NCBI GenBank assembly: GCA_963751665.1
Contig: CAVVVF010000003.1
Location: 105,349 to 169,348, forward strand
Origin: an uncultured Actinomycetes bacterium
Lineage (GTDB): Bacteria > Actinomycetota > UBA4738 > HRBIN12
Length of the DNA: 64,000 nucleotides
Direction: 5' to 3'
In this document: positions 1 through 64,000 of the stretch, piece by piece
How positions within the stretch are numbered: position 1 is the first letter of the stretch
Layout: every line of letters begins with the position of its first letter
Notes under the pieces: model-generated
Seen by the model: only the letters and a program-made list of their open reading frames with translations
What the model was told of the DNA's origin: nothing
Database searches by the model: none
Made by a program: the position numbers and the translations under genes

Positions 1-1
1 C

Positions 2-688
2 CTGGAGGACCTTCGGGACCTGCCGCACGAGCATCTGGCCGACGCCACCATCGACCACCATCGCGAGCTGCGAACGGGCCAGGCCGAGGCCGTGTACGCG
101 CCGGGGAAGACACCGGAGCAGGTGCGGGATGCGGCTGCGGCGCTCGTCGCGCGGGCGTCGGGCGCGGTCTTCGTCACGAAGGCCGCGCCCGAGCAGTTCC
201 ATGCCCTCATGGAGGCCGTCCCTTCCGCGACCTACCACCCTCGGTCCCGGCTGGTGGTGGCCAAGCGCGCCGAGATGGCGGCCGCGCTCGGGACGGCCTG
301 CGTGGTGTCGGCCGGCACCGCCGACCTACCAGTGGCGGACGAGGCGGCCGAGGCCGCGGATGCCCTCGGACTCGTTGTCACGCGGGTCACCGACGTGGGC
401 GTGGCCGGGATCCACCGGGTGCTGGAACGCCGGGCGGACGTGGAGGCTGCCGACGTCGCGATCGTGGTCGCCGGGATGGACGGCGCGCTGCCGTCCGTGG
501 TGGCCGGACTGATCTCGCGGCCGGTCGTGGCCGTCCCGACGAGCGTCGGCTACGGCGCGTCCTTCGACGGGCTGGCCGCGCTGCTGGCCATGCTGAACGC
601 GTGCGCTCCGGGCGTGTCGGTGGTCAACATCGACAACGGCTTCGGGGCCGCCCTCGTGGCGCACCGCATCGTGCGCAACCGGGAGTGA
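2..688 (+). CDS. larB: LarB, nickel-pincer cofactor biosynthesis protein (PurE-like); 5' end lies outside the window
   Basis: Frame is open from base 2; track ORF 92..688 is its internal GTG part. HHRELRTGQAEAVYAPGKT and VVAVPTSVGYGASFDGLAALLAMLNACAPGVSVVNIDNGFGAA are LarB/PurE-class motifs. larC follows 4 nt later. Confidence 0.8.
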   Translation: MEDLRDLPHEHLADATIDHHRELRTGQAEAVYAPGKTPEQVRDAAAALVARASGAVFVTKAAPEQFHALMEAVPSATYHPRSRLVVAKRAEMAAALGTACVVSAGTADLPVADEAAEAADALGLVVTRVTDVGVAGIHRVLERRADVEAADVAIVVAGMDGALPSVVAGLISRPVVAVPTSVGYGASFDGLAALLAMLNACAPGVSVVNIDNGFGAALVAHRIVRNRE

Positions 689-692
689 GCCG

Positions 693-1895
693 GTGCGGCT
701 CGCGTACTTCGACTGCATCGCCGGGATCTCCGGCGACATGGCGCTCGCCGCGCTGATCGACGCTGGCGCGGACTTCGACCTGATCAGGGAGGAGCTGGCG
801 AAGCTCCCGCTCGAGCCGTTCGACATCGAGGTGGAAGACGTGGAGACGAACGGCCTCCATGCAAAGCGGGTGGAGGTCCGGGCGACGGCCGCGGGCGTCA
901 TCAGAACGTACGCGAGCATCCGCGCGCTCCTGAACGGAACGGCGTTCCCCCCGGACGCGTTGGAGCTGGCCCAGCGGATCTTCCGCCGGCTGGCCGAAGC
1001 CGAGGCCCGCGTGCACCGAAAGGAGGTCGACCAGGTCACCTTCCACGAGGTGGGGGCGGTCGACTCGATCGTCGACATCGCCGGCACTGCCCTGGCCCTC
1101 ACCATGCTCGGGGTGGAGCGGGCGTTTTCCTCGGCGGTCCCCACCGGCCTGGGCATGACCAAGACCGACCACGGCGCCATGCCGATCCCGGCACCGGCCG
1201 TGGTCGAGCTGCTGCGGGGCGCGCCGCTGTACTCGAAGGGGGTGCCGGTGGAGCTGGTGACGCCGACCGGCGCCGCGATCCTCGCGGCGACGGTCGAGGG
1301 CTACGGCGAGCTCCCCCTGATGTCGGTGCATTCCGTGGGATACGGGGCCGGCGTCCATCGCCTCGACTTTCCCAACGTCCTTCGGATCCTGGTGGGCGAG
1401 GAGGCCGAGTCGCGGGGCGCCGCCCCGCCGGCGCCCCGCGACTCGATGGAGGTCCTGCTGGAGACCAACGTGGACGACCTCAACCCGGAGGTCTTCGAGT
1501 ACGTGATCGAGGAGCTGCTGGCCGCGGGAGCCCAGGACGCCTGGCTGGCCCCGGTCGTGATGAAGAAGGGCCGGCCGGCGATCACGGTCTCCGTGCTGTG
1601 CTCACCGGACAGGGTGGACGCCATGCGGGGCATCCTGTTCCGGGAGACGGGAACGCTCGGGGTCCGGTCCACCGAGGTGGCCAAGCGGGCCCTGGACCGC
1701 GAGATCCTGAAGGTCGAGACGGCGCACGGCGCCGTGGCCGTGAAGGTCGGGCTGTTCGAGGGCCGAGCCGTGACGGTGTCCCCCGAGTACGAGGACTGCG
1801 CCAGGGTGGCCAGGGAGGCCGGCGTGCCTGCGCGCCACGTGTACGAGGAGGCGGCGCGCCTGGCTCGGGACCAGCTCGGGGGCCATGAGGGTTGA
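693..1895 (+). CDS. larC: LarC, nickel insertion protein for the pyridinium-bisthiocarboxylate mononucleotide cofactor (DUF111)
   Basis: Track ORF 693..1895, 400 aa. N-terminus MRLAYFDCIAGISGDMALAALIDAG and the overall length are typical of LarC. It is adjacent to larB. Confidence 0.88.
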   Translation: MRLAYFDCIAGISGDMALAALIDAGADFDLIREELAKLPLEPFDIEVEDVETNGLHAKRVEVRATAAGVIRTYASIRALLNGTAFPPDALELAQRIFRRLAEAEARVHRKEVDQVTFHEVGAVDSIVDIAGTALALTMLGVERAFSSAVPTGLGMTKTDHGAMPIPAPAVVELLRGAPLYSKGVPVELVTPTGAAILAATVEGYGELPLMSVHSVGYGAGVHRLDFPNVLRILVGEEAESRGAAPPAPRDSMEVLLETNVDDLNPEVFEYVIEELLAAGAQDAWLAPVVMKKGRPAITVSVLCSPDRVDAMRGILFRETGTLGVRSTEVAKRALDREILKVETAHGAVAVKVGLFEGRAVTVSPEYEDCARVAREAGVPARHVYEEAARLARDQLGGHEG

Positions 1896-1898
1896 GAC

Positions 1899-1930
1899 GC
1901 CTGGGTGCTGCCCGAAGGCAGCACCCAGGC
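1899..1930. terminator. Perfect hairpin between convergent larC and a small minus-strand ORF; possible bidirectional terminator
   Basis: GCCTGGGTGCTGCC-CGAA-GGCAGCACCCAGGC: 14-bp perfect stem with a 4-nt loop, starting 4 nt after the larC stop. No clear U-tract. Confidence 0.5.
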
Positions 1931-1938
1931 ACAACCCG

Positions 1939-2022
1939 CTAGTTCTTCCAGGCTGCGCCAGTCCCCATGATGAGGGCCGCCAGCCAGCCCAGAGAGACCA
2001 GAAGGCGGCGGTACCTCTTCAT
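1939..2022 (-). CDS. 27-aa hydrophobic small ORF (MKRYRRLLVSLGWLAALIMGTGAAWKN)
   Basis: ATG 2022..2020, preceded by GGAGG (complement of 2033..2037, spacer about 10 nt). One predicted TM helix. The stop lies 8 nt before the hairpin. Too short for the ORF track. Confidence 0.3.
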   Translation of the reverse strand: MKRYRRLLVSLGWLAALIMGTGAAWKN

Positions 2023-2096
2023 CAGGCATCGCCTCCTTTCTCGGGGTATTCCATTGCCTTATCGGCACGGATGCTGTGGGACCTTGAGGGGACGCC

Positions 2097-2660
2097 ATGA
2101 GGCTCGCCCTATTCGCGCTGGGGGGTGCCGTCCTGATTGGCTTCCTGACCAGGGGGCGGCCCAGCCACCTAGCCGAGGTCCAGTTCCGATGGCCGGTCGT
2201 AGGACTGGCCGGCGTGGCCCTCCAGTTCATCCCGGCCTCCGGCACGCTGGGGATAGTCGTGCTCCTCTCGTCTTTCGTGCTGCTCGGCCTGGCGGTGGCG
2301 GTGAACATCCGTCTGCCCGGGTTTCCCCTGATCCTGGCCGGGCTGGCGCTCAACTTCCTCGTGATCGCGGTGAACGGCGGGATGCCGGTGACCACCAACG
2401 CGCTGGTGGCCTCGGGGCAGCAGGCCACGCTGAAGGATCTCCTCGAGGACGGGCGGGCCAAGCATCATCTGGCGACGAGTGCGGACGACCTCGTCGTGCT
2501 GGCCGACGCCATCCCGCTCGGGGAGCCGGTTCGCCAGGCAGTCAGCGTCGGCGACATCCTGGCCTACTCCGGCGCCGCCTGGTTCATCGTTCGGGGGATG
2601 CACCGTCGAGGTGGAGTAGGCTCAGCCGGGGATCCCCAGATCGCGGAGAGTTCGCCCTGA
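2097..2660 (+). CDS. DUF5317-like polytopic membrane protein
   Basis: Track ORF 2097..2660, 187 aa, several TM helices. LALNFLVIAVNGGMPVTTNAL matches DUF5317 as I remember it. Its stop overlaps the kinase ATG (TGATG). Confidence 0.7.
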   Translation: MRLALFALGGAVLIGFLTRGRPSHLAEVQFRWPVVGLAGVALQFIPASGTLGIVVLLSSFVLLGLAVAVNIRLPGFPLILAGLALNFLVIAVNGGMPVTTNALVASGQQATLKDLLEDGRAKHHLATSADDLVVLADAIPLGEPVRQAVSVGDILAYSGAAWFIVRGMHRRGGVGSAGDPQIAESSP

Positions 2661-4240
2661 TGGAGCAGGCAGCGCCCACGGCCGCGACGACGGACTCGGC
2701 GCGGCTCACCGACGCCGAGCCCCGGGCCAACAGGATCGGGACCGCGATCCTCACGCTCGTCGTGGTCATCCCCGTGCTGGGCTATCTGATCTGGGCGTTC
2801 CCCCGGTACAGGGACGAGCTCTCCTTCAGCCTCCTGTTCTTCATCCTGGCGGTGGCCGTCGTCGACCTCATCCCGGTTCCCGCGTGGGGCGGCCTGCAGC
2901 TCTCGCTCAGCTTCCCCATCCTGCTCGGGGTGGCGATGATCTACCCCGCGCCGATCGCCGCGTTCGTGGCCGTGGTCGGTTCGTTCGACCCGCGCGAGTT
3001 CCGCAGGGAGATCCCGTTCCTGCGGGCGGTGTGGAACCGGTGTCAGGTCGGGCTCTCCTTCCTCGCCGGCGGCGCCGTGTTCCATCGCATCGCGAGCCTG
3101 GAATCGCCATGGACGCGGGTCGTCCCGGCGATCCTGCTCGCCAGCGTGGTGGCCTACACGGTGAACACCGTCTGCGTGGCGCTGTACACGGCGATCTCCC
3201 GCCGCATCTCGGTCGGGAGCGTCCTGGCCAAGATGCACGGCACGGCCCCGTACGAGTTCCTCCTGTCGTATCTCGGGCTCGGGTTGTTCGGCGCGGTCAT
3301 CGCCCGGTTCTACGTCTCCGAGGGACTGTGGTCCGTGGCGGTGCTCCTGGCACCGCTCATCTTCGCCCGCCAGATGTACTTCCGGAGCCGGCTGCTAGCC
3401 GACCGCTTGGCGGAGCAGAACAGCATCCTGGCCGACCAGGCCCGAAAGCTCGAGGAGCTGCTGGAGAAGGAGCACCACCGGGTAGACGAGCTCCGAGAGC
3501 TGAACCGTATGAAGGGCGAGTTCGTGGCGGTGGTCTCTCACGAGCTCCGCACCCCGGTCACGGCCCTGATCGGCTACGCCAAGACCCTGCGCGAGCCGGA
3601 ATTCGCGGGGGACCCCGCGATGCGCCAGGAGTTCCTGGAGCGGATGGAGCGCCAGGGCGACAGGCTCCTGCGGTTGGTGGAGAACCTCCTCACCGCGTCT
3701 CGCATCGAGAGCCAACAGCTTCCACTCTCAGTCAGCCGGGTGCTGTTCGAGGACCTGGTGAGGGAGGTGGTCGAGGGGCTCTCGGTGGAGAGCGATCGGA
3801 TCAAGGTGGACGTCCCCTCCGACCTCCCGGTGCTCCACACCGACCGCCAGCTCCTCGGGCGCGTGGTGTCGAACCTGCTCGACAACGCGCTCAAGTACTC
3901 GCCGGAGGGCACGCCCTGCGACCTCGGGGCCCGGGCCGAGAGCGACCACCTGATGTTCTGGGTCCAGGACCACGGGATCGGTATCTCCGCCGGACAGCTC
4001 TCCCGGATCTTCGAGCGCTTCTACCAGGTGGATTCCTCGAGCACCCGGACCTTCCGGGGCGCCGGGCTCGGCCTGTCGCTGGTGAAGGACCTCCTGGACC
4101 ACCTGGGTGGGACCATCGAGGTCCAGAGCTCGCCCGGGCAGGGAAGCAGGTTCACCGTCAGGTTGCCGTTCCGGGCTCCCGATCCGCCGGTCGTCCCCAT
4201 CGAGATCCTTGAAGCCGAAGACCTCATGGCCTCGAGCTGA
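2660..4240 (+). CDS. Sensor histidine kinase with a large polytopic N-terminal membrane domain
   Basis: In-frame ATG at 2660 inside track ORF 1967..4240. About 7 TM helices, a coiled linker, H-box VSHELRTPVTALIGY, N-box NLLDNALKYSP, and G-boxes DHGIGIS and GAGLGLSLVKD. Confidence 0.85.
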   Translation: MEQAAPTAATTDSARLTDAEPRANRIGTAILTLVVVIPVLGYLIWAFPRYRDELSFSLLFFILAVAVVDLIPVPAWGGLQLSLSFPILLGVAMIYPAPIAAFVAVVGSFDPREFRREIPFLRAVWNRCQVGLSFLAGGAVFHRIASLESPWTRVVPAILLASVVAYTVNTVCVALYTAISRRISVGSVLAKMHGTAPYEFLLSYLGLGLFGAVIARFYVSEGLWSVAVLLAPLIFARQMYFRSRLLADRLAEQNSILADQARKLEELLEKEHHRVDELRELNRMKGEFVAVVSHELRTPVTALIGYAKTLREPEFAGDPAMRQEFLERMERQGDRLLRLVENLLTASRIESQQLPLSVSRVLFEDLVREVVEGLSVESDRIKVDVPSDLPVLHTDRQLLGRVVSNLLDNALKYSPEGTPCDLGARAESDHLMFWVQDHGIGISAGQLSRIFERFYQVDSSSTRTFRGAGLGLSLVKDLLDHLGGTIEVQSSPGQGSRFTVRLPFRAPDPPVVPIEILEAEDLMASS

Positions 4241-4258
4241 GCTGGCCTCCGGCGATCC

Positions 4259-4903
4259 TCACTCGGGGAGCATCCCAAGCGTGTAGGAGCAGCTCCGGCA
4301 GAACACGAACGCCGCCTTCCGCCCCCCGCTCTCTTCTTCGTCAGGGACTGTGATCGTCCTATACGTGGCGAACACCGCGAGGTCCGCGTCGCATCGAGGA
4401 CATCGTGGTCCGCGCCGCTCCGCCTCCCCCTCGACCTCCTCCTGAAGTGCCACCGACGGCTCCTGTCCCTTCTCGCCCAGCAGCCGGATGACCGCCTGGC
4501 GGACCCGGTTGAGGTCGGCCCCGAGCTTCTGGAGCACCTGCGCCGCGACGCCCTCGCCCTCGCGGACCAGTCCGAGGAGGATGTGCTCGGTGCCGATGTA
4601 GTTGTGCCCGAGCTGCAGTGCCTCTCGCAGCGCGAGCTCCAGGACCTTCTTGGCCCTGGGAGTGAACGGGATGTGCCCGGCCGCCTTGGCCTGGCCCTTG
4701 CCGATGATCTGCTCGACCTGTCCTCGGACGGCGTCGAGACCGATGCCCATCGTCGTGAGGGCCTCTGCCGCGATGCCCTCGCCCTCGTGGATCAGGCCGA
4801 GCAGGATGTGCTCGGTCCCGATGTAGTTGTGGTCGAGCATCCTCGCTTCCTCCTGGGCGAGGACGACGACCCGCCGAGCCCTGTCAGTGAACCGCTCGAA
4901 CAT
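4259..4903 (-). CDS. Stand-alone Clp N-terminal repeat domain protein with a C-terminal CxxC...CxxC zinc-ribbon tail
   Basis: Track ORF, 214 aa. [21 protein letters not shown] and two copies of [13 protein letters not shown] form the ClpC/ClpB N-domain repeats. The tail reads CPRCDADL...FCRSCSY. No AAA+ module. Confidence 0.8.
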
Positions 4904-4969
4904 GCGGCGAGCATAGGCCCAGGGCGCAGCGCAGACCAGGCCTGCCGGCGTCGGCGACCCGGCCGGCCG

Positions 4970-5404
4970 CTAGAAGCTGAGCAACGGCCCGGTGATGGCG
5001 AAGCGCAGGCCGTCGCCTACCGTAGCGAACAGCCCGAACAGCGCGATCGAGGCCCCGAGGAACGTGAGGTTCCGGAAGAACAGGATTTGCGTCGTCTGCT
5101 TCTGCATCGGGTCCCCCACCTCCCAGAACCGGTGGAACCACCACGCGGCCGGGATCACGAACGCCGCGATCATCAGCGCGCCAACGTCGGGCCATATACC
5201 GAGGGCGATCGACAGCGACGCGGCCGACAGCCAGATCCCCGTGGGCCACCCGGTGATGGCCGGGACGGGAAAACCGACGGATCGAGAATAGCCCTCCGCC
5301 ATCTTGCTCTGGCGGATGTGGAACCCCACCCCCGCCACGGGCCCGAAGTTGATCGAGAACAGGATCCTCCCGATCAGCACGATGATCCCCGCACTTGTGC
5401 TCAT
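4970..5404 (-). CDS. DoxX-like small membrane protein
   Basis: The last 144 codons of track ORF 4970..6619, from ATG 5404. Four TM helices; the WWFHRFWEV...FFRNLTFLGASI pattern resembles DoxX. The upstream part of that ORF is antisense to tRNA-Leu and fhaA. Confidence 0.6.
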   Translation of the reverse strand: MSTSAGIIVLIGRILFSINFGPVAGVGFHIRQSKMAEGYSRSVGFPVPAITGWPTGIWLSAASLSIALGIWPDVGALMIAAFVIPAAWWFHRFWEVGDPMQKQTTQILFFRNLTFLGASIALFGLFATVGDGLRFAITGPLLSF

Positions 5405-5419
5405 GGTCTCCTCCCTCGG

Positions 5420-5504
<85 letters not shown>

Positions 5505-5553
5505 GGGCAGGCAGATGCTAGCAAGCAGGTGGTGGTGCGGACCGGCCGCCCAG

Positions 5554-5581
5554 GTTTGGCCCGCGACCACGCGGATATAAT
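5554..5581 (+). promoter_or_regulatory. Candidate promoter of the fhaA operon
   Basis: TATAAT at 5576..5581, 40 nt upstream of the fhaA GTG. Only a weak -35 (GTTTGG, 16-nt spacer). Confidence 0.3.
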
Positions 5582-5620
5582 CGGGCCAATCGCATCTACC
5601 TGCGAAAACGCCACCACACC

Positions 5621-6319
5621 GTGCCGATCCTCCGCGACTTCGAGCGACGTCTCGGCAACATGGTCGAGGGTTTCTTCGCGACCGCGTTCCGAAGCGGGCT
5701 GCAGCCCGTGGAGCTTGCCAAGCGCATCCTCCGCGAGATGGACGCCGGCAAGACGGTAGGGGTCCGGGGGGTTTGGGCCCCGAATCATTTCGTGTTCACC
5801 CTCTCGCCGGAGGATGCCGAACGGTTCCAGCAGGCCGAGGGGGCCCTGGTCAACGAGCTCAAGCAGGTGGTCCGCGACGCGGCGGCGGAGAGGAAGTGGG
5901 GCTTGGTCGGGCCCCCCGAGATCGAGTTTCGGACCGACGAGTCGCTCGGCAGGGGACAGTTCGGCTGCGAGGCCTCGTTGGTGGAGGGGGAGCCCGAGCC
6001 CGCCCCGGCCCCATCGGGAAAGGGCGGGGAGGCGGCGATCGTGCTCCTGGAGGACGGCCACGAAGCCAAGGCCTATCGTCTCCACAAGCACACCGTGGCG
6101 ATCGGGCGCCTGCCCGAGTGCGACATCGTGATCTCCGACCCGGGCGCGTCCCGTCGGCACGCCACCATCACGCTGGACGACGGGGGGGAGTACGTGCTCA
6201 CCGACCTCGGCTCGACCAACGGGACGATCGTGAACGACGAGCCCGTGGCGGAGCACGTCCTGTCCGACGGCGACCGGATCACGATCGGGAACACGGTCCT
6301 CGAGTTCAGGAGGGAGTGA
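5621..6319 (+). CDS. fhaA: FhaA, DUF3662 plus FHA domain protein
   Basis: Track ORF, 232 aa. N-terminus MPILRDFERRLGNMVEGFF. C-terminal FHA domain (IGRLPECDIVISDPGASRRHATI...DLGSTNGTIVN). Positioned next to tRNA-Leu as in Rv0020c. Confidence 0.88.
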   Translation: MPILRDFERRLGNMVEGFFATAFRSGLQPVELAKRILREMDAGKTVGVRGVWAPNHFVFTLSPEDAERFQQAEGALVNELKQVVRDAAAERKWGLVGPPEIEFRTDESLGRGQFGCEASLVEGEPEPAPAPSGKGGEAAIVLLEDGHEAKAYRLHKHTVAIGRLPECDIVISDPGASRRHATITLDDGGEYVLTDLGSTNGTIVNDEPVAEHVLSDGDRITIGNTVLEFRRE

Positions 6320-6775
6320 GTGTCGCCGTTCGTCCTCTCGGTGCTGAAGTACTCGCTCCTGGTCCTGCTGTACTTCTTCATCTACCGCGCCGTGAAGACC
6401 GTCGCCGTGGACGTGACGGGCCGGCGGGGTTCCCGCCCCGCCCCGGCCCGAACCCCCAAGCCCAAGCCGGCGCAACGAGGCAAGGCCCCATCGTCCGTGG
6501 TCGTTCACACGCCGGACGGCAAGAGGGTCGGCTCGTTCCGGCTGGCCGACGCGGTCAGCATCGGGAGGAGCGAGCGGAGCACGATCAAGGTGGACGACTC
6601 GTACGTCTCGCAGAGCCACGCCCGCCTGTACGCGCGTGACGGCGCGTGGTTCGTCGAGGACCTCGGCTCGACGAACGGCACCTACGTGAACGACCGGCGG
6701 GTGGCCTCGCCCGTCCAGGTCCGGGCCGGCGACGTGGTGCGCGTGGGCAAGACGGTATTGGAGCTCCGGCGATGA
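6320..6775 (+). CDS. fhaB: FhaB, membrane-anchored FHA domain protein
   Basis: Track ORF, 151 aa. GTG start directly after the fhaA stop. N-terminal TM helix, Pro-rich linker, FHA domain (IGRSERSTIKVDDSYVSQSHARL...DLGSTNGTYVN). Confidence 0.85.
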   Translation: MSPFVLSVLKYSLLVLLYFFIYRAVKTVAVDVTGRRGSRPAPARTPKPKPAQRGKAPSSVVVHTPDGKRVGSFRLADAVSIGRSERSTIKVDDSYVSQSHARLYARDGAWFVEDLGSTNGTYVNDRRVASPVQVRAGDVVRVGKTVLELRR

Positions 6776-7938
6776 GGGTGACCGCGGCCGCCGCGACGGA
6801 CATCGGCCGGGTCCGGGAGGGCAACGAGGACTCCTACCTCACCGAGGAACCGCTCTTCGCCGTGGCGGACGGCATGGGTGGGCACCGGGGAGGCGAGGTG
6901 GCCTCCCAGCTCGCGGTGGAGACGCTGGAGAAGGTGTTCAGGGAGGGCTCCGGCGAGCTCCCCGACCAGGTGCAGGAGGCGAACCGGGTCGTCTTCGAGC
7001 GCTCGGTCCTGGACCGCAAGGTCGCCGGCATGGGCACGACGCTCACGGCGGCGCTGGTGGAGGGCGACCGGGTCCGGCTGGCCCACGTCGGCGACTCCCG
7101 CGCATATCTCCTCCGCGACGGCGAGCTCCGGCTGCTCACCGAGGACCACACGCTGGTCAATCGGATGGTCGCTGAGGGCGAGATCTCCAAGGAGGAGGCC
7201 GAGACCCACCCCCAACGCAGCGTCCTGACCCGGGCGCTCGGGGTGGACACGGTGGTCGACGTCGACGACGACACGTTCCAGGTCCGTCCGGGTGACCGGC
7301 TGCTCCTGTGCACGGACGGCCTGACCTCGATGGTCCCCGAGGACCGGATCGGCGAGGTCCTCCGAACCGTCCGCGACCCGCAGGAGGCGGCGAAGCGGCT
7401 GGTCCGGATGGCCAACGAGGCCGGTGGCGTGGACAACACCACCGTGGTGATCCTCGACTTCTCCGACGACGACGACGACGCCGACACGGCGGCACGGCCC
7501 GACGGGCAGGCCAAGTCCGCGGGGGCGATCGCGCCGGCTCCCGCAGGGAGGCCGGCGCGATCGCGCCGTTTCCCCACGCGGAAGCTCCTGGTGTGGGCCG
7601 GCATCCTGGTGGCCGTCCTGGTGGTGGCCCTGGTGGGGTTCCGCCTGTACCTCGACTCGCAGTGGTACGTGGGCGCGTCGAGCGGGCACGTCGCCATCTT
7701 CCGCGGCATCCCCACCGAGGTAGCGGGATTCGAGCTCCACCACGTCGTGGTCGAGACCACGATCCCTGCTGGGCAGGCGGAGTCCCTCGCCGTCTATCGG
7801 GACCTCGGCGACGGCATCACCGCGGAGGACCGGGAGCGGGCGAGCGCCATCGTCGAGCAGATCCGCCGGGACGTGGAGCGGTTGCAGCAGATCCCGAAGC
7901 CGAACCAGCCCGACTCGAGCAACGTATCGGGCTCATGA
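6772..7938 (+). CDS. pstP: PstP, PP2C Ser/Thr phosphatase with TM segment and extracytoplasmic tail
   Basis: In-frame ATG 6772 inside ORF 6646..7938, with an ATGA overlap with fhaB. Motifs TDIGRVREGNEDS, ADGMGGHRGGEVAS, CTDGLTSMV and GGVDNTTVV, then TM helix LLVWAGILVAVLVVALVGF. Confidence 0.88.
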   Translation: MRVTAAAATDIGRVREGNEDSYLTEEPLFAVADGMGGHRGGEVASQLAVETLEKVFREGSGELPDQVQEANRVVFERSVLDRKVAGMGTTLTAALVEGDRVRLAHVGDSRAYLLRDGELRLLTEDHTLVNRMVAEGEISKEEAETHPQRSVLTRALGVDTVVDVDDDTFQVRPGDRLLLCTDGLTSMVPEDRIGEVLRTVRDPQEAAKRLVRMANEAGGVDNTTVVILDFSDDDDDADTAARPDGQAKSAGAIAPAPAGRPARSRRFPTRKLLVWAGILVAVLVVALVGFRLYLDSQWYVGASSGHVAIFRGIPTEVAGFELHHVVVETTIPAGQAESLAVYRDLGDGITAEDRERASAIVEQIRRDVERLQQIPKPNQPDSSNVSGS

Positions 7939-9254
7939 GCAGGGAAACACTCACCGTCGCCCGGGCCCGCCAGGGCACCGCGCTGGCCCTCACCATCCTG
8001 GCCCTCATCCTGTCGGTGGGGGCCTATGCCTTGGCCGGGATGGGAAGGCGGGGCCACGTCCCCGTCAACCTGGCGCTGTACGGATCGATCTTCGCGGTCG
8101 GCTACGTCGCGGCGCACCTGGTGATCCGGCGGTTCGCCCCCCTGGCCGATCCCGCGCTGTTCCCCACCGCCGCGGTCCTGACCGGCCTGGGGTTCGCCAT
8201 GATCTTCCGGCTCTCAGGTGGTCTGGCCGCCGAGCAGGCCACCTGGATCGCCCTCGGCATCGTCGTGTTCTGCGCGACGCTGATCCTCGTCGGGGACCAC
8301 CGGCAGCTCGATGCCTACACCTACACGATCGGGCTGCTCGGTTTGGGCCTGCTGCTCCTGCCGATCGTCCCGGGGATCGGGCGGACCATCAACGGCGCCA
8401 GGCTGTGGGTCGAGATCGGGCCCCTCAGCTTCCAGCCGTCCGAGATCGCCAAGGTCCTGGTCGTGGTGTTCCTGGCGTCCTACCTGTCCACCAAGCGCGA
8501 GCTCCTGGCCATCGCCACGACCAGCCTGGGGCCGCTCCGCCTCCCTCCCGCCAAGCACCTTGGACCGGTCCTGGTGGCGTGGGGTATGTCGCTCATCGTG
8601 CTGTTCGTGGAGAAGGACCTCGGCGCCTCGCTGCTCTTCTTCGCCATCTTCGTGGTGATGCTGTGGGTGGCCACGGGCCGCGCCGCCTACCTCGTGATCG
8701 GAGGGATCCTGTTCGCCGCCGGCGCGACGGTGGGCTACCTGGCCTTCGCGCACGTCCAGACCAGGGTGGACATCTGGCTGCACGCGCTCGACCCCAACCG
8801 GGTCTTCGAGTTCGGCTACGGGCAGCTGGCCCAGGCGCAGTTCGGGATGGCGACCGGGGGGCTGGTGGGGGCGGGGCTGGGGCGGGGTTCGCCGACGCTC
8901 ATCCCCTACGCGTCCACCGACTTCATCTTCGCGGCCATCGGCGAGGAGCTGGGGCTGTTGGGGACGCGCCGCCGTGCTCCTGTTGTACGTCGTGCTGGTG
9001 GGCAAGGGGCTGAAGGCCGCGCTGCAGGGCCCCGATAGCTTCGGGAAGCTCCTGGCCACCGGGCTGTCCGCGAGCATCGGGCTCCAAGCCTTCGTCATCG
9101 TCGCCGGGGTGACCCGGGTCATCCCCCTCACCGGGCGTGACGCTTGCCGTTCGTCTCCTACGGCGGGAGCAGCCTGGTGTCCAACTTCGTCCTGCTCGCG
9201 CTGTTGATCCGAGTGGCGTCCGGACCCGCGCCGCCTCCCCAGGAGGCTCGGTAG
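7935..9254 (+). CDS. rodA: SEDS family peptidoglycan polymerase RodA/FtsW; 3 frameshifts in the 3' end as given
   Basis: ATG 7935 (ATGA overlap with pstP) within ORF 7308..9038 gives the polytopic N-terminal about 340 aa. It continues in ORF 8974..9207 ([12 protein letters not shown]...VIPLTG). [23 protein letters not shown] follows after two more +1 shifts. Shifts lie near 8964, 9136 and 9146. TAG 9252..9254 abuts the pbpA ATG. Confidence 0.8.
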
Positions 9255-10743
9255 ATGGACGCGCTGATCAGGCGCCTGGGTGGCGCGATGCTCGCGCTGT
9301 TCGTGGTGCTCCTCGCGCAGGTCACCTACATCCAGGTGGTCGCGTCGGATCGCCTAGCCGATAACCCGGCCAACGCCACCCGCCAGCTGATCGCCGAGTA
9401 CCGGGTGGACCGGGGAAGCATCGTGGCCGCCGACGGGAAGACCTTCCTGGCGGTCAGCAGGAAGAGCCCCGGGGAACTGAAGTACCAGCGGCACTACCCG
9501 CAGGGACCGCTGTACGCCGACATCACCGGCTACTACTCGGTCATCTTCGGACGGAGCGGGCTCGAGCAGAGCTACAACAGCTATCTGTCCGGCGATGCGC
9601 CGGAGCTGATCCCCCAGACGCTGATCGACCAAGTCCTGGGCCGGCCCAAGCGAGGCGCCACCGTCGTAACCACGATCGATCCGGTGATCCAGCGGGCCGC
9701 GGCGCAGGCCCTGCGGAACCTGCCCGGGGGCGTCGTGGCCATCGACCCCCACACCGGCGACGTGAAGGCCATCGTGGCCAACCCCACCTACGATCCCGAA
9801 CGAGCTCGCCTCGCAGGACCCCAAGCAGGTCCGAGCGGCCTGGGACCGCCTGACCTCCGACCCGGACAAGCCGCTCCTGTCCAGGGCCATCGACGAGCTG
9901 TATCCGCCGGGATCGACGTTCAAGGTGGTGACCGCGTCGGCCGCCCTGGAGAACGGGTTCGGGCCCGACAGCACGTGGCCGAACCCGCCGGTGCTGGACC
10001 TCCCCCAGACCACCGCGACGCTGGAGAACTTCGGCGGCGAGCACTGCCTGGGGGGCGCATCGCAGATCACCCTGGCCCAGGCCCTGACGATCTCGTGCAA
10101 CGTGGTGTTCGGCCAGGTCGGGTTGAAGCTCGGCGCGGACAAGCTGGCCGCCCAGGCTCACGCCTTCGGGTTCGCGCCGGACGCCTCGAGCGGCGACGTC
10201 CCCTTCGACATCCCCTTCCAGGAGGGGGTGTTCCCCGACGCGTCGTACTTCGCCGACCGGCTGCCGGCCGTGGCGCTGTCGGCCATCGGACAGGACAACG
10301 TGGCGGCCAACCCCATGCAGATGGCCCTGGTGGCCTCGGCCATCGCGAACGGCGGCTCGGAGATGCGGCCACGACTGGTGTCGGAGATCCGGGACCCGAG
10401 CGGCCAGGTGGTCAAGACGTTCTCGCCCGAGGTGTTCGGGCAGCCCATCTCGTCGCAGACCGCCATCCAGCTCACCCAGATGATGGTGAGCGTGGTGCAG
10501 AGCGGGACGGGGACGGCGGCCCAGATCCCGGGCGTCGAGGTGGCGGGCAAGACCGGAACGGCCCAGCACGGGGAGGGGCTCCCGCCCCACGCCTGGTTCG
10601 TCTCCTTCGCCCCCGCCCAGAACCCAAGGATCGCGGTCGCCGTCATCGTCCTCGACGGGGGTAGCCTTGGCAGCGACGCGACGGGCGGCGTGGTGGCCGC
10701 CCCCATCGCCAAGGCGGTCATGGAGGCCGCATTGCATGAGTGA
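9255..10743 (+). CDS. pbpA: PbpA, class B penicillin-binding transpeptidase; 1 frameshift as given
   Basis: ORF 9255..10664 supplies the N-terminal TM helix and the first about 180 aa. From about 9800 the frame of ORF 9925..10743 carries the rest. Motifs: PPGSTFKVVTA (SxxK), SCN, KTGTA. Confidence 0.85.
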
Positions 10744-12455
10744 CCGGACGAACGACCACGTGACCGCGCAGATGCTGCTCGGTGGCCGGTACCTCGTCGA
10801 GTCCGAGCTCGGCCGGGGCGGCATGGCCACCGTGTTCAAGGGCACGGACACGGTGCTGGGCCGTCCCGTCGCCGTGAAGGTCCTGTCCCCGCAGTACGCG
10901 GGCGATGCGAACTTCGTGACCCGGTTCCGGAGGGAGGCCCAGTCCGCGGCCCGCCTGAACCACCCCAACCTGGTCTCCGTGTACGACACCGGCACTGACG
11001 ACGGCATCCACTTCATCGTCATGGAGTACGTCGATGCGAAGACGCTCGCCGACTACCTGGCCGGAGGCGGCCGCATCATGCCGGAACGCGCCATCGAGAT
11101 CGCCGAGGCGGTGTGCGACGCCCTGTCGATGGCGCACGCACACGGGATCATCCACCGCGACATCAAGCCCGCGAACATCATGATCACGTCGAAGGGCGAC
11201 GTGAAGGTCACCGACTTCGGCATCGCCCGGGTGATCAGCGGCGCCGACACGATCGCCCAGACGGCCGCCGTGCTCGGGACCGCCTCGTACCTGTCGCCGG
11301 AGCAAGCCCAGAGCCTGCCGGTGGACCAGCGAAGCGACATCTACTCGCTGGGCGTCGTGCTGTACGAGATGGTGACGGGGCGGCCCCCATTCTCCGGGGA
11401 CTCGCCGGTGATGGTGGCGTCCAAGCATGTTTTGGAGCAGCCGACGCCGCCCTCGAAGCTGAACCGGGACGTCGCACCGGCACTCGAGGCCGTGATCATG
11501 AAGGCCCTGTCCAAGAACCCGGACAACAGGTATCAGGACGCCGACGAGATGCGCGCGGACCTGGAGCGAGCGCGTCTCGGGCAGCCGGTGCAGGCCACGC
11601 CGCTCTTGCCGGAGAGCGCGCGAACCCAGGTCATCGCGCCCTCCGGACCGCCCACGGCTGTGCTCCCTCCGGTCGGGCCCGAGGATGGTGAACGCCGCAG
11701 GTGGTGGATCCCGGCGCTGATCCTCTTGCTGATCCTGGCCATCCTCGGTGGGGGGCTGTACCTACTCGCGTCGAGCCTGTTGAGCACCAACACCGCCTCG
11801 GTCAAGGTCCCGGACGTCCGCGGCTTCACGCAGGAGGCGGCGACGCGCACGCTCACGACGCCGGCTTCGAGGTGAAGCCCGAGTTCCAGGTGACGACCAA
11901 CCAGGCCGACGTGGGGGACGTCATCTCGCAAGACCCTCTGCCCGGGACGCCCTTGGAGAAGGGCAAGACCGTGACGATCACGGTCGGCAAGGCCCCGGCG
12001 CAGGTGGAGGTGCCGGATCTCACCGGGCTCACCCAGGACGAGGCCGTTGCGGCGCTCAAGGCAGCGCACCTGCAGCTCGGGACGCCTACGACCCAGCCCA
12101 GCGACCAACCGGAGGGGACCGTCGTCTCGCAGGACCCCCTCCCGGGCCAGAAGGTCGACAAGGGCTCGACTGTTGACGTCGTTCTGTCGGCGGGCCCCGC
12201 CGAGGTGAGCGTCCCCGACGTCGTCTGCGAGTGCCTTGGGAAGGCCGAGTCCGACCTCGGAAAGGCGGGCTTCGCAGGTGGTCACGTCCGAGACCGAGAC
12301 GCAGTTCAACCTGGAATGCCCCAAGAACGGCCGGGTGGCTGCGCAGGACCCAGCCGGGAACAGCTCAGGCCCCGTCGGGTTCCACCGTGACCCTCATCCC
12401 GTCGACGGACGTGCCGCCGACCACTCCCAGCCCCAGCCCAACCCCTAGCCTGTAG
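10736..12455 (+). CDS. pknB: PknB, Hanks Ser/Thr kinase with TM segment and PASTA repeats; 3 frameshifts as given
   Basis: ATG 10736 overlaps the pbpA stop. Kinase motifs GRGGMATVFKG, VAVKVL, HRDIKPANIM, DFGIA, SPEQA, then TM helix WWIPALILLLILAILGGGLYLL. The PASTA-type repeats continue through ORFs 11701..12390, 12236..12448 and 12231..12455. Shifts lie near 11857 (-1), 12273 and 12361. Confidence 0.85.
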
Positions 12456-12460
12456 CCGAC

Positions 12461-14058
12461 ATGTGGTTCGCCACCGAGGAGTTCACCCCGGACGAGCGTG
12501 AGAGGCTCGCGCCCTACTTCACCAATCTGGACGGTCCGGTGTTCGCGCTGGTCAACCTGCCCGAGGTGGTGAAGGGAGCCCTCTTCGCCCGGTACTCGCG
12601 GACGCCGAAGTCGCTCCGGCGGCTGTTCCTCGACGAGTTCGCCGAGGAGGTGGGTGAGTTCACCGCCACCGGGGCCGTGGGGACGGAACGCGCGGAGAAG
12701 CTCTACGACCGGGTGTTCTTCGAGTACGGCGACGACTCGGTGGCGCAGCTCGGCGGTGTGCACCTGGCGTGCGAGCAGGCCTCGCAGCTTCTGTGCAAGG
12801 CCCTCGAGTGGGGGCGACTGGCCGCGTACCTGGAGCAGTCGACCCGTTACATGCGCTACGACGACCGGCCGGGTGGCCGGTGGCGGGTCACGGTGCCGCC
12901 CGAGATCGAGGGCTCCGCGCTTGCCGGACCCTTCACGGCGTACGTCGACATGTCGTTCCAGACGTACCAGAAGCTGTTCGAGCCGATGGCGGAGTTCTTC
13001 CGGCGCCTGTACCCGAAGGACCCGAACGACTCGGACTTCGTCTATCGCTCGACGATCACGGCGAAGACGTGCGACACCCTCCGCGACATGCTGCCGGCCG
13101 CGACCCGATCGAACGTCGGCATCTACGGGACGGGACAGGCCTACGAGCAGCTGCTGCTCCGCCTGCGAGCGCACCCCTTGCGCGAGATGCGCGAGTACGC
13201 CGAACTCATGCTCGTCGAGCTGCGCAAGGTCATCCCGGCGTTCCTCAAGCGGGTGGACCTGCCGGATCGCGGCGTGGCCTGGTCCGAGTACCTCGCGGAC
13301 ACGAGCGAGCGCACGCGCGAGATCGCGTCGAAGGTGCTGGCCGGGGTGGAGCCGGAGCCCCGCGACGAGGTCACGCTGGTCGACTGGGACCCCGAGGGCG
13401 AGGTGAAGGTGGTCGCCGCCGCCCTGTATGCCCCGAGCGACCTGCCCGACGACCAGCTTCTGGAGATCGCTCGGGCGATGTCGCCGGCCGAGCGCGAGGC
13501 CGCGTTCGCGACGTACGTCGGTGACCGGCGGAACCGCCGGCACAAGCCCGGACGTGCGTTCGAGCGGACCCAGTATCGGTTCGACGTGCTCGTGTGACTA
13601 CGGCGCGTTCCGCGATCTTCAGCGTCACCGGCTGCTGACGCTCGAGTGGCAGCGCCTGACCACAACGCACGGGTACGAGCTCCCACCGGAGATCGAGGAG
13701 GCCGGGTTCTCCGACGAATGGCGCTCGGTCATGGATCGCTCACGGGAGGTTCACGAGGCTCTGCTGGCGGAGGGTCTCGACGAGGCGGCCCAGTACGCGG
13801 TGGCCATGGCCTATCGGATCCGGTTCGTCATGCAGATGAACGCGCGGGAGGCCATGCACGTCATCGAGCTCCGGTCGACGCCGCAAGGGCATCCCGTCTA
13901 CCGGCGAGTGGTGCAGGAGATGCACCGGCTGATCGACGAGAAGGCTGGCCACCACGCGATCGCCGCCGCCATGGGATACGTCGACCATTCGAACGTCGAG
14001 CTCGAGCGACTGGAGGCCGAGCGGCGCACGGAGGCCAGGCGCGAGACATCCGAGGTGA
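12461..14058 (+). CDS. Two-domain ThyX-like (FAD-dependent thymidylate synthase family) protein; 1 frameshift; 3' end uncertain
   Basis: ORF 12461..13597 (FARYSRTPKSLRRLF) joins ORF 13428..14408 at about 13591 (FDVL-CDYGAFRDLQRHRLLT...RFVMQMNAREAMHVIELRSTPQGHP). The given frame stays open to 14408. Conservation looks lost after about 14050. Confidence 0.6.
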
Positions 14059-14213
14059 TCGAGTCTCGACGCCGAGCGGGACGCGTCAACACCTTGACAA
14101 CAACGCCGCAGGTGAAAGCGGTCAACGTGTTGTCGAGTCTCGAGGGGCGAGCTCTGGGGCTCACCGGGGCGATGGTCGCGAGTGACCCGCCCATCGGGTA
14201 CCCTGGCGGCCCC

Positions 14214-14408
14214 ATGGACCGTCAAGCGACGTTCCTGCTGGCCTTGAGCCTGCTGATCGCCGCCGCGGCGTTCGTCTCCGCGAGCGGCTGGATCCTGTTC
14301 GTCTGGGACCGGCGGGCCGACCGCGCCGGCGGGACGGCCGCCGGGACCAGCCACGCGACCACCCACTCGACCACCCACGCCCATCACGAGGTTCACGAGG
14401 AGCGCTAG
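14214..14408 (+). CDS. 64-aa ORF: one TM helix plus a His/Thr-rich tail, abutting the hisD start
   Basis: ATG 14214 in the tail of ORF 13428..14408. Product MDRQATFLLALSLLIAAAAFVSASGWILFVW...SHATTHSTTHAHHEVHEER. TAG 14406..14408 is followed directly by the hisD GTG at 14409. Confidence 0.3.
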   Translation: MDRQATFLLALSLLIAAAAFVSASGWILFVWDRRADRAGGTAAGTSHATTHSTTHAHHEVHEER

Positions 14409-15701
14409 GTGCTCGAGCTCCTCGACCTCCGGGACCGGAGGGAGCGGCTCGAGCCCCGAAGCCTCGAGATCGATCCCTCTGTAGCCGACGCGGTACGCGG
14501 CATCATCGAGCGCGTCCGCGCTCGAGGGCGACGACGCCCTGTTCGACGTCACATTGAAGTTCGACGGCGCGAACCTGCGCCAGACCGGCCTCACCGTCTC
14601 GCCCGAGGAGTTCCGTCAGGCCGAGGAGACCGTTCCGGCAGAGCTGAAGGCGGCCCTGGATTCCCTGATCGAGCGCCTCACCGATCTCCACCGCCGCCAG
14701 CTCCCGGCGGAGTGGTGGGACGAGCGCGACGGCGTTCGGTTCGGCGAGATCGTGCGCCCGATCGCCCGGGCGGGCTGCTACGTGCCGGGCGGGACGGGCC
14801 GAGTATCCATCCTCGGTGGCCATGACCGTCGTCCCGGCGGTCGTCGCCGGGGTCGAGGGCATCGTGGTCTGCACGCCGCCGTCGCAGGACGGCTCGATCC
14901 ACCCCGCGGTGCTGTACGCGGCGGCGCGGGCCGGCGCCACCACGGTGGCGAAGGTCGGCGGGGCCCAGGCCGTGGCGGCCCTGGCGTTCGGCACCGAGTC
15001 CATCCCGGCGGTGGACCGCATCGTGGGGCCGGGCAACGTGTACGTGACCGAGGCCAAGCGGCAGGTCGCCGGTTTCGTCGGCATCGACGGCCTGGCCGGT
15101 CCGACGGAGCTCGTCGTCGTGGCCGATGCCGTCGGCCGACCCCGCCTGGGTGGCCGCCGACCTGGTGGCCCAGGCCGAGCACGATCCCGCAGGCGCTCGC
15201 CGTCCTGGTCGCGTTCGACGCGAACGTCGCCAGCGAAGTGGAGAAGGCGCTCGAGGCCGAGGTGGCCAGGGCCGGCCGCGGCGACGTCGTGAAGGCCGCC
15301 CTCGCGCACGCGCGCACGGTGCTCGTCGCCGACGACGACCAGGCGGTCGAGGTCGTGGACGATCTCGCCCCCGAGCACCTCCACGTCGTCGCTGGTCGAC
15401 GCCGCGCCGCTTCGCCCGGCGCATCAGGAACGCCGGCGCCATCTTCGTCGGCGGCTTCACCCCGGTGCCGTTCGGCGACTACGGCGTGGCCTCGAACCAC
15501 GTCCTTCCGACGGCGGGCACCGCGCGGTTCGCCTCCGGCCTTCGGGCCGCCGACTTCGTGAAGGTCTCCTCGGTCGTCGAGATCTCCGACGCGGCCGCCG
15601 CGCGCCTGGCCCCCGAGGTCGCGAGGATCGCGCTCGCCGAAGGGCTTCCCGGCCACGCCCGGTCGGTCGAGATCCGAGCCGAGGGGAGGAGGCCGGCGTG
15701 A
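14409..15701 (+). CDS. hisD: HisD, histidinol dehydrogenase; about 6 frameshifts as given
   Basis: Rebuilt from ORFs 14409.., 14554.., 14816.. and 15126..15701. Motifs: [93 protein letters not shown]. +1 shifts near 14529, 14802, 15130, 15190, 15390 and 15412. Confidence 0.8.
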
Positions 15702-16751
15702 CCCCGGCCCTTCCTCGCCCCGGCCTCCGGGATCTCGAGCCGTACCAGGCCCCACAACTCGAGGTGGCGGCCCGGCTGAACACGAACGAGTGCCCCTATC
15801 CCCTGCCGGAGAGCTTCCGGGACGAGCTTGTCGAAGCCGTCCGCCGGCTCGAGCTCCACCGATATCCGGATCGGGAGGCGCAGGAGCTCCGCGAGGCGCT
15901 GGCGAAGCACGCCGGCCACCCCGTCGAGGGCACGTGGGCGGCGAACGGATCGAACGAGGTCATCGAGCAGATCCTGCTGGCCTACGGCGGGCCCGGCCGG
16001 CGGGTCGTCGTGTTCGAGCCGACGTACCTCCTCCACGAGCGGCTGGCGTGGGTGACGCACGGCGAGCTGTTCCCCCTGTCCATCGACGAACCGTGGGTCA
16101 TCTCGTCGCACGACGTCGCCCGAGCCCTCGCCGCGGAGCCCGCCGTGGTCTTCGTGTGCTCGCCGAACAACCCGACCGGCAACGCGCAGCCCGTCGAGGT
16201 CGTCGAAGGGCTCGCAGCAACCGGGGACGCGCTCGTCGTCGTGGACGAGGCGTACGTCGAGTTCGGCGGGCGATCGGCCGCGGGGCTGGTCGCCGGCTGC
16301 CCGAACGTGGTCGTGGTTCGAACGTTCTCCAAGGCCTTCGCCCTGGCCGGGCGCTCGGATCGGCTACTGCCTGGCGTCGCCAGAGGTGGTGGACGACCTT
16401 CGCAGGGTGCGGCTCCCCTACCACCTGTCGGCGCTGACCCAGGCCGCCGGCCTGGTCGCGCTGCGCCACAAGGAGGACGCCCTGGCCATCCTCGACGACG
16501 GTCCGGCGGGAGCGCGACCGCATCCTGGCCGAGCTCTCCCGCGCTCGAGGTCCGGGCCTTCCCGTCCGATGCCAACTTCGTGCTGTTTCGACCACCGAAG
16601 CCGGCGCAGGACGTGTGGCGGGGGTTGCTGGACCGAGGCGTGCTGGTCCGCGACATGACCTCCGTGGTCCCCGAGTGCCTTCGGGTCACCGCGGGCACGA
16701 CCGAGGAGGTCGACCGGTTCCTGTCGGCCCTCCGAGGAGGTCCTGGCATGA
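15698..16751 (+). CDS. hisC: HisC, histidinol-phosphate aminotransferase; about 4 frameshifts as given
   Basis: GTG 15698 (GTGA overlap with hisD). Motifs LNTNECPYPLP, CSPNNPTG, VVVDEAYVEF, RTFSKAFALAG. It continues as RIGYCLASPEVVDDLRRVRLPYHLS (ORF 16386 frame), then RRERDRILAEL, then LEVRAFPSDANFVLF. +1 shifts near 16353, 16500, 16540 and 16729. TGA 16749..16751. Confidence 0.78.
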
Positions 16752-17336
16752 GCCCGCGCGACGCCATCGTTGAGCGCACGACGAAGGAGACCACCGTTCG
16801 CGTGGAGCTCCGCCTCGACGGGTCCGGCGCGGCCGACCGCCGATACCGGCCTCCCGTTCTTCGACCACATGCTGGAGCAGCTCGGGACGCACGCCGGGTT
16901 CGACCTCACGGTCACCGCCAAGGGCGACCTCGACGTGGACGGCCACCACACGGTGGAGGACGTCGGGCTGGCGCTGGGGCAGGCGCTCGCCGAGGCTCTC
17001 GGCGACAAGCGCGGCATCCGGCGGTTCGCCTCGATCACGGTGCCGCTGGACGAGGCCGCCGTCGAGGTGGCCCTCGACCTGTCCGGGAGGCCGTTCGTCG
17101 TGCACGAGGTCGACGTCCCCGCCGAGACGATCGGGACCTACGACTCCGGGCTCACCGAGGACTTCGTCCGCGCCTTCGCCACCGCGGCGCAGATGACGCT
17201 GCACGTTCGGCTGGTGCGGGGGCGCTCCCCCCACCACGTCGTGGAGGCCGAGTTCAAGGCCCTGGCCAGGGCGCTCGGCGACGCGTGCTCGTCGACCGGC
17301 CGAGGCGGGACGCCCTCGACGAAGGGGACGCTGTGA
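16748..17336 (+). CDS. hisB: HisB, imidazoleglycerol-phosphate dehydratase; 1 frameshift as given
   Basis: ATG 16748 (ATGA overlap with hisC) gives MSPRDAIVERTTKETTVRVELRLDGSG. A +1 shift near 16840 moves into ORF 16770..17336 (DTGLPFFDHMLEQL, DGHHTVEDVGLALG, RSPHHVVEAEFKALARAL). Confidence 0.82.
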
Positions 17337-17939
17337 CGATCGCGATCCTCGACTACGGGATGGGGAACCTCCGCTCGGTGGCCAGGGCCATCGAGCGGGT
17401 GGGCGGCGCGTCCGAGGTCGTCGACGATCCGGGCGCCGTGCTCGACGCCGACGCGCTGGTCGTCCCCGGGGTCGGGCATTTCGGCGCCTGCATGCGGAAC
17501 CTGATGGAGCGCCGGCTCGACGGCGCCGTCCGCGACTTCGCGGCGAGCGGACGTCCGCTGTTCGGCGTCTGCGTGGGGATGCAGATCCTGTTCAAGCGGA
17601 GCGAGGAGGACCCCCAGGAGGGCTTGGGCATCGTCCCCGGCCAGGCCAGGAAGCTGCCCCCGGTCGTGAAGGTCCCCCACATGGGATGGAACACGGTGGA
17701 GTGGGTCGCGGAGCACCCGTACGTCGCGGAACCTCCCCGCCCGAACCAGCTTCTACTTCGTCCACTCCTATGCCGCCGACGTCGTGGCCGGCGTGACGGT
17801 GGGGACGGCGGAGCACGGCCGGCCGTTCTCCGCCGCGATCGCCCGCGAGAACGTGTTCGCCACCCAGTTCCACCCGGAGAAATCGAGCGACGCGGGCCTG
17901 GCCATCTACGAGGCCTTCGTGAAGGAGGCGGCGACGTGA
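17333..17939 (+). CDS. hisH: HisH, imidazole glycerol phosphate synthase glutaminase subunit; 1 frameshift as given
   Basis: GTG 17333 (GTGA overlap). Motifs [14 protein letters not shown] and [10 protein letters not shown] (catalytic Cys). After a +1 shift near 17730: FYFVHSYAA...[13 protein letters not shown] 17937..17939. Confidence 0.82.
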
Positions 17940-18637
17940 TCGTCATCCCCGCGGTCGACCTCCGCGGCGGCCGATGCGTCCGGTTGTTCCGGGGCGACCC
18001 GGCCGCCGAGACCGTCTACGACGCCGACCCCGTGGAGGTGGCCAAGCGCTTCGAGGCCGAGGGAGCGCGACGTCTGCACGTCGTCGACCTGGACGCGGCG
18101 CTGGGGACGGGGTCCAACGCCGAGGTGATCCTGGCCATCTGCCGGAACGTGGCCGTGCCGGTGCAGCTCGGTGGGGGCCTTCGGACGATCGATGCTGTCG
18201 AGCGGGCCCTGGAGGCCGGCGCGGCCCGGGCCATCCTGGGGACGTCCGCCGCCCTCAACCCCGGGTTCCTGGCCGAGGCCGTCGAGCAGTTCCACGACCA
18301 GGTCGTCGTGGCCATCGACGTGCAGGATGGGCACGTGATGGTCGAAGGGTGGCGGAAGGAGGGCCCTCGCCTGGAGGAGGCCGTCTCCTCGCTCCGGGAC
18401 GCGGGGGCACCGCGCTTCCTGGTCACCTCCATCGAGAAGGACGGGACCATGGACGGTCCGGACTTCGTGCTGTACGAGCGCGTGCTGTCGCTCACCGAGC
18501 TGCCCGTGATAGCGAGCGGCGGCGTGCGCAAGGCCGACGACGTGTGGGCGCTGCGGGAACTCGGACTCGAGGCGGCCGTGGTGGGCAAGGCCCTCTATTC
18601 CGGCACGTTGCAGCTGGGGGAGGTCGTGCGGGGATGA
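17936..18637 (+). CDS. hisA: HisA/PriA, ProFAR isomerase
   Basis: GTG 17936 (GTGA overlap), in the frame of track ORF 15698..18637. Motifs [40 protein letters not shown]. Intact. Confidence 0.85.
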
Positions 18638-19398
18638 CCCTGGCCAAGCGGATCATCCCCTGTCTCGACGTGGACGCCGGCCGCGTGGTCAAAGGTGTCC
18701 GGTTCGAGGATCTCCGCGACGCGGGCGACCCCGTCGAGCTGGCCGCCCGGTACGACGCGGAGGGTGGTGACGAGCTGGTGTTCCTCGACATCACGGCGAC
18801 GGTCGAGGGCCGCCGGGCCACCTTCGACGTGATCTCGCGCACCGCCGAGCAGGTGTTCATCCCGCTCACCGTGGGTGGGGGCGTGCGGAGCGAGGAGGAC
18901 GTGCGGGCGCTGCTTCGGGCCGGCGCGGACAAGGTCTCGCTGAACACCGCGGCCGTGCGCGACCCGGGGCTGCTGTCGAGGTGCGCGGACCGGTTCGGAA
19001 CGCAGTGCATGGTGGTCTCGATCGACGTGATGCGGCGCAACGACCATGGCTGGGAGGTCGTGGTCGAGGCGGGCAGAACACCAACCGGCCGCGACGCCGT
19101 GGAGTGGGCGGTCGAGGCCACGGAGAAGCACGGGGCCGGGGAGGTCCTGCTGACGTCGATGGACCGCGACGGGACCGGCGAGGGCTACGACCTGGACCTG
19201 CTTCAGGCCGTGTCCGCCGCGGTCGCCGTGCCGGTCGTGGCCAGCGGCGGCGCCGGCTCGGTCGAGCACTTCGCCGAGGCTCTCACCGAGGGCCGGGCCG
19301 ACGCGGTGCTCGCCGCATCCCGGTTCCACTCCGGCGAGCTCACGATCCGCGAGGTCAAGGAGGGCCTGGCCCGGAAGCGGATCCCGGTGAGGCTGTGA
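18634..19398 (+). CDS. hisF: HisF, imidazole glycerol phosphate synthase cyclase subunit
   Basis: ATG 18634 (ATGA overlap) inside ORF 17974..19398. Motifs [46 protein letters not shown]. Intact. Confidence 0.9.
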
Positions 19399-19721
19399 TG
19401 GAGCGGGTCGACGTCGACGCGCTGAAGTTCGACGACCGGGGCCTGCTCCCGGCGATCGTCCAGGACGCGGAGAACGACGAGGTGTTGATGATGGCCTGGA
19501 TGAGCCGGGAGTCCGTGGAGCGAACCCTGGACGAGGGCCGGACCGTGTTCTGGAGCCGTTCGCGGAACGAGCTGTGGCGCAAGGGCGAGACGAGCGGCCA
19601 CGTCCAGCACGTGGAGGAGGTCCGGGTGGACTGCGACGGCGACGTGCTGCTCGTCCGAGTCCACCAGGTCGGCCCGGCCTGCCACCTGGGCGAGCGAAGC
19701 TGCTTCCACCGGGGCCTCTGA
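19398..19721 (+). CDS. hisI: HisI, phosphoribosyl-AMP cyclohydrolase
   Basis: ATG 19398 inside ORF 18981..19721. Motifs [48 protein letters not shown]...[12 protein letters not shown]. 107 aa; no HisE domain. Confidence 0.88.
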
Positions 19722-20596
19722 TGCTCCGGCTGGTCATCCCCAAGGGGTCGCTCGAGGAGCAGACGCTCCGGTTGCTCGAGGCGGCGGACCTGCACGTTCG
19801 CCGGGGCTCGCCCCGCGACTACCACGGCACGGTCGACGACGACCGTATCGAGCGCGTCTCGCTCCTGCGGCCGCAGGAGATCCCGACCTACATCCAGGAC
19901 GGGCTGTTCGACCTTGGCATCACCGGGCGGGACTGGATCGAGGAGACCGGGGCCGACGTCGAGGTCCTGGCCTCGCTCGAGTACGCGAAGAGCGGCACCG
20001 GCCGGGGCGTGCGGATCGTGCTGGCCGTTCCCGGCGACCACCCCGCGAACGGCGCGAAGGAGCTGCCGCCCGACTCCCGCATCTCCACCGAGTACGTGAA
20101 CCTGACCCGCCGGTACTTCCACGACCTCGGCATCCCGGTCCACGTCGTCTGGTCCTACGGCGCGACCGAGGCGAAGGTCCCCGAGATCGTCGACGCCATC
20201 GTGGACGTGACCGAGACGGGCAGCACGCTTCGGGCCCACGGCATGAAGGTCATCGAGACGCTGCTCGAATCCGAGGTGCTCCTGATCGCCAACAGGAGCT
20301 CCGCGGCCGACCATGCGAAGCGCTCGGCCATGGACGACATCACGACGCTCCTCCTCGGCGCGCTCCGGGCGGAGGGTCGCGTCCTGATCAAGCTGAACGT
20401 GAGCGAGGAGAACCTGCGGGCGGTCCTGGACGTCGTGCCGTCGATGAAGTCGCCGACCGTCTCCCAGCTGTCCGAGGGGGGCTACGCCATCGAGACCGTC
20501 GTCGAGAAGGCGACGGTCAACACGCTCATCCCCCTGCTGAAGTCGAAGGGCGCCACCGACATCCTGGAGCTCCCCATCTCCAAGATCGTGCCGTAG
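19721..20596 (+). CDS. hisG: HisG, ATP phosphoribosyltransferase (long form)
   Basis: ATG 19721 (TGATG overlap) inside ORF 19574..20596. Motifs [43 protein letters not shown], plus a C-terminal regulatory domain. Confidence 0.88.
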   Translation: MLRLVIPKGSLEEQTLRLLEAADLHVRRGSPRDYHGTVDDDRIERVSLLRPQEIPTYIQDGLFDLGITGRDWIEETGADVEVLASLEYAKSGTGRGVRIVLAVPGDHPANGAKELPPDSRISTEYVNLTRRYFHDLGIPVHVVWSYGATEAKVPEIVDAIVDVTETGSTLRAHGMKVIETLLESEVLLIANRSSAADHAKRSAMDDITTLLLGALRAEGRVLIKLNVSEENLRAVLDVVPSMKSPTVSQLSEGGYAIETVVEKATVNTLIPLLKSKGATDILELPISKIVP

Positions 20597-20646
20597 CTCG
20601 GCTTGACATGCCGGCCGACGCTCAGGCAGACTGCCCTCCACGATGA

Positions 20647-20662
20647 TTGAACGGCGGTTCAA
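20647..20662. promoter_or_regulatory. Perfect palindrome TTGAAC-N4-GTTCAA upstream of aceA; candidate operator
   Basis: TTGAACGGCGGTTCAA at 20647..20662, about 150 nt upstream of the aceA ATG, in a 213-nt intergenic region. Confidence 0.3.
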
Positions 20663-20809
20663 CTTCCTGACGGACCCGCCGGTCCGCGTATCCGTTACGT
20701 AGGCGCGCCGGACCGGCCGTCGTCGGTCTGCGCACAACCCAGCCGACCTCCTGCATCGAGACGGAGCCTTCGCATTCCCGCCTTTCTTCCACTTCAGCGG
20801 AGGACCGAC

Positions 20810-22137
20810 ATGCTCGATCTCACGTACGACGAACGCCTCCGAAGGGAGGCTGCCTGCCTGAAGGGCCACTGGGACACGAGCCCGAGGTGGCGGGGCATCG
20901 AACGGACCTACTCGGCCGAGGACGTCATCAGGTTGCGCGGAACCATCTCGATCGAGCACACGCTGGCCCGCCTCGGCGCCGACCGGTTGTGGACGCTCAT
21001 GCACCGTACGCCCTACGTCGCGGCGCTCGGCGCTATGACCGGCGGCCAGGCCCTGGAGATGGTGAAGGCCGGCATGGACGCGGTCTACGTCTCCGGCTGG
21101 CAGGTCGCCGCCGACGCCAACCTGGCCCTGCACACCTACCCCGACCAGAGCCTGTACCCGTCGAACAGCGTGCCGGCGCTCGTCCGGCGGATCAACAACG
21201 CGCTCCAGCGCGCGGACCAGATCGCGTGGGCGAACGGGGAGCCGGCACCAGGTGGATCGTGCCGGTCGTGGCGGACGCCGAGGCCGGGTTCGGCGGCCCC
21301 CTGAACGCCTTCGAGACCATGAAGGCCATGATCGAGGCGGGCGCGTCCGCCGTGCACTTCGAGGATCAGCTGGCCGGCGAGAAGAAGTGCGGACATCTCG
21401 GCGGCAAGGTTCTCGTTCCGACGGCCCAGTTCATCCGGACGCTCACGGCCGCGCGGCTGGCCGCCGACGTGCTCGACGTGCCCACGGTGTTGGTGGCGCG
21501 GACCGACGCCTGTTCCGCGACGCTCATCACGAGCGACGTTGACCAGCGGGACCGGCCGTTCCTCACCGGCGAACGCACCGGCGAGGGGTTCTTCGTCGCG
21601 CGGGACGGCCTGGAGGCCGCCATCGCCCGGGGGCTGGCCTACGCGCCACACGCGGACGTCCTGTGGTGTGAGACATCCACCCCGGACCTGGAGGAAGCAC
21701 GGCGGTTCGCGGAGGCCATCCATGCGCGGTTCCCGGGCAAGCTGCTCGCCTACAACTGCTCGCCGTCCTTCAACTGGAAGCGGCATCTGGACGAGCCGGC
21801 GATCCGGCGGTTCCAGCGCGACCTCGGCGAGATGGGCTACGCGTTCCAGTTCGTCACGCTGGCCGGGTTCCACGCACTGAACGCATCGATGTTCGAGCTG
21901 GCCCGGGGCTACGCGCAGGACGGGATGGCCGCGTACGTCCGGCTGCAGGACCGGGAGTTCGAGCTCGAAACGGAGGGCTACACGGCCACCCGCCACCAGG
22001 CCGAGGTGGGGACGGGCTACTTCGACCGCGTGTCGCGGGCCATCGGCGGCGACCCGCACACCCTTGCGCTTCCGGGCTCGACGGAAGCGGATCAGTTCGA
22101 AGCGGAGGCGGTGACCGCAACGCGGTCCTTCGCGTGA
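20810..22137 (+). CDS. aceA: Isocitrate lyase; 1 frameshift as given
   Basis: ORF 20810..21304 ([30 protein letters not shown]) joins ORF 20887..22137 near 21240 (-1). Motifs: [43 protein letters not shown]. Confidence 0.85.
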
Positions 22138-25100
22138 GCGGGGGTCCCCTCGTTCCGTTGCGTGATGACGACGACGTCCTCCCGGGGGGCGATGCGCAGG
22201 AACCGGCGGGCCGCCTCGGGCCAGGCCGCCAGGACCTCGTGGGCTCGCGGCGAGCCGGTGAGGTCGGCGTGGCGCTCGATGAGGGCCCTCAGCAGCCCGA
22301 GATCCTCGGGGTCCGGCCCGGCCACCTCGACCAGCTCGGCGTTCACCCGCCCGGCGAGCCCGTCCGCCGCATCCAGGACGAAGGCCCGGCCGCCGGTCAT
22401 CCCGGCCCCCAGGTTCCATCCGACCGGTCCGAGCACCACGACGGTCCCGCCGGTCATGTACTCGCAGGCGTGGTCGCCCGCGCCCTCGACAACCGCCGTG
22501 GCCCCCGAGTTTCGGACCGCGAGCCGCTCGCCGACCCGTCCCGCGACGAACAGCTCGCCACCGGTCGCCCCGTACAGGACCACGTTGCCGGCCAGGTGCG
22601 GATCGCCCGCGTCGTCTCGCGGAGGGAGGATCGCGACGCGACCGCCGCCCATGCCCTTGCCGACGTAGTCGTTCGCCTCGCCGATCAGCCGGAACTCGGT
22701 TCCCGAGGCGAGGAACGCCCCGAAGGACTGGCCGGCCGATCCCCGAAACGTCGCGCGCACCGATCCGGGCGGCGCGGACTCACCGAACTCGCGTCCGATG
22801 GCCCCCCCGAGCCGGGCGCCGACGGTCCGGTCGGCGTTCCCGATCGGATAGGAAAGCTCCGCTCGCCCGCCCGCCCCCACCGACTCCCACGCATCGTGGT
22901 ACAGCCGATCGCCGAGGGACGACCGAGGGCGCTGCAACGCGAGGTGGGCGGCGAAACGCCGTTCACCCTCCACGGGCAGCAGGAGCGGTGAGAGGTCGAC
23001 CTCGCCGGCCCGGCCATCGACGGATCGGAGGCCAAACAGATCGGACCGGCCCACCGCCTCGTCCAGCGACCGTAGGCCCATCCCCGCGAGGAGCTCGCGG
23101 ACCTCCTCCGCGACGGCCTCCAGGTAGGCCGCCACCATCTCCGGGGTCCCGGCGAACTTCGCGCGGAGATCGGGCCGTTGGGTGGCGATGCCCGCCGGAC
23201 AGGTGTCCAGGTGGCATGTCCGCACCATGATGCAACCCTCAGCGAGCAGCGCTGCGGTCCCGAACGAGTACTCGTCGGCGCCGAGCAACGCAGCGACCAG
23301 GACGTCGCGTCCTGTCTTCAACCCGCCGTCGGCCCGAAGGCGCACCCTGCCGCGGAGCCCGCTCTCGACCAGGGCCCGCTGGGTCTCGGCCAGGCCGATC
23401 TCCCAGGGCAGGCCGGCGTTCTTGATCGAGCCGAGGGGCGAGGCACCCGTGCCGCCGTCGGCCCCGGCGACGTGCACGATCTCGGCCAGGCCCTTGGCTA
23501 CCCCGGCCGCGACGGTCCCGACGCCGGTCTCCGCCACCAGCTTGACCGAGACCTCCGCCACGGGGTTCACCTGTTTGAGGTCGAACACGAGCTGGGCGAG
23601 GTCCTCGATCGAGTAGATGTCGTGATGAGGCGCCGGGCTGATCAGGGCTACCCCGGGCTGCGTGTGCCGCAGTCGCGCGATCTCGTCGGTGACCTTGTGG
23701 CCGGGGAGCTGCCCTCCCTCGCCGGGCTTCGAGCCCTGCGCGATCTTGATCTGGAGCTCGTCGGCGAAGGCACAGTACTCGGGGGTCACGCCGAACCTGC
23801 CCGACGCGACCTGCTTGATGCGCGAGTTCGCCTCCGTCCGGTACCTGGCAGGATCCTCGCCACCTTCGCCCGTGTTGGAGCGTCCGCCGATCCGGTTCAT
23901 GGCGATGGCCAGGGTCTCGTGCGCTTCCCTCGAGATGGCGCCGTGGGAGATCGCACCGGTCGAGAACCTCCGTAGGATCGCGCTCGCCGGCTCGACCTCG
24001 CCCGTCGGGATCGGCGGTCCGGCGGGCAGGAGGGCGAGAAGATCGCGCGGCGCCGACGGGGGCCGGCCGTGGACCAGCTCGGAGAACCGCCGGTACAGGG
24101 CCGCTCGATCGCGGTCGCCTTCGCCGCCGGCCCCGCGAAGGGCGTGGGCCGCCCGAACATCGTTCGCCCGACCTTCGCCGTCTTCCCCGGCTGCGGTGGA
24201 TCGCAATCGCTCGAGACCCGGGTCGACCACCCGATGGAGCGCCCGCACCACATCGGGGTTCGATGCATGGTGCTCCCCGCCCCGGTGGAACTTGACGAAC
24301 CCGGGGTTCGGCAGCGGGGCGGGCTCCGGCCCGAACGCCTCCGCGTGTCGCTCCAGCTGGTCCATAGCCATCCGCTCGAAGCCGATCCCTCCGATCGGCG
24401 ACGCCGTGCCGGGGAAGCATGTCTCAACGACCTCCGCTCCCAACCCGAGGAGGTCGAAGGCCTGCCCGCCGCGGTAGGAGTCCAGGCAGGAGACGCCCAG
24501 CTTGGCCAGGATCTTGAGTACGCCCTCCTCCATCGCACCGGCGAACCGCACCATGGCGGCCTGTGCTTCGTCGTGGCCGTTCGAGCCGCCGATTGACGCG
24601 GCGGTCTGCAGGGCCAGCCGAGGGTGGACGGCCTCGGCGCCCACGGCGATCAGGCACGCCAGGTGGTGGGAGTCATGCGCGTCGTCGGCCTGGACCACGA
24701 TCGACGCCCCCGATCGCAGGCCCGCTCGGACGAGCGCCGCGTTCACGGAGCCGGCCGCGAGCAACGACGGGATGGGGCACCGGTTCGGGCCGGCGGCCTC
24801 CTCGGTGACCACCAGGATGTAGGCGCCGCGTTGCGCGGCCTCGACCGCTTCCTCCCGCAGGCGATGGAGAGCCGCTCGCATTCCGCCCGGTCCATGCGAC
24901 GCCGGCCAGGTCGCGTCGAGCCGCTCGCCGTCCGGCGAGCCAAGCAACAGGAACGTGGGGTACTCGACCAGCCCGCCCGCCTCGGGGCGCTCCCACAGGA
25001 TCGGATCCCGGGGCCCCAGCAGGACGCGGAGCGACATCACCGAGCGCTCCCGAAGGTGGTCCATCGCCGGGTTCGTGACCTGGGCGAACCGCTGCTTGAA

Positions 25101-26570
25101 GTGGTTGGCCAGCGGCCGGCGATGCTCGCTGAACGGCGCGATCGGGGCGTCGTCGCCCATGGAGAGCGTGGGCTCCTTGCCGCTGGTCGCGGCGGGACGG
25201 AGCACGAGCGACAGGTCCTCGCGCGTGTAGCCGTGGACGACCTGGCGGCGCAGGAGGTCGTGGGGAACGGAGGGATCCGGCCGGCCGGCCGAGCCGGCCA
25301 CGCGATGGGCTCGGAGCCACTCAGCGTACGGACGGCGGCGGGCCACGCGAGCGACGGGATCGCGTTGCAGCCCTCCGCCCCGGGGGTCCAAGAACATCAT
25401 CTCCCCCGGGCCGAGCTTTCCTCGCCGGACCGGGCCGTGACCCGACGAGTCGACGGCCCCTGCCTCCGACGCGCAGGCCACGAAGCCGTCCTCGCAGGCC
25501 GCGTAACGGAGGGGCCGGAGGCCGTTTCGATCGAGCGCTGCGCCGACCCCGAACCCGTCGGTGAACACGAGCGCGGCCGGCCCGTCCCACGGCTCGACCA
25601 GCGACTCGTGCCACCGGTAGAACGCCCGCACCTCCTCGCTTAGGTCCGGATCGGACTCCCAGGCCGCGGGAACCAGCATGGCCATGGCGTGGCGGATGTC
25701 TCGGCCTCCGTCCGGCCCTTCTCGCGAGAGGAGCTCCACGGACTCGTCAAGCATGGCCGAGTCCGAGCCGGCCTCGTCGACGACCGGCGAGAACAGCTCC
25801 TCGTCCGTGGCGTTCGGCAATCCCAACCGGCCCTCCCGCCCCCGCATCCGATGCACGTTGCCGGCGATCGTGTTGATCTCGCCGTTGTGGCAGAGCATCC
25901 GGAACGGCTGCGCCCGCTCCCACGTGGGGGCCGTGTTCGTCGAGTAACGCTGGTGGAAAATGGCGAACCAGGCTTCGAAGGCGGGATCGCGGAGGTCCGG
26001 GTAGAACGCCGCCAGCTGATCGGCCGCGACGAGGGCCTTGTAGGTGATCGTTCGGAACGACAGGGAGGCCACGTAGGCCGGCGCACCTCGCTCTGGGCCG
26101 CTGCGTTCGACCCTGCGGCGGGCCCGGAGCGCCAGGCGCTCGGACTCCCGCGCGGACGCTCCGATCGGTGGCTCCAGGATGGCCTGGAGGATCCGGGGCA
26201 TCGTCGAGCGCCCCCGCGCGCCGAGCGCCGAGGGCTCGGCCGGGACCTCCCGCCACCCCACGACGCCGATGCCCTCGGCGGCGCACGCCTCGGCCACCAC
26301 AGAGCGGGTGTCTTCGTCCTCGCCGCGCCCGAACACCATGGCCACGCCGAGCCGGCCGGCCTCCCGATCGGGGCCTCCCACCTCGCCGGCGAGGAACCTC
26401 GTGGGGATGGGGAGCAGCAGGCCCGCTCCGTCGCCCGTTCGAGCGTCGGCGTCCACCGCGCCACGGTGCCGCAGGCGGCACAGTCCCTCCAGGGCCCGCT
26501 CGACGATCTCTCGCGCCGGGCGCCCGGTACCGTCCGCAACGAACCCGATACCGCAGGCGTCGCGCTCCAA
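22092..26570 (-). CDS. gltB: Glutamate synthase large subunit
   Basis: Track ORF, 1492 aa, intact. N-terminal CGIGFVAD amidotransferase start, FHQRYSTNT, the FMN/Fe-S central domain and the C-terminal GXGXG beta-helix region. The 3' end overlaps the aceA 3' end by 46 nt (convergent). Confidence 0.92.
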
Positions 26571-26687
26571 GCCGTCTCCCTCCTGGGGACCCGATTGGAG
26601 GGCGAAGCTAAGGATGGAACGTTTCGGGCGGATTTCGTGCCCATGAACTTCGGGTGACGCTGGGAAGGACGTGCCCGGGGCACCGCC

Positions 26688-26714
26688 GTAACGCAGTGTT
26701 TACGCTCCGGAAAC
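26688..26714. promoter_or_regulatory. GlnR-box-like array in the gltB / glnR-like divergent intergenic region
   Basis: GTAAC-gcagtg-TTTAC-gctccg-GAAAC fits the actinomycete GlnR pattern gTnAc-n6-GaAAc. It lies 118 nt upstream of the gltB start codon. Confidence 0.4.
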
Positions 26715-26822
26715 CCAACGCGTCCCGATCCGGCGGTAGGGTCGCGCCCAACTTCGACGGTGCTCGGGGGGGCGAAGGTGTCGCTGCAAGCGCTCGAGGA
26801 CGGCGTTGGCTGGGGCTCCCCG

Positions 26823-27536
26823 ATGGGCGGAGCCGTCCGCGTGCAGGAGGCGGAGACCATCGCCAGGCGGGCGGAACAGGTCCTCGTCGTCGGCGACGAC
26901 GAGGACCTACAGGCCCGGCTAGCCGCCGACCTCACGGTCCTCGGCTACCAACCTGTGCTGGCCGGCACCCGTGAACCACCTCCTCCGACCCTTCCGGTCG
27001 CCCTCGTGGCGGCGGCCACCGGCCCTAAGGAAACCATCCGGATGTCCGAGGAGCTCCGTTCGGCCGAGGGGTTTCGCCACCTGCCGCTGGTCTGGCTGGT
27101 CGACCCGATGGACCTGTGGGTCCTGGCGGGGCGGGAGCACCTGTGCGACGAGTTCGTTCGCCTGCCGTACGTGGCCGAGGAGCTGGCGGCCCGGCTTCGG
27201 CTGCTCAGCCTGAAGACCGGCCGGGACGGTCCCGACGTGATCCGTCGCGGGCCGCTCCGCCTGAACACCTCGACGCATCTCGTGATGATGGACGGGCGCA
27301 GCATGGACCTCACGTACATGGAGTACGAGCTCCTCAAGCTCCTCGCGTCCAGCCCGGGCCGCGTGTTCACACGGGAGGACATCCTGGCCCGCGTGTGGGG
27401 CTACGACTACTTCGGCGGCATGCGCACCGTCGACGTCCACATCCGCCGGCTACGCGCCAAGTTCGGGCCCGACCACGCGTCGCTGATCCAGACGATCCGA
27501 AGCGTCGGGTACCGGTTCGCCCAGGTCCGCGGCTGA
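26823..27536 (+). CDS. glnR: GlnR-like atypical OmpR-family response regulator (receiver lacks an obvious phospho-acceptor Asp)
   Basis: Track ORF 26760..27536; I prefer ATG 26823. The C-terminal winged helix [69 protein letters not shown] closely resembles Streptomyces GlnR as I recall it. The expected acceptor position reads VALVAAAT. Confidence 0.7.
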
Positions 27537-27594
27537 CTCCCGCCCACGTCGAAGCGCCCGAGCGGTAGTCTCGGATGGCGGAGGTGAGGCCATC

Positions 27595-28137
27595 ATGCCG
27601 GACGGTCAGCGGTTGTCGGGTCGCAAGGTCGCGGTGTTCCTGGCGGAGGGGTTCGAGGACCTCGAGTTCTGGGTGACGGTCATGCGCCTTCGCGAGGAGG
27701 GCGCGGACGTCACGGTAGTAGGGATCGCAGCCGGCCAGACGGTCCGCGGGAAGCACGCCCTGGAGGCAACCAGCGACGTCGCGGCGAAGGACGTGTCCGC
27801 GGACGACTTCGACTCGGTGGTCGTCCCCGGCGGGTGGGCCCCCGACAAGCTACGCCGGCACGAGGAGGTCACCAGCCTGGTGGCCAAGGCGTACGGCCAG
27901 GGCAAGATCGTCGGGCTGATCTGCCACGCCGGTCTGGTCGGCATCTCCGCCGGCATCGTGGGCGGGCACCGGGCCACCGGGAGCCTCGGCATCAAGGACG
28001 ACCTGGTGAACGCCGGCGCGACGTGGGTGGACGAGCCGGCCTTCAGAGACGGCACCATCGTGTGGGGCCGGGTGGTGGAGGACATCCCGGCGTTCTGCCG
28101 CGAGCTCGTCGCCGCCATCGAAGAACGGACTTCGTGA
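27595..28137 (+). CDS. DJ-1/PfpI family protein
   Basis: Track ORF, 180 aa. VAVFLAEGFEDLEF, VVVPGGWAP, nucleophile elbow GLICHAG. The stop overlaps the next GTG (GTGA). Confidence 0.85.
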   Translation: MPDGQRLSGRKVAVFLAEGFEDLEFWVTVMRLREEGADVTVVGIAAGQTVRGKHALEATSDVAAKDVSADDFDSVVVPGGWAPDKLRRHEEVTSLVAKAYGQGKIVGLICHAGLVGISAGIVGGHRATGSLGIKDDLVNAGATWVDEPAFRDGTIVWGRVVEDIPAFCRELVAAIEERTS

Positions 28138-29314
28138 AGTACCTAAACGAGCCGCCGGCGTCGGCGGAGCTCGTCATCATCGGCGGCGGGGTGATCGGCG
28201 CCGCCACCGCCTTCTTCGCCGCCCGGGCCGGCCTGAAGCCGCTCCTGCTCGAGGCGCGGCCGGCGCTGTGCACGCTCACGACGCCGGTCGCCGCCGGGGC
28301 GTTCCGCCTCCAGTTCGACAACCTGGAGGAGTTGACACTCGTCCGGGAGTCGGTGGAGCTGTTCCTCAACTTCCAGGAGGTCACCGGCCAGGACGAGTAC
28401 GACCTCCGGGTCAGCCAGCAGGGCTATCTCTGGCTCACGACCGACGAGCGCAACGCCCAACACCAGCGCGAGCTGGTCACGCAGCTCCACGAGTGGGGAC
28501 AGGCCGACGTGGAGCTGCTGTCCGGCGACGAGGTTCGCGATCGGTTCTCCTTCGTGGGCCCCGACGTGCTGCAGGCCCGGTGGCGAGGGAGCGACGGGTT
28601 CCTCGACACGAAGGAGCTGACCTTCGGGCTGGCCCACGCGTCGGGCGCGGACGTCGTCCTGGAGTGCGGAGCGACCGGGTTCGTGACCTCGGGGGACGGC
28701 TCACTGCGGTCGAGTCGACGAAAGGGACCGTCGAGACCGACGCCGCCGTCATCGCGGCCGGACCGCTCTCGGGGACGGTCGCCCAAGCCGCTTCAGTGCC
28801 GCTGCCGCTCGTGACCGTTCGAAGGCAGAAGCTGATCCTGCCCGACGTGCCCGAGGTGCCGCCCGGTGCCCCGATGACGATCGACGAGGACACCGGGGTC
28901 CACTGGCGGCCCGCGCTGGCCGGGGCGTGGCTCCTGTTCACCGATCCCACCACTCCGGCAAGCCCGCCCATGGACTCCGTGCCGACCGACCCGGCGTTCG
29001 CGTTCCAGCTCCTCGACCCCTCCAGCCCGGTCTCCGTGGCGAGGGTGGTGCCGTTCTGGCGCGACGTGTGGGACCGGGGGTCCGTCCACTGGCTGCTCCA
29101 GGCGGGGCAGTACGCGGTGACGCCCGATCACCGGCCGCTGATCGGCTCCACCGAGATCGAGGGGTTGTGGGTGAACACGGGCTACAGCGGGCACGGCATC
29201 ATGCTGGGCCCGGCGGGGAGCCGGCACCTCGTGGACCTCATCGCCGGCAAGGCCGAGTCGAACCCGTTCGCGTTGGATCGAAGCTTCGAGGAGCGCGAGC
29301 CACCCAGGCTGTAG
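28134..29314 (+). CDS. FAD-dependent oxidoreductase (DAO / sarcosine-oxidase-beta-like); 1 frameshift as given
   Basis: GTG 28134 in ORF 27834..28814 (dinucleotide fold VIIGGGVIGAATAFFAARAG). A -1 shift near 28693 moves into ORF 28268..29314 (TVETDAAVIAAGP, GYSGHGIMLGPAGS). Confidence 0.78.
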
Positions 29315-29324
29315 GGTTCCGCCC

Positions 29325-30185
29325 ATGCTGCGGGGAGCCATCGCCGCGTCGGTGACGCCGCTCGCGAACGGCGGCGCATCGCTCGATGAGGACGCGTTCG
29401 GCCCCCTCGTGGAGTTCCTGGCCACCGGCGGGGTCGACGGGATCCTGGCCTGCGGCACCACCGGCGAGGGGATCCTGCTGTCGCGCGAGGAACGGAAGCG
29501 CGCGACAGAGCTGTTCCTCGCAGCGCGCCCACCCGGCTTCGCCGTGGCGGCGCACTGCGGGGCGCAGACCACCGCCGACACGGTCGCGCTTTCGAGCCAC
29601 GCGGCCGCGGCCGGAGCCGACGCGGTGGCGGTCATCGCACCGCCGTACTTCGAGCTGGACGAACGGAGCCTGGTCGAGCACTTCCGCGCGGCCGCGGACA
29701 CGTGCGCGCCGCTGCCGTTCTACGTCTACGAGTTCGCGGCGCGCAGCGGATACGCCATCCCGGTCACGGTGATCGAGCGCCTCCGTGAGGTGGCGCCGAA
29801 CCTGGCCGGACTGAAGGTGTCCGACGCGCCGTTCGGGCGCGTGGAGCCGTACCTGCTGGAGGGCCTCGACGTGTTCATCGGGTCCGAGCCGCTCGTCCTT
29901 CAGGGGCTGGAGCGCGGCGCGGCGGGTGCCGTCTCCGGCCTGGCCGCGGCCTTCCCGGAGCTGATCGCGGCGCTCGTCCACGAGCGGAGCCCGGAGGCTC
30001 ACCGTGTGGCGGTCCAGATCCGAGACGTCCTGGACCGGATCCCGTTCCACGCGGCGCTCAAGGCCATCCTGGCCGAGCGCGGCGTGCCGGTGCGGGCGGA
30101 CGTCAGGGCTCCGCTCCGCCCGCTCACCCGAGAGGAGCGAAGCGAGGTCCTCCGCCTGCTCGCTGCGGCGCCGCTCAGCCGCTAG
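29325..30185 (+). CDS. Dihydrodipicolinate synthase / N-acetylneuraminate lyase family protein
   Basis: Track ORF, 286 aa. Motifs ASVTPL, ACGTTGEG, and LAGLKVSD (Schiff-base Lys). Specificity cannot be read from the sequence. Confidence 0.8.
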   Translation: MLRGAIAASVTPLANGGASLDEDAFGPLVEFLATGGVDGILACGTTGEGILLSREERKRATELFLAARPPGFAVAAHCGAQTTADTVALSSHAAAAGADAVAVIAPPYFELDERSLVEHFRAAADTCAPLPFYVYEFAARSGYAIPVTVIERLREVAPNLAGLKVSDAPFGRVEPYLLEGLDVFIGSEPLVLQGLERGAAGAVSGLAAAFPELIAALVHERSPEAHRVAVQIRDVLDRIPFHAALKAILAERGVPVRADVRAPLRPLTREERSEVLRLLAAAPLSR

Positions 30186-30678
30186 ATCGCCGCGCCAGGA
30201 TCCCTCGCAGGGCCAGCAGCCCCCCGACGACGAAGATCGCCGTCGCCAGGTAGATCAGGCCGAGGTGCCCGAGCGTGTCGAAGTGGTTCGGGTAGTGCGC
30301 TGGAAGCGCCACCGCCAGGCCCAGTACCGGAGAGGCCACCGCGCCGACCCAGGCCCAGAGCTCACCGCGCCGAACGCCGAACGCCACCAAGAACAGCACG
30401 GCCAGCCCCGTCGCGGCGATGAACCCGGACACCGCGATGTGCAGATGGCTGATGTACTCGAACAGCGAAGGGCTGAACTCCTGGATCTGGGTCTTCCCCA
30501 CGTTCACCTCGTTCGGCCCGATCCCGAGCTCCAGGAAGCTGCTCGTGAAGTTGCGGATGAAGAAGATCACCGCATAGCCGATGAACCCCACCGCCGCCAG
30601 CCCCATCAGCCAGCTTCCGACACGAAGCGACCCGTCCGCCGTCGCATGCCGGGCCCGTCCCATCTCCACAGTCGCCAC
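30175..30678 (-). CDS. Hypothetical 4-TM membrane protein
   Basis: Track ORF, 167 aa, hydrophobic segments. Lies 34 nt downstream of the DUF2173-like gene on the same strand. Confidence 0.6.
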   Translation of the reverse strand: MATVEMGRARHATADGSLRVGSWLMGLAAVGFIGYAVIFFIRNFTSSFLELGIGPNEVNVGKTQIQEFSPSLFEYISHLHIAVSGFIAATGLAVLFLVAFGVRRGELWAWVGAVASPVLGLAVALPAHYPNHFDTLGHLGLIYLATAIFVVGGLLALRGILARRSSG

Positions 30679-30711
30679 GGTCTTCTCTCCTCTCCTGATC
30701 GGCCGACCTCG

Positions 30712-31052
30712 CTAGTGGCTCCCTACGAGCAATCCGAACAGCTCGTTGAAATCGGCTTTCGCGGTCTCGATGAAGACACCCTTCGTGCCATCCTCACCGA
30801 CCGCCACCGTGTACTGCCCGCCGCTGTACGCCCACCCTGCTGCGGGGTCCACGGCATGCTGCTGATCCCCTCGAACGCCCCGCCGAGCGTGTCGAAGAGC
30901 ATCGACACCGTCGCGCAGAACTGCGCGGCCTGCGCGGCGAGCTGTGGGGACATGTCCATGTTCGCCCGATAGTCGACCAGGGTCCCGTCTCGCTTGAACT
31001 CGCCCGCCGCGACGACGCCGTCGACCTTCACCAGATCCTCCAAGGTCGCCAT
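30712..31052 (-). CDS. DUF2173-like small protein; 1 frameshift as given
   Basis: Track ORF 30723..31052 (MATLEDLVKVDGVVAAGEFKRDGTLVDYRANMDMSPQLAAQAAQFCATV). After a shift near 30836 the conserved-looking end WAYSGGQYTVAVGEDGTKGVFIETAKADFNELFGLLVGSH appears, stopping at 30712. Confidence 0.6.
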
Positions 31053-31153
31053 CTCCCTACCCCTTTCCCCTTATGTTCAAGTACTCGCTCGAATACTAGA
31101 CCGTTTGTCAAGACGGCTCAACCCGGTTCGTAGGGGGTGGGCTCGTTCTGTGG

Positions 31154-31834
31154 CTACCCCTCGCGCACGATGGGCCTGGCCTCGGCTTCCCACTCGGGCA
31201 GGCCCTCTTCCAGGCGCCGGGCCCGATACCCTCGCTTGGTGAGGATCTCCACCGCCGCGTGGGAGAAAGCGCAGTACGGACCTCGGCAGTAGGCCACGAT
31301 CTCCTTGTCTCTCGGGAGATCCTTGAGGCGCCGGCGCAGCTCGGCGAGGGGGACGGAAACGGCGCCGGGGAGATGGCCGGCGGCGAACTCCTCGGGAGGC
31401 CGGACGTCGAGCACCACGATGTCGTTGCCGCGCTTCAGCCGGCGGGCCAGCTCCTCGCGCGTGACGGGCTCGAGGGAATCCCGGTTGCCGAGGTACGCCC
31501 CAGCCAGCCGCTCCACCTGGGCCAGCCTGTCGGCTGCCAGGGTTCGAAGGGTGCGGAGGAACTCGAACACGTCCTTCGACGCCAACCGGTAGCGGATGGA
31601 CGTCCCGGCTCGCCGCGTCGAAACGAGGCCGGCCTGGCGGAGGATCTGAAGGTGCTGACTGGTATTGGCGACGGTCAGTCCAAGGTGGCCGGCCAGGACC
31701 TCCACGCTTCGTTCGCCGTTCGCCAGGATGTCCAGGATCTCCACGCGGCGCCCGCTCGAGACGGCCTTGCCGATCCTGCCGAACTCGTCGAACAGGGCAT
31801 GCTTGGCCTCCCGATCGATCTTCACGTTCGCCAT
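31154..31834 (-). CDS. ArsR/SmtB-family regulator fused to a rhodanese domain
   Basis: Track ORF, 226 aa. wHTH segment RRVEILDILANGERSVEVLAGHLGLTVANTSQHLQILRQAGLV. Rhodanese segment VVLDVRPPEEFAAGHLPGAVSVP with active-site loop YCRGPYCAF. Confidence 0.85.
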   Translation of the reverse strand: MANVKIDREAKHALFDEFGRIGKAVSSGRRVEILDILANGERSVEVLAGHLGLTVANTSQHLQILRQAGLVSTRRAGTSIRYRLASKDVFEFLRTLRTLAADRLAQVERLAGAYLGNRDSLEPVTREELARRLKRGNDIVVLDVRPPEEFAAGHLPGAVSVPLAELRRRLKDLPRDKEIVAYCRGPYCAFSHAAVEILTKRGYRARRLEEGLPEWEAEARPIVREG

Positions 31835-31835
31835 T

Positions 31836-31855
31836 ATTCAAGTCATCACTTGAAT
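31836..31855. promoter_or_regulatory. Perfect 8-4-8 palindrome at the arsR-rhodanese start; likely autoregulatory operator
   Basis: ATTCAAGT-catc-ACTTGAAT at 31836..31855, beginning 2 nt upstream of the ATG (31834), in an AT-richer patch of the 258-nt divergent intergenic region. Confidence 0.55.
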
Positions 31856-32092
31856 GTCAAACCAAGCTTCGGCAGCTCTTGCAGGCGCCGCCCTCCCTCG
31901 ACACGTCCCCGCGTGCCCGGCTACCTTGCACCCGCAAGTCCGACCGAGGGGATAAGGATTTGATCCGCACGCGCTGCGCAGGGCAGGTGACCACCATGAT
32001 CCCGGACCGCTCGCCGCCGCAGGCCTCGGCGGCAGCGGAGGTCTCTCCCGGGCGATAATCGCCGCGGGACGCTCGCCGAGAGGGGGATCGAC

Positions 32093-32848
32093 ATGGCCGA
32101 TCCGAACTGGGAGCGGTACGGAGCGGGGACCGGCCTTGGGGCGGCCGTGCTCCTGGCGGTCCAACAATTCTTCGCGCCGCTGTACCCGAGCTTCGAGGAC
32201 TCTCCCTTCGTCGTTGCCCGGTACTACCGCGAGAACGCTTCCGCCATCCGCGTGCAGATCCTGTTCATTGGGCTGGCCGGGGTGCTGTTCCTGTGGTTCC
32301 TGGGGAGCCTGCGGGCCCACCTTCGCCGGTCCGAGGGTGACACCGGCCGGATCTCGGCGGTGGCCTTCGGCTCGGGGATCGCCGCCGTGGGGCCCATCGC
32401 CGTGGGGGTGCTGGCTACGGCCACCGCGGCGCACATCGCCGGCCGCATCGTGGGGTTCTCCGCGACGATGGCTCTCGCACAGGGGGAGCTGCCGGCCTTG
32501 GCAGCCGTCGGTCCCCTCCACGACATGCGACTGCTTTCCTACGCCCTCACGTGGTTCGCCGTGGCGCCGCTCCTGGCGGCGGCGGCGGTCGTGTCGGCCC
32601 GCCATGGAACGTTCCCTCGGTGGCACATGAACGCGAGCTACGCGCTGTTCCTTCTTTCCCTGGGCACCGGCCTGTCCATCCTCATCGACACCGGGCTGTT
32701 CGCGCCGGGCGGCGTCTACGACCTCGTGCTGTTCGGCCTGTTCGTCGTATGGCTCGGGGTTACCAGCTGGCTGATCATGCAGGCGTACACGCCGGTGACC
32801 CAACCGGGCACGACGCAGGAGCTTCCGGAGACGCCACCGGCGGCCTGA
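32093..32848 (+). CDS. Hypothetical polytopic membrane protein
   Basis: Track ORF, 251 aa, about 6-7 TM helices. Divergent from the arsR-rhodanese gene. No family recognised. Confidence 0.6.
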   Translation: MADPNWERYGAGTGLGAAVLLAVQQFFAPLYPSFEDSPFVVARYYRENASAIRVQILFIGLAGVLFLWFLGSLRAHLRRSEGDTGRISAVAFGSGIAAVGPIAVGVLATATAAHIAGRIVGFSATMALAQGELPALAAVGPLHDMRLLSYALTWFAVAPLLAAAAVVSARHGTFPRWHMNASYALFLLSLGTGLSILIDTGLFAPGGVYDLVLFGLFVVWLGVTSWLIMQAYTPVTQPGTTQELPETPPAA

Positions 32849-32862
32849 TCGACGGGAGCCGA

Positions 32863-34593
32863 CTAGGTGGACAGCCGGGCCGCGGCCTCCTGCTTCGCGC
32901 GCTCCTCCTCCTGGAGGACCCGGCGAAGGACCTTGCCGATCAGGGTCTCGGGAAGCGAGTCGCGGAACTCGATCTGCTTGGGGACCCGGTAGCCGGTCAG
33001 GCCCTGCGACGGATCGCGGGCCCACTGGATGATCTCCTCCGCAGTGGCCTGCTCGCCGGGACGAAGGACCACGAAGGCCTTGACGGCTTCACCCGTCTCC
33101 GGGTCGGGGACGCCGACCACGCTGACCTTGAGGATCTTGGGGTGGCGGTACAGCACGTCCTCGACCTCGGTGGGGTACACGTTGAACCCGGAGACGATGA
33201 TCATCTCCTTGATCCGGTCCACGACTTTGAAGTACCCGTCCGGATCCATGATCGCGACGTCGCCGGTGTGCAGCCACCCGTTTCGGATGGTGAGCGCGGT
33301 CTCCTCCGGCCGGTTCCAGTAGCCCAGCATGACCTGGGGCCCGCGGACGCAGAGCTCGCCGCGCTCCCCCGGTTCGACCTCGCGATCGGGGTCGCCAAGG
33401 TCCACGATCTTGCAGTCGGTGTCGGGGACGGGGAGCCCGATCGTTCCCGGACGGGCTCCGCCGACGACCGGGTTGGCATGGGTCACCGGCGATGCCTCCG
33501 TCAGGCCGTAGCCCTCGACCAGGTTCGCGCCTCCGGTGACCTCGTGGAACTTCTCCGCCACGGCCTGCGGGAGCGGCGCCGCGCCGGACACGCAGGCCTT
33601 GATCGACCGGAGGTCGTACTTCCGGGTCTCCGGCGCCTCGTTCAGCTGCATGTACAGCCGGGGCACGCCGGGGAACAGCGAGGGCTTCTCCTTGGCCAGC
33701 TGCTTCAGCACCATGTGAAGCTCGAACCGGGGGACCAGCACGAGCTTCGCCGCATTCAGGACGCCGAGGTTGAGCTCCGTCGTCATCCCGTAGGAGTGGA
33801 AGAACGGAAGGACGCACATGACCGCGTCCTCGCCCTGGACGATGGTGGGGAACCACGCGGTGGCCTGCGTCGCGTTCGCCACCAGGTTGAAGTGCGAGAG
33901 CATCGCCCCCTTGGACAATCCCGTGGTCCCGCCCGTGTAGATGAAGCCGGCGGGGTCGAGCTTGGGATCCACCGTGGCCACCGGCGGGATCGGCCCGGCC
34001 TGCTTCACCAGCGCGCTCCACCACTTCACCGTCGCGTCCTTCGGCACCGGGGGCCAGGGCTTTCCCTCGTGCCCGGCCTCCCGCCGGAACTTGAGCGGCG
34101 CGAGCTGCTTCAGCGGGAACTTCATGTAGTCGGTGATCTTGGTGGCGATCACGTCGCGGATGCCGGTCGCGGCGAAGACCGGTGCGAAGTTCGGGTACAG
34201 CTGGTCCAGGACCACGACGACCTGGATGCCCGGCGTCCTTCAGCTGGTGCTCCATCTCCCGCTGGGTGTAGAGCGGGTTGTTGCCCACGACGACTGCGCC
34301 GATCCGGGCGATCGCGTAGTAAGCGATCACGTACTGCGGGGAGTTCGGCAGGATCAGGCCGACCCGGTCCCCTCTCTCACGCCGAGCGACGCGAGCACGG
34401 CCGAGAACCGCTCCACCTCGTCCAGGAGGAATCGGTAGGACATGTGCCGGCCGAACCACGCCATCGACGGTCGGTCGGGGAACCTCCCGGCCGAGCCCTC
34501 GAGCATGGAGAACACCGAGGCCTCCGGATACGGCTCGAGCGTGCGGGGAACGGCGGCCGGGTAGCTCTTGAACCACGGGCGATGGTCGGTCAC
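32863..34593 (-). CDS. fadD: Long-chain fatty-acid-CoA ligase; 2 frameshifts as given
   Basis: GTG 34593 (VTDHRPWFKSYPAAVP) in ORF 34354..35001, then ORF 33089..34576 (GDRVGLILPNSPQYVIAYYA), then ORF 32863..34215 (YTGGTTGLSKGAMLSH, GYGLTE, WLHTGDV, GKVLRR). Shifts lie near 34372 and 34230. Confidence 0.82.
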
Positions 34594-34671
34594 CGCCGCA
34601 TCATTCCAGAACGGACCGGCCCGGCTCAACGCGCCAGGCCAGGTGGGCCTTCGTCCGATACGCTCGCCGCC

Positions 34672-37008
34672 GTGGCCGGCTGGGTGGACGAGGTGCAGGA
34701 GGCGGCGAAGCGAGCGCTGCCGCCGGTCGAGGGCGAGATCAGGGTGCCCGGCTTCCACGAGCCGGTCGAGGTGATCCGGGATCGGTGGGGCGTTCCCCAC
34801 ATCTACGCCGAGAACCTCGACGACCTCTTCTTGGCGCAGGGGTTCGTGGTGGCCTCGGAGCGGCTGTTCCAGCTCGACGCGGCGCTCCGCCTGGCGAACG
34901 GGCGCCTGGCCACGATGTTCGGCGAGCTCGTGGTGTCCTTGGACCGGTTCGCCCGGACCGTGGGCTGGAACCGGGCCGGCGCGAGGATCGCCTCCGACCA
35001 CGACGACCCGTCACGGCAGATCACGTCGGCCTACCGGGCAGGCGTGCGCGCTTGGCTCGACGCGATGCCGGCCAAGCCGGCCGAGTACGTAGTGCTGGAC
35101 CTCGAGCCCGACCTACCGAACGAAGAGGCCTACTGGACCTCGGCGGCGGTTCTGATGGCATGGGGCCTCTCCGGCAACTGGGACAACGAGCTGCTTCGTG
35201 CTGAGATCGCCGAGCGTCTCGGATGGGACGCGATGCTCGACCTGTTCCCGGATGTTCCTTCCGAGGCGCCATCCGTGATCGCCGGCACTCGACCGTACCC
35301 GTCGGCCCTGGAACTGTTGAGGACCTCACCTCGTAAGCCGGCCGGCCAGGGCTCCAACAACTGGGTCGTGGCCGGCTCGCGCACGGCCACGGGCAAGCCG
35401 CTCCTGGCCAACGACCCGCACCTGGCCACCCAGATGCCCTCGATCTGGTTCGAGGTGCACCTGTCCGCGCCCGGGTACGAGGCCTCCGGCGTGGCCCTGC
35501 CGTTCTCGCCGGGCGTCCTGATCGGGCGCACCGCCCACCACGCCTGGGGGTTCACCAACGTTGGCGGGGACACCCAGGACCTCTACGTCGAGCGGCTCTC
35601 CGAGGACGGCAGCGCGGCCCTGTACGAGGGCGAGTGGGAGCCGCTCACGATCCATCGCGAGGAGATCCTGGTCCGCGGCCGCGACGAGCCGGAGGTGTTG
35701 GAGGTTCGGGAGACCCGCCACGGCCCCATCCTGGACTCGTACCTGGTCGGGAGGACGAATCCGGTGGTCGTCGAGGGAGGGGTCCACCAGATGTACTCGC
35801 TCCGGTGGACCGGCTACGAGCACGCCGTCATGCCCTCCTCCGTGCTCCGGATGGCCGGTGCGGGGAGCTTCGAGGAGTTCCGCGAGGCCGTGCGGACGTG
35901 GGAGTGCCCCGGCCAGAACGTCGTCTACGGGGACGTGGAAGGAACGATCGGCTACCAGTGCACCGGCCTGTACCCCGTGCGGCGCAACGGCGACGGCACG
36001 GTCCCCGTTCCCGGCTGGACCGATGAGTACGAGTGGGAGGGGTTCGTCCCGTTCGAGGAGCTCCCGTGGAACGTCGATCCCGACGAGGGCTTCCTGGCCA
36101 CGGCCAATAACAAGGTGCACGGCGACTCCTACCCGCACTTGATCGGCCGGGACTTCCTGCCGCCGTTCCGGGCGAGGCGCATCGTCGAGCTCCTGACCGC
36201 GACGGAGCGACACACCCGCGACACGTTCTCGGCGATCCAGCTCGACACGGTCTCGATCCCGGCTCGGAACATCGCCCGGCACCTCGTCGAGGTCGAGCCG
36301 GCGAACGACCGGCAGAAGGAGGCCCTCTCCCACCTCCAGGACTGGGACGGCGACCTGGCCGCCGGATCGGTGGCCGGGTGCGTCTACCAGGTGTGGTCGA
36401 AGCACGTCGCCCGGCAGGTGCTCCTGCCTCGCCTGGGACCGGAGCTGTACACCCACTACTACGGACGGCGCGACGGGTCCAACGGCTTCCAGTTCCAGGT
36501 GCTCCCCATCCTGCTGGCCAACCCGACGGCCCGGTGGTTCGGGGCGCACGGGCGCGAGGCTCGCGACGATGTCCTTCGCCGCGCGCTGGACGACGCGATC
36601 GAGGAGCTCGCCGGCCGGCTTGGCGACGACATGGACGCCTGGCGGTGGGGGGCGGTGCACCGGGTCGTGTTCGCCGGGCCGCTCGCCCTGATCCCCGACC
36701 TCGCGGAGCTCTTCACCGGTGGGGTCGTCGAGGCCGGCGGGGACGAGCAGACCATCTGCCAGGGCGGGTTCGAGCCCGACCACTCCTACGACGTCGCGGT
36801 GCTGCCCTCCTGGCGTCAGATCGTGGATCTCTCCGACCCGGACGCCGCGGTAGGGGTCCACACGACCGGACAGTCGGGCCACCCGGCGTCGGGACACTGG
36901 AACGACCTCCTCCCGCTTTGGGCGAAGGGCGAGCACCACCCGCTGGTGTTCACCAGGCCCGCCGTAGCGGACCATGCCGAGGCCACTCTCACCCTGGCGC
37001 CGCGGTAA
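34672..37008 (+). CDS. Penicillin acylase family (Ntn hydrolase) protein; start uncertain
   Basis: The 3' 780 codons of track ORF 32551..37008. Motifs DRWGVPHIYAENLDDLFLAQGFVVASERLFQLD, and GQGSNNWVVAG (Ser nucleophile after the spacer), plus FLATANNK. Candidate starts are GTG 34672 or ATG 34582. No obvious signal peptide. Confidence 0.8.
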   Translation: MAGWVDEVQEAAKRALPPVEGEIRVPGFHEPVEVIRDRWGVPHIYAENLDDLFLAQGFVVASERLFQLDAALRLANGRLATMFGELVVSLDRFARTVGWNRAGARIASDHDDPSRQITSAYRAGVRAWLDAMPAKPAEYVVLDLEPDLPNEEAYWTSAAVLMAWGLSGNWDNELLRAEIAERLGWDAMLDLFPDVPSEAPSVIAGTRPYPSALELLRTSPRKPAGQGSNNWVVAGSRTATGKPLLANDPHLATQMPSIWFEVHLSAPGYEASGVALPFSPGVLIGRTAHHAWGFTNVGGDTQDLYVERLSEDGSAALYEGEWEPLTIHREEILVRGRDEPEVLEVRETRHGPILDSYLVGRTNPVVVEGGVHQMYSLRWTGYEHAVMPSSVLRMAGAGSFEEFREAVRTWECPGQNVVYGDVEGTIGYQCTGLYPVRRNGDGTVPVPGWTDEYEWEGFVPFEELPWNVDPDEGFLATANNKVHGDSYPHLIGRDFLPPFRARRIVELLTATERHTRDTFSAIQLDTVSIPARNIARHLVEVEPANDRQKEALSHLQDWDGDLAAGSVAGCVYQVWSKHVARQVLLPRLGPELYTHYYGRRDGSNGFQFQVLPILLANPTARWFGAHGREARDDVLRRALDDAIEELAGRLGDDMDAWRWGAVHRVVFAGPLALIPDLAELFTGGVVEAGGDEQTICQGGFEPDHSYDVAVLPSWRQIVDLSDPDAAVGVHTTGQSGHPASGHWNDLLPLWAKGEHHPLVFTRPAVADHAEATLTLAPR

Positions 37009-37020
37009 CCTAGCCGAACG

Positions 37021-37275
37021 ATGCCGGAGTCACGAGGACGACAGAAGCAGCGGCGCCGGCCGTACGTGCCCGCGCCCCAGAAGAAGAAGCGCAAGCCCAG
37101 CCCCCGGTGGTTCGGCGTGTTGATCCTGGGCCTGATGGGCGTGGGCGTGGCCATGATCGTCCTGAACTACATGGGGTTGCTGCCGGGCACGCAGTTCGGG
37201 GCCCGGAACCTGTACCTGTGGCTCGGCCTGGGCCTGATCGCCCTGGGGTTCGCCGGTGCCACCCAGTGGCGCTGA
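37021..37275 (+). CDS. crgA: CrgA, small two-TM cell division protein
   Basis: Track ORF, 84 aa. Basic N-terminus MPESRGRQKQRRRPYVPAPQKKKRKPSPRWFGVLILGLM and two TM helices, the CrgA (Rv0011c) architecture. Confidence 0.82.
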   Translation: MPESRGRQKQRRRPYVPAPQKKKRKPSPRWFGVLILGLMGVGVAMIVLNYMGLLPGTQFGARNLYLWLGLGLIALGFAGATQWR

Positions 37276-37405
37276 CGCGGGACGCCCGGGTCGAATCACA
37301 GCCATGTGATCTTCCACAGCGTCGTCCACAGGTGGGGGAAATGACAGGCCTGTGATCCCCTCGGCTTCGCGATTGAGGATCGGGTGGGGAAAACCGCTTC
37401 TCTCG

Positions 37406-37414
37406 TGTGGATAA
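37406..37414 (-). promoter_or_regulatory. Perfect DnaA-box 9-mer TTATCCACA
   Basis: TGTGGATAA on the plus strand at 37406..37414, in the crgA-downstream intergenic region. That region also holds several TCCACA/CACAG copies (37297..37354). Confidence 0.4.
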
Positions 37415-37416
37415 CC

Positions 37417-37686
37417 TCAGCCGGGGGTCAGGTCGCCGGCGGCGGGGCGCCGAACGACCTCCATCGGCTCCCCACAGTGCCTGGGGATCTGGAGCTCCCC
37501 CAGCCTGGTCACGCGGAACTCCGTACCGCACTCCCGGCACACCAGGAAGACCTCCAGCTCCTCGACGTCCTCGACGTCGGGGCTCTTCCTGGGGCCCGGA
37601 CCGGAGGCGGCCCGGAGCGCGACGAGCCCCACCCAGGCGATGGCCACCCCCATCAGGACCGCCGTGAGCACGACCCACCAGCTCAC
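37417..37686 (-). CDS. Small membrane-anchored zinc-ribbon protein (89 aa)
   Basis: GTG 37686 (GTGA overlap with the thiolase stop) in ORF 37417..37902. TM helix [22 protein letters not shown], then CRECGTEF...IPRHCGEP. Confidence 0.55.
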
Positions 37687-38880
37687 GCGACGCGCTCCAC
37701 GACCGTGGCGTTCGCCATCCCACCGCCCTCGCACATGACCTGGAGCCCGTACCGGCCATCGCGCCGCTCGAGCTCGGCGACCAGGTCGGCCATCAGCCGG
37801 GCGCCGCTCGCCCCCACCGGGTGGCCCATAGCGATGGCGCCGCCGTTCGGGTTCACGTGCTCGTCGAACCAGGCGGGCGGGATGTCGAGCTCCCGCTTCC
37901 ACGCCAGCACGACCGACGCGAAGGCCTCGTTGATCTCCACCACGTCAACGTCCTCGAGCGTCAGGCCGGCCCGGTCGAGCACCATGCGGGTGGCGGGGAT
38001 GGGGCCGGTCAGCATGAGCACCGGGTCGTCGCCGACCACGGCGAAGGACACCAGCCGGGCGCGTGGCCGAAGCCCGAGCTCCTGGGCCTTCTCGCCCGGA
38101 GGCCACCAGCACCGCGGCGGCGCCGTCGGAGATCTGCGAGGAGTTCCCTGCCGTGACGGTCCAACCAAGCCGGCCGGGGAACATCTCCTCGAAGTCCGGG
38201 GATCGGAACGCCGGTTCCAGGGTCCGCATCCGATCCCGGTCGGGCTCCATCCGGACGCCCTCGTCCCGGTCCAGCAGCTCCCCATCGCCGTCGGGCTTCA
38301 CCAGCACGAGGTGCTCTCGGAACCATCCCTCGCGGGTGGCTCGGGCGGCGCGCTCGTGCGAGCGATAGCCGAGGTCGTCCTGCTCCTCGCGGGAGATGTG
38401 CCATCTCGAGGCGATCAGCTCGGCGGAGATGCCCTGGGGGACGAGCTTGCCCTCGTACCGAAGGGACAGCGACGGCGGGAACGGGTTGCCGCCCGCGACC
38501 GAGGAGCCGAGCGGCACGCGGGTCATGTGCTCCAGGCCCGAGGCCACGACGAGGTCGTAGGCTCCGGCCACGACCCCTTGCGCGGCGAAGTGGATGGCCT
38601 GCTGCGAGGACCCACACTGCCGGTCGACGGTGGTGGCGGGAACGCCCTCCGGCAGCCCGGCCGCGAGCCAGGCGTTGCGAGCTACGTTGAGCGATTGATC
38701 GCCGACCTGCGAGACGCACCCGGCGATGTGGTCGTCCACGAGCGCAGGATCGATGCCAGTCCGGTCCACCAGGTCTCGAAGGACCGCCGAGAGGAGGTCC
38801 ACGGGATGGACACCCGCATGGGCGCCGCCTCGCCTGCCCACGGGCGTCCGGATGGCCTCGACGATGACTGCCTCGCGCAC
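37683..38880 (-). CDS. Thiolase (acetyl-CoA acyltransferase family); 1 frameshift as given
   Basis: ORF 37945..38880 ([30 protein letters not shown] active Cys) joins ORF 37683..38285 near 38096 ([36 protein letters not shown]). Confidence 0.85.
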
Positions 38881-38983
38881 GGTGCCTCCTCAGGCCGCGC
38901 CCTTCGAGTCTACGCACGGCGGGTCGATCCCAACCGCCGGCCTCCGTGCCACAATCGGTCGGGATCCGACGACAGGAGGCGGT

Positions 38984-40215
38984 GTGGGCGCGTACGATGC
39001 GGTGCAAGGGTTCTTCGAGGCCGCCGCAGACAGGCTGGGGCTCGATGCCTCGATGCGAGCCCTGCTCGATACCCATCGCCGGTCAACGACCGTGCAGGTA
39101 CGCGTTCCGATGGACGACGGCGCGCTGGCCACGTTCGAGGGGTACCGGATCCAGCACAACAACGCGCGGGGCCCGTACAAGGGTGGCCTTCGCTACCACC
39201 AGACCGTGGCCCTGGACGAGATCAAGTGCTTCTCGGCCCTCATGACGTGGAAGTGCGCGCTCCTCGACATCCCGTTCGGCGGCGGCAAGGGGGGCGTGGC
39301 CGTCGACCCCAAGAAGCTGTCGGGGGAGAGCTCGAGCGGCTCTCGCGCTCGTTCATCCGAGAGATCGCCCCCGTGATCGGTCCGTACACCGACATCCCCG
39401 CTCCGGACGTGAACACCGGGGCCCGCGAGATGGGGTGGATGTACGACGAGTACAGCCGGATGTACGGGGACACGCCGGCGATCTTGACCGGCAAGCCCAT
39501 CGCCCTCGGCGGCTCGCTGGGGCGCGAGCAGGCCACCGGCCGCGGTGGGTTCCTGTGCCTGGACCGCATCGCCCACCACCGCGGGTGGACCCGGGAGAAG
39601 ATCCGCGTCGCCGTAGAGGGCTACGGCAACGCGGCGTCCTGGTTCTCGATCTTCGCGAACGCCGCCGGCTACCGGATCGTCGCCGTATCCGACAGCAAGG
39701 GCGCCATCCACAATCCCGAAGGACTCGATCCCAAGGCCGTCCTGGAGCACAAGAAGGCCACGTCGAGCGTGATCGACTTCAAGCAGGCCGACACGATCAC
39801 CGGCGAGGACCTGTTCGCGCTCGACTGCGAGGTCCTGGTGCCGGCGGCCATGGAGGAGCACATCCGCGACGACAACGCCGACGCGGTCCAGGCGAACCTG
39901 ATCCTGGAGGTCGCCAACTATCCGACCACGCCGAAAGCGGACGAGATCCTCAAGGCGAAGGGCGTGACGGTGATCCCCGACATCCTGGCCAGCGCCGGAG
40001 GCGTCGTGGTCTCCTACATCGAGTGGGTCCAGAACCTGGAGCGAGAGCGGTGGAGCGAGGACCAGGTGAACGGGCGTCTGGCCGAGCTGATGTACGCGGC
40101 CACCGACGCCGTGCTCGGACGGGCCCACGAGAAGGGCGTCACCCATCGCGAGGGGGGATACGAGATCGCGGTCGACCGGGTGGCGGAGGCCGAGCGGCTG
40201 CGCGGCCACTGGTAG
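38984..40215 (+). CDS. gdhA: Glutamate dehydrogenase (Glu/Leu/Phe/Val dehydrogenase family); 1 frameshift as given
   Basis: GTG 38984 after AGGAGG, in ORF 38726..39376 (GPYKGGLRYH, LMTWKCALLDIPFGGGKGG). A -1 shift near 39323 moves into the frame of ORF 37384..40215 (PAPDVNTGAREMGWMYDEY, GREQATGRG, VEGYGNA). Confidence 0.85.
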
Positions 40216-40237
40216 GCCGGCGAGGCCGGGCCGCCAC

Positions 40238-40459
40238 CTAGGGCTTGAGGTGGCGGAGCAGGAACTCGAGCTTCGCGCCGACTTGCCGGACCTCCTCGTC
40301 CACGACGTAGGACACGTGGCCGGCGTCGAACCGGTAGACCTCCACGTCGCCTCCGGGTGAGCGAACCGCATCGACCCAGTGCATGGCTTGCTCCGGCGGG
40401 CACCGCGTGTCGTGCTCGCCGATCATCACGGCACACACGCCCGGACACCGACGTACCAT
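40238..40459 (-). pseudogene. C-terminal remnant (about 65 aa) of an alpha/beta-hydrolase (S9 / dienelactone-hydrolase-like)
   Basis: Track ORF, 73 aa. VMIGEHDTRCPPEQAMHWVDAVRSPGGDVEVYRFDAGH...LEFLLRHL is the typical end of such hydrolases, carrying the catalytic Asp and His region. The space where the other several hundred codons would lie is occupied by mntH on the opposite strand. Confidence 0.5.
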
Positions 40460-41732
40460 GCGAGCCGTGGCAACCCGGACCGGCCATCACCCGCACCGGC
40501 ACAGGCTCCGGGGGTTCGGGTACTTCAGCCGGCTGGGGCCCGGGCTGGTGACGGGTGCCTCCGACGACGATCCATCCGGCATCGGCACCTATTCCCAGGC
40601 CGGGGCGGCCTTCGGCTTCGGATTGCTGTGGACGGCCTGGATCACGCTCCCGCTCGCCGCCGCCGTCCAAGAGGTGGCCGGCCGCCTGGGACTGGTGTCG
40701 GGACATGGGCTCGCGGCCCTCATCAAGATGCGGTTCCCGCGGTGGGTGCTGTTCGGGGCCGTCGCGCTGGTCGCCGTGGCCAACGGCTTCAACATCGGCG
40801 CGGACCTGGGGTCCATGGCGGCGTCTGTCCGGCTGCTGGTCCCGGTCCCCCAGGCCCTCCTGCTGGTCGCGATGGCCGGCCTGATGGTCGGGCTGGAGAT
40901 CTTCATCCCCTACGAGCGATACGCGAAGGTGCTCCGCTGGCTCACGCTCTCGCTGGTGTCGTACATCGCGGTGCTCTTCGTGATCGACGTGAACTGGGGA
41001 AGCGTCCTTCGCCAGACCTTCATCCCGAGGATCTCCTGGAACCGCTCCGAGATCGCCATGCTCATCGCCATCCTCGGCACGACCATCTCTCCCTATCTGT
41101 TCTTCTGGCAAGCGAGCGAGGAGGTCGAGGAGAAGCAGCTCGAGAAGAAGCACGCGGTCGATCGCGAGCACCTCTCGCTGATGCGGGCCGACGTGCTGGC
41201 CGGGATGGCCTCGGCCGTGCTCGTGATGTTCGCCATCATGGTGGCCTCCGCCGCGACCCTGGGGAAGCACGGCGTGACCACGGTTCAGACCGCCCAGCAG
41301 GCGGCGGAAGCCCTCAGGCCCATCGCCGGAAGGCTGGCCAGCCTGCTGTTCACGTTGGGGATCGTGGGGACCGGCGCGTTGGCCGTCCCCGTCCTGGCCG
41401 GTTCCTCGGCCTACGCCCTATCCGAGGCCTTCGGGTGGGATGAGGGCCTGGGCAAGAAGTTCCGCGGGGCCCGCAAGTTCTACCTGGTGATCGGCGGGGC
41501 CATGCTCGTCGGCCTGGCCCTCAACTTCGTCGGCATCGACCCCATCCGGGCCCTGTACTTCGCCGCCATCCTGAACGGCGTCGCCGCTCCCCCGCTGATC
41601 CTGCTGATGTTGATCCTGTCGAACCACCAGCCGACGTGCGGCCGGTGGACCGCCAGGCGATGGTCCAACGCGCTGGTCGGCGTGGCGTTGGTGCTGATGA
41701 CCGCCCTTCCCCTCGCCTACCTGGTCTCCTAG
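40458..41732 (+). CDS. mntH: NRAMP-family divalent metal transporter
   Basis: ATG 40458 inside ORF 40383..41732. Motifs LGPGLVTGASDDDPSGIGTYSQAGAAFGFGLLW and TISPYLFFWQASEE; about 11 TM helices. Confidence 0.82.
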   Translation: MRAVATRTGHHPHRHRLRGFGYFSRLGPGLVTGASDDDPSGIGTYSQAGAAFGFGLLWTAWITLPLAAAVQEVAGRLGLVSGHGLAALIKMRFPRWVLFGAVALVAVANGFNIGADLGSMAASVRLLVPVPQALLLVAMAGLMVGLEIFIPYERYAKVLRWLTLSLVSYIAVLFVIDVNWGSVLRQTFIPRISWNRSEIAMLIAILGTTISPYLFFWQASEEVEEKQLEKKHAVDREHLSLMRADVLAGMASAVLVMFAIMVASAATLGKHGVTTVQTAQQAAEALRPIAGRLASLLFTLGIVGTGALAVPVLAGSSAYALSEAFGWDEGLGKKFRGARKFYLVIGGAMLVGLALNFVGIDPIRALYFAAILNGVAAPPLILLMLILSNHQPTCGRWTARRWSNALVGVALVLMTALPLAYLVS

Positions 41733-42174
41733 GCGACCAGGGTGACCGGGATGTCCACCACGTTGATGGGCTTGCCGTCCTTCGCGCTCGACTCGTACAC
41801 GCGGATCGTGCCGGGCTGTGTGGTGTCGACGGTGAACGGGACGGCCTTGTTGAAGGTTCCTCGGCACCCCGTTCCGCAGGTCGCGGTGGTGAAGGTCCGG
41901 ACGATCTCGTTTCCGGCCGCGTCCAGGATGCTGATGCTGACCGTGGCCTCGAACACGTCGGCGTTCCCCCGGATCCTGACGGGGCTCGAGACCTGGTCGC
42001 CGGGCCGAGGGCTCGTCACCACGATGGCGGGTTCCGGCGTCGGTGACCCGGAGGTCGTGGGCGAGGGCGAGGCGGTCGCCGTGGGACTCGGCGCCGGTCT
42101 CGGGATCCGGACGAGCATGCCACCAGGGCCGCGGCGAGGAGGAGCGGCGCGACGAGCAAGGAACGGAGCCTCAT
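41729..42174 (-). CDS. Gmad2 Ig-like domain lipoprotein; 1 frameshift as given
   Basis: ATG 42174 gives the lipobox signal MRLRSLLVAPLLLAAALVAC (tail of ORF 42016..42708). After a shift near 42100, ORF 41729..42274 gives a Pro/Ser/Thr linker and VSSPVRIRGNADVFEATVSISILDAAGNEI...GTIRVYESSAKDG. Confidence 0.65.
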
Positions 42175-42254
42175 GTGCTCGTTCGGGACGCCGGGTTGAC
42201 CTGGAAAGGTTCCAGCCGGTATCAGTGACGGGCCATCTGACGCCTGGAGGCTCG

Positions 42255-43561
42255 GTGACCGATCGCACGACCATCGTGTTCTTTCCCCGAGGGGGCCTTC
42301 GGGCCGACCAACAACTGCGTCGGGATCGGCGACGTCCTGACGGCCCGGGGCCACCGGGTCGTGTTCGTCGTCGAGGAGTCCTTCGCCGGGACGCTGGAGG
42401 CCAAGGGGTTCGAGGAGGGCCTCATGCGGCTGCAGCCGCCGCCCGAGGTCGAGGAGGTGCCCGGGCAGTTCTGGAAGGACTTCATCCGCGACACCGCGCC
42501 GGTGTTCCGCAAGCCGACCATCGAGCAGCTCGAGACGTTCCTCGAAGCCGACCTGGCAGGCGCTGATCGACGGCGCGAGGTACGTCAACGAGCGCCTGGC
42601 CGAGATCTTCGACGAGCTTCGGCCCGACGCGATCGTCGAGGACAACGTCGTGGCGTTCCCCGCCATCCCCGCGTCCGGGCGGCCCTGGGTGCGCATCGCG
42701 TCGTGCAACCCGCTCGAGTTGAAGGACCCCGGCGTTCCGCCCGTGTTCTCCGGCTATCCGGCGGAGGACCCGAGCGCGTGGGACGCGTTCTGGGCCGAAT
42801 ACGACCGGGTCCTGGGGCCGCAGGTGGCCGAGTTCGACGCCTGGCTCCAGGACCACGGCGCGCCCGGCCTCCCCGGCCCTCGCGACTATCTGTGGGAGTC
42901 GCCCTACCTCAACCTGTACGTCTACCCGCAGGAGGCCGACTACCGAAGGAGGCGGCCACTCCCGCCAACCGCCCATCGCCTCGAGGCCTCGGTGCGGGCG
43001 AGCGACGAGACGTACCAGGAACACGACCGGCTCGGCCGCCGCGGCGGGCTGGTCTACCTGTCGCTCGGATCGCTCGGCTCGGCCGACGTCGAGCTGATGC
43101 GGCGGCTCGTGGACGTCTTGGCCAAGACCCCCCACCGGTTCATCGTCAGCAAGGGGCCGCAGCACGAGCTGATCACGCTGGCGGACAACATGGTCGGGGC
43201 CGAGTTCCTGCCGCAGCCGGCCATCCTTCCCCAGGTCGACCTGGTCATCACCCACGGCGGGAACAACACCGTCACCGAGTCCTGGTACTTCGGCAAGCCG
43301 ATGATCGTCCTTCCGCTGTTCTGGGACCAATACGACAACGCGCAGCGGGTGGACGAGCTCGGGCTTGGCGTTCGCCTGTCGACCTACGAGTTCGAGGACG
43401 AGGCGCTCACCGGCGCCATCGACCGGCTGCTCGCGAACGAGTGGTTGACCTCGGAGCTGTCCCGCATCTCGGCCAGGCTCCGGAGCACCCCGGGAACGGT
43501 GAGGGCTGCGGATCTGATCGAGGGTCTGGCGCGGACGGGGGAGCCGGTCACCGAGGTCTAG
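42255..43561 (+). CDS. GT1 (MGT / UDP-glycosyltransferase-like) glycosyltransferase; 2 frameshifts as given
   Basis: GTG 42255 after GGAGG. TIVFFPEGAFGPTNNCVGIGDVLTARGH can be read once an extra C near 42284 is removed. The gene runs through ORF 42361.., then ORF 42650..43561 after a shift near 42548. Donor-site signature ITHGGNNTVTESWYFGKPMIVLPLFWDQYDNAQRV. Confidence 0.75.
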
Positions 43562-43570
43562 GACAGGCCC

Positions 43571-44152
43571 TCAGCCGTTCTTGCCCTTCCCGTCGAAATG
43601 GCCCTTGGCCTTGCCGTTGTTGTCCTTGTCGCCGGTGCCGGTCGAGCCGGAGCCGCCGGAGCCGCTTCCGCCCGATCCGGTGCCGCCCGATCCGGTGCCG
43701 CCCGACCCCGCGGACCCCCCCGAACCGGCCGACCCGCCTCCCCCCGACCCTGAGGTCCCACCAGGCCCTCCCGGCCCCCCGGCGTGGGAAGCTTCGCCGC
43801 CACCCTTCACGGCGCTCCCCGACCGGTGGAGCAGGGCGTTCACCAGTTCGGGGGCCTGCGGGTTCTCCTTGCACTTCGCCAGGACCCGGGCGATGGCGTG
43901 GGAGAGGCCGTGGTCCCCATTTTGTGCCAGGGCCGTGATGGCCTCGGCGCATTCATGAGGCTCACCGGCGCCACCCGAGCCCGCCGCCCCGCCTTCATCG
44001 CCCGATGCCACAGGGCCGGCCACCACCGGCGGGCTGGCCGAGGGAACAACACCGTTCGGCCCGGAGGGGCTGGCCACCGCCAGGCTGGCTCCGATGAGCA
44101 CGCCGAGGACGAGCATGGCTGGAAGGGCTCCACGGTTGGCGTGCTTGAACAT
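43571..44152 (-). CDS. Secreted Gly/Ser-rich hypothetical protein
   Basis: Track ORF, 193 aa. Signal peptide MFKHANRGALPAMLVLGVLIGASLAVA, a central two-Cys helical segment, and a C-terminal (G/S/T)n tract. Confidence 0.6.
   Translation of the reverse strand: MFKHANRGALPAMLVLGVLIGASLAVASPSGPNGVVPSASPPVVAGPVASGDEGGAAGSGGAGEPHECAEAITALAQNGDHGLSHAIARVLAKCKENPQAPELVNALLHRSGSAVKGGGEASHAGGPGGPGGTSGSGGGGSAGSGGSAGSGGTGSGGTGSGGSGSGGSGSTGTGDKDNNGKAKGHFDGKGKNG
43631..43785. repeat. Low-complexity coding repeat (Gly/Ser/Thr tract), including an exact 15-nt tandem duplication
   Basis: GCCCGATCCGGTGCC at 43670..43684 is repeated at 43685..43699, within a GGN/AGC-type tract. It encodes the GSGGTGSGG tail of the 43571..44152 gene. 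Confidence 0.6.
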
Positions 44153-44212
44153 CTGTATTGGTTGTCGGCTGGGAGCCCTGTATTTCTGGAGTGGCGGTCT
44201 AGACAGAAATGG

Positions 44213-46501
44213 CTAGCCGGCCCGGCCGGACGCCCCCCGGATGGCCCTCCACACCCGCTCGGGCGAACAGGGCATGTCGATGTGGCGCACCCCGAGAGGC
44301 GACAGGGCGTCCACCACAGCGTTCTGGACGGCGGGGGTCGAGCCGACGGTGGCCGCCTCGCCGATGCCCTTGGCCCCCAGCGGGTTCAGCGGGGTGGGGG
44401 TCTCGGTATGAGAGGAGACGAACCCGGGAAGCTCGGCCGCGCCCGGCATCAGGTAGGAGGTGAGGTTGGATGTGAGCGGCGTCCCGAGCTCGTCGAACTC
44501 GACGGACTCGTACAGGGCCTGGGCGATCCCCTGGGCCAGGCCGCCGTGCACCTGCCCCTCCACGAGCAGGGGATTCAGGATGCGGCCGCAGTCGTCGACC
44601 GCCACGTGACGCACGGGACGAACCTCTCCCGTCTCCATGTCCACCTCGACCACGGCCACATGGGCCCCGAAGGGGAACGTGGAGTCCTTCTGCTTGAACT
44701 TGACCGACGCTGAGAGCCCGGGTTCCAAGCCCTCGGGGAGGCGCGGGGACTCGGTGGCCGCCGTGGCCAGCTCCCCCCAGGTGAGCGCGCGGTCAGGTGC
44801 GCCGGCGACGCCGATCCGGCCGTCGTCGTGGTGCACGATGTCAGCCTCGGCCACCTCCAGGAGGTGCGCGGCGATGCGCCTGGCCTTCTCCAGGACGGCC
44901 TGGCTCGCGTTCCACACGGCCGATCCTCCGATCTGAAGCGACCGCGACCCGTACGTGCCCTCGCCGCTCGGGACGAGCCCGGTGTCGGAGTGGATCACCC
45001 GGACGCGGCCCATCGGGATGCCCAGGATGGCCGAGACGATCTGCGCGAACGACGTCTCGTGGCCCTGCCCGTGAGGGGAGATGCCGGTCAGCACGGTGGC
45101 CGAGCCGTCCGGGCTCACCTCGACCGAGCCGAACTCGCGGGCGAACCCGGTGATCTCCACGTACGTGCTGAGGCCGATCCCCAGCTGGACCCGATCCCCC
45201 CGAGCGCGCCGCTCAGCCTGCTCCTCGCGCAATCGCTCGTAACCGCTCAGGCGGAGGGCCTCGTCGAGCGCCCGCTCGTAGTCGCCGACGTCGTAGGTGG
45301 TGCCGACGGCGGTGTCGTAGGGGAACGCGTCAGGCGGGATCAGGTTGCGGCGCCGGATCTCGGCGGGGTCCATCTCGAGCTCGGCGGCCAGGAGGTCCAT
45401 GCTCCGCTCGAGGAGGGCCGTGGCCTCGGGCCGGCCGGCTCCCCGGTACGGCGCCACCGGCGTCGTGTTGGTCACCACCGACCGTCCCCGGCACGCGATC
45501 CTGGGGATGCGGTACACCCCGGACAGCATCATCTGCGTGGTCGGAGGGAGGTAGGTGGCCGTGGGGTAGGCCCCCATGTCGGCCAGGATGTCCACGCGGA
45601 GGCCGACGATGGTCCCGTCGCTTCTCGCGCCGAGCTCGACGTCGTGGAGCTGAGCCCGGCCGTGCGTCATGTTCACCATGCTCTCCGAGCGGGTCTCCAT
45701 CCACCGCACCGGCCGGCCGATGCGAACGGCGGCGGCCGCGCAGACCAGGTACTCCGGATAGACCGCCAGCTTCGCCCCGAAGCCGCCGCCGACGTCGGGT
45801 GCGATGACGCGGATGCGGTCCTTTGCCATGCCGAGCCATTCCGCCAGGTCGCTCCGGACGTCGAAGGGCACCTGGGTGGAGACCCACACGGTCAGCCCGC
45901 CATCCTCCTCGGGCACGACGAGGATGGCGTTCGCCTCCATGGGGACCGGCGCGACGCGCTGGTTCATCATGCGGGCCCGGACCACGACGTCGGCCCCCGC
46001 CAGGACGTCGGCATCCCACTCGGTCTCGAACGCGTCGGCCAGGTTCGATCCCGCGTCCGGGAAGAGGAGCGGCGCGCCGGCCGCAAGGGCGGCCTCGGCT
46101 CCCACCACCGCCGGGAGCTGGTCGTACTCCACCTCAACGCTCTCCGCGGCATCTTGAGCCTGCCCCAGCGACTCGGCGAGGACCACGGCGATGGCCTCGC
46201 CGACGAACCGAACCGTGTCCCGAGCCAGCACCGGGCGCTCGAACGGGCCGCTCACGCTGCCCGACGGGGGCTGGGGCGGGAGGTCGAGGTCGTCGGCGGC
46301 CAACACGGCGGCGACCCCCGGCATGCCGGCCGCCGCCGAGACACCCACCCCCACCAGCCGGGCATGGGCCATCATGGATCGGACGAACGACGCTCGGAGT
46401 GCCCCCTCGGCGTCCACGTTCTCCGTGTAGCGGCCCCGGCCGCGAAGGAACCGAGGGTCTTCGGTGCGGAGGACGACGCTGCCGAAGATAGAGGTGGACA
46501 T
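44213..46501 (-). CDS. Molybdopterin-binding large subunit of the xanthine dehydrogenase / CoxL family
   Basis: ATG 46501 (MSTSIFGSVVLRTEDPRFLRGRGRY) inside ORF 44213..47707, 762 aa. Motifs GGGFGAK, TPVAPYRGAGRPEA, GQGHETSFAQ, GLAQGIAQALYE. No adjacent 2Fe-2S or FAD subunit genes. Confidence 0.85.
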   Translation of the reverse strand: MSTSIFGSVVLRTEDPRFLRGRGRYTENVDAEGALRASFVRSMMAHARLVGVGVSAAAGMPGVAAVLAADDLDLPPQPPSGSVSGPFERPVLARDTVRFVGEAIAVVLAESLGQAQDAAESVEVEYDQLPAVVGAEAALAAGAPLLFPDAGSNLADAFETEWDADVLAGADVVVRARMMNQRVAPVPMEANAILVVPEEDGGLTVWVSTQVPFDVRSDLAEWLGMAKDRIRVIAPDVGGGFGAKLAVYPEYLVCAAAAVRIGRPVRWMETRSESMVNMTHGRAQLHDVELGARSDGTIVGLRVDILADMGAYPTATYLPPTTQMMLSGVYRIPRIACRGRSVVTNTTPVAPYRGAGRPEATALLERSMDLLAAELEMDPAEIRRRNLIPPDAFPYDTAVGTTYDVGDYERALDEALRLSGYERLREEQAERRARGDRVQLGIGLSTYVEITGFAREFGSVEVSPDGSATVLTGISPHGQGHETSFAQIVSAILGIPMGRVRVIHSDTGLVPSGEGTYGSRSLQIGGSAVWNASQAVLEKARRIAAHLLEVAEADIVHHDDGRIGVAGAPDRALTWGELATAATESPRLPEGLEPGLSASVKFKQKDSTFPFGAHVAVVEVDMETGEVRPVRHVAVDDCGRILNPLLVEGQVHGGLAQGIAQALYESVEFDELGTPLTSNLTSYLMPGAAELPGFVSSHTETPTPLNPLGAKGIGEAATVGSTPAVQNAVVDALSPLGVRHIDMPCSPERVWRAIRGASGRAG

Positions 46502-46528
46502 GCCGGCCCATGCTAGAGGAGGCGGACG

Positions 46529-47638
46529 ATGAGGCAATGGACGCCCGGGTGGGGATGGATCCGGCTCGCAGCGGCGGCGGCGCTGTCGGCGGCCCTCATC
46601 GGGTCGCCGACAGCGCCCGCCCTGGCCGCGCCGGCCATCCGGGCCAAGCTCGTGGTGGGGAGCCTGAACGTGCCGACCGCGTTCACGTTCGGGCCGGGGA
46701 ACAGGATCTGGTACGTGGAGAAGGCCACCGGCCAGATCCGGATCCACGACCTCGGCACGGGGTCCGACTCGCTGTTCGACACGGTGCCCGGCGTGAACGC
46801 CGACGGCGAGCGGGGGATGCTCGGCATCGCCCTCGACCCGGGATACCCGACCGACCCGTACGTCTACGTCTACTCCACCCGGTCGGTCTCCGGCGCCCTC
46901 AGCAACCAGATCCTCCGGCTGACCGATTCGAGCGGGACGGGAACCAACCGGACCGTGATCTTCAGCGCGGCGGCCTCCGCCAGCCCGTATCACAACGGGG
47001 GGCGGATCCTGTTCGGTCCCGACGGGATGCTCTATGCGATCGTGGGCGAGGGCCACGATCCATCCAACGCCCAGGACACGACGCAGAACGACCGAGGGAA
47101 GATCCTGCGGATGACGCCGTCGGGCGGCGTTCCCTCGGACAACCCCATCGCCAACAGCCGGATCTTCGCCTACGGCATCCGGAACTCCTTCGGCTTCGCG
47201 TTCGACCCCCAGAAGGATCGGCTGTGGGAGACGGAGAACGGTCCCTCGTGCAACGACGAGCTCAACCTGATCCGCAAGGGCGCGAACTACGGCTGGGGTC
47301 CCAATGAGACGTGCAGTGGGACGGCGCCGGGCAACACGAACCAGGACGGCCCGAACGCGGTCATGCCGAAGCGGTGGTACACGCCGACGATCGCCCCGAC
47401 GGGCATCGCGTTCTGCCAGGCCTGCGGCCTCGGCTCGAGGAACAGCGGCAGGCTGTTCTTCGGCGCGTACAACACGGGCGCGATCAGAGCCGTCACGCTG
47501 AACGCGAATCGAACCGGCGTGACCGGGCAGAGGATCGCGTACACGCATCCATCCGGCGTCCTGTCGATGGAGGTCGGGCCGAACGGGGTCCTGTATTTCA
47601 GCGACTCCGGCGGGATCTACAAGCTCGTGCGGTCCTGA
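46529..47638 (+). CDS. Secreted PQQ-dependent sugar (glucose/sorbosone) dehydrogenase-like beta-propeller
   Basis: Track ORF, 369 aa. Signal peptide ending ALAAPA. Motifs GMLGIALDPGYP, YHNGGRILFGPDGMLYAIVGEG, GKILRM, YGIRNSFGFAFDP. Confidence 0.8.
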   Translation: MRQWTPGWGWIRLAAAAALSAALIGSPTAPALAAPAIRAKLVVGSLNVPTAFTFGPGNRIWYVEKATGQIRIHDLGTGSDSLFDTVPGVNADGERGMLGIALDPGYPTDPYVYVYSTRSVSGALSNQILRLTDSSGTGTNRTVIFSAAASASPYHNGGRILFGPDGMLYAIVGEGHDPSNAQDTTQNDRGKILRMTPSGGVPSDNPIANSRIFAYGIRNSFGFAFDPQKDRLWETENGPSCNDELNLIRKGANYGWGPNETCSGTAPGNTNQDGPNAVMPKRWYTPTIAPTGIAFCQACGLGSRNSGRLFFGAYNTGAIRAVTLNANRTGVTGQRIAYTHPSGVLSMEVGPNGVLYFSDSGGIYKLVRS

Positions 47639-47734
47639 CTCTTCGGGAGGAGGCCCTTTCCCCTCACCGCGGCCGGCGGTACGCTGGGACGGAGGGACGC
47701 TGGCCACCGCCGGCTCCCTGAGGAGCGTGGACGC

Positions 47735-47896
47735 GTGAACATCGGACGGCCCAAGCGGGTCTTCGAGGTGGAGCCGGTTACGGTGCCGATCCCCGAGGTG
47801 CTACCGGAGCCGGAGCCCGTCCCGGAGCCGGAAGCCGTTCCGATCCCCGAGGCGGAACCCGTCCCCGCAGCCGAGCCCGCCGCGCCCTCGCCGTGA
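47735..47896 (+). CDS. 53-aa Pro/Glu-rich small ORF (VNIGRPKRVFEVEPVTVPIPEVLPEPEPVPEPEAVPIPEAEPVPAAEPAAPSP)
   Basis: GTG 47735, 9 nt after GAGGAG. Stop TGA 47894..47896 overlaps the GTG of the next gene (GTGA). Below the track length cutoff. Confidence 0.35.
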   Translation: MNIGRPKRVFEVEPVTVPIPEVLPEPEPVPEPEAVPIPEAEPVPAAEPAAPSP

Positions 47897-48471
47897 GCCA
47901 GGCGCTTCTCGAGGCCGGGATCCGGCCCGAGGGCCACACCCTCTCCGAACCGATCATGGGCTGGCGCGTCTGGACGCTTCATTCCAACCTTCGCCACACC
48001 GAGCTTCGGATGCGGCCCATCGCGGGGAACGCCGCGCCGTGGCCGCCAAAGGAGCCGGCCCGCGCCAGCTGCACCCGCCGGCGTTGGCACCGGGTTCCCG
48101 AGCTGGCCTGCACCTGCGGGCTCCATGCCACCCGGGACGCTGAACTGTTGCATAGGGCCAGGAATCCCGCGGTCGTGGGCACGGTGGCCCTGTGGGGACG
48201 GGTGGTCGAGCACGAGCTCGGGTATCGGGGCCAGTTCGCGTACCCACAGCGCCTGATGCTCGTCTGCTACCTCTGCTTCTGGCTGTGGGGTCCGGGCCGA
48301 TCGGCTCCGCAGGAGGTCGTGGGGCTCCGGGGGGGCCGGCTCGTGCCGCTGTGCGAAGAGCACGTCGAGTTGTCGCGGCGGTACGGCTACCCTTCGCGGC
48401 GACTCGCTGGGGCGGACGAGGTGGAAGGCGCCCTCCTGTCCACGTACGCCGTCGACGTGTTGCGGATCTAG
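47893..48471 (+). CDS. Cys/His-rich hypothetical protein (192 aa)
   Basis: Track ORF. GWRVWTL..., ASCTRRRWHRVPELACTCGLHA, VALWGRVVEHELGYRG, VCYLC...PLCEEH. The CxC, CxxC and CxxH spacing suggests metal sites. No family recognised. Confidence 0.6.
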   Translation: MSQALLEAGIRPEGHTLSEPIMGWRVWTLHSNLRHTELRMRPIAGNAAPWPPKEPARASCTRRRWHRVPELACTCGLHATRDAELLHRARNPAVVGTVALWGRVVEHELGYRGQFAYPQRLMLVCYLCFWLWGPGRSAPQEVVGLRGGRLVPLCEEHVELSRRYGYPSRRLAGADEVEGALLSTYAVDVLRI

Positions 48472-50858
48472 CGCTCCTCCGCTTCGTCCGCGCTCCCTGG
48501 GGCGCGATGCCGCGCTGCGGCCGCCCTGGCCAGCCGCTCCTTGAGTGAGAGCCCCCCGGAGGGGGCAGCGGCAGCGGCGGCTTCCGGCTCCGGCTCTCCC
48601 GCCTCCCCCGGATCGACCCCGCCCTTCTGCCCCTTGGCCCGCGACAGCCGGGTGGCGATCGTCTCCTCCTCGGATTGGGCGAACAGCTCCTCGGCAGCCT
48701 TGGCCGTCCTGGATCGGCGCTCGGAACGAGCCTGAGCGACATCGTCCGGCGCCTCGTTCTCGGAAGTTCCGTCGGTGGCCTCCACGGCCTGCAACCTGCG
48801 CGCGCTCGATTCGGCTTGCTTGGCCTTCTTGGTTGCGGCCGTCAGCTCGTGCTGAGTGTTGGCCAAGGCCTCCTGGAGCCGTTGGAGCTCCGAGGCGTCT
48901 TGAAGCCGCTGGGCCTCCAACTCACCGACCCGGGCGGCGAGCTGAGCCGCACGTCCCTCATCGTCTGCCGCTACTGGCCCCGGTGACGCTCCTGCCAGCG
49001 CCCGATCGAGCTCTGCAGCCAGCCGGGCCCGGTCCTCCTCCACGGCCCGGAGGCGCCCCTCTGCTTGCTCGGCTCGCCCTTCGCGCTCGGCCTTGGCCGC
49101 GAGCTCCTTCTCCTTGGCTACGAGCGATCCCTTGACCCGCTCCAATTCCACGGAGAGCTTGGTTCGGTCCTGCTCGATCTCCCGGAGGCGGGCGTCGGAT
49201 TGCGCGGCTCGCTGTTCGGCCTGCCGCCCGCCTTGCTCGAGCTGGGTCAAGCGCTCCTCTGCCTGCTTCGTCACTGCCTCCAGCTGGGCAACCCGCTGCT
49301 CGGCCTGAACGGCTCGCTCCGCAGCCTGCCCCGCCTTCTCGTCGGCCTGCCGGGCCTTGTCCTCGGCCTGCCGCGTGAGGTCCTCGGCTTGGCGCGCCCG
49401 CTCCTCCGTCAGCTTGAGCCGCTCGTCGGCGTATCCGCTCTGCTCTCCCGCCTTCCGGCTCCCTTCCTCCGCCTTCTGGGCCCGCTCTTCCGCCTTCGCC
49501 AGTTCGTCCGTCACCTGCTTGGCTCGCGCCTCGGCCTTCATCACGAGCTCCTCGGCATGCTTGGCCCGCTCCTCGGCCTTGGCCAGCTGCGCGGCGGCCT
49601 CGGCCAGGGACCCGGCGTCCTTGGACCTCGACACGCTACGGGCCTTCTGGCTCGCGATCTCATCCTTCGCCCGGTCGAGCTCAGCGGAGGCCACTTTGCG
49701 CTCCTCCTCGAACTGCCGGGCCGCCGACTCGAGCGACGCGGCCTTCGCGTTGGCATCCGTCAGCGCCGCCTCCAGCTCCTCAAGCCGGGCTTGGGCCTTC
49801 TTGTCGGCCTTCGCCGAACCGCCACCGCCGCTCTCGCCCGCCGGCGCGGCCGCCCGATCCTGGAGTTCCCCCTCCAAGCGCGTCACCTCCGCGGCCATCC
49901 GGTCCCGCTCGGCCTCGAGCGCGGCGAAGCGCCTTGCAACGGCCTCGTCCCCGCCCTTGACCGGCTTCGGGGACTGCGCCGCCGCCGTCATGAGCTCCAG
50001 CTGTTCGTGGGCCGCGACCAACCGCTCCGCGATCTGGCGCTTCTCCCGCTCCGAGGCGGCCACGCGCTGCTCGCCGATGCGGAGGGACTCCTCTACCAAC
50101 TCCAGCCTCCTCTCCAGCTCCTTCTGCAGCCGGGTGGAACCGCCTTGCGCGAACCCCGGCGCCGGGTGGGCCACGACCTCGGGTGGGACCTCGAATCGCT
50201 GCGCCGCACGCCACGCCAGGAACGAGGCAACCAGCATGAGGAGCGCGATGAGGATGAGGACGCCGATGACGAGCTGGACCGGCCTCCACAGCTGGTAGGC
50301 GGCGGTCTTGATGGCCGCGTACCGGTGGTCCACCTCGACCACTGCCGCGGCCTTGGGCTGGCTCTCCAGGCGGAGCGCGGCGAAGGTCACGTACAGGCGC
50401 TCGTTCGAGTCGGCCAGCCCGCTCGTCACCGGCGTTTGGGGTTCGGTCAGGACGCTCGCCACGCCGCCCAACGACCCCGTCCGAAATTGCGGGCTGCCGA
50501 TCTGGGCCACACCGATCTTGTCGCCGGCGTCGGTGGAGAACACCAGCGTGCCGCTGAGATTGAAGATCCGAACCCGGAGGACCTCGTCGTCGTTCAGGAC
50601 GTGGTCCTTGACCTCCTTGAGCAGCGCTTTGTAGGCATCTCCCTGGATCGGCTTCGACACCTGGGTGGCGGTGAGATCCGAGAGTGGCTTCTTCGTGGTG
50701 TAGCCCACCGCCCGTGCCTGGGCCCCCCGCTGCTGGTCCCCCACCGCGCTCCAGGCGAACACGAACGAGAGGGCCATCGCTCCGGCCAGGGCCACGATGG
50801 CCAGGCCCCATCCGACCCGGCTCATGCGGGAGCTCGTCAGCTTTCGAACCAATCCCAT
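48468..50858 (-). CDS. Large membrane protein: TM, about 170-aa extracytoplasmic domain, TM, about 570-aa Ala/Glu/Arg/Lys/Gln coiled coil
   Basis: Track ORF 48468..50891 (GTG 50891 or ATG 50858). TM1 VGWGLAIVALAGAMALSFVFAW; TM2 VQLVIGVLILIALLMLVASFLAW. Reiterated KAEERAKHAEE, KAEERAQKAEE and RQAEDKARQADEKAGQAAERAVQAEQRVAQLE heptad-like text. No enzymatic domain seen. Confidence 0.75.
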   Translation of the reverse strand: MGLVRKLTSSRMSRVGWGLAIVALAGAMALSFVFAWSAVGDQQRGAQARAVGYTTKKPLSDLTATQVSKPIQGDAYKALLKEVKDHVLNDDEVLRVRIFNLSGTLVFSTDAGDKIGVAQIGSPQFRTGSLGGVASVLTEPQTPVTSGLADSNERLYVTFAALRLESQPKAAAVVEVDHRYAAIKTAAYQLWRPVQLVIGVLILIALLMLVASFLAWRAAQRFEVPPEVVAHPAPGFAQGGSTRLQKELERRLELVEESLRIGEQRVAASEREKRQIAERLVAAHEQLELMTAAAQSPKPVKGGDEAVARRFAALEAERDRMAAEVTRLEGELQDRAAAPAGESGGGGSAKADKKAQARLEELEAALTDANAKAASLESAARQFEEERKVASAELDRAKDEIASQKARSVSRSKDAGSLAEAAAQLAKAEERAKHAEELVMKAEARAKQVTDELAKAEERAQKAEEGSRKAGEQSGYADERLKLTEERARQAEDLTRQAEDKARQADEKAGQAAERAVQAEQRVAQLEAVTKQAEERLTQLEQGGRQAEQRAAQSDARLREIEQDRTKLSVELERVKGSLVAKEKELAAKAEREGRAEQAEGRLRAVEEDRARLAAELDRALAGASPGPVAADDEGRAAQLAARVGELEAQRLQDASELQRLQEALANTQHELTAATKKAKQAESSARRLQAVEATDGTSENEAPDDVAQARSERRSRTAKAAEELFAQSEEETIATRLSRAKGQKGGVDPGEAGEPEPEAAAAAAPSGGLSLKERLARAAAARHRAPGSADEAEER

Positions 50859-51010
50859 GTGCACGCCACCCCTGGGCTTGGCAGTCGGCACGGCGAGCCG
50901 AGCCCTGATTGAGCCTTCGGTCGGGATGGGGGGCGCCTTGAACCCTCAGGCCGGGGAAAGGTGGCCGAACGGCCTACGCCGCCCGGGCGACGAGGCGGGC
51001 GAACGCGGGC

Positions 51011-51736
51011 CTAGCGACGGAGCAGCCCTGCCACCACGTTGATCAACATGGCCACCACACCGGTGCCGAACACGTACGAGAGGAGCGCGTGACGGAAGGC
51101 CGTCCTGCGGATGGGCCTCTCGGTGAGGGCCGTGTCGGACACCTGATAGGTCATCCCGATGGTGAATGCGACGTACGCGAAGTCCAGGTAGGTCGGCGGA
51201 TGGTCGTCGTTGAAGTCGATCCCTCCGCCTCCCGCGAAGTAGAGCCTGGCGTAGCGCAGCGTGAAGACCGTGTGGACGGCTCCCCAGGAAAGGATGACGC
51301 TCAGGGTCGCGACGGCGGTGATGAACGCCCGGGTGGCGCCGCTCTCGCCGGACGCCTTGAGGAGCGTCAGACCCACGCCGAGAAGGCTCGCCGCGCTGGC
51401 GGCGATAAGGATGATCTCCGCAGCAGTCCTGGAGTCGTCCTCGAGGGTGGCGAACTCGGCCGTCGCCGGGCCGTCCATGCGCCCAACGCTCAGCCATACC
51501 GAGGTCATGTACACGGCGGCCGCAACGCTCCATCCGATGAGGGAGGCGACCTGCCATGGCGTCAGGAGGGCCGCGATGCCGAAGGCGAGCGCGCCCGCCC
51601 CGAACGAGAACAGCACGCGTGTCCCCGCCCTGATGTGTGAGCGCTTGACGCCGCCCCCGTTACTCCCAGCCTCGCTCGCCACCGAGGCAAACCATAAGCC
51701 CAATCGCAATGCGCTCTGTGTACGTCGGGCCGGCAT
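51011..51736 (-). CDS. DUF1345-like membrane protein
   Basis: The last 241 codons of ORF 51011..52051, from ATG 51736. Motifs YFAGGGGIDFNDDHPPTYLDFAYVAFTIGMTYQVSD; 5-6 TM helices. Confidence 0.7.
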   Translation of the reverse strand: MPARRTQSALRLGLWFASVASEAGSNGGGVKRSHIRAGTRVLFSFGAGALAFGIAALLTPWQVASLIGWSVAAAVYMTSVWLSVGRMDGPATAEFATLEDDSRTAAEIILIAASAASLLGVGLTLLKASGESGATRAFITAVATLSVILSWGAVHTVFTLRYARLYFAGGGGIDFNDDHPPTYLDFAYVAFTIGMTYQVSDTALTERPIRRTAFRHALLSYVFGTGVVAMLINVVAGLLRR

Positions 51737-51786
51737 TTTCCGAGTGCGGGCGGCAGCCAGGATCGCGTCGAGGCCAGGGATGCTGC

Positions 51787-51808
51787 AGTGGAGACGAGCG
51801 GACTCGAA
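51787..51808 (-). repeat. Exact 22-nt copy of the 3' end of tRNA-Ala (att-like direct repeat)
   Basis: AGTGGAGACGAGCGGACTCGAA at 51787..51808 is identical to 56134..56155, which covers the tRNA-Ala acceptor 3' strand, part of the T arm and 2 flanking nt. Same orientation; similarity decays beyond it. Confidence 0.75.
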
Positions 51809-51890
51809 ACCACGCCCGCGTGTACGGCAGAGATTCGTGGGTGCAATGTCGGTGATACCTTCCGAAGAGGAGGTTTCGAGGAGGAAGCTG

Positions 51891-52265
51891 ATGAGCGACA
51901 CGACGATGGAGTTGGCGCGAATGGGGTTCGCCGCCTGGCAGCAGGGCGACTTCCCCACCATCGAAGCGCTACTGGACCCGGCCGTCAAGTGGAGATGGTT
52001 CGAGCCCGGCGAATGGGACTGCCGCGGTCGGCAGGACGTCATGGATGTCATCCGGGAGCGGTACGAGCAGGGCTTCGCCCGGGGCGAGCTCGAGTTCGTG
52101 GACGGGGGTCAGGATTCCGTGATCGTGGTGGCGCACCCCGCGGCCATCGGCGGCGAGGAGTGGCCGGCCGAGACCGCAACGGTCATCACATTCCGCGAGA
52201 GCAAGGTCGTCGACATGCAGGATTATCGAACCAAGGACGAGGCTCTGCCAACCGCCATCATTTGA
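51891..52265 (+). CDS. SnoaL-like / NTF2-fold small protein
   Basis: ATG 51891 after GAGGAGG, inside ORF 51261..52265, 124 aa. MELARMGFAAWQQGDFPTIEALLDPAVKWRWFEPG is typical of the ketosteroid-isomerase-like fold. Confidence 0.65.
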   Translation: MSDTTMELARMGFAAWQQGDFPTIEALLDPAVKWRWFEPGEWDCRGRQDVMDVIRERYEQGFARGELEFVDGGQDSVIVVAHPAAIGGEEWPAETATVITFRESKVVDMQDYRTKDEALPTAII

Positions 52266-52323
52266 AGCCAAGTGGCGGGCTCGAATCCTCCCGTCGGGAC
52301 CTGTCAGCTGTCAAGGCACGGGA

Positions 52324-52857
52324 TCAGGACAGCATCACGAAGAGGTTGTCGCCCGTGACGTGCCTGTTGAAATTGATCCCGCGCGCGTTGGCCGTAACCC
52401 CTTCACTCGTTCCCGGAGGCGCCTGTCCACCCGGATCGTGGATCTGGCAGTTCACCACGAGCAGCCCATCCCTTTCGACACCTGTGGAGGACGTCGAGTG
52501 GAAACCGAAGATTGCCTCACCGCCACAGAAGTCCGGCGGCAGCGGCGGCATGCCCTCGACCTCGCCGCAGCCGTAGAACTGGAATGCGACGAGCCGGGTG
52601 AGTGTGAACGTCCCCATCTCCACCACGGTTGTGCCGTCCATGACCTCGTAGGAACCGCTGCCGCTCGCCGTCCTATTGGCGACGTTGAACGAGCCCGCCA
52701 GCTCAGTCTCGAGTGTCAGGCCGGTGCTCGATGCGCTAACCGTCGGTTCGACGAAGACCTGGAAGGCCGACCTCGAGGTCGCGGCCCCGGCGGTTCCCGC
52801 GGCGATGGTCGCAGCGCAGAACGCGACGACAACGATGAACGCGGTACGTCTCATCAT
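52324..52857 (-). CDS. Secreted hypothetical protein
   Basis: Track ORF, 177 aa. Signal peptide MMRRTAFIVVVAFCAATIAAGTAGA; four Cys. No family recognised. Confidence 0.6.
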   Translation of the reverse strand: MMRRTAFIVVVAFCAATIAAGTAGAATSRSAFQVFVEPTVSASSTGLTLETELAGSFNVANRTASGSGSYEVMDGTTVVEMGTFTLTRLVAFQFYGCGEVEGMPPLPPDFCGGEAIFGFHSTSSTGVERDGLLVVNCQIHDPGGQAPPGTSEGVTANARGINFNRHVTGDNLFVMLS

Positions 52858-53113
52858 GCCTCCCTCCCTGCCAGAGAGGGCTTCAGACTAGTCCTATGCC
52901 CAGAGACGCCACAAGTCCTCACGGGAGCCGCTCGTCGACACGAAGCCGAACCCACGCCTGGCGCCGACTCGATCCCTCGATGTACCGCCTGGTTCCGTCG
53001 GCTCCTTGACCGGATGTTTGACCAGAGTCAAGCGGAGCGGGGCGGCCCTGCTTCAGACGAGGGTCGCAGTCCTCATAATCAAACCTCGCCCTCCGGGCAT
53101 TCATGTACCGACG

Positions 53114-53656
53114 ATGGATGAGCCGCTCCGCCTCGTGTCCGATCCGGCCCCTCCGGAAGGTCTCGCCGCCCCCTCGGAGCAGGTGACGGGCTTCGAGGAC
53201 CTCGTCGAGGCCGAGAGTCCCGGGCTGTACGGAGCCCTGTGCCTGATCGCAAGGGATCGCTTCGAGGCCGAGGACGTGATGCAGGAAGCGTTCTTGAAGG
53301 TCTGGGAGCGCTGGGACCGTGTGCGGGTCATGGAGGACCCGACCGGCTACCTCTACCGCACGGCGCTGAACCTGTACCGCCAGCGCCTGCGTCGCGCATC
53401 GTTGGCGGTCCGACGCGCGATCCGTCTCGCGCCTCCCCGCGACGAGCTCGCCGAAGTCGAGTCGCGCGACGCGGTCGTGCGAGCGCTCGCGGAACTCACC
53501 CCGAGGCAGCGGATGAGCGTGGTGCTGGTCGACCTCCTCGACCATTCCTCGGAGGAAGCCGCGCGGGTGATGGGTATCGAGGCGGCCACGGTCCGGGTCT
53601 TGGTCTCGCAGGGACGAGCGGCGCTCAAGCGGAACGCGGGTGATCCAGATGAGTGA
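53114..53656 (+). CDS. ECF-type RNA polymerase sigma-70 factor
   Basis: ATG 53114 inside ORF 53006..53656. Region 2 EDVMQEAFLKVWERWDRV...PTGYLYRTALNLYRQR. Region 4 LTPRQRMSVVLVDLLDHSSEEAARVMGIEAATVRVLVSQGRAAL. Confidence 0.85.
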   Translation: MDEPLRLVSDPAPPEGLAAPSEQVTGFEDLVEAESPGLYGALCLIARDRFEAEDVMQEAFLKVWERWDRVRVMEDPTGYLYRTALNLYRQRLRRASLAVRRAIRLAPPRDELAEVESRDAVVRALAELTPRQRMSVVLVDLLDHSSEEAARVMGIEAATVRVLVSQGRAALKRNAGDPDE

Positions 53657-54885
53657 CACGAAGCAGATGCTGCAGCGCGCTCGGGATCGGTTCGAGCCTC
53701 CCGAGGACGTGATGGGCTCGCTGATCCGCCGACGCGAGCGGAAGGAGCGGAACCGGCGCATCTCCGCGGGGGCTCTCGCGATCATCCTCGCGCTCGTGAG
53801 CTTCGTGGCCCTGACGCGTGCCTTCCGCAGCGCCGAGCGTCCCGCGGACCACGAACCGACGCCGAAGCCCCCAGGCATCTTCTCGGAGGTCGGCGGCTGG
53901 ATCGTGTACGGGCCGCTGAGCGAGAGGTGCGAGCCATCGCCCTGCGGAACCGAGGGGATCTGGGCGGTGGATCCGACGCACCCGGACGACCCGGAACGGC
54001 CAGATCCAGCTGAGCACGAACCGAGGGACCCCGCTGGCGTGGTCGAGCGACGGCTCGAAGCTGCTCATCCTGCGGACCAACAACGTCCGCCCACCGGGCC
54101 TTCGTCGGCAGCAACCTCTTCGTGTTGAACGCGGACGGAACCGAGACGCGGTTGACGGAGGGTGACGCCTGGTCGGCGGCGGCTCGTTCTCCCCGGACGG
54201 CACGAAGGTCGTGTACGCCACCGGGGCTACGGGGTCGAGCCACCCGGGCATCTACGTGGTCGACGCTGCGGGCGGCACGCCGCAGCGTCGCTCCTCACCG
54301 GACGAGGGAGCTGCAAGCGCCGACGTTCTCCCCCGACGGGTCGAAGATCGCCTACTTCGATGGCCTCGGGCATTCGTGGCATACCGCCTCCGGGTGATGA
54401 ACGCCGACGGGAGCGGCTCGCGCGGACTTGAGCCACGACGTACGTTCGACGATACACGGGCGGTACCACACTCGGAGCCTCGTCTGGTCTCCCGACGGCA
54501 CACGCCTCGCGATCGACCTCCTGCGAGATATCTACACGTCGGGGCCGACGGCTCGGGATCTCACCCTGGTGATCCCGCACGGTGGGAATCCGAACTGGTC
54601 GCCGGACGGCTCCCGCATCGCGTACGACTCTCGAGGACGTCTCGACCGCATCCGGATCGCCCGCTCAGATCGCGGACGCAGACGGGACAGAACATCCAGG
54701 AGTTCGGCTACGCCCGATCTGGGCCGTGGAACCCGCTGGTCCAGCCGGAGCCGGAGGTCGCCGAGGCGCCGGTGGCGAGCGAGGGCTCGACGCCGGCCTC
54801 GATCCTTCTGCCGGTAGCAGCCCTCCTGACCCTGGTCGTTGGCTTCGTTCTCATGCGTCGTCGGCGTAGGGCCCCGGGCGCGTGA
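53649..54885 (+). CDS. Probable anti-sigma / membrane-anchored PD40 (TolB-like) beta-propeller protein, copy 1; several frameshifts as given
   Basis: ATG 53649 overlaps the sigma gene end. TM helix ISAGALAIILALVSFVAL. The gene is spread over ORFs 53640.., 54122.., 54211..54885 and others. Repeats read FSPDGTKVVY, FSPDGSKIAYFDG, VWSPDGTRLAID, NWSPDGSRIAYDS. C-terminal TM helix plus RRRRR. Confidence 0.55.
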
Positions 54886-56069
54886 TCCGCCTCAGACGGA
54901 AGGAGCGGAACCGTCGCATCTCGGCGGCGGTCATCGGGATCGCAATCGGGTTCCTCAGCCTCGCGGGCCTGACGTGGGTCCTCCGCAGCGCCGGGCGCGC
55001 TGCGGACGAACCGCCCCCGCCGAAGCCCTCAGGCATCTTCTCGGAAGTCGGCGGCTGGATCGTGTACGGGGACCAGCAAGGGATCTGGGCGGTGGACCCG
55101 TCGCATCCCGGCGATCGCGAGAGCCGGGTCCAGTTGAGCTCCAACGGGGGGATCCCGCTCGCGTGGTCGAGCGACGGGTCGGAGCTCCTCATCTCGCGCG
55201 AGTTCTGGGTTCTCCTTTCGCGACGTCAACTTCGGCATGGGGAGGAGTTGCCGGCTTCGCGGCGCGGGCTGTTCGTGCTGCACGCGGACGGCACGGAGAC
55301 CCATCTGGTCCGCGAGGAGGTCAGCGGCGCCTCCTTCAGCCCCGACGGGACGACGGTCGTCTTCGCGCCGTCGCTCGAGCTGAACCGACCCACCTCGACC
55401 CGGGCATCTACAGCATCGACGCCGACGGCGGCGTGCCGAGGCTGCTCGTCGAATCTAGCAGCCGCTACATCCCGGAGCAGGACCGCAGCTTCCGCACCGG
55501 TGTGTACTTCCCGACGTTCTCACCCGACGGGACGCAGATCGCGTACTTCGATGGCTTCGGGGACAACAGCCATAGCCTGCGCGTGGTCAACGCCGACGGG
55601 GGCGATCTGCACGTGCTGATCGACAACATGGAGGCGTACCGCATCACCAACCTCGTCTGGTCGCCCGACGGCAAGACTCTCGCGTTCGGCCGCAGAATCA
55701 ATGACGGGGTCTACACGATCGGGGTGGACGGCTCAGGGCTCACGCTCGTGATCCCCGATGGGGTGAATCCGCACTGGTCGCTAGACGGCTCCCGCATCTC
55801 GTACGATCGCGAGAGAACGGACGAGAGCCGCCGCGATCTCTACATCGCTGATCGGGACGGAACTCACGTTCAGTTACTTCCGCTTCGGCTTCGCGGCATC
55901 CGGGCCGTGGAACCCGCTCGTCCAGCCGGAGCCCGCGGTCGCCGAGGCGCCGGCGGCGAGCGAAGGCCTGACGTTGACCTCGACGCTCCTTCTCGTGGTG
56001 GCCTTCCTGGCCCTGGTCGCAGGGGCCGTCCTCATTCGCCGTCGGATGCAGAAGACAAGGGGCGCGTGA
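54882..56069 (+). CDS. PD40 beta-propeller membrane protein, copy 2 (tandem paralogue lacking the first about 25 aa of copy 1); frameshifts as given
   Basis: GTG 54882 (GTGA overlap). RKERNRRISAAVIGIAIGFLSL, PSGIFSEVGGWIVYG and GIWAVDPSHP parallel copy 1. It continues in ORF 54839..56119 (FSPDGTQIAYFDG, VWSPDGKTLAF). The last frame gives SGPWNPLVQPEPAVAEAP, a TM helix and RRRMQKTRGA, with TGA 56067..56069. Confidence 0.55.
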
Positions 56070-56135
56070 CTCGGTCGATCCTGTCGAGCCGAAGCGGCGG
56101 TCATCAGGCCACCGTCTGATCAGCGTCTTGGGAAG

Positions 56136-56208
56136 TGGAGACGAGCGGACTCGAACCGCCGACCCCCTGCTTGCAAAGCAGGTGCTCTACCGACTGAGCT
56201 ACGTCCCC
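56136..56208 (-). tRNA. tRNA-Ala (anticodon TGC)
   Basis: Reverse complement reads GGGGACG...CGTCTCC, with the G3:U70 Ala identity pair. Anticodon stem CCTGC/GCAGG with loop TTTGCAA. T-loop TTCGAGT. 73 nt; CCA is not encoded. Confidence 0.9.
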
Positions 56209-56320
56209 GCCGTCCATGATAGGCGGCGGACGACGGCCCGGCCGTAGCAGCAAGGCTGGGAACGGAACCCTTCCCCGAACTCCGGTGTAGTGGGAGCATC
56301 ACTTCTGGAGGGAGACCTTC

Positions 56321-56952
56321 ATGCGACGGACCCTGCTCGTGACGGCGGTCGCCACGGTGGTCGCTCAGCGTCCTCCATGTGGCCAGCCCAGGCGAAGGGG
56401 CTCGAGGAGCACGCCCGGGTGGTGGTCCGGGGTCCCGGGCTCGCCGATCCCATCCGGCTGAGCGGGGAGGAGGCGTTCGTCTTCGTTGGACGATCCGGAG
56501 CCTTCCAGCCTAAGTGGGACGTGCCCAACCTCGGGGGCGACCTCACGCCCGACGCGGATCTCGGCATGGCGTACCGGGCGGTCGTCACCCTGCGCTGCGG
56601 GAAGGGCAGGCAGGCCACGTACAGCCAAACCTTGTTCCCGGAGGCGCCCGGCGGGCTCCAGGTCCTCACTCCTCCTGGGGCCACGCAGTGCTACGGGATC
56701 GATGCCATGCCCGGGTACTGGCCGGCTGCGGACGAGCTCCTCACGCTGCTCGTGAGCAAAGGGTTGCCGGTGAGCACCGGCGAGCAGGGAACCGCCGACG
56801 ACCGCTCCAAGGCCCAAGCCGTCGCGGGCGACGGGGGGTCCGGCGGGTCGTTCGGGGCAGGCCTGGCCATCACGATCGCGCTCGCGGTGGCCCTCGCGCT
56901 CCTGGGCATCGGCATCGGGCTCGCCGCGAGGCGGCGACGCGGGACGGCCTAA
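56321..56952 (+). CDS. Secreted protein with C-terminal TM anchor and Arg-rich tail; 1 frameshift as given
   Basis: ATG 56321, 9 nt after GGAGG, gives the signal MRRTLLVTAVATVV. A -1 shift near 56360 moves into ORF 56290..56952 (..WPAQA|KGLEEH...). It ends GAGLAITIALAVALALLGIGIGLAARRRRGTA. Confidence 0.55.
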
Positions 56953-56961
56953 CGCTACGCG

Positions 56962-57624
56962 CTACGGCGTCGGGGAGGCCGTGGGGCTGGGCGTCAGCGT
57001 GGGGCTCGGTGAAGGCGAGGGAGACGGTGAAGGCGACGGCGAGGGCGACGGCGAAGGCGACGGCGAAGGAGAAGGTGGGGGAAGCTCCTGCTGGACGGGG
57101 CCGTCGTCGGGGACGCGATCCAGGCACGTCCGAGGACACGACGGGCCGGTGAACTGGGTCACCACCCACCAGGAGTAGGACGTCCGGTTCGGCCCGAACC
57201 GAAGCTTGTCCAGGCCCACTGACAGGGTCGCGCCCTCCGGACCCTTCTTTCGGACGGCGATCCGTCCGACGATCGTGTCCGGACCACGAGGCCGCCGGCG
57301 GAACAGCCTCCCGACAAGGTCGCGTCCGTTCGACCGTGCGACGGCGATGTAGTCCTCCTCCGCGTCTCCGCGCGTGTCGAGGAGCACCAAGATGAACCCG
57401 CTGTCCCGGATGTCCCCCGCGGTCCAGTAGGCGAACGTGTGGATGGTCCACGTTGGCGGGCTGGGCTCGGCCGTGAACGCCACCGTCCTGACGTCGAGGC
57501 GACCCGCGGTGTCGTTTCCGTCCGCGTAGTCGTCGTGCGCCGCGAGCGCCATGGGAAGGCTCATCAGCAGGAGCCCTCCCAACAGCACGCCGGCGAGACA
57601 CGCTAGGCCTAGGCTTTGCCTCAC
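56962..57624 (-). CDS. Secreted hypothetical protein ending in a (Ser-Pro)n tail; last gene of the mau-like operon
   Basis: GTG 57624 (GTGA overlap with the MauE-like stop) inside ORF 56962..58044. Signal peptide VRQSLGLACLAGVLLGGLLLMSLPMALA|AHDD, a globular part of about 150 aa, then PPPSPSPSPS...TLTPSPTASPTP. Confidence 0.65.
   Translation of the reverse strand: MRQSLGLACLAGVLLGGLLLMSLPMALAAHDDYADGNDTAGRLDVRTVAFTAEPSPPTWTIHTFAYWTAGDIRDSGFILVLLDTRGDAEEDYIAVARSNGRDLVGRLFRRRPRGPDTIVGRIAVRKKGPEGATLSVGLDKLRFGPNRTSYSWWVVTQFTGPSCPRTCLDRVPDDGPVQQELPPPSPSPSPSPSPSPSPSPSPSPSPSPTLTPSPTASPTP
57006..57078. repeat. Hexanucleotide tandem repeat encoding (Ser-Pro)n
   Basis: GGTGAAGGCGAGGGAGACGGTGAAGGCGACGGCGAGGGCGACGGCGAAGGCGACGGCGAAGGAGAAGG on the plus strand. 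It reads as about 12 SP units on the minus strand. Confidence 0.8.
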
Positions 57625-58751
57625 GTGGTCCTCCTGGCGCGGAGGGATCGGAGGGATGAGGCGAGCGTCCACGCCGTCACCACAAGACCGGTAACCACGA
57701 GGGCCGCCGGGAGCGCGTCGCCGGCTGTTGGAAGGCCCGGCAGGGCGGGGCGGGGCGCGTCGGAGCCGCCGAAGGCGGCGATCGACGCGCCGCCGGCCAG
57801 GACTGCGTTTCGAAGGAGCAGGATCCGGTAGTCCCGCGGCTCGCTGGTCCCGAAGCATCCACAAGCCACCGCGTCCCCGAGCCGCCGGCGCGCCTGGAGG
57901 ATCGCGGCCGAGAAGGCGGCCAGCATCACCAGGGCGGCGACTCCGGCCGTCCGGTGCATCCCCAGCACGACCAGGCCAACGACCGCGGCCTCGGCGACCG
58001 GCACCCCGACCCCTGAAGTCCGCTCCAACCACTGCGGCAGCCAATAGGCCGCCAGGACCCGGCGCCAGGAGTCGGGACGAGCGAGCTTGGCCCCGGCCGA
58101 CCAGGCGAACGCGGCACCGAGCACGGCCGCGGCCATCCCGGCGATGTGCAGGTCACCCGTCGGGAGCACGGCCGCTGCGGCCACGGCCACCGCGAGGAGC
58201 GCCGCGACGTGGGCCGCTCGCCAAGCCGGGGAGGAGGCGCTCCGGGCCAGCCGGGCCACCATCGTCGAGCCCTCCTCGGGCGATCGCACCCGAGCCGCCA
58301 CGAGCACCGACAGGCCTCGGGCCAGCCCGAACGGGGCCACGATGGCCGCCCCCACGAGGGGCCTCCCCGAGGCGGCCGCGGCCAACGCCACCACCACCAG
58401 CGTCCCATGGGTGAGGTACGTGAGGAACCCGACGCCCAGCCCCGCCCCGTACAGGAAGGCCGCCACCGGTACGGAGAAGAACGTCCGCCACCACTGTGGG
58501 ACTTGCCTACGGAGCTGCGGCACCGGCATCGACAGGACGCTCGCCTCTCGCACCAGGTACAGCGCGGCGACGAGAGCGATGAGGAGCGCCCCGCTCCCTC
58601 CCCATGGCGCCCCGAGCAACGAGCCCGCCGCACCGAGGATCGCGCCGAAGGCCGCCGCGGACGCCACCGCGCCCGTCACGTGGAGCGAGACGCTTCCAGC
58701 CCACCTTCCGGCTCGTCCCCCGTGGACCACGGGGGTGATGGTCTCCACCAT
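57621..58751 (-). CDS. Polytopic membrane protein; the C-terminal half is MauE/DoxX-like (CGCFG motif), the N-terminal half is unassigned
   Basis: Track ORF, 376 aa, about 9-10 TM helices. The C-terminal part ...AAFSAAILQARRRLGDAVACGCFGTSEPRDYRILLLRNAVL matches the MauE hallmark as I remember it. Confidence 0.65.
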   Translation of the reverse strand: MVETITPVVHGGRAGRWAGSVSLHVTGAVASAAAFGAILGAAGSLLGAPWGGSGALLIALVAALYLVREASVLSMPVPQLRRQVPQWWRTFFSVPVAAFLYGAGLGVGFLTYLTHGTLVVVALAAAASGRPLVGAAIVAPFGLARGLSVLVAARVRSPEEGSTMVARLARSASSPAWRAAHVAALLAVAVAAAAVLPTGDLHIAGMAAAVLGAAFAWSAGAKLARPDSWRRVLAAYWLPQWLERTSGVGVPVAEAAVVGLVVLGMHRTAGVAALVMLAAFSAAILQARRRLGDAVACGCFGTSEPRDYRILLLRNAVLAGGASIAAFGGSDAPRPALPGLPTAGDALPAALVVTGLVVTAWTLASSLRSLRARRTT

Positions 58752-58831
58752 CGAGAGCCCTCAGGGACCGAAGAGCGTGGAGATGCCCGCGACGATCGAC
58801 GCGACGACCACGGCGATCGTTACGGGCTCGC

Positions 58832-59359
58832 TCAACATGCCATGTTGAGCTCCCGGTACGCGATGCAGAAGACTCGAAGGGCGTCCGGGCAGTACCCCCG
58901 AACCGAGGCGTCGCCGTTGATACGGATGTTCGAGGTCGAGCAGCAGTCCTGGATGTGGCGGACCCGCCCGGCGCAGCATCGGCTCCAGCCACCCCCGTAG
59001 CGCGGATCCTTCACCCCCGGATACTCGTCGGGGACCCGGGTCTGGCAGATCTTCCTTCGTCGCTGTCGGGGGTCTGTGTAGATCCGGCCGTCGTCGTCCA
59101 CGGGATAGCCGTGAACCGGATGCACCGGGTAGCCGAAGGCGTCAACACGCGTGAGTGGTGCGAACGGGTGCGGGCACGACCCGGTGGTGTACAGGTGGCC
59201 GCAGATGTGGTGGGCTTCCGCCCGCTCGGGCGCGAGCGCGACGGCGACGAACGATCCGCCAGCCAGGGCGACCACGGCCCGTCCCACCTTGCCCAGGAAC
59301 GAGCGCCTGCTCGTCCGGCGGGCCAGCTCGACGGGCATGCGGGCGAGCTCGGGGCGCAT
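58832..59359 (-). CDS. Tat-exported Cys-rich small protein resembling methylamine dehydrogenase light chain (MauA-like)
   Basis: Track ORF, 175 aa. Tat signal TSRRSFLGKVGRAVVALAGGSFVAVALAPERAEA. The mature region has 10 Cys and one Trp, with core GGGWSRCCAGRVRHIQDCCS. The start ATG overlaps the MauD-like stop (TGATG). Confidence 0.6.
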   Translation of the reverse strand: MRPELARMPVELARRTSRRSFLGKVGRAVVALAGGSFVAVALAPERAEAHHICGHLYTTGSCPHPFAPLTRVDAFGYPVHPVHGYPVDDDGRIYTDPRQRRRKICQTRVPDEYPGVKDPRYGGGWSRCCAGRVRHIQDCCSTSNIRINGDASVRGYCPDALRVFCIAYRELNMAC

Positions 59360-59856
59360 CAGCCCGCCCGGGCCTCCTGGAGCTCAGAGGTCATCCGGCG
59401 GGCGGCCGTGTCGACCAGCCCCTCCAACTGTTCCAGGTCATTCACCGTGCCCTTGGCCCTGACGACCCCGGACGGGTCGAGGATCACGACGAACGGAACG
59501 CCCGGGACGGCCCAGGCCCGCTCGGCCTCCGGATCGGACACGACCTGCGGGACCAGCCCCGCCGCCCTCGCCGCCGCGGGGACCGACGGGCGGACCTGCT
59601 CGCAGACCGGACAGGTCGAGGACTCGAACACGACCAGGCGGCCACCGCCCGGGCCTCCCAGGTCGACGGCCGAGCCGTCCGCCGCCCTGGCGCGAAGAAG
59701 GGGCGGCGTCTGGCCGAGCGGCGGCCCCTCGTCGTCGATCTCCAGGGCGCCGAGCGGGCCCAGCCGAAGGTGCAGCACGCCGACCTGGCGGGCCAGGGCC
59801 ACGACCACGACGCACACTGCGATGAGCAGGAACCACTGGACGGCGAAGGCTGCCAT
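59359..59856 (-). CDS. Membrane-anchored thioredoxin-fold protein (MauD/TlpA-like, CPVC motif)
   Basis: ATG 59856 (or GTG 59871) inside ORF 59359..60522. TM helix MAAFAVQWFLLIAVCVVVVALA, then LVVFESSTCPVCEQV and GVPFVVILDPSGVV. Confidence 0.7.
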   Translation of the reverse strand: MAAFAVQWFLLIAVCVVVVALARQVGVLHLRLGPLGALEIDDEGPPLGQTPPLLRARAADGSAVDLGGPGGGRLVVFESSTCPVCEQVRPSVPAAARAAGLVPQVVSDPEAERAWAVPGVPFVVILDPSGVVRAKGTVNDLEQLEGLVDTAARRMTSELQEARAG

Positions 59857-59876
59857 CCACCACCCCGGCACGAGCG

Positions 59877-60497
59877 CTAGGCCTCCCCCCGCGCGGGGAC
59901 GGACTCGACCTCGGTCAGGTCCACGAAGGGGAGCTTCTCCGGGGCCATCCAGCTCGGCTCTCCCTTCTTGTCCATGAACTGGATCACCGGCGTGCCCTCC
60001 GCCGTGAGTCCCATGATGGCCCGGAGCTCGCCGTCCTTGTTCAACAGGCGCAGGATGGGCGAGCCCTCGGCTGCCAGGCCCAGCCTGGCCCGCACCTTCC
60101 CGTCCTCGTCCTGGAGCGAGATGGTGGGAGATCCCTGCTGCGCCAGGCTGTACACGAAGCCGAGCTGTCCGTCCTTGTTCCGGAGCGCGAGCGTCGGCGA
60201 GCCCTCGGTCGACAGTCCGAACTTCGCCCGGACCTTCCCGTTGTGGTCCACCATGGCCATGCTGGCCGAGCCGTCTGAGAACAGGCCGAAGGTGGCTCGG
60301 ACCTTGCCCTCGTCGTCGGCGATGGCCAGGCCGGCGGAGCCGTCGAGCTGAACCCCGAACCGGGCCCGCAGCCGCTCGTCCGGGCCGTAGAACGCGACGA
60401 ACGGCGAGTCGTCGTTCGTCACCCCAAGCCGGGCCCGCACTCGCCCTTGCGAATCCTCGACCTCGATCTCGCCCGTGCGTACGACGCGTTTCTTCAT
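59877..60497 (-). CDS. Repeat protein: about 8 tandem 23-residue units; first gene of the mau-like operon
   Basis: Track ORF, 206 aa. Units such as GLAIADDEGKVRATFGLFSDGSA, SMAMVDHNGKVRAKFGLSTEGSP, TISLQDEDGKVRARLGLAAEGSP and ILRLLNKDGELRAIMGLTAEGTP. No signal peptide or TM helix. Confidence 0.7.
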   Translation of the reverse strand: MKKRVVRTGEIEVEDSQGRVRARLGVTNDDSPFVAFYGPDERLRARFGVQLDGSAGLAIADDEGKVRATFGLFSDGSASMAMVDHNGKVRAKFGLSTEGSPTLALRNKDGQLGFVYSLAQQGSPTISLQDEDGKVRARLGLAAEGSPILRLLNKDGELRAIMGLTAEGTPVIQFMDKKGEPSWMAPEKLPFVDLTEVESVPARGEA

Positions 60498-60639
60498 GGT
60501 TCTGCCCCTCGCTGCCAGCCACCCGTGCTCGCCGCTAGCATGGCGCGACCGGCGACCTATCGCAAAGTACCCGGGTACGGGTGGGGGTCAAGCACATCGA
60601 AGGGATGGCGGGATCGGTCGGCGGGGCCGGAAATGAGAA

Positions 60640-60667
60640 GCCGCCGAAACCCGAAGGTCCCAGCGGC
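60640..60667 (-). terminator. Intrinsic-terminator-like hairpin after the OSBS/NSAR-like gene
   Basis: On the minus strand: GCCGCUGGGACC-UUCG-GGUUUCGGCGGC (12 bp including 3 G-U pairs), followed by UUCUCAUUUCC. It lies 62 nt after the stop at 60729 and separates that operon from the mau-like operon. Confidence 0.5.
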
Positions 60668-60728
60668 CTCTCGGACTGCACTGTACGGGACGGCGAGTTC
60701 GCCGGTCAAGCCGCGCCTCCTTGTCTTG

Positions 60729-61842
60729 TCACTCTTTCTTCAGAACCTCGGTCCGCAGGGTGCACTGGGCCAGCCGGTCGGGACGGGGTATCACGCCGAT
60801 CCCCGGGTCTGCTGGCACCGCCATCGTGCCGTCCGGATCCATGTCGAACGGTTCGGTGATGTCGTCGTGGAAGTACCGCCGGCTCGCGCTGGTGTCGCCG
60901 GGGAGCACGAAGCCGGGGAGCGCGGCGAGCGCCAGGTTGGTGGCCCGGCCGATCCCGGTCTCCAGCATGCCCCCGCACCACACCGGTACGCCTCGGGCAA
61001 GGCAGGCGTCGTGGACACGCTTCGCCTCCAAGAGGCCGCCGACCCTGCCCTGCTTGACGTTCACGATGCGGCACGAGCCGAGCTCGATCGCCGCCTCCGC
61101 ATGGGCCGCCGAGCGGATCGACTCGTCGAGGCAGATGTCGGTCCGGATCTCGCCGCTGGAGCTTGGCGTGCTCGACCAGGTCCTCGTGATGGAGCGGCTG
61201 CTCCAGCATCAGAAGGTCGAAGCGATCGAGCGCCCGGAAGGTCGGGGCGTCGTCGAGCGAGTAGGCCGCGTTCGCGTCGACCGACAGGCTGGCTACCGGG
61301 TTCGCCTCCCGGACCGCCGCGACACGGTCGACGTCGAGGCCCGGCTGGATCTTGAGCTTGACGCGGCGATATCCCTCGGCCATGTACCCGGCCACCTCCT
61401 CCAGCAGCTGTTCGGTGCTCGGCGGGATGCCGACCGACACGCCGCACGCCACGCGGTCCTTGTCGGCGCCGAGGTACGCGGCGAGGGACTCACCCCGGGC
61501 CCGGAGCTCCGCATCCAGGACCGCGTTCACCAGGGTGGCCTTAGCCATAGGGTTCCCCCGGACGAAGGCGAAGACGCCACCGAGGTCCTCGGCCCGGACC
61601 TCGCCGGCTTCGAACAGCGCCGGCGCCAGGAAGTCCCGGAGGAGGAGCCACGCGCCCTCGTTGAACTCCTCGGAGAAGCCGGGGTCGGGCCCGGCGACGC
61701 ACTCCGCCCACCCCTCGGCGTCGTCGGTCTCCACCCTAGCCAGGATGCAGGCCTTCTCGGTCTCCTCGCCGAAGCTGGTGCGGAACGGACGGACCAGGGG
61801 GAGCGCGATCAGGCGGAGCTCGATCGCTCGGGCGACCGTCAT
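60729..61842 (-). CDS. Enolase-superfamily o-succinylbenzoate synthase / N-succinylamino-acid racemase-like enzyme; 1 frameshift as given
   Basis: ATG 61842 inside ORF 60706..61941 (LPLVRPFRTSFGEE, KLKIQPG, SLSVDANAAY, MLEQPL). A shift near 61150 gives RTDICLDESI..., then ORF 60729..61064 (VNVKQGRVGG, WCGGMLETGIGRA). Confidence 0.78.
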
Positions 61843-62696
61843 GCCAGTTCGCCGGCCGCGGTGGCCGGAACCGTAAGGACGTACCTCGGCCCCTCGGGCT
61901 CGCGGGTGAAACCGAGCACGATCATGCCGAGGTCGAAGCACCGGCCGAGGACCTCGCCCACGGCGTCACGCCACTCCGAGGCGAGAGCGGGATCCCGTTC
62001 CTTGAGTCCCGAGTAGTCGGCTGGGATGCTCACTCGCACGGTCCCGCCCGCCGCCACCCTCGGCTCCTCCCCCCGCTCCGGCTTGGGCATCCCCAGCGGC
62101 CCGCTCGCACGGAGGGCCGCCACCTCCGGCCCAATTGGGGCCGCGTATGGCGCGATCACGTGATCCAGGTCCCATCGGACCACGAGCCGGTCGCTCCGGT
62201 CGCCACGGTTCAGCACATCGCGTCATCGCGCCGTAGAAGTTCCGATGGAACCGGTCGCACAACACGCCGAGCTTGTTTAGGTTGAAGTGGGCGTTTCGGG
62301 CCTGGAGCGGATCGAAGGTCCACCGGACCACGCGATAGCCCGCATCCATGGCCTGCGCCCGTTGCGCCAGCTTCAGTGCGTAGCCGACGCCACGGGACCG
62401 CAACCCTGGGAGAACCGCCAGCATGTGCGAGTGCACGTGCGGCCCATCCCGGTCCAAGCCCACCCACCCAGGACGTAGCCGACCAGCTCGCCCTGCCGGA
62501 ACGCCCCGTACGGCTCGTTGCCGCTGTCGGCCAGGGCCCGGAGCATCTCCCGGGGAACGAGCTGGTGCTCTCCCCAGGTCGCCACCATCACACGGAGGAT
62601 CCGATCGGCGTCCTCGATGGCCGACAGTGGCCGGACCTCGACGTCCGCCGCCATCGCGGCGTCCTCCGCCAGCTTCCAGGCATCGTTCCCCGCCAT
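61839..62696 (-). CDS. GNAT-family acyltransferase-like protein; 2 frameshifts as given
   Basis: ATG 62696 in ORF 62373..62720, then ORF 61966..62463 (HVHSHMLAVLPGLRSRGVGYALKLAQ), then ORF 61839..62216. Shifts lie near 62466 and 62221. The stop overlaps the next ATG (ATGA). Confidence 0.6.
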
Positions 62697-62795
62697 GGCG
62701 CGCGCGAGTCTACCCCGCACCGTTCACGGACCGAGGAAGGCGAAGGGCCCGTGCCGCCGGCACGGGCCCTTCACCCACGTCCTCTTGCCTGAGGG

Positions 62796-62972
62796 CTAGC
62801 CGCCCTCGGGAGGCGGAAGCTCCTGCCACTCGTCCTCGCCGAAGTCCTGTCCCCGCCGGCGCTTGAAGAACGCCACGACCCCGGCGATGATCGCGCCTAT
62901 GAACGCAAGCCGCAGCAGCTTCCCGAAGAAGCCGCGCTTCTTCTTCTCGTCAGATCCGGTGTCCCCACCCAT
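62796..62972 (-). CDS. 58-aa single-TM small protein (MGGDTGSDEKKKRGFFGKLLRLAFIGAIIAGVVAFFKRRRGQDFGEDEWQELPPPEGG)
   Basis: ATG 62972, 23 nt downstream of the tRNA-Ile 3' end on the same strand; stop 62796..62798. It resembles small membrane proteins found next to this tRNA in other actinobacteria (from memory). Below the track cutoff. Confidence 0.45.
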   Translation of the reverse strand: MGGDTGSDEKKKRGFFGKLLRLAFIGAIIAGVVAFFKRRRGQDFGEDEWQELPPPEGG

Positions 62973-62994
62973 CAGGGTCCATCTCCTTTCGCAG

Positions 62995-63069
62995 TGGGCC
63001 TGGTTGGACTTGAACCAACGACCTCATCCTTATCAGGGATGCGCTCTAACCGTGCTGAGCTACAGGCCC
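62995..63069 (-). tRNA. tRNA-Ile (anticodon GAT)
   Basis: Reverse complement reads GGGCCTG...CAGGCCC for the acceptor. Anticodon stem CATCC/GGATG with loop CTGATAA. T-arm GTTGG-TTCAAGT-CCAAC. 75 nt; CCA is not encoded. Confidence 0.9.
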
Positions 63070-63109
63070 GAAGGAGCCGCCACATGACCTCCTACCGCGG
63101 CCGTGGGCA

Positions 63110-63139
63110 AGCCTACGCATGGCTCGAACGGGCTGTCAA
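63110..63139 (-). promoter_or_regulatory. Candidate sigma-70-type promoter for tRNA-Ile
   Basis: On the minus strand: TTGACA (complement of 63134..63139), an 18-nt spacer, then TAGGCT (complement of 63110..63115). It ends about 40 nt upstream of the tRNA 5' end. Confidence 0.4.
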
Positions 63140-63186
63140 TGTTCCGTCTGACCTGGGCGTTCTCGTTCGCGGAGCTGCGCGCGCCG

Positions 63187-63972
63187 TCAGTGCCGCTCGG
63201 ACAGCGTGACGTCGATGCCGCCGATCACGTCGGAGATGAGGTTGTACAGGAACGCGATGAACAGGTTGATCAGCGACCAGATGACGACCATGGCCAGGCC
63301 CAGCACCGTGAGCCGCGCGAAGATCCAGCCCCCGTGGATCGAGAACGACTTGTCCGCGAACAGGTTGCGGGCGAACTCGGTGACGTGCTCGAGCGCTCCA
63401 ACCGCTCCCAGGATCCCGTACAGCATCGCCAGGGCCAGCAGGATCACCGTCACCACGCAGAGGTAGAAGAGCAGCGAGAACTTGAACACCGACCACGGCC
63501 CGACCTTCCGGAGCACCACGCGGGTCTGCCGAGCCTTCCTCCGGGGACCCCGTCTGATCTCCGGAGGCATGGTGGCGACGACCCCGGCGGCCGGCGCGGC
63601 CGCGGGAGAGGGTTCGGTTGCCAGGCCTGGTTCGTCCATCGGGCTCCTCGGGTTCCCCGTCTTTCTACGCGGCCGGAACCCCGTCGGCAACAACCCTTGA
63701 CCGGGCCAGGCGGGGGAGAGGTTCCCGGGCGGTCCGAACAGCGCCCGGCTGTGCACGGGGATGAGCACGGCCAGGGCCCCCACGCCCAGGACCCAGTCGC
63801 CGAGCCCCGCGTGCTCCTGAACCAACAGGGCGCCGGCGCCGAGCGCGGCGCCGCCCGCGGCGGGCACGGAGATAGCCAGTCGCGGGGAGGACCGCCCCCA
63901 CAGGACGAACGCCCCGTACAGCCCGGCACCGGTGCCGGCGACGATCAGCGTGAGGCCGGCCAGGGCGTTCAC
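63187..63972 (-). CDS. DUF3566-like membrane protein (Rv0007-type); the ORF carries an extra N-terminal membrane segment, with an alternative start at 63639
   Basis: Track ORF, 261 aa. The C-terminal 150 aa from ATG 63639 (RRGPRRKARQTRVVLRKVGPWSVFKFSLLFYL...LYNLISDVIGGIDVTLSE) have the DUF3566 pattern. The upstream 111 codons in the same frame encode 2-3 TM helices. Confidence 0.7.
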   Translation of the reverse strand: MNALAGLTLIVAGTGAGLYGAFVLWGRSSPRLAISVPAAGGAALGAGALLVQEHAGLGDWVLGVGALAVLIPVHSRALFGPPGNLSPAWPGQGLLPTGFRPRRKTGNPRSPMDEPGLATEPSPAAAPAAGVVATMPPEIRRGPRRKARQTRVVLRKVGPWSVFKFSLLFYLCVVTVILLALAMLYGILGAVGALEHVTEFARNLFADKSFSIHGGWIFARLTVLGLAMVVIWSLINLFIAFLYNLISDVIGGIDVTLSERH

Positions 63973-64000
63973 GGATGCGATTATGGAGCCCCTCCTCGGG

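Follow-up and report, generated by a model that had tools for sequence, protein, structure and literature searches.

Described systems related to the operon

In proteobacteria, MauD, MauE and MauF are required as accessory factors for methylamine dehydrogenase's small subunit. To our knowledge, MauF has no known function even in the characterised mau systems. The proteobacterial mau clusters (mauFBEDACJGMN) of Methylobacterium, Paracoccus, Hyphomicrobium and a fourth genome (L087-L090) share several features with the operon described here: homologues of MauF, MauE and MauD, an exported, Cys-rich protein of small size whose long twin-arginine leader is of the same kind (E..R..A.RTSRRSFL.R.G), and tight linkage of co-directional genes. 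In contrast, the operon is hosted by Actinomycetota, has no MauB, MauG, amicyanin, MauJ, MauM or MauN nearby, and carries a cargo protein (X) whose mature domain is not recognisable as MauA. Moreover, it fuses MauF to MauE (MauE is fused to MauD in a sister lineage), replaces a MauF Cys by a UGA-encoded residue, and contains two extra genes, one for a protein of beta-hairpin repeats and one for an Asp-rich secreted protein (Y).

Two elements are already in the literature. Outside mau clusters, MauE acts as a general DsbB-like disulfide-forming protein, with an experimentally defined CXC motif (bioRxiv 10.64898/2026.03.05.709764). This generalist MauE resembles the operon in its CXC-Phe-Gly motif, the absence of MauA and an associated or fused thioredoxin-fold partner, but MauF, a dedicated client and selenocysteine were not subjects of that study, whereas the MauE of the operon forms a domain of a MauF-MauE fusion and is tied to a single, specific cargo gene. 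Furthermore, mauE and mauD adjoin Cys-rich precursors in candidate RiPP clusters of Streptomyces (decRiPPter; PMC7794033). Those clusters are also actinobacterial and also miss the rest of mau, but X is no short peptide, being a folded domain of 126 aa with a Tat leader, and neither MauF nor Sec was reported there.

Membrane and periplasmic thiol-disulfide chemistry, as we propose for gene 4 of the operon, is also carried out by the quinone-linked oxidases DsbB and VKOR with their two cysteine pairs. DsbA-like, DsbG-like and rhodanese/DsbD-like TsoB selenoproteins (PMC13188914) have Sec in place of a redox Cys and Cys homologues elsewhere, as gene 4 appears to have. However, gene 4 has no sequence relationship to any of these families. 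The MauE, MauF and DoxX families do not figure among known prokaryotic selenoproteins, and no NCBIfam selenoprotein model matched the gene 4 protein.

Organisation of the operon

The operon consists of five intact, co-directional minus-strand genes at 56962-60497 of the window (the whole 64,000-nt stretch that was analysed), with the following features:

60680-60709, minus strand: sigma-70-like promoter match TTGACC-18-TACAGT (consensus match only)
59877-60497, minus strand: gene 1, repeat protein, 206 aa (ORF call)
59359-59871, minus strand: gene 2, MauD-like, 165-170 aa, GTG start with alternative ATG at 59856 (ORF call)
58832-59359, minus strand: gene 3 (X), 175-aa precursor (ORF call)
57621-58838, minus strand: gene 4 as re-modelled, 405-aa MauF-MauE fusion (ATG at 58838, TGA read through)
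57621-58751, minus strand: gene 4 as called, 376 aa, start MVETI (ORF call)
58761-58763, minus strand: proposed Sec codon TGA, residue 26 of gene 4 (aligned with the MauF SPCG Cys)
58717-58752, minus strand: two hairpins, candidate SECIS element (pairing across 70 distinct sequences)
57855-57863, minus strand: codons of the MauE CGC (CXC) motif, followed by Phe-Gly (read from the sequence)
56962-57624, minus strand: gene 5 (Y), 220 aa, GTG start (ORF call)

The five ORFs of the preliminary description were confirmed, including the stop/start overlaps between gene 2 and X (TGATG at 59357-59361) and between gene 4 and Y (GTGA at 57621-57624). In addition, the ATG of gene 4 at 58838 overlaps the stop of X. 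These overlaps suggest translational coupling. As had been stated, the five genes are free of frameshifts, unlike their neighbours, among which the genes for an MR_MLE and a PD40 protein each fall into two frames, and none of the five products contains a CXXCH haem motif. The promoter match lies about 180 nt upstream of gene 1 and is the sole such match in the region; one site was found against 0.1 expected in shuffled sequences, a consensus match that does not in itself indicate a function.

The label of a mau-like operon was sound for the MauD-like and MauE assignments. It missed MauF, and neither the MauA identity of X nor the location in accessory DNA was upheld.

Distribution and neighbourhood

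A neighbourhood survey showed that the order repeat protein, MauD-like protein, X, MauF/E and Y is kept in about 80 related genomes. Lineage 1 comprises uncultured soil Actinomycetota (454 GTDB species matches), while lineage 2 (365 metagenome matches) has the order MauE-MauD fusion, X, MauF. A thioredoxin gene adjoins X in about 80 lineage-1 loci and in 78 of the 80 lineage-2 loci. In these 80 lineage-2 loci, MauD or MauE-MauD was matched in 78 and MauF in 61. In general, membrane partners were detected wherever the contig was long enough and the tblastn threshold was reached. This strict co-occurrence fits the earlier suggestion that the MauD/MauE oxidative-folding machinery has been put to another use, on a small Cys-rich protein that is exported.

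The locus indeed lies between tRNA-Ile (62994-63069) and tRNA-Ala (56135-56208). However, among the 45 lineage-1 loci in which tRNAs were looked for, nearly all keep this position, a conserved core site near gyrBA, and a location in accessory DNA was therefore rejected. With Paracoccus queries, tblastn detected no MauB, MauG, MauC, MauJ, MauM or MauN in the window and 86 related loci (1.3 Mb), which extends the reported absence of the heavy chain and MauG to amicyanin.

MauD-like protein and MauF-MauE fusion

Gene 2 encodes a transmembrane helix (residues 8-26) and a thioredoxin fold with a CPVC motif (CXXC at residue 87). It matched the MauD model TIGR02661 (E 1e-24) with 86.8 bits, short of the 188.6 bits set as equivalog cut-off, and Methylobacterium MauD by BLASTP (33% identity over 177 aa, E 1.7e-28). 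As first described, and as this homology shows, it is a MauD-type membrane-anchored thioredoxin.

The supposed 80-nt gap between the ORFs of 175 and 376 aa turned out to be coding. An ORF that starts at ATG 58838 runs in frame with the 376-aa ORF, and encodes a transmembrane helix that ends at an in-frame TGA (58763-58761), three codons upstream of the ATG of the 376-aa ORF. The re-modelled protein carries TM helix 1 (residues 6-24), the proposed Sec26, a MauF domain that reaches to about residue 200, and a MauE domain containing C326-G-C328, the motif to which its Cys residues are confined. Of the polytopic protein recognised previously, the C-terminal half with the CGCFG hallmark is MauE (Pfam MauE, 82.9 bits, E 3e-23, CGCFG inside the match), but the N-terminal half had been overlooked as a MauF homologue. 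Its N-terminal 230 aa matched Methylobacterium MauF (BLASTP, E 3e-11), and alignment with four genuine MauFs gave a probability of 99.1% (hhalign, E 2e-18), with SPCG, PQxRRQVP and LYGxxLGxxxxTY as common motifs. This homology shows that gene 4 encodes a single polypeptide in which MauF is fused to MauE. In lineage 2, MauF instead carries a C-terminal extracytoplasmic domain with weak beta-propeller-like Pfam matches.

In-frame UGA codon

In the hhalign alignment, the TGA coincides with the conserved Cys of SPCG in genuine MauF; Cys is also found at this position in the sister loci L085 and L086. The TGA is kept in all 79 lineage-1 loci and is followed by G-(L/M/F)-S-M-V-E-T-I, with all four GGN codons and synonymous Leu codons in use directly after it. 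Lineage 2 has TGA at the same position in 27 loci and a Cys codon in 21 (TGC in 19, TGT in 2). Because neighbouring genes use TGA as their ordinary stop, the genetic code has not been reassigned.

Downstream of the UGA lie two hairpins, one at 9 nt (GAUGGU-GGAG-ACCAUC) and one at 26 nt (CCCCCGUG-GUC-CACGGGGG). Across 70 distinct sequences, 95% of the hairpin cells are paired. Pair 29-47 changes from CG to GC in 11 sequences and pair 30-46 from CG to UA or UG, although this covariation is limited and is confounded by the constraint on the encoded protein. The stems are frozen at their synonymous sites (TCG 76/76, ACC 75/75, CCC 76/76, GGG 75/76), whereas third positions in the loop and flanks vary. 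The region around the hairpins folds with z = -2.3. Lineage-2 Sec forms have a hairpin at the same offset built from other codons. In this lineage, Sec and Cys forms are not told apart by the overall folding energy of the sequence that follows the codon. We regard the two hairpins as a candidate SECIS element.

Translation of the UGA, together with the conserved hairpins behind it, implies that the codon at the SPCG position most likely encodes selenocysteine. The conservation of the TGA and its flanks, the alignment with the MauF Cys and the hairpins thus make gene 4 a 405-aa MauF-MauE fusion and a likely selenoprotein. If the TGA were a true stop, MauF would be split into a 25-aa single-helix micropeptide and a 376-aa protein without the SPCG residue, and no selenium would be involved. 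Stop plus re-initiation is mechanistically possible, since the TGA is followed, at ideal spacing, by GAGG, which resembles a Shine-Dalgarno motif, and by an ATG. Public annotations all read the TGA as a stop, and all gene callers begin the protein at MVETI. Furthermore, no tRNA-Sec was found in the window or the 46 loci scanned, and the hairpin region had no match in Rfam (SECIS families included). Nevertheless, we consider a true stop unlikely. The three codons that separate TGA from ATG show the substitution pattern of coding sequence (GGN occurs with each of the four bases, (C/T/A)TN always specifies Leu, Met or Phe, and TCG follows) and match the G-(L/F/Y)-(S/A) of Cys homologues. The frame is kept without indels in 79 + 27 loci, the Met is conserved as an internal residue in Cys forms, and TGA alternates with TGC or TGT at one position among close relatives. 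The freezing of the stems at synonymous sites also argues against a simple stop.

The exported Cys-rich protein X

In X, residues 1-49 form a twin-arginine leader of the MauA type. The mature domain of 126 aa has 10 invariant Cys, invariant W125 and Y156, and a Cys at the C-terminus (alignments A1/A3). The family comprises at least 879 proteins, all from uncultured Actinomycetota. The Tat signal noticed earlier scored 18.2 bits against TIGR01409, above the cut-off of 16.7.

The proposed resemblance to MauA was borne out for the signal peptide, but not for the mature core. Alignment with the MauA family reached 97.4% (hhalign), limited to residues 1-38 of X against 2-44, and the match to TIGR02659 (14.4 bits; cut-off 196.85) involved the leader region alone. 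For the mature domain, the hhalign probability was 0.7%. Pfam gave no match, the light-chain family PF02975 included, profile searches of the PDB returned no MADH or AADH chain, and Foldseek found nothing in the PDB below E 0.68. The AlphaFold2 model had a pLDDT of 70 (83-93 for residues 61-120, 68-83 for residues 121-150). The leader is homologous to the unusual MauA leader, but the mature domain is an unrelated, or unrecognisably diverged, 10-Cys fold.

TTQ needs two Trp. X has one invariant Trp, and in view of the missing PF02975 match and the hhalign result we rejected it as a demonstrable methylamine dehydrogenase light chain. With neither a heavy chain nor MauG taking part, X is unlikely to be a subunit of a TTQ enzyme. 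It might still be a light chain that has diverged strongly and belongs to a new quinoprotein or another enzyme with a protein-derived cofactor, matured by MauDEF, with Y or the MauF-fused domain of lineage 2 in place of the heavy chain. Such a role would agree with the shared leader, with the presence of MauF, MauE and MauD beside MauA in four genuine mau clusters, with the beta-propeller-like matches of lineage 2, and with the order W...(R)CC...DCC...(Y)C...C in X, which loosely parallels W...C...DCC...WC...C in MauA. We regard it as quite improbable, given the negative profile and structure searches of the mature domain, 10 Cys rather than 12, the absence of MauG from 1.3 Mb of neighbourhoods, and a Y protein in which neither His nor Met is invariant and which does not resemble the lineage-2 domain in sequence.

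Proposed mechanism

We consider it fairly probable that the operon exports and oxidatively matures X as a dedicated client by means of its MauD, MauE and MauF homologues, with the MauF Cys present as Sec. X would be exported through its MauA-like leader, after which the CPVC of MauD would introduce five disulfides, or other Cys-based cross-links. The MauF-MauE protein would then re-oxidise MauD. Sec26 and CGC may work as a relay with two sites, in the manner of the two cysteine pairs in DsbB or VKOR, that would hand electrons to the quinone pool. The swap of Cys for Sec would mark this MauF residue as catalytically redox-active. The heavy chain and MauG would play no part, while Y and the cytoplasmic repeat protein would be lineage-specific additions, possibly acting as partner or anchor and as chaperone or scaffold.

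A housekeeping disulfide system replacing DsbA/DsbB, with X, Y and the repeat protein as mere neighbours or a few of many clients, would suit both the conserved core position and a MauE that complements a dsbB deletion and is widespread without MauA (bioRxiv 10.64898/2026.03.05.709764), but is very improbable because at every locus of two divergent lineages, despite their different fusion patterns, X has the MauD gene on one side and the MauF/E gene on the other, stop and start codons overlapping, and because its leader is of a type otherwise confined to MauA, the client of MauDEF.

Secreted protein Y and the repeat protein

Y is a 220-aa secreted protein with a Sec signal, the Asp-rich motifs DPNDTxGxLD and LDTxGD, a conserved C-x3-C near its end and a Ser/Pro/Thr-rich tail. 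The (Ser-Pro)n tail described before corresponds to a tandem repeat at 57011-57075 (TRF, period 6 x 10.8). None of 25 members matched Pfam. In lineage 1, Y follows gene 4 at the loci whose contig reaches that far; it is absent from lineage 2.

Gene 1 is missing from L001-L003 and lineage 2, but was found in most lineage-1 loci. Its product, without signal peptide or Cys, matched no Pfam family above threshold. The 23-residue repeats seen in the initial reading were evident in the BLOSUM autocorrelation (z = 14.7 at lag 23, also lags 46 and 69), and amount to seven and a half beta-hairpin repeats. The single-sequence AlphaFold2 model (pLDDT 85.7, 17 strands) matched Rhs/YD and MORN repeats in Foldseek, as well as engineered OspA single-layer beta-sheets (E 2e-10, TMq 0.72).

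Organization and distribution of the operon

The five minus-strand open reading frames at 56962-60497 were all present as previously described, including the overlapping stop and start codons TGATG at 59357-59361 and GTGA at 57621-57624. We refer to them as the repeat protein, gene 2, gene 3 (encoding the 175-aa protein X), gene 4 and gene 5 (encoding protein Y). The absence of CXXCH haem motifs from all five products was also borne out. Furthermore, the block is bordered by tRNA-Ala and tRNA-Ile as stated, and its five genes are intact, while the neighbouring MR_MLE gene and PD40 protein are frameshifted. The features of the region are as follows.

54882-56119 (+), PD40 (TolB-like beta-propeller) membrane-anchored protein, past tRNA-Ala, broken across two frames
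56290-56952 (+), 220-aa ORF, convergent to the operon, with a hydrophobic anchor at its C-terminus; located between gene 5 and tRNA-Ala
57621-58838 (-), gene 4, predicted 405-aa MauF-MauE fusion
59318-59359 (-), 5'-terminal direct duplication of 21 nt in the X gene (TRF)
59877-60497 (-), repeat protein
60706-61941 (-), MR_MLE (enolase-superfamily) gene, directly upstream of the operon, broken across two frames

The preliminary description had placed the block in accessory DNA, but this view did not hold. tRNA scans of loci of lineage 1 (the relatives of the window operon) placed the block downstream of gyrB-gyrA, with tRNA-Ile(GAT) on one side and tRNA-Ala(TGC) on the other, in nearly all cases. 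Because of this conserved position and synteny, it is a core feature of the lineage. The order and spacing of the five genes were identical in the 80 fetched lineage-1 loci wherever the contig reaches far enough, except that the repeat protein is absent from a few of them. X was encoded in 454 species when one genome per GTDB species was scanned.

Several observations concern the surroundings of the operon. The MR_MLE_C profile is matched at positions 2-94 in one ORF and at positions 124-218 in the ORF at 60729-61064, and the orthologue in the related locus L004 is a single 370-aa gene; the split reflects an indel in the assembly or else a pseudogene. The PD40 protein is encoded on the strand opposite to the operon and is not MauB-like (tblastn). 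The 220-aa ORF had no Pfam match, and in many related loci tRNA-Ala follows almost directly after gene 5; the ORF may thus be specific to this sub-lineage, or no gene at all. One locus (L054, JBHGAT010000148.1) carries an actinobacterial four-gene core, with X at 71% identity, and was deposited as 'Candidatus Velamenicoccus archaeovorus'. That organism is not known to be an actinobacterium, and the contig is probably mis-binned.

Protein X shares the leader of MauA

X had been described as resembling MauA, the light chain of methylamine dehydrogenase (MADH), in both its signal peptide and its core. The first part was confirmed: X has a long MauA-type twin-arginine leader, and the Tat signal model TIGR01409 scored above its cut-off. 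With BLASTP, the leaders of X and MauA were 45% identical over 29 residues (E 2e-4). The second part was not, as no test of the mature domain was positive. X did not match PF02975 at E <= 1 (Pfam), and it scored 14.4 bits against TIGR02659 (cut-off 196.85), with the match confined to leader residues 7-33. In a profile comparison with a MauA reference alignment of 28 members, hhalign gave a probability of 97.4% at full length (E 1.5e-11), resting solely on X 1-38 against MauA 2-44, i.e. the leader. With the leaders removed, the probability for the mature domains was 0.7%, and hhalign found no match in any of its local, relaxed or global modes.

The residues point in the same direction. The MADH light chain is marked by two invariant tryptophans that form the TTQ cofactor and by 12 cysteines in six disulfides; the MauA alignment accordingly contains W114, W165 and 12 Cys. 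In X, W125 is the sole invariant Trp and the invariant Cys number 10, so that this hallmark is lacking. PDB searches with the X sequence or an X profile found no chains of MADH or of its aromatic amine counterpart (AADH). As a control, the light-chain sequence of P. denitrificans retrieved MADH/AADH chains, and these are therefore present in the PDB library. The AF2 model of X had a pLDDT of 70, with blocks in 61-120 at 83-93; its best Foldseek match in the PDB had E 0.68, and no MADH chain was among the first 50. This structural comparison is a weak negative, since small disulfide-rich folds are hard for both AF2 and Foldseek.

The X family numbers about 900 proteins. Its clusters, of which there are at least 879, lack any Pfam domain and come exclusively from uncultured Actinomycetota. 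An exhaustive profile search with X against 1.8 billion representatives returned 219 matches. The inspected ones belonged to the same two lineages, the second of which has a longer X, or were fragments or frameshift fusions, and MauA resemblance was seen in 0 of the 11 X profile matches retrieved. As Pfam, NCBIfam, PDB sequence and profile searches and Foldseek showed nothing past the leader, we rejected X as a MauA homologue. X therefore has a MauA-type leader without a detectable MauA mature fold.

The 21-nt duplication listed above doubles an ELAR motif (RPELARMPVELARR) within the leader's n-region; ELAR is single-copy in more distant homologues.

Gene 4 as a MauF-MauE fusion

Gene 4 had been called as a 376-aa protein carrying the MauE hallmark CGCFG. 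This hallmark was recovered: PF07291 (MauE) matches residues 205-327 of the call with 82.9 bits (cut-off 27, E 3e-23), and the CXC-Phe-Gly active-site motif is encoded within this domain, as A-C-G-C-F-G, at 57855-57863 and the following codons. The start of the gene, by comparison, needed revision. In every locus examined, the 80-nt interval separating X from the 376-aa ORF contains a 25-codon ORF that begins with ATG or GTG overlapping the stop codon of X. It encodes a hydrophobic helix whose last residues are ...AG(I/W)S(T/A)L(F/W/Y)GP. The stop of this short ORF is TGA in all 79 loci; it is in frame with the 376-aa ORF and exactly three codons 5' of its ATG.

The N-terminal membrane domain of gene 4, with U replaced by C, matched nothing in Pfam or NCBIfam and was identified only via genuine mau clusters fetched from Methylobacterium, Paracoccus, Hyphomicrobium and a fourth genome. 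MauF is without a Pfam or NCBIfam model and was defined here from these four clusters. Gene 4 aligned with MauF both in BLASTP (E 3e-11, 31% over 144 aa) and in hhalign (99.1%, E 2e-18, 185 columns), starting at the helix upstream of the TGA. The two share the motifs SPCG (TWSPCGYS), PQxRRQVP (PQRRxQVP) and LYGxxLGxxxxTY (LYGxSLGLxYLTY), which line up in every sequence compared, and the cysteine of the MauF SPCG motif falls on the TGA codon of gene 4. As the alignment runs from the upstream helix onwards, gene 4 is thus predicted to be a 405-aa MauF-MauE fusion (57621-58838), in which residue 26 and the CGC at 326-328 are the sole potential redox residues. Public gene calls for this protein all begin at MVETI, under the name MauE/DoxX family.

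Probable selenocysteine at the in-frame TGA

The sequence on either side of the TGA behaves as coding sequence. The three codons that follow it vary synonymously: the first encodes Gly with all four GGN codons in use, the second always Leu, Met or Phe with changes at first and third positions, and the third always Ser. All 79 of 79 loci carry the in-frame TGA, flanked to left and right by conserved codons, and the predicted read-through junction reads LFGP-U-GLSMVETITPVV.

At the position aligned to the TGA, a cysteine is found in the four proteobacterial MauFs and in L085 and L086, two loci of the sister lineage (lineage 2). The latter read AGAWSPCGLSM and AGAWSPCGFAM, respectively, with cysteine instead of a stop. 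A metagenome scan with the lineage-2 X yielded 365 relatives, and 48 of the fetched loci contained a readable MauF-like gene. At the SP-x-G position these had TGA in 27 loci, TGC in 19 and TGT in 2. The flanks of TGA and Cys forms were near-identical (AGVSGAWSP*GLSMVETFTP versus AGVSGAWSPCGFAMIETFTP), and both forms coexist within lineage 2 (metagenome contigs L091-L170 and L085/L086). Alternation of selenocysteine (Sec) and Cys is the standard comparative criterion for a selenoprotein. Judged from these alignments, residue 26 is most likely selenocysteine.

The GAGG...ATG that follows the TGA is an arrangement that also permits re-initiation. A word-indexed homologue search gave only 376-aa truncated forms and zero Cys forms among the matches listed. 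Reassignment of the code was rejected because TGA is the normal stop of adjacent genes, and sequencing error because the TGA occurs in 79 independent assemblies. No tRNA-Sec was found in the window and 46 related loci, taken with flanks of 20 kb, as expected with samples this small. No NCBIfam model matches the gene 4 protein, and the prokaryotic selenoprotein table of a 2026 review (PMC13188914) is without a MauE, MauF or DoxX family.

Hairpins downstream of the UGA

Two hairpins, together a candidate SECIS element, lie 3' of the UGA: one spans +12..+27 and the other +29..+47. The apical loop of the latter (GUC or CGUGU) contains G/U and is 33 nt from the UGA. Pairing was found in 95% of cells across 70 distinct sequences, a figure for which coding constraint is a confounder. 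Compensatory changes were few: pair 29-47 changes from CG to GC in 11 sequences, and pair 30-46 from CG to UA or UG. Synonymous sites in the stems were frozen (Ser TCG 76/76, Thr ACC 75/75, Pro CCC 76/76, Gly GGG 75/76), whereas third positions in the loop and flanks vary freely. Sec forms of lineage 2 have a hairpin at the same offset made from different codons; folding here is also seen in some Cys forms. In 56000-61000, Rfam gave no match to a SECIS or any other RNA family. Folding energy separated Sec from Cys forms when lineage 1 was compared with two Cys loci, but not within lineage 2, and was therefore dropped as evidence.

Accompanying genes and the sister lineage

Gene 2 has the membrane helix (residues 8-26) and the CPVC motif (residue 87) previously noted. 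It matched Methylobacterium MauD in BLASTP (E 1.7e-28, 33% over 177 aa), was itself found by tblastn with Paracoccus MauD (E 4e-14) and scored 86.8 bits against TIGR02661 (cut-off 188.6). By sequence, it is clearly a MauD homologue, and by the NCBI threshold not an equivalog. The family assignments first proposed stood for MauE, failed for the light chain (PF02975, TIGR02659) and held for MauD at the level of homology, below the equivalog cut-off.

The 23-residue repeats reported for the first product follow a strict period (autocorrelation z = 14.7). This protein has neither a signal peptide nor a cysteine. A model made without an alignment had a pLDDT of 85.7 and 17 strands, with engineered OspA single-layer beta-sheets, Rhs/YD and MORN repeats as closest structural matches. 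Among 18 homologues, Pfam gave only sub-threshold partial matches: the C-terminal hairpin region of YtfJ in 12/18 and Redoxin in 11/18 (best E 5e-4 and 2e-3, respectively), falling on residues 57-116. These matches, to the terminal hairpin, were judged a motif-level resemblance. The repeat unit may be derived from a thioredoxin-fold hairpin, or merely mimic one.

Y has the signal peptide and Ser-Pro array that had been described (TRF period 6 x 10.8), together with conserved Asp-rich motifs and a C-x3-C; no Pfam match was found among 25 homologues. Neither Y nor the repeat protein showed similarity to any Methylobacterium mau product or to the lineage-2 C-terminal domain.

In lineage 2, MauE is fused to MauD, and X is longer (about 200-208 aa) with a 25-residue insertion. 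MauF often has a C-terminal extracytoplasmic domain with weak, sub-threshold beta-propeller-like matches (LpqB/WDR11). With tblastn, MauD was found in 78/80 and MauF in 61/80 lineage-2 loci, many of which are on short contigs. Y is absent from lineage 2, and the repeat protein is missing both there and from some lineage-1 loci. The set common to both lineages is therefore MauD, MauE, MauF and X.

Comparison with mau and related systems

The reported lack of a heavy chain and of MauG nearby extended well beyond the window. With Paracoccus queries, tblastn found no MauB, MauG, MauC, MauJ, MauM or MauN at E <= 1e-3 in the window and 86 loci (1.3 Mb). The beta-propeller heavy chain (PF06433), the di-haem peroxidase MauG and the cupredoxin acceptor that mark canonical mau/aau clusters thus gave no match in this 1.3 Mb. 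The test for the light chain failed, as did those for heavy chain and MauG across these loci, and the operon is not a mau or aau system. In its working it appears to resemble the branch of a mau cluster that matures the small subunit.

Parts of this picture have precedents. MauE outside methylamine metabolism has already been published, and it can replace DsbB, for which its CXC motif is required (bioRxiv 10.64898/2026.03.05.709764). In Streptomyces, MauE/MauD adjoining Cys-rich precursors were noted earlier (PMC7794033). The novelty lies in a dedicated module of MauDEF plus cargo, linked by a shared leader type, in the fusion of MauF with MauE, in a probable selenocysteine at the conserved MauF cysteine, and in the families of X, Y and the repeat protein, X being without a known fold.

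Proposed mechanism and significance

By homology, the operon encodes a MauD thioredoxin, a MauE CXC oxidase domain and a MauF domain, together with a client whose leader is of the MauA type. In the mechanism that we propose, X would be exported through its leader and oxidised by MauD, which MauF-MauE would then recycle; Sec26 and the CGC motif could form a two-site relay to the quinone pool.

MauF is not known to have been assigned a function since mau clusters were first described, and the literature searched gave no account of its mechanism. Where Sec and Cys alternate naturally, this is classically read as marking a catalytic redox cysteine. The alternation at SPCG hence leads to the hypothesis that MauF may be a thiol oxidoreductase working with the CXC of MauE and the CXXC of MauD. 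The gene 4 protein would represent a membrane selenoprotein family missing from the 2026 prokaryotic selenoprotein catalogue and from NCBIfam, hosted by an abundant lineage of uncultured soil Actinomycetota in which every public call is truncated at the UGA. Moreover, the MauD/E/F trio behaves as a portable module for export and oxidative folding, linked through the shared leader type to different Cys-rich cargoes. Such a module extends the recent finding of MauE outside methylamine metabolism.

A further reading, which we regard as a long shot, is that X bears a protein-derived cofactor or an unusual Cys cross-link, made without MauG by a selenium-dependent MauD-MauF-MauE machine. Such a cross-link might, for example, join a cysteine to one of the invariant residues W125, Y156 and H55. 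In that case, exported redox proteins would gain a new class, and the catalytic part long missing from small-subunit maturation, that of classical methylamine dehydrogenase included, would be MauF.

Finally, the genuine Hyphomicrobium mau cluster (L089) contains a TatA/B/E-family gene at 9469-9678, just past mauG and a 118-aa ORF, a hint that the MauA-type leader is served by Tat components of its own.
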